Positions 1 to 4,369 of a stretch of DNA of 4,369 nucleotides are shown piece by piece. The stretch is taken from IMG/VR virus record IMGVR_UViG_3300007747_000098. One strand, written 5' to 3'. The notes beneath the pieces were generated by a model. The model worked only from the letters and a program-made list of their open reading frames with translations. It did no database searches and had not been told where the DNA came from. The position numbers and the translations under genes are program-made. Numbering within the stretch: position 1 is the stretch's first letter; the number at the start of each line of letters is the position of its first letter. Origin of the DNA: a virus. Lineage: Duplodnaviria > Heunggongvirae > Uroviricota > Caudoviricetes.

Positions 1-211
1 TATGTTCCCCGCATTCTGCGGCACAGATCAGCTCGGAAAGTTCGTTAAGTGCATCCAGATCATCAGCGTAAAAAGCCACGTCATACAGACTTCGGATTGC
101 TCTGGTCAATGAGTCACGGGCCGCACGTTCAGCATGAGCGCCTGATGCACTTAAGCGAAAATAAAAGCGCTCAAGTGCTTTGTTAATGAGAGTTTTATAT
201 TCTTTGCCCAT
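1..211 (-). CDS. Hypothetical phage early-region protein, N-terminal 70 aa only (C-terminus lies beyond the window start)
   Basis: ATG at 211..209 on the minus strand, open to position 2 with no stop. My translation: MGKEYKTLINKALERFYFRLSASGAHAERAARDSLTRAIRSLYDVAFYADDLDALNELSELICAAECGEH. AAGGG lies 8 nt upstream of the ATG, and the start is 11 nt after the stop of the upstream ORF (223..510), suggesting coupling. Not in the ORF track because it has no stop in the window. Confidence 0.5.
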   Translation of the reverse strand, partial: MGKEYKTLINKALERFYFRLSASGAHAERAARDSLTRAIRSLYDVAFYADDLDALNELSELICAAECGEH

Positions 212-222
212 CGCAACGCCCT

Positions 223-510
223 TTAATCTGCTTTCTGAATTTCAGTTTCTGAATCCATACAGATAATTTCGATATAGGGTTTATCGCCATTAACCTGACG
301 AGCCTTTTCAGCTTCGCTAATGATTTCGCGTACGGTCTGGTACGGAAGTTCCACGATCAGTCGCGTGCCGTTCAGATAAACGTAAGTGGCTTCGGCGGCT
401 CCGTTTTTCCCCGCCGGAGCCACTCCATCAATAGCGGATGCGCGTAATAACAGTTCACCGCGAAAATCAATAAAGCGGATAAATACACCTTGAGTATGGT
501 CTTTAGTCAT
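223..510 (-). CDS. Hypothetical protein, 95 aa
   Basis: Track ORF 223..570 trimmed to the internal ATG at 510 (MTKDHTQGV...), which has an AGGTG SD 5 nt upstream and sits 10 nt after the TAA stop (521-523) of the upstream ORF. The longer 570 start would overlap the upstream ORF by 50 nt. No motif I can recognise. Confidence 0.55.
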   Translation of the reverse strand: MTKDHTQGVFIRFIDFRGELLLRASAIDGVAPAGKNGAAEATYVYLNGTRLIVELPYQTVREIISEAEKARQVNGDKPYIEIICMDSETEIQKAD

Positions 511-520
511 AAAGCACCTG

Positions 521-862
521 TTATAAATCAGCCTGTTTAATAAAACTCTGTCCACGCAGCAGACGATCAACCGTGCGAAGCGCTTCGTATAATGTGAAAT
601 CCTGCCCGAACTGATTGTCGCCGCTGCTCAGAGCAAAAATGCGGTTTCCGGTAAACGGATTGCGCGGGCATTTGTGGACCACGATTCCAGCTTTCTCAAT
701 CAGCCAGGCATGCTCGCCGATTTGTTTTACTGGGTAGCCATCCGGCGTTGCGTGTGTATCACTCAGGCTGTAGCGGATGTTGCTGCGTGATGCACTGGTA
801 GCAAAACGGTTAGCGTGGCGTTCTGCACCATTGCGAAAGCGTGAATTACGTTGCTGTTTCAT
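521..862 (-). CDS. Hypothetical protein, 113 aa, with arginine-rich basic N-terminus
   Basis: Track ORF; ATG at 862..860 with a weak SD. First 30 residues (MKQQRNSRFRNGAERHANRFATSASRSNIRYS) are strongly basic. First gene of an apparent three-gene coupled operon on the minus strand. Function unknown. Confidence 0.5.
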   Translation of the reverse strand: MKQQRNSRFRNGAERHANRFATSASRSNIRYSLSDTHATPDGYPVKQIGEHAWLIEKAGIVVHKCPRNPFTGNRIFALSSGDNQFGQDFTLYEALRTVDRLLRGQSFIKQADL

Positions 863-883
863 GTTAAAGACTCTGTACAGATT

Positions 884-934
884 TAATTATTCCGGCATAG
901 AGGCCGAACTCAAAATATTTGCGATTAAATCGCA
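884..934 (-). promoter_or_regulatory. Predicted sigma70-like promoter plus upstream 15-bp perfect palindrome for the 862..1 operon
   Basis: On the minus strand: -35 TTGAGT (plus 913..908), 16-nt spacer, -10 AATAAT (plus 891..886), about 25 nt upstream of the ATG at 862. Perfect palindrome TGCGATTAAATCGCA at 920-934 sits 6 nt upstream of the -35 (centre near -50). Called by eye only. Confidence 0.3.
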
Positions 935-1114
935 TCGCATTGTTTTCACGTTTTGCGGACTGCTGGTTCATTTTCGTTTGCCTCCGCACATGAGAATTGC
1001 GCCGCTTAAGAGGTAACCGAAGTTAATTGATAGTATTACAATTAACATAAGGTCCAATTTGTCCATGCCACACATAATTACCCTCATTGCAGTAGTTGTG
1101 GGTTGTCAGGTTTC

Positions 1115-1321
1115 TCACCCGATAAACCAGATAACAAACGCTATCAACATCGCCCCAATAGCTGCCGGGAAAAGTCCTTTGGTATAAGCGGCGATATATT
1201 CAATGCTGAGTTCAATAAAGCGTTCTTTATGTCCCGTTAACTTGCGAAACAAATAGATCTCTATTACGCCTATCTCAATAAAAACAAGGGTCAGAATGGC
1301 GCTGATGATATGGCTGGTCAT
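1115..1321 (-). CDS. Small hydrophobic protein, 68 aa, likely two transmembrane segments
   Basis: Track ORF; ATG at 1321 is 6 nt after the cox-like TAG stop (1328-1330), suggesting translational coupling in the early operon. Two hydrophobic stretches (IISAILTLVFIEIGVIEIYLF and LFPAAIGAMLIAFVIWFIG) flank a charged loop (RKLTGHKERFIE). Confidence 0.45.
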   Translation of the reverse strand: MTSHIISAILTLVFIEIGVIEIYLFRKLTGHKERFIELSIEYIAAYTKGLFPAAIGAMLIAFVIWFIG

Positions 1322-1327
1322 TTATGA

Positions 1328-1615
1328 CTAAAGTCCCAGCCACAACAACCATGCGTCGCGGCGTTCTTTCGGTTGCTCAAAAAACGCTTTGCGCATGCCT
1401 TCGTTAAATGCTGGCAGATATACCCAGTTTTCTGATGCACGCGTCTTTACTGAACCTGGTTTCACAAAGTCAATTGTTGGTAGCTTTGCTGCGTCAATCA
1501 TGGTTCTGACTGTGGATTCCTTGCGGCCGATCATCTTGGCGAATAGTTGATATGGCACCGCTTCAAGTGGATATGGTGCTACCTGAATGAACCCCCCAAG
1601 CTCTGATTCGCTCAT
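1328..1615 (-). CDS. cox: Cox-like excisionase / early-operon regulator (P2 Cox family), 95 aa
   Basis: Track ORF; ATG at 1615 with AGGGAG SD 9 nt upstream. It is divergent from the repressor, about 90 aa, and contains motifs I recall from P2 Cox (PYQ-FAK-IG, TVR-MID-KLP, WVYLPA, WL-WLGL). Similarity is from memory, not a search. Confidence 0.75.
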   Translation of the reverse strand: MSESELGGFIQVAPYPLEAVPYQLFAKMIGRKESTVRTMIDAAKLPTIDFVKPGSVKTRASENWVYLPAFNEGMRKAFFEQPKERRDAWLLWLGL

Positions 1616-1728
1616 TGTGGTAATCTCCCTAATTCGTTCGAATGGCTCAAAATGGCTTATATCGGCTTATTTGAGTGTTTTTATATTTGTGCCCGATGTG
1701 GCATGTTGTGATGGAGGATATGCCCGAT
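1616..1728. promoter_or_regulatory. Divergent cox/C intergenic region (candidate lysogeny switch) with phased direct repeats
   Basis: 113 bp between the divergent cox and C starts. Three 7-bp repeats at exact 10-bp phasing (TGGCTCA 1643-1649, TGGCTTA 1653-1659, CGGCTTA 1663-1669). Two copies of a 15-mer with inverted outer arms (TGCCCGATGTGGCAT 1690-1704 and TGCCCGATATGGCAT 1721-1735), 31 bp apart; the second overlaps the C start codon. Confidence 0.5.
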
Positions 1729-2049
1729 ATGGCATCTTTGTCAAGCATGGGTGAAAAATTTCGCCTGATTCGTGAAGCAGAAGGTATGACCCGCCAGGAG
1801 TTTGCGGATTGTGTTGGGCTGCCTTATGGGACGGTAACTAACTATGAGGTGAGGGGGAAGCAAGTAACAGAGGGTGCCTTACTTAAGGTTACGAAACACC
1901 CTAAATTTAAGAAGTATGCTTATTGGTTATCAACAGATGAAACGATGCCGGAGGTCGGGCAAATTTCTCCGGCTCTCTCTCTTGATGGTTCCTGCAATTC
2001 GGAGGGAGATCGCGTTTCAACCGAAACAATCCAAAAATTATCCCGCTGA
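1729..2049 (+). CDS. C: P2 C-type immunity repressor (HTH), about 106 aa
   Basis: Track ORF 1675..2049 starts at a GTG. I prefer the ATG at 1729 (MASLSSMGEKF...) because GGAGGA at 1713-1718 sits 10 nt upstream and the length then matches a ~100-aa C repressor. HTH segment MTRQEFADCVGLPYGTVTNYE; C-terminal GQISPALS resembles P2 C as I recall it. It lies directly upstream of and co-oriented with int. Confidence 0.75.
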   Translation: MASLSSMGEKFRLIREAEGMTRQEFADCVGLPYGTVTNYEVRGKQVTEGALLKVTKHPKFKKYAYWLSTDETMPEVGQISPALSLDGSCNSEGDRVSTETIQKLSR

Positions 2050-2145
2050 GGCCAGAAAACTGGTTAGACCTGCTTTTTGTCTGGTCTGATTATTGCTGGA
2101 AAGAGGCTGGAGAAATTGTAGAGCGGTTCATTGGAGGGCTTCGTA

Positions 2146-3150
2146 ATGTCGATTAAGAAGCTCGAAGATGGTCGTTATTTGCTGGACATCAGGCCGAACG
2201 GACGCAAGGGAAAGCGCGTGCGTAAGGTATTTGACAAAAAATCGGTAGCGGTGGCCACTGAACGCTACATCATGGCGAACGCTGAAAAGCGGGAATATAT
2301 ACAGGGCTACCGTGATCGTCGAACGCTAAATGATTTGCTTGAGTTGTGGTGGATGTATCACGGCCAGCACAGGCGTAAGGCGGAAGAAGACCGAAAACAA
2401 CTGCGCAACATAATCAATGAGCTTGGCGCTGATATGCAGGCTGTGGCTCTTGATAAGCTGAAAATTATCGCGTGGCGTTCTCAAAAGATAGCTGATGGAT
2501 TGAAACCGTCATCTGCTAACAGGTACATGAATCGGTTATCCGGAATGTTTACCGTGCTGAAAAAAATAGGTCTTTGGGATGCAGAACATCCAGTAAGGGG
2601 AATTTCTATTCTTTATGTATCTCCACGAGAAATGGCGTTCCTGTCACAGAAGGAAGTGGCGCTATTGCTCGATACACTGGAGGGCGACTACTGGCGTGTT
2701 GCGCTTTTGTGTTTAAGCACAGGGGCGCGCTGGAGTGAAGCTTGTAAGCTTCGTGGTGAACAGATAGTTCATAACCGTGTAACGTTTCTTGAAACCAAAA
2801 ATGGCCGGAAGAGAACAGTGCCAATTTCGCAGGCAGTTTGTGAGGCGATCAAAACCAGAGAAACAGGCGGCTTGTTTGAGGTGAAGTACCGGGAATTCTG
2901 CCTGGCGCTGAAAAGAGTTAAGCCCGATTTACCAAAAGGCCAGGCTGCACATGTGCTGCGGCATACGTTCGCCAGCCATTTTGTGATGAACGGAGGAAAC
3001 ATTATTGCGCTTCAGAAGATTCTTGGTCACGCAACCATTCAGCAAACAATGGCATATGCGCATTTTGCACCGGATTACCTGCAGGATGCGGTGGCCCTTA
3101 ATCCGCTGAAAGGTGGCGTAAGTGTCCACGCAGTGTCCACGGGGGATTAA
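2146..3150 (+). CDS. int: Tyrosine recombinase / phage integrase, P2 Int-like, 334 aa
   Basis: Track ORF 2131..3150 starts at TTG. ATG at 2146 (MSIKKLEDGRYLLDIRPNGRKGKR...) has GGAGGG 7 nt upstream and matches the P2 Int N-terminus as I recall it (MAIKKLDDGRYEVDIRP). Tyrosine recombinase catalytic signatures are visible: LSTGARWSEA (Arg), HVLRHTFASH (His-x-x-Arg), ILGHATIQQTMAYAHF (Tyr region). Confidence 0.9.
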   Translation: MSIKKLEDGRYLLDIRPNGRKGKRVRKVFDKKSVAVATERYIMANAEKREYIQGYRDRRTLNDLLELWWMYHGQHRRKAEEDRKQLRNIINELGADMQAVALDKLKIIAWRSQKIADGLKPSSANRYMNRLSGMFTVLKKIGLWDAEHPVRGISILYVSPREMAFLSQKEVALLLDTLEGDYWRVALLCLSTGARWSEACKLRGEQIVHNRVTFLETKNGRKRTVPISQAVCEAIKTRETGGLFEVKYREFCLALKRVKPDLPKGQAAHVLRHTFASHFVMNGGNIIALQKILGHATIQQTMAYAHFAPDYLQDAVALNPLKGGVSVHAVSTGD

Positions 3151-3308
3151 TTTTATATAGCCTGAAACGGCTTAAAGGGCGATACTGAATAACAATTTTT
3201 CAGTATTGCCCGTCTAAATGGTTATGTTGTTATCTGTATGATTATTAATGTTTTTTCAGATTAAACAGCAGTTTGCAAATGGGCGTTTGTTGATAAAGGA
3301 GACTTAGA
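3151..3308. other. Candidate prophage attachment-site / phage-host junction region (attL or attR)
   Basis: AT-rich non-coding stretch between the int stop and the host pdxB RBS. Contains an 8-bp inverted repeat with 9-bp spacer (ATACTGAA 3182-3189 / TTCAGTAT 3199-3206), TTTTTCAG repeats and a small dyad AGCC-N6-GGCT (3159-3172). The core cannot be placed without the other prophage end or an empty site. Confidence 0.4.
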
Positions 3309-4369
3309 TTGTCAGAGACTGAAAAAGGGTTAAAAATCCTTGTTGATGAAAATATGCCTTATGCCCGCGACTTATTTAGCCGTTTGGGTGAGGTGACCGC
3401 GGTTCCCGGGCGTCCAATTCCTGTCGCTCAACTGGCAGACGCGGATGCGCTTATGGTGCGTTCGGTCACGAAAGTGAATGAATCTTTGCTGGCAGGAAAA
3501 CCCATTAAATTTGNNNNNNNNNNNNNNNNNNNNNNNNNNNNNNNNNNNNNNNNNNNNNNNNNNNNCAGACGCGGATGCGCTGATGGTGCGTTCGGTCACG
3601 AAAGTGAATGAATCTTTGCTGGCAGGAAAACCCATTAAATTTGTTGGCACTGCCACTGCGGGGACCGACCATGTCGATGAAGCATGGTTGAAGCAGGCGG
3701 GAATTGGTTTTTCCGCTGCACCTGGCTGTAATGCGATTGCGGTGGTGGAATATGTTTTCTCCTCACTACTGATGCTTGCCGAACGCGATGGATTTTCACT
3801 GCACGACCGTACGGTGGGGATCGTGGGCGTTGGTAACGTTGGACGTCGATTGCAGGCGCGACTGGAAGCGTTAGGGATTAAAACATTGCTTTGCGATCCG
3901 CCTCGCGCTGACCGTGGGGATGAGGGTGATTTCCGCTCGCTGGATGAATTAGTTCAGCATGCGGATATTCTGACTTTCCATACGCCACTCTTCAAAGATG
4001 GGCCGTACAAAACGCTGCATCTGGCGGATGAAAAACTGATCCGTAGCCTGAAGCCGGGAGCGATTCTGATTAACGCCTGCCGTGGCGCAGTCGTCGATAA
4101 TACTGCGTTGCTGACCTGCCTGAATGAAGGCCAGAAGTTAAGCGTAGTGCTGGATGTCTGGGAAGGCGAACCGGAACTTAACGTGGAGTTGCTGACAAAA
4201 GTGGATATCGGCACGCCGCATATCGCAGGTTATACCCTGGAAGGTAAAGCACGCGGTACTACGCAAGTGTTTGAAGCCTATAGCAAGTTTATTGGGCATG
4301 AACAGCACGTTGCGCTGGATACATTACTGCCCGCGCCAGAGTTTGGTCGCATTACGCTGCATGGCCCGC
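3309..4369 (+). CDS. pdxB: Erythronate-4-phosphate dehydrogenase PdxB, 3'-partial; reading frame interrupted in this assembly by an N-gap and duplication at 3514-3643
   Basis: Translation before the gap ([62 protein letters not shown]) and after it in frame +1 (…[23 protein letters not shown]…[12 protein letters not shown]…ITLHGP, open to the window end) matches E. coli PdxB as I recall it. Deleting the 130 extra bases restores one continuous frame. Start is either TTG 3309 (AAGGAG SD 3296-3301) or ATG 3354; see findings. Confidence 0.9.
3436..3513 (+). repeat. 78-bp direct duplication of pdxB coding sequence, copy 1 (left gap flank)
   Basis: Copy 1 at 3436-3513 and copy 2 at 3566-3643 are identical over 78 bp except one base (T at 3452 vs G at 3582; CTT vs CTG, both Leu). 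Confidence 0.9.
3514..3565. other. Run of 52 N (scaffold or assembly gap)
   Basis: Literal n characters in the sequence. Together with the 78-bp duplication this adds 130 bases (130 mod 3 = 1), which shifts pdxB from frame 0 to frame 1. Confidence 0.95.
3566..3643 (+). repeat. 78-bp direct duplication of pdxB coding sequence, copy 2 (right gap flank)
   Basis: See copy 1. Consistent with two contig ends that overlap by 78 bp being joined with an N spacer instead of merged. Confidence 0.9.

Follow-up and report, generated by a model that had tools for sequence, protein, structure and literature searches.

A cox–C–int region assigned to the lysogeny module of a P2-type, P88-like prophage in Escherichia coli pdxB

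A 4,369-nucleotide stretch of viral DNA (IMG/VR record IMGVR_UViG_3300007747_000098), referred to here as the window, very probably carries at positions 1328 to 3150 the lysogeny and integration module (cox, C, and int) of a P2-type temperate phage integrated in the pdxB gene of E. coli. The carrier phage belongs to the Peduoviridae and to the genus Xuanwuvirus (P88-like) rather than being P2 itself. Homology, gene order, catalytic residues, repeated sequences, an att core, and the phage context all contribute to this assignment. The module is ordinary and previously described, and nothing at the locus is new. The main use of the finding is as an annotation anchor that assigns the element to the P88-like prophages of the Peduoviridae.

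The cox, C, and int genes

A sequence-only reading of this DNA had proposed a P2-family module of three genes. All three were found at the coordinates it gave, and their products are homologues of the Cox, C, and Int proteins of P2 and Wphi. The cox gene (1328–1615, minus strand) encodes a Cox-family winged-helix protein of 95 amino acids, the C gene (1729–2049, plus strand) a small HTH immunity repressor of the P2 C family with 106 amino acids, and the int gene (2146–3150, plus strand) a P2-family tyrosine integrase of 334 amino acids. The open reading frames have exactly the arrangement claimed, with cox divergent from C and int downstream of C in the same orientation, and the resulting order, att–int–C/cox, is the mirror of the annotated P2 map. 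The same three coding sequences are called by RefSeq in a genome that differs by 2 nt across window positions 1–3513. The BLASTP comparison with P2, 186, and Wphi that had been suggested as a check returned P2 or Wphi as the best characterized relative of each protein.

First, Cox matched Pfam PF10743 (Phage_Cox) with 79.9 bits against a cut-off of 27.5 and PHROG 272 ("Cox-like excisionase and repressor") at 1.5e-38, and its sole PDB match was P2 Cox (4LHF, E = 3.5e-26). It is 56% identical to P2 Cox and 44% to Wphi Cox, with identities of 100% to the protein of P88_4B11 and 97% to that of PhiSM. Its gene is the first of the early operon and is divergent from the repressor gene. The protein is predicted to act both as a repressor of the promoter Pc and as the directionality factor of excision.

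Second, C matched PHROG 147 (E = 2.9e-29), and its sole meaningful PDB match was P2 C (2XCJ/2L49, E = 4.4e-16); the Pfam HTH_3 score of 21.4 bits falls slightly under the cut-off of 23. Identity is 42% to Wphi C, 37% to P2 C, 48% to PhiSM C, and 32% to P88 C. If translation began instead at the ATG at 1747, the protein would have 100 amino acids, as annotated in phage P88_4B11, and C is 100% identical to the P88_4B11 repressor over the 100 amino acids annotated there. It is thus a small (~100 amino acids) C-family repressor, of neither the 186 CI type nor the lambda CI type, and is predicted to repress the early promoter Pe.

Third, int starts 7 nt downstream of a GGAGG, and its product matched the Pfam families Int_N (81.4 bits) and Phage_integrase (81.0 bits). 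Over its full length, Int shares 54% of its residues with Wphi Int, 50% with P2 Int, and 38% with 186 Int, and it is 99.4% and 98.2% identical to the integrases of P88_4B11 and PhiSM, respectively. Tyrosine-recombinase catalytic motifs had been noticed earlier in the translation, and the complete set (R195, K222, H269, R272, H295, and Y304) is indeed present; these R-K-H-R-H-Y columns are invariant in the P2, Wphi, and 186 integrases. The gene lies directly downstream of C and is co-oriented with it, toward att.

Promoters and operator-like repeats

The best promoter-like site of the window in a consensus scan, matched at 10 of 12 positions, is a Pe-like early promoter on the minus strand directed toward cox (1715–1744; –35 TTGACA at 1744–1739, an 18-nt spacer, and –10 TATCCT at 1720–1715). 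Its –35 element is located just within the beginning of the C gene, a position shared with P2 and Wphi. Two operator-like repeats accompany it: O2, TGCCCGATGTGGCAT(GTT), at 1690–1707 just downstream of the –10, and O1, TGCCCGATATGGCAT(CTT), at 1721–1738, which fills the spacer and overlaps the C start codon. They form a repeat family (D1) of 18 nt with 89% identity and a spacing of 31 bp. At the sequence level, two direct repeats of 15–18 nt flanking the Pe –10 reproduce the geometry of the annotated O1/O2 of P2 and of the corresponding Wphi repeats. O1 together with base 1720 reads ATGCC-N6-GGCAT and therefore has internal dyad symmetry. Since this dyad and the 31-bp spacing are unlike P2, the binding of C may differ in detail from that of its P2 counterpart.

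The promoter for the opposite direction is less distinct, and the consensus scan detected none on the plus strand near cox. A weak candidate for Pc at 1637–1663 (plus strand; TTCGAA, 15 nt, TATATC) is suggested by positional analogy, as its position mirrors that of the annotated P2 Pc –35/–10 relative to cox and the cox boxes. The 96-nt spacer between C and int (2050–2145, plus strand) folds as ordinary RNA (z = –0.78), and a promoter and terminator scan found no terminator-like or promoter-like site on its plus strand. This would fit transcription of C and int together from Pc, which we infer by analogy with P2.

Putative Cox-binding sites

Three cox-box-like direct repeats with 10-bp phasing (TTTGAGCCA, TATAAGCCA, and AATAAGCCG, read on the minus strand) occupy positions 1643–1671. 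Their orientation and their distance to the cox ATG are the same as those of the P2 boxes at 25954–25981, and they are kept in PhiSM, whose Cox is nearly the same protein. From their sequence and position, they are predicted to be Cox-binding sites overlapping the expected Pc promoter. The pattern GGCTYAWW, which was picked after the sequence had been seen, has four matches in the window compared to 1.28 expected; three of these start at 1644, 1654, and 1664, and the fourth is just past int. The published P2 cox-box consensus is TTAAA(G/C)NC(A/C) with a spacing of 10–11 bp (PMC3936717), and each of the three phased boxes, a motif chosen post hoc, fits it at 5–7 of 9 positions. When the window was scored for TTAAASNCM, the att arm (3142–3332) showed a weak, ~2-fold enrichment and the switch region no clear one. 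The fourth GGCTYAWW match corresponds to a single cox-box-like site, TTTAAGCCG, at 3168–3176 (minus strand), between the P' arm and the core, where the annotated P2 map has a Cox footprint. This site is weakly supported because the enrichment of the P2 consensus in that arm is so slight.

Integrase arm sites, att core, and the pdxB junction

Two putative P'-arm-type Int-binding sites, each AGTGTCCACG, are located 11 bp apart at 3121–3141 (plus strand; repeat family D6) in the last codons of int. Their sequence is almost the same as that annotated for the P' arm of P2, GTGTCCACACAGTGTCCAC. P2, P88_4B11, and the L001 prophage each have exactly two occurrences of the pattern GTCCACRCANTGWCCAC, one per arm, and a pattern search of 186, Wphi, and the K-12 locus returned none. 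Each att arm therefore has paired arm-type sites, and the P' arm overlaps int at its 3′ end. Downstream of these sites, the region 3145–3312 folds at –44.5 kcal/mol (z = –3.99) and includes a stable hairpin at 3177–3211 (plus strand; inverted repeat I2) with a 13-bp stem, a 9-nt loop, and no U tract. A terminator scan called neither this hairpin nor any other terminator after int.

The att core, AAAATCCTTGTTGATGAAAATA, spans 22 bp at 3333–3354 and was defined by comparing four sequences: the junction in the window, the distal one of the L001 prophage, P88_4B11 attP, and the unoccupied site in K-12. The boundary between prophage and host on the int side is thereby placed within codons 2–8 of pdxB. 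The earlier statement that the integrase points toward the host junction was correct as to orientation; the junction itself lies at this core, 183 bp past the int stop codon, rather than at 3150. The core has the host-type T at 3347, compared to G in attP and in the distal junction, which places strand exchange within 3333–3346. It includes the published 17-bp PhiSM site, ATCCTTGTTGATGAAAA. In the source element, a second copy of the core, AAAATCCTTGTTGAGGAAAATA, would be expected at the flk end of a ~35-kb P2-type gene set.

Phage DNA preceding the core supplies a replacement for the 5′ end of pdxB (3296–3332, plus strand), with a Shine–Dalgarno sequence AAGGAG at 3296–3301, a TTG start at 3309–3311, and seven extra codons (MSETEKGL...). 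RefSeq annotates a 385-amino-acid PdxB from this TTG in L001. The same Shine–Dalgarno and TTG elements were described in 2019 for pdxB with PhiSM by Magaziner et al. [quoted passage not shown] A separate promoter has also been proposed for PhiSM, which here would correspond to a start upstream of 3296. The junction accounts for a phage-derived N-terminal extension of seven codons in PdxB, or for a mis-start by annotation pipelines.

Genomic context and alternative explanations

The window is 98.8% identical at the DNA level to Xuanwuvirus P884B11 and 99.9% identical to a ~35-kb prophage that complete E. coli genomes carry between flk and pdxB. Coverage of the window is 85–100% in another four phage records of Peduoviridae type, and at least 80% of positions 1–3520 is present in 281 of 5426 complete E. 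coli genomes. The 99.9%-identical L001 prophage carries genes for portal, terminase, scaffold, P2-family capsid, gpM/L/X, and holin/endolysin, as well as baseplate V/W/J/I, sheath, tube, E/E', tape measure, ogr, and a gpA-type replication endonuclease. P2-type virion, lysis, ogr, and gpA genes are found both in this prophage and in the genomes of P88_4B11, PhiSM, and P88. The proposed comparison of the flanking prophage with P2-like genomes thus revealed P2-type structural genes in the genomes of near-identical copies; what the window's own prophage holds beyond 4.4 kb (4369 bases) is read from these relatives.

To the left of cox, the early operon continues on the minus strand with a hydrophobic open reading frame of 68 amino acids (1115–1321), which matched PHROG 14475 (function unknown; 3.6e-41), is 69% identical to PhiSM Shae_045, and had no match in Pfam or PADLOC. 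It is followed by open reading frames in common with P88 (1–862), namely DUF4761 (521–862; 231.9 bits), a PHROG 3800 protein (223–510), and DUF4754 (up to 211, cut by the window edge; 154.2 bits). The DNA identity of ~91% to P88 is restricted to window positions 1–841. No P2 gpB homologue is among the annotated genes. Early replication genes and, further in, defence hotspots had been expected on this side. Small early open reading frames followed by gpA are indeed present, but the hotspots were not borne out, as PADLOC gave no matches for three open reading frames of the window or for seven cargo proteins encoded by the most similar complete prophage. The cargo of that relative includes ParM/ParR-like proteins, Hok/Gef, a RES-domain protein, and a VasI-like protein with a zinc-ribbon protein, and Pfam identified only RES, VasI-like, and zinc-ribbon domains among the cargo proteins.

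The alternative that survives best is that the module is intact but resides in a defective (cryptic) P2-like prophage no longer able to replicate, in which it would hold the remnant in place and keep pdxB expressed. We consider this a tenable but not a favored explanation. The gpA gene is annotated as frameshifted in E. coli WP5-S18-ESBL-09, which differs from the window by 2 nt across positions 1–3513, and in AVS0501, these being the two closest complete genomes checked; the module may therefore maintain a defective prophage. In addition, an ash gene is partial in these relatives, and the L001 gpD homologue is shortened to 801 nt compared to 1110 nt in P88_4B11. However, none of the three genes of the module is truncated, and the catalytic residues are preserved. 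Nearly the same module is carried by P88_4B11, PhiR44_2, and PhiSM, whose records were deposited as complete phage genomes, and PhiSM is an active phage. Moreover, the pdxB allele beyond the N run (3514–3565), where the window also has a 78-bp duplication, differs from that of those genomes, so the window may come from another lineage. In any case, this alternative concerns the state of the element and not its type.

A satellite or integrative island (P4-like or PICI-like) with a borrowed P2-type integrase and repressor would also fit the 4.4-kb window taken alone, which has no structural genes. This is very improbable, as the leftward DUF4761, PHROG 3800, and DUF4754 open reading frames are early genes of P88-like phages and every carrier inspected is either a 34–37-kb Peduoviridae genome or a prophage with a complete set of virion genes. 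A switch of the 186 (Eganvirus-like) type, with CI as repressor, Apl as excisionase, and SOS induction through Tum, shares the divergent-gene layout and an integrase 38% identical to that of 186, but its likelihood is negligible, given a repressor of 106 rather than 192 amino acids, a 68-amino-acid open reading frame and DUF4761 in place of a cII-like gene after cox, a Cox that matches Pfam Phage_Cox and P2 Cox, and no detectable similarity to 186 CI or Apl by BLASTP.

Proposed working of the P2-type switch

Promoter use, co-transcription, and the binding of C and Cox are the parts of the P2-type module reading that we infer. In a lysogen, weak Pc next to cox would transcribe C and int rightward, toward att. 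C would bind the direct repeats at 1690–1707 and 1721–1738 that bracket the –10 of leftward Pe, keeping cox and the early and replication genes off. If Pe wins, Cox would bind the phased repeats over Pc (1643–1671) and repress C and int, and Cox together with Int, acting at the arm sites 3121–3141 and the distal arm, would carry out excision at the core. Phage DNA between int and the core also provides the ribosome-binding site and TTG start that leave pdxB translatable. A module of this kind predicts P2-style immunity that is not inducible by the SOS response.

Two further ideas may be considered, which taken jointly we regard as unlikely. First, pdxB in the lysogen may be transcribed mainly by read-through from the Pc–C–int operon, as no canonical terminator and no convincing promoter were found between int and the phage-supplied pdxB start. 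If true, vitamin B6 synthesis would be tied to the lysogenic promoter and would drop when Cox shuts Pc. Second, C may recognize a 16-bp unit with a dyad of its own (ATGCC-N6-GGCAT) that recurs 31 bp away, which, if true, would be a binding mode other than that of P2 C on its non-palindromic direct repeats.

Comparison with related phages

Compared to the phages with the same integration site, the module shows close relationships. Xuanwuvirus P884B11 (Escherichia virus P88_4B11, NC_049391/LR595891) is 98.8% identical over window positions 1–3300 and has the same attP arms and core; apart from the G in attP where the host core has T (3347), it differs by few substitutions. Citrobacter phage PhiSM (Shae_phiSM, OR565851) has the same pdxB site, Shine–Dalgarno sequence, and TTG start, with Int 98% and Cox 97% identical. 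Its C is only 48% identical, and a different repeat (ATCACATxT, compared to TGCCCGATxTGGCAT in the window) occupies the same two operator positions; window positions 1673–1956 are therefore a swapped immunity cassette relative to PhiSM. The repeats and the body of C were replaced jointly while cox and int stay 96–98% identical, as would be expected of an operator and its repressor, and heteroimmunity between the two phages is presumed. This swap is a neat natural case of a repressor and its operator exchanged together, the behavior expected among P2-like phages.

Compared to P2 (AF063097), gene order and orientation are the same, with Cox 56%, C 37%, and Int 50% identical. The two share direct operator-like repeats around the Pe –10 and near-identical arm-type Int sites, including a P' arm inside the 3′ end of int; the cox-box-like repeats of the window are phased at ~10 bp beside cox, like the P2 cox boxes. 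They differ in several respects. First, the operators differ in sequence and length, as P2 has 8-bp repeats at a spacing of 22 bp, compared to 31 bp here, and the repeats of the window, unlike those of P2, have internal dyad symmetry. Second, attB is pdxB here, and the distance from the P' arm to the core is ~90 bp in P2 but ~190 bp here, where it carries the pdxB 5′ replacement. Third, the early operon here has no homologues of gpB and orf78, and the genus is another. Wphi (AY135739) has the closest characterized C (42%) and Int (54%), and its operator repeats around the Pe –10 are 34 bp apart (~three helical turns), compared to 31 bp here; it differs in repeat sequence, in Cox (44%), and in the absence of the P2-type arm-site pattern. 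P88 (NC_026014), the type species of Xuanwuvirus, has the same backbone, early genes (~91%, window positions 1–841), and int–C/cox layout, but its lysogeny module is its own, with Int 44%, C 32%, and Cox 26% identical. The whole lysogeny module is a mosaic unit within the genus Xuanwuvirus.

A P2-type lysogeny module

The three genes that the sequence-only reading had taken for a P2-family lysogeny module are present as open reading frames with identical coordinates. The Cox-family gene cox lies on the minus strand (1328-1615, 95 aa), while the gene for the helix-turn-helix repressor, C (1729-2049, 106 aa), and the integrase gene, int (2146-3150, 334 aa, with GGAGG 7 nt before its ATG), lie on the plus strand. 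In E. coli WP5-S18-ESBL-09, which differs from window 1-3513 at two positions only, both within int, RefSeq names the same three coding sequences "Cox family DNA-binding protein", "helix-turn-helix domain-containing protein", and "phage integrase".

Cox matches Pfam Phage_Cox (79.9 bits; cut-off 27.5) and PHROG 272 ("Cox-like excisionase and repressor"), and its sole relative in the PDB is P2 Cox (4LHF, E=3.5e-26). C matches PHROG 147 (2.9e-29), its sole meaningful PDB relative being the P2 C repressor (2XCJ/2L49, E=4.4e-16), and Int carries the Pfam domains Int_N and Phage_integrase. The three proteins were compared by BLASTP with proteins from the GenBank records of P2, Wphi, and 186. Cox is 56% identical to its P2 counterpart and 44% to that of Wphi, C is 37% and 42% identical, respectively, and Int is 50% identical to P2, 54% to Wphi, and 38% to 186. 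The tyrosine-recombinase catalytic motifs that the sequence-only reading saw in the integrase are in place: R195, K222, H269, R272, H295, and Y304 occupy columns that are invariant in an alignment of four integrases. Because of these identities to P2 and Wphi and the invariant catalytic set, the module is assigned to the P2 type, as first proposed. Regulatory regions like that of 186 are also common among P2-like phages (PMC3448106); this alternative was ruled out, as BLASTP gave no match to 186 CI or Apl.

Phage identity and prophage context

The closest named phage is Xuanwuvirus P884B11, of a genus within Peduoviridae, which is 98.8% identical to window 1-3300 over its full length. It is followed by Escherichia phage PhiR44_2 (97.2%), Citrobacter phage Shae_phiSM (PhiSM; 93.5%, with 83% of this stretch covered), and phage Chuche (89.5%); the match to P88 itself is confined to window 1-841, at about 91%. 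This DNA recurs, at 99.9% identity, in complete E. coli genomes as the right end of a prophage of ~35 kb between flk and pdxB; among 5426 complete genomes, 281 contain 80% or more of window 1-3520. This prophage encodes portal, large terminase, GPO scaffold, P2-family capsid, gpM, head completion, gpX, holin, endolysin, LysB/C-like, tail completion, baseplate V/W/J/I, fibre, sheath, tube, E/E′, tape measure, gpU, and gpD proteins, as well as ogr and a gpA-type replication endonuclease. Since the integrase is of the P2 family and P2-type virion genes are present in the 99.9% identical prophage, neither a non-P2 integrase nor a lack of P2-like structural genes speaks against the assignment; the structural genes were read in relatives, the window itself being 4369 bases. 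The identification is correct and ordinary, and existing descriptions already cover the module, its phage genus, the site of integration, and the rebuilding of the pdxB 5′ end.

Leftward of cox, the order is a 68-aa hydrophobic ORF (PHROG 14475), DUF4761, a PHROG 3800 protein, and DUF4754 by Pfam and PHROG. The 68-aa ORF (1115-1321, minus strand), directly after cox, shares 69% identity with PhiSM Shae_045 and gave no Pfam or PADLOC match; PHROG 14475 is a family of unknown function. It occupies the position of P2 orf78 but is dissimilar in sequence. P88 homology stops at 841 and PhiSM homology is broken between 841 and 1114; the interval 842-1114, whose sole content is a 41-aa ORF (864-989), is an apparent mosaic joint that links the lysogeny module to the conserved early genes.

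Further left in L001, the 99.9% identical prophage locus of a complete genome, come small ORFs, a MarR-type wHTH protein, a partial ash gene, a frameshifted gpA, ParM/ParR-like genes, and then the portal gene. The expectation of early replication genes on this side holds. That of defence hotspots finds no support from known models in this closest relative, as its cargo at the P2-hotspot positions and between ogr and att gave no PADLOC matches; in Pfam, the matches are to RES, VasI-like, and zinc-ribbon domains. This cargo occupies variable positions of the prophage. One group, from ogr to the distal att (L001 7590-10717), codes for Hok/Gef and for VasI/TagO-like, zinc-ribbon, and RES-domain proteins; the other, from gpA to the portal gene (L001 33683-35464), consists of the ParM/ParR-like partition genes and an uncharacterized 135-aa ORF. 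The gpA gene is frameshifted in the two closest complete genomes checked (L001 35541-38364; L009 2490-5313), and the L001 gpD homologue is truncated (11211-12011). The prophage of this lineage may be defective, though its lysogeny module is intact.

Attachment site and the 5′ end of pdxB

The att core was defined by comparing the int-side junction, the L001 distal junction, attP of P884B11, and the empty K-12 flk-pdxB site. It is 22 bp long, AAAATCCTTGTTGA(T/G)GAAAATA, at 3333-3354, inside pdxB codons 2-8. Position 3347 is a host-type T here and G in attP and the distal junction, which places strand exchange within 3333-3346. Two arm-type Int sites, AGTGTCCACG, were found by repeat search at 3121-3141 and are near-identical to the annotated P2 P′ arm; GTCCACRCANTGWCCAC occurs once per arm in P2, P884B11, and the L001 prophage, and nowhere else among the fetched loci. 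As these sites overlap the last int codons, this Int and P2 Int share an SVHxVST tail. In addition, TTGTTGATAAA at 3287-3297 repeats the core segment TTGTTGATGAA (3340-3350), 53 bp away. This copy could serve as another core-type Int site, or it could be left over from the origin of the pdxB 5′ mimic.

The phage DNA from int to the core contains a Shine-Dalgarno sequence (AAGGAG, 3296-3301; the TTGTTGATAAA repeat lies just 5′ of it) and a TTG start at 3309, in frame with pdxB and adding seven residues. This arrangement is already published: PhiSM brings the same signals and integrates 6 bp into pdxB, at the 17-bp site ATCCTTGTTGATGAAAA, and MG1655(PhiSM) grows on minimal medium (PMC6456863). 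The −10 element proposed for PhiSM, TAAAGG (PMC6456863), overlaps the Shine-Dalgarno sequence. Annotation by PGAP is inconsistent (window 3296-3354; L001 42860-44017; L009 9854-10966), with pdxB of 385 aa from the phage TTG in one genome and 370 aa from an internal ATG (window 3354) in another.

Neither a convincing promoter nor a canonical terminator was evident from scanning and folding of the interval from int to the TTG, so read-through from the lysogenic promoter, Pc, is a possible source of pdxB mRNA. The 96-nt C-int spacer folds unremarkably and its plus strand has no terminator-like or promoter-like site by scan; we infer that C and int are co-transcribed. Just after int is a stable hairpin (3177-3211; 13-bp stem, no U tract), and the fold of 3145-3312 has z = −3.99. 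The hairpin could bind a protein, affect RNA stability, or weakly terminate the C-int transcript. Another strong, GC-rich hairpin with T runs on either side (AAAACGCCCGTTTTCACGGGCGTTTT) lies just beyond the P arm in the distal att arm (L001 7540-7585), ~350 bp downstream of int in the circular phage. Because integration parts the two, read-through of int and pdxB might differ between circular phage and prophage.

Within pdxB, a 52-N run (3514-3565, inside 3436-3643) separates 78-bp duplicates (3436-3513 and 3566-3643) that differ only at 3582. The sequence left of the run differs from WP5-S18-ESBL-09 at 2 of 3513 positions; on its right, identity is only 95.8% against this genome and 97.3% against K-12, the mismatches being evenly spread. 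Two overlapping contigs, possibly of different alleles or lineages, appear to have been joined here in scaffolding; the run could also mark a recombination breakpoint just inside pdxB.

The switch region and its comparison with known systems

In the switch region (1616-1728), three cox-box-like repeats in 10-bp phasing, TTTGAGCCA, TATAAGCCA, and AATAAGCCG, adjoin cox on the minus strand (1643-1671). The P2 cox box is TTAAA(G/C)NC(A/C) at 10-11 bp spacing (PMC3936717), and the repeats here share the orientation and distance to the cox ATG of the P2 boxes at 25954-25981. The P2 consensus is barely enriched in window scoring. GGCTYAWW, a pattern derived after viewing the sequence, has 4 matches in the window (1.28 expected), the fourth directly after int, the site of a Cox footprint in P2. 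The resemblance of these predicted Cox sites to P2 boxes is suggestive only. The promoter scan did not find Pc; a candidate is placed at about 1637-1663 by analogy.

The strongest sigma-70-like site of the window in that scan lies on the minus strand (−35 TTGACA, 1744-1739; 18 nt; −10 TATCCT, 1720-1715). It reads toward cox and is therefore taken as the equivalent of the early promoter, Pe. A repeat search found the direct repeats TGCCCGAT(G/A)TGGCAT at 1690-1707 and 1721-1738, 31 bp apart, the latter filling the Pe spacer and the former just downstream of the −10. C proteins of P2-like phages bind a pair of direct repeats of variable sequence, length, spacing, and position, spaced 22 bp in P2 and 34 bp in Wphi (PMC1904263). 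The geometry here is that of annotated P2 O1/O2, and also of the Wphi repeats.

Homology to PhiSM runs through 1672 and resumes at 1957, 1673-1956 (the operators, Pe, and most of C) having diverged. The C proteins are 48% identical, compared with 97% for Cox and 98% for Int, and the two repeat positions are occupied in PhiSM by another sequence, ATCACATxT, likewise with 31-bp spacing. On sequence comparison, 1673-1956 is an apparent immunity cassette swap relative to PhiSM, in which repressor body and repeats were exchanged together, as a repressor/operator pair predicts; this joint exchange supports the operator assignment of the repeats. Unlike the P2 half-sites, each repeat here has an internal dyad symmetry, ATGCC-N6-GGCAT.

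Follow-up and report, generated by a model that had tools for sequence, protein, structure and literature searches.

A P2-type cox/C switch in a Xuanwuvirus prophage of Escherichia coli: candidate C operator half-sites, candidate Cox boxes and a probable new immunity specificity

Which of two regulators reads which repeats is the question raised by the 113-bp spacer (1616–1728) that separates the oppositely oriented cox and C genes in a prophage of the genus Xuanwuvirus (P88/P884B11-like, P2 family). The DNA analyzed, referred to here as the window, is a whole stretch of 4,369 nucleotides that represents the int-C-cox end of this prophage and adjoins pdxB. The phage type was found in 296 of 5426 complete E. 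coli genomes (~5%). A literature search retrieved no study of the switch of this prophage type and no binding, footprint, reporter or transcript data for this phage group, and the paper describing P88 contains nothing on the switch. A sequence-only reading of the spacer had proposed a P2-type cox/C switch with two families of repeats, one made of short boxes phased at 10 bp and the other of a pair of longer repeats that reaches the C start codon.

The genes themselves agree with this proposal, as C and Cox are homologous to the P2 proteins. The cox gene (1328–1615, minus strand, 95 aa) is by homology the one that opens the early (lytic) operon. Its product is a winged-helix protein of the Cox family, which matches Pfam Phage_Cox PF10743 (E=1.3e-22, 79.9 bits with a cut-off of 27.5) and the P2 Cox structure 4LHF (E=3.5e-26) and is annotated in RefSeq as a Cox family DNA-binding protein. 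The C gene (1729–2049, plus strand, 106 aa, a single HTH domain) matches the P2 C structures 2XCJ/2L49 over residues 6-88 (E=4.4e-16), and its HTH_3 match is under the Pfam cut-off. The start of C (ATG 1729–1731) is the one given by PGAP; a Shine-Dalgarno sequence, GGAGGA, can be read at 1713–1718 (plus strand), and heteroimmune relatives keep the same start behind GGAG, at the same distance from the ATG. Some relatives encode a fused two-domain C repressor. The integrase gene (2146–3150, plus strand; Pfam Int_N and Phage_integrase) comes after C, that is, C is the first gene of an operon with int. At the 3′ end of int there are two P2-type Int arm-type sites (GTGTCCAC twice, 11 bp apart; 3122–3140, minus strand), arranged as in P2, for which the published consensus is tgTGGaCa (PMC3448106). 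On these homologies the locus is the P2-type cox/C switch between lysis and lysogeny in a P2-like prophage that is common in E. coli. A 186-type CI/Apl/CII switch was considered and rejected, as no cII-like ORF occurs between cox and the downstream genes and the repressor has 106 aa.

The longer repeats are two 15-mers with the shared form TGCCCGATRTGGCAT, which are found at 1690–1704 (TGCCCGATGTGGCAT, candidate half-site O2) and at 1721–1735 (TGCCCGATATGGCAT, candidate half-site O1, overlapping the C start codon). They lie 31 bp apart, start to start, and are identical at 14 of 15 positions; a repeat finder extends the pair to 16 of 18 identical positions. No other match is present in the window, even at three mismatches. 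The 37.1-kb reference phage genome has no further exact copy; its two additional matches, at three mismatches, are at chance level, and a search there for distal operators, such as those of 186 CI, found none. The pair had been described in the sequence-only reading with this spacing and with the second copy over the C ATG, and this arrangement is borne out by statistics: when the 107 bp surrounding the C start were searched for their best direct-repeat pair, this pair outscored all 300 dinucleotide shuffles (p<=0.003). As a positive control, an unsupervised direct-repeat search recovered exactly the published half-sites of P2 and WPhi, and the same search detected a significant pair in 15 of 25 non-redundant C clusters, mostly 30-34 bp apart.

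Conservation of the 15-mers was followed in loci of relatives, collected by profile search of genome contigs with a Cox alignment. Every type-A locus carries two exact copies of the 14-mer, which is missing from all 115 other loci, and the half-site spacing is 32 bp in two natural variants. The 14 type-A haplotypes have 14 variable positions in 1616–1744, none of which falls within the 30 operator positions, and variable sites abut the 15-mers at 1689, 1705 and 1719/1720. The p-value of this invariance (about 0.02) is a rough estimate from polymorphism counts, and the conservation p-values are rough because the type-A haplotypes and many of the surveyed loci are related by descent.

A role for the 15-mers is suggested by the promoter that they surround. 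The only promoter-like site in 1500–1850 is TTGACA-18-TATCCT on the minus strand, which faces cox and is taken as the predicted early promoter Pe; its -35 (TTGACA, 1739–1744) lies within C codons 4-6 and its -10 (TATCCT) at 1715–1720. The prediction is a consensus match only (10/12), with a poor -10 and an 18-nt spacer. The TTGACA is seen in most relatives, and when applied to P2 and WPhi the same scan picks out their Pe and nothing else. O1 fills the -35/-10 spacer and O2 is located 11-25 nt downstream of the -10, a position on both flanks of the predicted -10 which is also that of the published half-sites in P2 and WPhi. In these two phages the half-sites bracket the Pe -10, and in P2 Hy dis the -35 (PMC1904268, PMC1904263); the 31-bp distance fits the ~2 to 3 helical turns of the known cases (22, 26 or 34 bp). 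Since the 15-mers flank the Pe -10 and co-vary with C, it is highly likely, judging from their sequence and placement, that they constitute the primary C operator, which would shut off Pe and hence cox. The sequence-only reading had seen in them possible sites for autoregulation of C or for Cox repression of the C promoter, an assignment that has to be revised because they flank the -10 of the leftward Pe. As a secondary effect, C may regulate its own expression through the 15-mers; autoregulation of C has been described for P2 (PMC3448106).

Co-variation with C is evident in natural module swaps. Shae_phiSM and the window share 97% identity in Cox and 91% in the box segment versus 48% in C and 47% in the operator segment, and the corresponding values for Chuche are 98 and 93% versus 42 and 42%. 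Both 15-mer positions hold another repeat pair in these phages, TATYACATGTAAC/GATCACATATGATC in Shae_phiSM and TTTCTCAAYTTAGAAA/TTTCTCATATGAGAAA in Chuche. The converse case is ev239, in which C is 75% identical with related repeats and Cox is 38% identical with different 10-bp boxes. These swaps bear directly on the possibility that the 15-mers are targets of Cox, or joint targets of C and Cox, through which Cox would repress the C promoter. A protein bound there could block C expression, as the second copy is on the C start and both are downstream of any plausible C promoter (Pc), and P2 Cox at high concentration spreads toward Pe (PMC3936717). However, phages with 97–98% identical Cox have wholly different repeats at both positions, which change with C. 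Moreover, the sites of P2-family Cox proteins are short boxes spaced by one helical turn, the 15-mers are unlike the box motif, and the family-wide 10-bp periodicity sits in the cox-proximal half of the spacer, away from them. Binding of Cox to the 15-mers, which the sequence-only reading had entertained, is thus contradicted by the swaps and is very unlikely.

The 15-mers were also reported to contain inverted ATGCC/GGCAT-like arms. The arms do exist (5/7 to 7/10 complementary pairs), but taken alone they reach no more than marginal significance (p 0.07-0.10), and in a region-wide palindrome scan the window dyad is not significant (p=0.62); for this reason dyad symmetry is not claimed as shown for the window itself, and it is at the level of the family that significance is reached, with a Fisher p of 4e-8 for the O2 sites, among which 7 of 16 are individually below 0.05. 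The P2 half-sites, which have been described as non-palindromic, display no dyad symmetry (p=0.43 and 0.14). The crystal dimer of P2 C is oriented for two consecutive major grooves, and C.Esp1396I, a structural relative of P2 C, binds as two dimers, cooperatively, on tandem dyad-symmetric sites (PMC2995052). The latter is a restriction-modification controller with a centre-to-centre distance of 15 bp, against 31 bp in the window, and its likeness to the window may concern the proposed binding mode only. It is conceivable, with a probability that we place slightly below even, that the "direct-repeat half-sites" of P2-family C proteins in general are tandem dyad-symmetric operators, each bound by one symmetric C dimer, and that the "non-palindromic" 8-mers of P2 are a degenerate exception.

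The arms could alternatively act at the RNA level, as hairpins (GUGCC/AUGCC-N6-GGCAU) in the C or early leader which control C translation or transcript stability, the DNA repeats being a by-product. A hairpin with a 5-bp stem can indeed form in each 15-mer, with a folding energy of -5.3 to -5.9 kcal/mol (z about -2), and the downstream hairpin takes in the C start codon. Hairpins of such strength are nevertheless weak, and neither leader as a whole stands out for its structure (z=-1.2 and -1.6). This explanation also fails to account for the two copies at a fixed spacing of ~three turns, the bracketing of a -10 on the opposite strand, and the proven protein operators at the same places in P2 and WPhi. 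It is therefore highly improbable as the reason for the repeats, and a hairpin role could coexist with operator function.

The second repeat family occupies the cox-proximal half of the spacer, where the three TGGCTYA-like 7-mers proposed for 1643–1669 were located at exact 10-bp phasing. On the plus strand they read TGGCTCA (1643–1649), TGGCTTA (1653–1659) and CGGCTTA (1663–1669), and on the cox (minus) strand, to which the candidate boxes are assigned, they correspond to TTTGAGCCA (1651->1643), TATAAGCCA and AATAAGCCG, with the form WWTRAGCCR. A fourth box position (1673–1679, minus strand) is degenerate, with GAGTGTT in the window and TGGCTAT in type B/C relatives. The 7-mer alone is not enriched in the window (24 matches versus 22.7 expected). 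The chain of three boxes at 10-bp spacing, a pattern derived from the site itself, has a single occurrence in the 37.1-kb phage genome and none in 100 shuffles, and a pattern-free test gave 16/20 identity at lag 10 (p<=0.003). The periodicity extends to the family: among 47 non-redundant cox-proximal regions, self-similarity is highest at lag 10 in 33.7, and the mean maximum identity is 12.1/20 at this lag versus about 8 at all other lags from 5 to 16.

With both families described, mere chance similarity in an AT-rich spacer can be evaluated. Short repeats are common and the 7-mer count is at expectation, which would suit this explanation. Yet each arrangement is significant against shuffles (p<=0.003), the three-box chain is absent from 100 shuffled genomes, the 14-mer has exactly two copies at each type-A locus and none at the other loci, and the two repeat positions co-vary in other immunity types. 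Chance is thereby effectively refuted.

Assignment of the boxes to Cox, also suggested by the sequence-only reading, is favored by their position and by their co-variation with cox rather than with C. In the window and in P2 alike, 26 nt separate the cox ATG from the start of the box run, the P2 stretch at that offset being taken as the footprinted cox-box region by our reading of PMC3936717. The block is 38% conserved in the case of the 38% identical Cox. It is conserved among types A, B and C, which share Cox (97–98% identity) but differ in the C protein (42–48%) and in the repeat pair, and the loci L053 and L057, with the same Cox and different C, have kept AATTGC-type boxes. In type A the only polymorphic base of the box block is the off-consensus C1663 (C/A), and positions 1676–1678 of the fourth box position are polymorphic.

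The boxes depart from the P2 consensus TTAAA(G/C)NC(A/C) (PMC3936717), with which they share only an AG-C core: by hand alignment, TATAAGCCA and TTTGAGCCA match 6/8 of the specified positions each and AATAAGCCG 4/8. At the level of sequence, this partial match indicates a Cox specificity different from that of P2, as is the case for WPhi Cox, which recognizes a 12-nt direct repeat (PMC5009727). The box count, three clear boxes and a degenerate fourth, is below that of P2 Cox targets, which have at least six boxes and at least 70 nt protected (PMC3936717). In the int-proximal att arm there is a single perfect cox-box-like site, TTTAAGCCG (3168–3176, minus strand), with a 7/9 inverted partner, ATATAGCCT, at 3155–3163. 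About 0.03 perfect WWTRAGCCR sites are expected by chance in the att arm, the whole genome has 9 versus 5.5 expected, and P2 likewise has its two best box matches in its int-proximal arm. Being one site, it lends weak support to Cox binding, and conservation of the att arm is uninformative because the Shae and Chuche arms are nearly identical to that of the window.

The promoter of C probably lies within the same block. The promoter scan retrieved no consensus Pc in the window, P2 or WPhi, and in P2 and WPhi Pc is experimentally weak. A candidate Pc -10, TATATC (1658–1663, plus strand), is a weak assignment by positional homology with the TATAAT inside P2 box 2, based on the P2 sequence and the P2 Pc primer-extension figures (PMC1904263), with TATATT at 1682–1687 as the alternative. 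The TGGCTYA repeats could be promoter or UP elements of Pc instead of Cox sites. They could also be bound by a host factor, serve as secondary sites for C, or be a neutral tandem remnant. The absence of 7-mer enrichment in the window and the presence of only three copies with a partial match to the P2 consensus are compatible with these options, as is the single perfect box in the att arm, where the excision role of Cox calls for binding; in addition, with the likely Pc -10 inside the block, the promoter could account for part of its conservation. On the other hand, they do not explain why a 10-bp period recurs at a constant distance from the cox ATG across 47 non-redundant switches, which include the footprinted boxes of P2. 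Nor do they fit a block that is 91–93% conserved with conserved Cox and 38% with a 38% identical Cox, independently of C, that is retained in the pair with the same Cox and different C, and that in type A varies at one base, off the consensus. Such origins are unlikely, and the TGGCTYA boxes are probably Cox boxes placed over the weak C promoter.

From the sequences, geometry, statistics, conservation and co-variation with the cognate gene established here, we infer actual binding, its stoichiometry, the transcription start sites and the regulatory outcome as follows. We are fairly confident that the spacer between cox and C, up to the Pe -35 (1739–1744), works as a bistable switch of the P2 type, in which the two promoters face each other and the operators form two distinct sets. 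C dimers on O1 and O2 would exclude RNA polymerase from Pe, leaving cox and the lytic operon off, which would constitute immunity. Because 31 bp is about three helical turns, the dimers would be placed on the same face of the DNA. The TGCC/GGCA arms (TGCC-N6-GGCA) are one helical turn apart, and one symmetric C dimer probably reads one 15-mer, with two cooperating dimers on the pair. As judged from P2, the position of O1, which is downstream of Pc and overlaps the C start codon, could also let high C dampen C transcription, and with Pe repressed Pc would be freed from convergent interference. In the opposite state Cox would oligomerize along one DNA face at the 1643, 1653 and 1663 boxes, over the weak Pc, and its binding would shut off C and int and lead to commitment to lytic growth.

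Comparison with characterized switches places this locus among known architectures. WPhi, like the window, has two direct repeats ~three turns apart at the Pe -10, with O1 in the -35/-10 spacer and O2 downstream, and a ~100-aa P2-family C as the first gene of a convergent lysogenic operon (PMC1904263, PMC1904268). Its repeats (GTCACCAATA twice) are unrelated in sequence, with a unit of 10 bp versus 15 and a spacing of 34 versus 31 bp, and the C proteins are 41% identical. O1, which overlaps the C start codon in the window, is 22 nt upstream of the start in WPhi, and the Pe -35 TTGACA is just upstream of the C start in WPhi whereas in P2 and the window it lies over the 5′ end of C. The 12-nt direct repeat of WPhi Cox (PMC5009727) differs as well from the 10-bp-phased boxes. 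P2 has in common with the window the gene order, the face-to-face Pe/Pc layout and the half-sites flanking the Pe -10, and its cox-boxes have the 10-bp phase, the distance of 26 nt from the cox ATG, the location on the cox strand and the placement over the Pc -10 (PMC3936717). Its half-sites (ATCTAAAC twice), in contrast, are 8 bp long and two turns apart, compared to 15 bp, three turns and TGCC/GGCA arms in the window; the box sequence is TTAAAGNCA versus WWTRAGCCR, with six or more boxes in P2 versus three clear ones, and the proteins are 34% (C) and about 50% (Cox) identical.

In phage 186, the sites at pR-pL of Apl, a recombination directionality factor and lytic repressor, are likewise direct repeats one turn apart between convergent promoters (PMC7498355), but its two-domain CI of 196 aa acts on inverted repeats, together with CII (PMC1904263), whereas the window C is a single-domain protein of 106 aa. 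Identity with PhiECO5 of strain UTI89 (immunity class IX), which integrates between serS and dmsA, was also rejected; the phage is of a related type, but its C is 43% identical and its Cox is different.

These differences concern immunity, for which the sequence-only reading had suspected a distinct type. The operator was compared by sequence with those of P2 (22-bp spacing) and WPhi (34 bp), from which it differs, and by reported spacing with that of P2 Hy dis (8 bp/26 bp, PMC1904268; compared by description only), which differs too. Because the operator differs and C is only 34-41% identical to P2 and WPhi C, a distinct immunity type is a fair reading. What these sequences most likely represent is a new immunity specificity within a well-known switch type, not a new kind of system, in a sequence comparison that covered P2, WPhi and, among the published immunity classes I-X (Karlsson et al. 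2006), class IX.

For this prophage type the analysis provides candidate Cox boxes and a concrete candidate operator, two copies of TGCCCGATRTGGCAT spaced by 31 bp. One Cox and one box block are combined with different C/operator modules in at least three heteroimmune versions, and this swap series is useful for studying the evolution of immunity specificity and the reading of a site by a symmetric C dimer. If the tandem-dyad reading is true, it would resolve the puzzle posed by the P2 C structure, that of a symmetric dimer on asymmetric DNA. The operator sequence, in turn, predicts which lysogens would exclude which Xuanwuvirus phages.

The window spans a junction between E. coli pdxB (beginning at 3309) and a P2-family prophage, whose right end it contains. 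Nucleotides 1300-2160 are 99.7% identical to Xuanwuvirus P884B11 (Peduoviridae); among 5426 complete E. coli genomes, 296 have this region, chromosomally in every case. The region encodes cox (1328-1615, - strand; Pfam Phage_Cox; P2 Cox 4LHF, E=3.5e-26), the repressor gene C (1729-2049, + strand; P2 C 2XCJ, E=4.4e-16; identical start in PGAP) and int (2146-3150, + strand). Downstream of cox, where P2 carries orf78/B, the window has instead a hydrophobic 68-aa ORF without family match (1115-1321, - strand) and a DUF4761 protein (521-862, - strand).

Two repeat families sit within the 113-bp cox-C spacer, at the positions where the sequence-only reading had placed them: a pair of direct 15-mers at 1690-1704 (O2) and 1721-1735 (O1), spaced 31 bp, and three TGGCTYA-like 7-mer boxes starting at 1643, 1653 and 1663. 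The 15-mer pair is the best direct repeat around the C start (16/18, exceeding 300 of 300 dinucleotide shuffles); no further match was found in the window with up to three mismatches, and the 37.1-kb phage genome contains neither additional exact copies nor distal operators. The 7-mer is not enriched in the window, but a triplet phased at exactly 10 bp is found at a single place in the phage genome and in none of 100 shuffled genomes, and a pattern-free test of the box region gave a lag-10 self-similarity of 16/20 (p<=0.003).

A single sigma-70-like site was detected in 1500-1850, on the - strand (TTGACA, 1744-1739; 18-nt spacer; TATCCT, 1720-1715); it is directed into cox and is therefore the expected early promoter Pe. 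O1 exactly occupies the predicted -35/-10 spacer and O2 lies 11-25 nt past the -10. The operators of P2 and WPhi were mapped experimentally (PMC1904263, PMC1904268), and the same promoter scan found Pe alone in both phages, with the published half-sites at the two equivalent places. As a positive control, the unsupervised repeat search recovered exactly these half-sites, ATCTAAAC at 22 bp in P2 and GTCACCAATA at 34 bp in WPhi; a significant pair was present in 15 of 25 non-redundant C clusters, mostly spaced 30-34 bp. The 15-mers are very probably the operator through which C would control Pe. Just upstream of O2, position 1685 is A in the window and G in the 13 other haplotypes of type A, the loci with the window-type C and operator (TATATT vs TATGTT); the A gives a better + strand -10-like hexamer and could raise transcription toward C in this prophage.

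Natural module swaps bear on which protein would recognize each family. Cox similarity yielded 55 loci from viruses and 72 from genomes, further phage and E. coli records were added, and 121 of all loci had a usable divergent cox/C switch; the box (1616-1672) and operator (1673-1738) segments were compared. Relative to the window, Shae_phiSM (type B) retains 97% identity in Cox and 91% in the box segment vs 48% in C and 47% in the operator segment, and Chuche (type C) shows 98% and 93% vs 42% and 42%; both types carry another repeat pair at the two 15-mer positions. The relative ev239 is the converse, with window-related repeats and different boxes (Cox 38%, box segment 38%, C 75%, operator segment 52%). 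Type-A loci all contain two copies of an exact operator 14-mer that the 115 other loci lack. Of the earlier proposal that the 15-mers could serve C autoregulation or Cox repression of the C promoter Pc, the Cox part is contradicted, since the repeats swap with C while Cox is kept at 97-98%; C autoregulation may be a secondary effect. By this comparison we conclude that the 15-mers are not a Cox target. Chance origin of the repeats is excluded by the shuffle tests, the count of three-box chains and the type-A-restricted 14-mer.

In 1616-1744, 14 positions vary between the 14 type-A haplotypes; all lie outside the 30 operator positions, which they directly flank at 1689, 1705 and 1719/1720. Two IMG/VR type-A variants (L040, L043) have a 1-nt insertion at about window position 1705 and an O2-O1 spacing of 32 bp instead of 31, suggesting tolerance of spacing, a property documented experimentally in WPhi (PMC1904263).

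Each 15-mer contains TGCC and GGCA arms 10 bp apart. This dyad is marginal in the window (p=0.07-0.10) and not significant in a region-wide scan; taken over 16 operator types it reaches significance (Fisher p=4e-8 for O2), and several types have perfect palindromes of 16-22 bp. No dyad was found in the P2 half-sites, described as non-palindromic (PMC2995052). The family-wide signal together with the window arms makes it plausible that one symmetric C dimer binds each repeat. The arms might alternatively act as RNA hairpins, but at -5 to -6 kcal/mol these are weak, and the leaders show nothing remarkable in RNA structure, leaving this function very improbable. In the E. coli UTI89 prophage PhiECO5 (class IX switch; locus L064, 1940-1995) a strong palindrome, TCTTCACC-ATGT-GGTGAAGA, is accompanied by a degenerate copy 32 bp away that overlaps the C start; the prophage's Cox ORF, at 522 nt, is unusually long.

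Regarding the boxes (TTTGAGCCA, TATAAGCCA and AATAAGCCG on the cox strand), self-similarity across lags 5-16 peaked at lag 10 in 33.7 of 47 non-redundant cox-proximal regions, the mean maximum identity being 12.1/20 at that lag vs about 8 at all other lags. In the window, as in P2, the phased run begins 26 nt from the cox ATG; we read this P2 stretch as the footprinted cox-box region (PMC3936717). By hand alignment the window boxes share an AG-C core with the P2 consensus TTAAA(G/C)NC(A/C) and match it only in part. The P2 Pc -10 (TATAAT) appears to lie within the second P2 box, judging from primer-extension figures (PMC1904263) and the P2 sequence, and the homologous TATATC at 1658-1663 is the candidate -10 of the window Pc. 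Boxes co-travel with cox in module swaps, and loci L053 and L057, with the same Cox and different C, both have AATTGC-type boxes. The att arm, a further place where action of Cox is expected, contains a single perfect box (3168-3176; about 0.03 expected by chance). The boxes are likely to be Cox sites over Pc, a reading held less firmly than the C operator because the boxes number just three, the promoter scan did not detect Pc, which is placed by homology, and the att arm offers one perfect box.

Other features of the locus and its relatives were recorded. Several type-C relatives (L006, L042, L044, L045, L046 and, in E. coli genomes, H83-H89) encode a repressor ORF of ~195 aa (L006 ~804-1451, - strand) in which two C-family domains share one frame: a type-C domain at the N terminus is fused to a nearly complete type-A C domain. 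These loci have no type-A operator. Intact copies of the identical ORF are present in 7 complete E. coli genomes, and none of 50,697 phage records contains it. The fusion could be a repressor of dual specificity (double immunity), or else a scar of recombination. The attP sequence of the phage matches the prophage-host junction up to 3354, inside the pdxB 5' end, so that in the lysogen pdxB, annotated for this reason from TTG at 3309, takes its upstream region and first codons from the phage. Within the int 3' end, at 3122-3140, are two Int arm-type sites (GTGTCCAC), likewise in P2. A 52-nt N run inside pdxB (3514-3565), flanked by a ~77-nt duplicated stretch of one and the same pdxB sequence (3437-3513 / 3566-3643), looks like an artefact of assembly or scaffolding and not biology.

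Among known systems, the WPhi operator layout comes closest to the 15-mers and the P2 cox-boxes to the 7-mers; a 186-type switch was ruled out, since the window C is small and single-domain and cII is lacking. By analogy with P2 and WPhi, and consistent with the observed layout, Pc would drive C in the lysogen, and C bound to O1 and O2, on the same DNA face three turns apart, would block Pe; accumulating Cox would polymerize over the boxes and block Pc, turning off C and int. The operator sequence and its 31-bp spacing differ from those of P2 and WPhi, and the spacing also from that of Hy dis; PhiECO5 (PMC3448106), a related prophage, has a different C (43% identical), and the literature search found no published study of the window-type switch. 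The locus probably represents a new specificity within a known kind of switch.

Follow-up and report, generated by a model that had tools for sequence, protein, structure and literature searches.

The Citrobacter phage PhiSM has been reported to integrate in pdxB of E. coli K-12 (Magaziner et al., 2019, J Bacteriol; PMC6456863). That study noted a phage TTG with AAGGAG at -7 and found that growth of MG1655(PhiSM) equals that of the wild type on M9 glucose, a minimal medium (PMC6456863). An arrangement in which the phage supplies the start of pdxB is thus already known, having been published in 2019 for this sister phage (PMC6456863); no further papers linking pdxB to phage integration were found in the literature searched. 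The locus described here lies in a window of 4,369 nucleotides, by which we mean the whole stretch of DNA analysed. It shares with PhiSM in K-12 pdxB the phage genus, the att site, the TTG start and the AAGGAG Shine-Dalgarno sequence (SD), and the conclusion drawn, that pdxB stays functional, is also the same. The window differs in coming from an E. coli that is naturally lysogenic for a relative of P88_4B11 type (99.6%). Whereas the PhiSM paper gives a 17-bp site, assumes that an ATG was lost and places the TTG 41 bp before the core, here the identity block measures 20-22 bp including the AAA codon, GTG is the start codon that was lost and the TTG stands 24 nt before the core. The 2019 account is refined here in its start codon (GTG) and in the limits of the core and of the crossover interval, and also by the presence of the cassette in the free-phage attP and by a terminator swap. 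Further refinements are the conflict between the published promoter and the SD, a prevalence of 5.6%, an inconsistency in annotation, and evidence from prophage remnants.

Gene-reconstituting integration at the 3' end of icd is known for phage 21 and e14. Fels-2/SopEPhi integrate in ssrA and 186-type phages in tRNA (PMC3448106), and PhiNP also integrates in ssrA (PMC6456863). As at the 3'-end gene-reconstituting sites of Fels-2/SopEPhi, PhiNP and 186-type phages, the core at pdxB lies within the gene and a phage surrogate keeps the gene functional; the 5' cassette strategy mirrors the familiar 3'-end reconstitution. Unlike at those sites, it is the 5' end that is replaced here, and transcription signals must be replaced too. 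The surrogate is not homologous: its SD, start codon and linker are unrelated to the host sequence in the empty-locus alignment. The locus illustrates cleanly how a phage can bring along its own 5' translation-initiation cassette and thereby make a highly conserved CDS usable as an att site.

SpyCIM1 at mutL and phi10403S in comK are elements at or near a gene start that silence the gene until excision. As in the SpyCIM1/mutL and phi10403S/comK switches, a prophage-like element influences host gene expression at pdxB; unlike in those switches, pdxB keeps its ORF and its function in the presence of the integrated prophage. The silencing that characterizes active lysogeny was not found here, the ORF being restored with an SD and a start codon and PhiSM lysogens being prototrophic (PMC6456863). 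P2-type integrases mostly use intergenic sites and rarely non-tRNA genes (PMC3448106). The C and int genes of P2 are expressed from Pc, a promoter that Cox represses (PMC3936717); int is transcribed together with C from this promoter (PMC3936717, PMC3448106).

The prophage and its lysogeny module

We read positions 3151-3360 of the window as the attR junction of a P2-like prophage (Xuanwuvirus, P88_4B11/PhiSM-type), and as part of the whole best explanation we give this reading a probability of roughly 85%. The closest classified match, Xuanwuvirus P884B11 (phage P88_4B11, NC_049391), is 99.6% identical to window 1600-3340. PhiSM (Shae_phiSM), among the closest classified matches, is 95.9% identical over the same C-int-att region. 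The left three-quarters of the window form the regulatory end of a P2-like prophage, including a DUF4761 gene, and the ORF list together with genome annotation gives the order cox / C / int / att for the lysogeny module, whose features are as follows.

1328-1615, minus strand: cox, encoding the excisionase and repressor of Pc, first gene of the early operon (Pfam Phage_Cox, E 1.3e-22; PGAP 'Cox family DNA-binding protein').
1715-1744, minus strand: Pe-like promoter TTGACA-18-TATCCT, driving cox and facing the presumed Pc for C and int (10/12 consensus; PWM 12.7).
1729-2049, plus strand: C-type immunity repressor with a helix-turn-helix (HTH) domain (Pfam HTH_3, 21.4 bits, just under the cut-off of 23 bits; C / immunity repressor in phage records).
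2146-3150, plus strand: tyrosine integrase (Pfam Int_N, E 8.8e-23; Phage_integrase, E 1.2e-22).
3122-3140, plus strand: P-arm Int arm-type sites, two exact copies of the repeat GTGTCCAC 11 nt apart, within the 3' end of int.

Promoters were scored by a consensus scan and by a rough promoter matrix (PWM) with shuffled sequence as the control; neither yielded a candidate for Pc above background. A repeat pair matching that of the P arm, TGTCCACGCAATGACCAC, is located in the P' arm of attP about 45 nt past the core. The arm repeats, present on both sides of the core, are the reverse complement of the P2-type arm consensus tgTGGaCa (PMC3448106). The module resembles that of bacteriophage P2 in its order (cox / Pe-Pc / C / int / attP), in having a Cox-family directionality factor, and in the tgTGGaCa repeats on both arms. 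Unlike in P2, the core specificity is different, and matches to the P2 cox-box consensus TTAAAGNCA are not enriched in the window, none of them falling within the junction. The attP given in the P88 paper, GCCACCCGAAGGTG, is not present in this prophage. IS insertions in 95NR1 and FY10 lie in or beside cox, not between Pc and pdxB, and are uninformative on read-through.

The breakpoint, the att core and the far end of the prophage

The right end of the window is divided between phage and host DNA at position 3333.

3151-3332, plus strand: phage-derived attR segment (the P side of attP), now the entire upstream region of pdxB; unrelated to the empty locus, identical in the free-phage attP and found in 304 of 5,426 genomes.
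3333-3354, plus strand: att identity block AAAATCCTTGTTGA(T)GAAAATA, covering pdxB codons 2-8 (comparison of attL, attR, attP and attB).
3333-4369, plus strand: host-derived pdxB CDS, running off the end of the window (NCBIfam NF011966; 97-100% identity to E. coli pdxB).
3514-3643, no strand: assembly artefact, 52 N (3514-3565) followed by a 78-nt repeat, 3436-3513 being equal to 3566-3643 with one mismatch at 3452.

The first-pass annotation, made from the sequence alone, had placed the int stop at 3150, the codons AAA ATC CTT from 3333 and a TTA at 3330-3332; all of these coordinates hold in the ORF list and in a sequence check. It had also proposed that the prophage replaced the promoter, 5' UTR and start codon of pdxB. 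All 5,426 complete E. coli genomes searched by megablast with 3100-3513 gave a match to pdxB, at 97-100% identity, and similarity to prophage-free pdxB loci starts exactly at 3333. Aligned with the empty locus of strain OV24, the window sequence before 3333 finds no counterpart, which bears out the replacement by phage DNA; the breakpoint falls at 3333 in a three-way alignment as well as pairwise. Rather than being identical to the window over about 3290-3335, the prophage-free locus is unrelated to it up to 3333, and the att core, far from lying well upstream of 3290, is the block at 3333-3354. The lost initiator, taken in the annotation to be ATG, is in fact GTG in both MG1655 and OV24.

The identity block spans 22 bp with a single mismatch, at 3347, where attP and attL have G and attB and attR have T. 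Because attL has G and attR has T at this position, strand exchange can be placed within 3333-3346 (codons 2-6). The core carries T in most related prophages, in which identity ends after 20 bp. The published 17-bp sequence ATCCTTGTTGATGAAAA corresponds to window 3336-3352 and was found at attL, attR, attP and attB.

The native upstream region of pdxB had been supposed to lie a prophage length away, and the other prophage end was indeed found at that distance. In WP5-S18-ESBL-09, a 100%-identical lysogen, a prophage of 35,450 bp (35.4 kb) sits between flk and pdxB, and its attL consists of the native flk-pdxB intergenic region with the GTG start, then AAAATCCTTGTTGAgGAAAATA, then phage DNA. 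The attP of the free phage NC_049391 is intact and reads ...AAGGAGcCTTAGATTGTCAGAGACTGAAAAAGGGTTA / AAAATCCTTGTTGAGGAAAATA / ATAGTGG... A perfect hairpin with a 19-bp stem (-34 kcal/mol, z -9.5) lies just past the P' arm. The integrase recombines at the 20-22-bp core in pdxB codons 2-8, and integration shifts the native promoter, 5' UTR and GTG 35 kb off to attL. At attL the native pdxB promoter drives only a dead-end ORF of 14 codons, VKILVEENNSGLIF followed by a stop, that runs into the P'-side phage hairpin.

Of the 5,426 complete E. coli genomes, 303 showed the int-pdxB junction in megablast and 304 (5.6%, or about 6%) contained the 182-nt phage segment 3151-3332. Approximately 1 in 18 complete E. 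coli genomes would thus express an essential-pathway gene from phage-supplied signals. For the 267-aa fragment that follows the N-run in the window itself, the NF011966 model for PdxB scored 596 bits (E 2e-179), the cut-off of 687 bits being out of reach for a fragment; the identity of pdxB is not in doubt, as the DNA is 97-100% identical. The N-run and the duplication, which break the pdxB frame, are a scaffolding artefact and not biology.

A phage-borne initiation cassette and the start of pdxB

Between the int stop and the core, the phage segment carries the elements of a translation start, and a further candidate start lies within pdxB.

3296-3301, plus strand: phage-encoded Shine-Dalgarno sequence AAGGAG (single copy in the window; duplex -8.7 kcal/mol; invariant).
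3309-3332, plus strand: phage-encoded TTG start plus seven linker codons, M-SETEKGL (ORF list; PGAP start in some genomes; invariant).
3354-3356, plus strand: alternative ATG (native Met9), the PGAP start in most lysogens (annotated in AVS0366 and others; without SD; would delete beta1).

The first-pass annotation had named the TTG at 3309 as the start, preceded by AAGGAG. The 7-nt spacer between them is confirmed, and an in-frame TAA at 3294-3296 makes this TTG the first possible start. The eight codons M S E T E K G L, of which TTA 3330-3332 is the last, continue in frame into AAA ATC CTT at 3333. The core lies inside the CDS (codons 2-8) and the ORF is open from TTG 3309 into pdxB, so the phage segment restores the ORF. 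Counting both strands of the 4,369-nt window gave only one copy of AAGGAG, which argues that its position 7 nt ahead of an in-frame start is not a chance pattern. Pairing of the 16S 3' end with the upstream 20 nt gave duplex energies of -8.7 kcal/mol for TTG 3309, -3.8 for the native GTG and +0.4 for ATG 3354. In the free phage, the same SD, TTG and linker head a 21-codon ORF that runs across attP (NC_049391). A ready-made cassette thus lies on the int side of the core, with a strong SD set 7 nt ahead of a TTG that is followed by seven linker codons, and integration splices it in frame onto pdxB. The lysogen would then make full PdxB, lengthened at the N-terminus by seven residues from 378 aa to 385 aa, and would stay prototrophic.

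Across 15 unique attR/attP sequences, no variation occurs in the SD, the TTG or the linker. From these comparisons the invariance is a weak sign of selection, all relatives being 94-100% identical throughout the 182-nt segment. The core is absent from the genomes of other species that carry integrase relatives of at most 82% identity; such relatives must therefore integrate elsewhere and cannot serve as an independent test of the cassette. Integrase loci in IMG/VR are mostly trimmed at the int stop codon and unusable for attR, and a core-pattern scan returns mainly attL junctions. When the 68-aa N-terminus was used as a protein query, the matches were all short fragments, with no independent variant of the N-terminal extension among them.

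PGAP is inconsistent on the start, annotating TTG (385 aa) in some lysogens and ATG 3354 (370 aa) in others of identical sequence; among 40 evenly sampled lysogens, TTG was chosen in 10 and ATG 3354 in 30. If pdxB were translated from the internal ATG, the product would be a 370-aa PdxB lacking its first eight residues, and the TTG and SD would be irrelevant. Besides the annotation of 30/40 sampled lysogens, this reading can draw on the intrinsically greater strength of ATG over TTG and on a promoter-like TTGTCA-17-AAAAAT at 3309-3337, which could yield a short-leader transcript. We nevertheless consider it quite unlikely. ATG 3354 lacks SD complementarity (duplex +0.4 kcal/mol), and starting there loses KILVDEN, a stretch with little or no variation among PdxB N-termini: the 34 compared all share fusion residues K9, V12, D13, E14 and N15, and at least 90% share I10 and L11. 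An AlphaFold (AF2) model of the first 68 residues (mean pLDDT 76) assigns residues 8-13 (LKILVD) to strand beta1, preceded by coil at residues 1-7; judged by this model, a Met9 start would remove beta1, and the extension would be a free tail. PhiSM lysogens, moreover, match wild-type growth without B6 (PMC6456863), and an internal start leaves the phage cassette as a coincidence, although AAGGAG occurs once in 4.4 kb and exactly 7 nt before an in-frame start. We infer that TTG 3309 is the start actually used, and the Met9 start that PGAP assigns to pdxB in about 75% of sampled lysogens is probably wrong. The RefSeq start is thus inconsistent, with most lysogens given a 370-aa PdxB that would lack the first beta-strand. 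TTG is a weak start codon. In the solved PdxB structures 3OET and 5DT9, the chain has 3-6 additional residues at its N-terminus.

E. coli in the gut is able to salvage B6 vitamers. This would accommodate a reading in which pdxB is functionally silenced in lysogens, which would live on exogenous B6 or bypass pathways, the in-frame start being fortuitous. Such silencing is extremely unlikely: pdxB is an intact, non-pseudogene CDS in all lysogens and remnants for which the full-length CDS was retrieved, the junction occurs in 5.6% of complete genomes and in many lineages, and MG1655(PhiSM) equals the wild type on M9 glucose (PMC6456863). Five further lysogens, for which only the 5' part of pdxB was retrieved, bear no pseudogene flag.

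Transcription of pdxB in the lysogen

Read-through from Pc into pdxB is structurally expected, because the only strong terminator of the C-int transcript lies past the core and is lost on integration. A terminator scan found no terminator-like site between int and pdxB. One structured element lies in this interval.

3176-3210, plus strand: hairpin or inverted repeat with a 13-bp stem in the int 3' UTR, without a U-tract (-28.2 kcal/mol for 3151-3230, z -5.4).

As a canonical terminator this hairpin was rejected, having no U-tract and not being called by the terminator scan. A natural C-to-T variant in the 3176-3210 stem keeps G.U pairing on the plus strand only. The conserved hairpin may modulate or attenuate read-through.

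The consensus scan called no sigma-70-like site on the plus strand of 3151-3308. The best PWM candidates were TTGCCC-16-TGTTAT (3206-3233), scoring 8.0, and CTAAAT-17-TATGAT (3214-3242), scoring 7.0, but a best score of 8.0 in 3151-3308 was reached by 85% of shuffles. The candidate for the native pdxB promoter scored 6.9, comparable to the local candidates. We suggest that pdxB would be transcribed mainly by lysogenic read-through from Pc along the C-int transcript, possibly supplemented by a weak local promoter at about 3206-3242.

The 2019 study proposed instead a junction promoter, with -35 TTGCAA at 3273-3278 and -10 TAAAGG at 3294-3299 (PMC6456863), from which pdxB would be transcribed independently of prophage regulation. 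Its -10 overlaps the SD (3296-3301), and with initiation about 7 nt downstream the RNA would have 2-4 nt ahead of the TTG and no SD. Its hexamers stand 15 nt apart, and the conserved T at the end of the -10 is absent; with the PWM the site scores 3.2 versus 6.9 for the native promoter candidate, the consensus scan does not call it, and the candidates at 3206-3233 and 3214-3242 are better while still at chance level. What speaks for it is that Pc-less remnants retain an intact pdxB, so some Pc-independent transcription seems to exist. On balance the junction promoter is implausible, and we regard it as very unlikely to be the source of pdxB mRNA.

The remnants also bear on read-through from Pc. 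In VE-F10 everything left of 1835 is gone. SMN197SH3 and 2014C-3011 share a remnant kept from window 2256 onward, behind a same-strand IS3. NT1W25 has only 686 bp upstream of the core, beside an IS with an opposite-strand transposase. pdxB and the cassette are intact in each case. These three independent remnants are without Pc and C, half of int also being gone in two of them; no genome contained a prophage remnant shorter than these. Because the Pc-less remnants keep pdxB intact, Pc is not the sole source of transcription unless its place is taken by IS-borne or other promoters upstream. These loci would be served either by a weak local promoter in the last ~0.7 kb or by such upstream substitutes.

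The first-pass annotation had suggested that integration would tie vitamin B6 biosynthesis to the regulatory state of the prophage, a link that is plausible but unproven. In its fullest form, which we advance only tentatively and hold to be well short of even odds, pdxB would chiefly be a 3' extension of the Pc C-int mRNA; B6 synthesis would be on with immunity and turned off by Cox at induction, and the attR-proximal ~0.7 kb would be locked in. The locking-in would follow because the host's only pdxB initiation signals would be phage DNA, and if true it would explain why ~0.7 kb is retained in all 304 genomes, decayed remnants included. The downstream genes usg-truA-dedA, if co-transcribed with pdxB, might be carried along in the Pc transcript.

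Conservation around the core and the annotated start of pdxB

Upstream of the core, the P-side phage sequence was almost invariant, whereas the P' side was hypervariable directly after the 20-bp core. This stretch (∼20 nt after the core) had at least 8 haplotypes in 47 attL junctions (L150-L199), and conservation resumed at ...TTGATATAAAAGGATT. Among 5,426 complete E. coli genomes, the phage segment 3151-3332 was carried by 304, and at least 686 bp of sequence survived upstream of the core in 304/304. The prophages of strains NT1W25, SMN197SH3, and VE-F10 (L145, L146, and L147, respectively) have lost most of the phage through IS elements or deletions; in none of these decayed remnants had the 3' end of int, the cassette at attR with its TTG start, or pdxB been lost.

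PGAP placed the pdxB start at TTG 3309 (385 aa) in ∼25% of the sampled lysogens and at the native Met9, 3354 (370 aa), in ∼75%. The PGAP/RefSeq choice between 3309 and 3354 differed even between lysogens with identical DNA. In E24377A (H40; NC_009801.1, 2608110-2608290), the first 180 nt of pdxB share only 87.3% identity with the common E. coli allele; two other genomes also have a divergent 5' 180 nt, and across the three the identity to that allele lies between 80 and 90%.

Within the window, the pdxB frame is falsely broken because overlapping contig ends were scaffolded. A 78-nt duplication lies on both sides of a 52-N run at 3514-3565; apart from a synonymous T/G mismatch at 3452, its two copies are identical. 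The N run and duplication (3436-3643) are two overlapping contig ends joined by scaffolding.

Secondary sites and att specificity

The same phage was found at a secondary site within a UvrD-like helicase gene (IMGVR_UViG_2724678986_000024; L063, 3664-3760). The site is an ILVDEYQD motif whose codons mimic the att core (AAAATCCTTGTTGATGAAtAT), and the host ORF that follows shares the reading frame of the phage TTG, as at pdxB. In strain EC190759 (H104), the phage adjoins a glycoside-pentoside-hexuronide transporter gene rather than pdxB.

In the original publication on P88, attP is given as a 14-bp sequence, GCCACCCGAAGGTG (PMC5285337). This sequence was found in neither the present prophage (L003) nor P88_4B11 (L004); att specificity therefore varies among members of the genus.

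Hairpin downstream of int and prophage cargo

The following features were recorded.
3176-3210 (window): conserved hairpin in the int 3' UTR, 13-bp stem without a U-tract
4590-7717 and 31189-32464 (L003, ranges shared with the next entry): cargo adjoining attL, comprising a TagO-like protein, a zinc-ribbon protein, a RES-family NAD+ phosphorylase, and a Hok/Gef toxin
4590-7717 and 31189-32464 (L003, shared): ParM and partition-protein pair near the replication gene

PhiSM and CFSAN004176 carry a natural C-to-T variant in the hairpin stem. Since pairing of this variant (G.U) is kept only in the + strand RNA, it hints that the hairpin may act at the RNA level, for example in processing, stability, or attenuation. 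The WP5-S18-ESBL-09 prophage has a frameshift in its replication endonuclease.

Follow-up and report, generated by a model that had tools for sequence, protein, structure and literature searches.

The pdxB gene at the end of this viral record appears broken, but the break is an artefact of assembly and does not reflect biology. The window, i.e. the whole stretch of 4,369 nucleotides analysed here, is composed of two contigs (contig A, positions 1-3513, and contig B, positions 3566-4369) that are separated by a run of Ns and carry the same 78 nt, with one mismatch, at their facing ends. Very probably this is a scaffolding artefact in which two contigs that overlap by at least 78 nt within pdxB and derive from two different templates were linked through Ns and left unmerged. 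At this join the organism has one intact copy of pdxB, a vitamin-B6 gene, and no pseudogene. The likeliest background is the presence of two templates among the reads, either by strain mixture or by contamination.

The value of this result lies mainly in quality control. In this record pdxB should not be called a pseudogene, and the N run together with one of the 78-nt copies should be taken out; no new biology follows from the pdxB gap. What goes beyond the initial annotation of this DNA is that the join connects two haplotypes, which flags a possible strain mixture.

Geometry of the repeat and the reading frame of pdxB

The following features define the region of the join:

3309-3513, + strand: 5' part of pdxB on contig A; prophage-supplied TTG at 3309 plus 8 codons, then host pdxB from 3333
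3436-3513, + strand: left copy of the 78-nt overlap, forming the 3' end of contig A (1-3513); T at 3452 and, a little upstream, T at both 3419 and 3422
3452 (T) versus 3582 (G), + strand: mismatch site, a synonymous Leu CTT/CTG polymorphism segregating in E. coli
3514-3565: run of 52 Ns, the scaffold spacer and sole N run in the window
3566-3643, + strand: right copy of the 78-nt overlap, forming the 5' end of contig B (3566-4369); G at 3582
3568-4369, + strand: continuation of pdxB on contig B, in frame from 3568 and running off the window end

The initial annotation had described the same 78 bp on both sides of a 52-N run with one synonymous third-codon difference, and both statements are exact. 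The single mismatch falls on position 17 of the repeat; when pdxB is read from 3309, base 3452 comes third in a Leu codon, so that CTT and CTG are synonymous. From start to start the copies are 130 nt apart (130 mod 3 = 1), which sets the frame of pdxB left of the gap (opening at 3309) and that right of it (read from 3568) apart by +1, just as the annotation had ascribed a +1 shift of pdxB to the extra 130 bases. Both copies abut the N run exactly. This means that the visible length of the copies is set by the gap, and the repeat may exceed the 78 nt that can be seen. Apart from this pair of copies, the longest direct repeat of the window has 24 nt at 75% identity, which places the 78-nt repeat far beyond chance; the chance expectation for a repeat of this length with one mismatch in 4.4 kb is essentially zero.

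If positions 3309-3513 are joined with 3644-4369, a PdxB translation without any stop up to the window end is obtained. The merged product of 310 amino acids matches the NCBIfam equivalog for PdxB (NF011966) with E = 1e-203, and its residues 8-310 correspond in colinear order to profile positions 1-303, hence the join entails no net insertion or deletion. Its score of 676 lies just below the cut-off of 687, as is expected since the window stops 75 profile positions short of the C-terminus. According to Pfam both 2-hydroxyacid dehydrogenase domains (2-Hacid_dh) are present in the merged PdxB. With this stop-free and NF011966-colinear translation the earlier claim that PdxB is uninterrupted once one copy and the Ns are removed holds true.

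Such a pattern is familiar from scaffold gaps with redundant contig ends, i.e. the unmerged or negative-gap overlaps that remain in draft assemblies after the work of paired-end scaffolders and gap closers. There, too, an N run of estimated length is flanked by the same sequence on both sides, and an apparent frameshift in a conserved gene vanishes on removal of one copy and the Ns. In contrast with those gaps, the ends found here bear alleles of two E. coli pdxB haplotypes, and this points to a chimeric join between strains rather than to a simple failure to merge.

Two pdxB haplotypes on the two sides of the gap

Contig A carries T, T and T at positions 3419, 3422 and 3452, whereas C, C and G are found there in strain EC14 (L003) and likewise in K-12. 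An exact 76-mer of the T-T-T type (3400-3475) occurs in 626 of the 5,426 complete E. coli genomes, and among the other matching genomes nearly all of those sampled along the ranked list differ from it at exactly three positions. Over its 804 nt contig B shows 100% identity to many complete genomes, including strains of O26, O103, O111 and O121, and also to EC14, a lysogen with the same prophage end.

Two lysogen loci, L016 and L020, are 100% identical to window positions 1-3513 (all 3,513 nt) and continue past the join with no insertion. Downstream of it 31-32 of 726 sites distinguish them from contig B, starting with 3657. The other downstream haplotype is also borne by all 12 metagenome contigs of the T-T-T type, which are 94.8-96.0% identical to contig B. 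The merged haplotype (T-T-T followed by contig B) was found in none of the 5,426 complete genomes; its best match among them reaches 99.7% with 3 mismatches and represents the pure C-C-G type, from which it follows that the T-T-G version is absent as well. The two sides of the gap are thus of different lineages and were not found joined elsewhere among the complete genomes.

Between the lineage-specific sites lies a block in which the haplotypes do not differ. It comprises 74 nt after removal of the Ns and one copy (3453-3513 plus 3644-3656; on the side of the right contig 3583-3656) and begins within the overlap:

3453-3513, + strand: part of the overlap identical in both haplotypes, 61 nt, opening the non-differing block

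Contig A stops exactly 61 nt past its last lineage-specific SNP, inside this shared block.

To judge from these comparisons of sequences, T and G at the mismatch site are both frequent in nature, and each goes with the haplotype on its side of the gap. As each copy bears the allele of its own contig's haplotype, the contigs stand for two different haplotypes of pdxB. A random read error probably does not account for the mismatch, since it would need to hit a site known to be polymorphic and, in addition, happen to produce the very allele that fits the rest of that contig. Of the two explanations offered in the initial annotation, a read error is consequently the weaker option and a low-frequency allele comes closer.

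A phage-borne 5' fragment of pdxB was considered as source of the T-T-T flank and rejected, as T-T-T also occurs in non-lysogens. These are represented by 9 of the 12 T-T-T metagenome contigs, which match from 3333 onward only, and lysogens with other flanks exist, namely C-C-G (EC14 and L019) and T-C-T. Both observations identify the flank as host DNA and not phage DNA.

The strongest competing explanation assumes a single pure genome. According to it, the overlap artefact is combined with a consensus or read error at the T/G site, and the true genome is a natural recombinant in which a T,T(,T) flank is followed by the remainder of an O26/O103-type pdxB. We regard this as unlikely. In its favour, the overlap geometry and the intact merged frame fit it equally well. 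Furthermore, contig ends are error-prone and recombination is frequent in E. coli. It demands, however, exactly the coincidence of site and allele described above, and the required recombinant, whether with T or with G, occurs neither in the 5,426 complete genomes (where the best match has the mentioned 3 mismatches) nor in the 12 T-T-T metagenome contigs.

Proposed origin of the break

For the preferred reading, a join by Ns of overlapping contigs from two templates, the following course of events can be proposed. The first template would be a lysogen of the T-T-T type that gave rise to contig A, with the int end of the prophage and the first ~180 nt of host pdxB. The second would be a strain having the O26/O103/O111/O121-type pdxB allele with G at the polymorphic site, from which contig B was built. 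With both haplotypes identical from 3453 until 3657, the assembler could be expected to collapse the shared stretch, and the minor path would end inside it; a k-mer graph built with k close to 61 might behave in this manner where a path runs back into a node common to both. Presumably contig A was then linked to contig B by read pairs located in the shared stretch. The T/G conflict, together with a gap estimate that is 130 nt too large (+52 instead of -78), would then have left the ends unmerged; the existence of two templates would also explain the failure to merge the contigs.

Contig B begins 16 nt ahead of the SNP, at a place where the two known haplotypes give no branch point in the graph. 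Its start may go back to end trimming, low coverage or partial gap filling. At the ends of the window itself no variation was seen immediately outside either end among related loci.

The lineage-discordant alleles are a warning that the source assembly may hold reads from two E. coli strains. If so, SNP typing, MLST, phylogeny and gene-content calls made from this assembly are affected.

Single copy of the region in related genomes

Both contig B (3566-4369) and the merged sequence of 907 nt have one match each in 5,426 of 5,426 complete E. coli genomes, and a search for a duplication of this stretch in the same genomes found none. An exact look-up of the window integrase pointed to 256 blocks of a public collection, whereas the X-containing product of 100 amino acids had no exact match. 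In eight contiguous assemblies with the exact integrase, all of them gap-free long contigs, int is followed by pdxB without a gap and the annotated product has 385 or 370 amino acids. The merged sequence aligns ungapped to 8 contiguous loci. An exact 47-nt pattern of the window gave no match in genome_contigs and none in viral_contigs but was found in 12 metagenome contigs, and no Ns occur in these 12. The reading of the initial annotation, that an unmerged contig overlap and no insertion or pseudogene is present, is in this way supported from three sides: by the colinearity of PdxB, by the read-through in L016 and L020 and by the single copy in 5,426 of 5,426 genomes.

These data bear directly on the possibility of a genuine tandem duplication or insertion of ~130 bp, in which the Ns would stand for real unsequenced or masked bases and pdxB would be a frameshifted pseudogene. 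The sequence as written indeed has a period of 130, which would shift the frame of pdxB, and the bases behind the Ns are not visible. Loss of pdxB is moreover tolerated on rich media, pdxB mutants being cited as B6 auxotrophs (PMC6456863). Nevertheless, we consider a genuine duplication very improbable. Copies that arose within one genome should share one haplotype and enclose known sequence; here the lineage-marking SNP differs between the copies, Ns lie between them, and the haplotype changes from one side of the gap to the other. In addition, neither the 5,426 complete genomes nor the 8 contiguous assemblies with the same integrase show any duplication, and both copies break off at the very edge of the N run, in the manner of contig ends.

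Equally improbable is that the scaffold is literally right. The prophage with its flank would then have entered this strain from another lineage by recombination, leaving a real tandem duplication of ~130 bp at the crossover in pdxB. If true, the duplication would inactivate pdxB and render the lysogen a vitamin-B6 auxotroph.

The prophage and its attachment site

Positions 1-3332 of the window represent the int-C-cox end of a P2-like prophage of ~35 kb. Besides a DUF4761 gene it contains the following features, to which the junction with the host is added:

1328-1615, - strand: cox
1729-2049: HTH repressor-like gene
2146-3150, + strand: tyrosine integrase (int) of the P2-like prophage (PF24624, PF00589)
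3333-3354, + strand: prophage/host junction with attR core of ~22 nt, pdxB codons 2-8; shared with the flk-side junction and located outside the repeat

In complete genomes (e.g. L001, NZ_AP022171.1) this prophage is located between flk and pdxB; K-12 has no prophage at this position. At least 80% of window positions 1-3150 are carried by 281 of the 5,426 complete E. coli genomes, and the prophage end is present in about 281-303 of them. The closest named phage is Xuanwuvirus P884B11 with 98.7% identity, and Citrobacter phage PhiSM shows 93.5%.

Homology to K-12 starts at window position 3333, which is the second codon of pdxB, and the flk-side junction of L001 shares the K-12 sequence up to the equivalent of 3354. 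Together these limits define an attachment core of ~22 nt (3333-3354). The published 17-nt core of PhiSM, ATCCTTGTTGATGAAAA, is found inside it at 3336-3352. The prophage replaces the native start and promoter of pdxB and supplies a Shine-Dalgarno sequence (AAGGAG, 3296-3301), the TTG at 3309 and 8 extra codons (MSETEKGL). For PhiSM a phage-encoded TTG start reading into pdxB as well as the 17-nt core were shown experimentally, and its lysogens stay prototrophic (Magaziner et al. 2019, PMC6456863). The insertion of a prophage at the pdxB start is therefore an arrangement that is already published. In sequence identity, in the 17-nt core and in the TTG with AAGGAG reading into pdxB the window resembles the P2-like prophages of the PhiSM and Xuanwuvirus P884B11 type that reside in the 5' end of pdxB. 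This similarity provides context only, as the integration lies upstream of the duplicated segment and offers no explanation for the repeat.

That the duplication of the attachment site (attL/attR) broke the assembly is refuted and of negligible probability: att cores, being true repeats, do interrupt assemblies of short reads, and the window does contain the int end of a P2-like prophage that sits in the 5' end of pdxB, yet the core common to both prophage ends lies 82 nt upstream of the 78-nt repeat, which starts at 3436, and a second match to 3151-3513 occurs in just 4 of the 5,426 genomes.

Some further observations concern the prophage and its junctions. The two copies of the attachment core differ at one base, the flk-side copy of L001 (NZ_AP022171.1, 6434-6455) reading TTGAGGAAAATA versus TTGATGAAAATA for the pdxB-side copy at 3333-3354; this difference makes it likely that strand exchange takes place in the left 14 nt of the core. 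The start of pdxB in lysogens is called in two ways by gene callers, giving either 385 amino acids from the phage TTG (3309) or 370 from an internal ATG (3354), and both calls occur even on identical DNA (L016 versus L020). In L001 the gene is annotated as a PdxB of 385 amino acids. The K-12 product has 378 amino acids, with a GTG start at the native position.

At window position 2447 the integrase has Ala101 (GCT), and Asp101 is found in L001 and EC14; the Ala101 variant is widespread, as its indexing in the 256 blocks of the public collection indicates. A run of T at 3251-3256, upstream of the phage-supplied promoter region of pdxB, deviates by 1 nt in length in the complete genomes EC14 (L003) and L023; either the homopolymer was misread in these two records or its length is truly polymorphic. 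In the prophage of L001, the complete genome that served as reference, the gpA-like replication endonuclease is annotated as frameshifted and the gpD-like region as fragmented (L001 positions 34541-37364 and 10211-11064), and this prophage copy may be defective.
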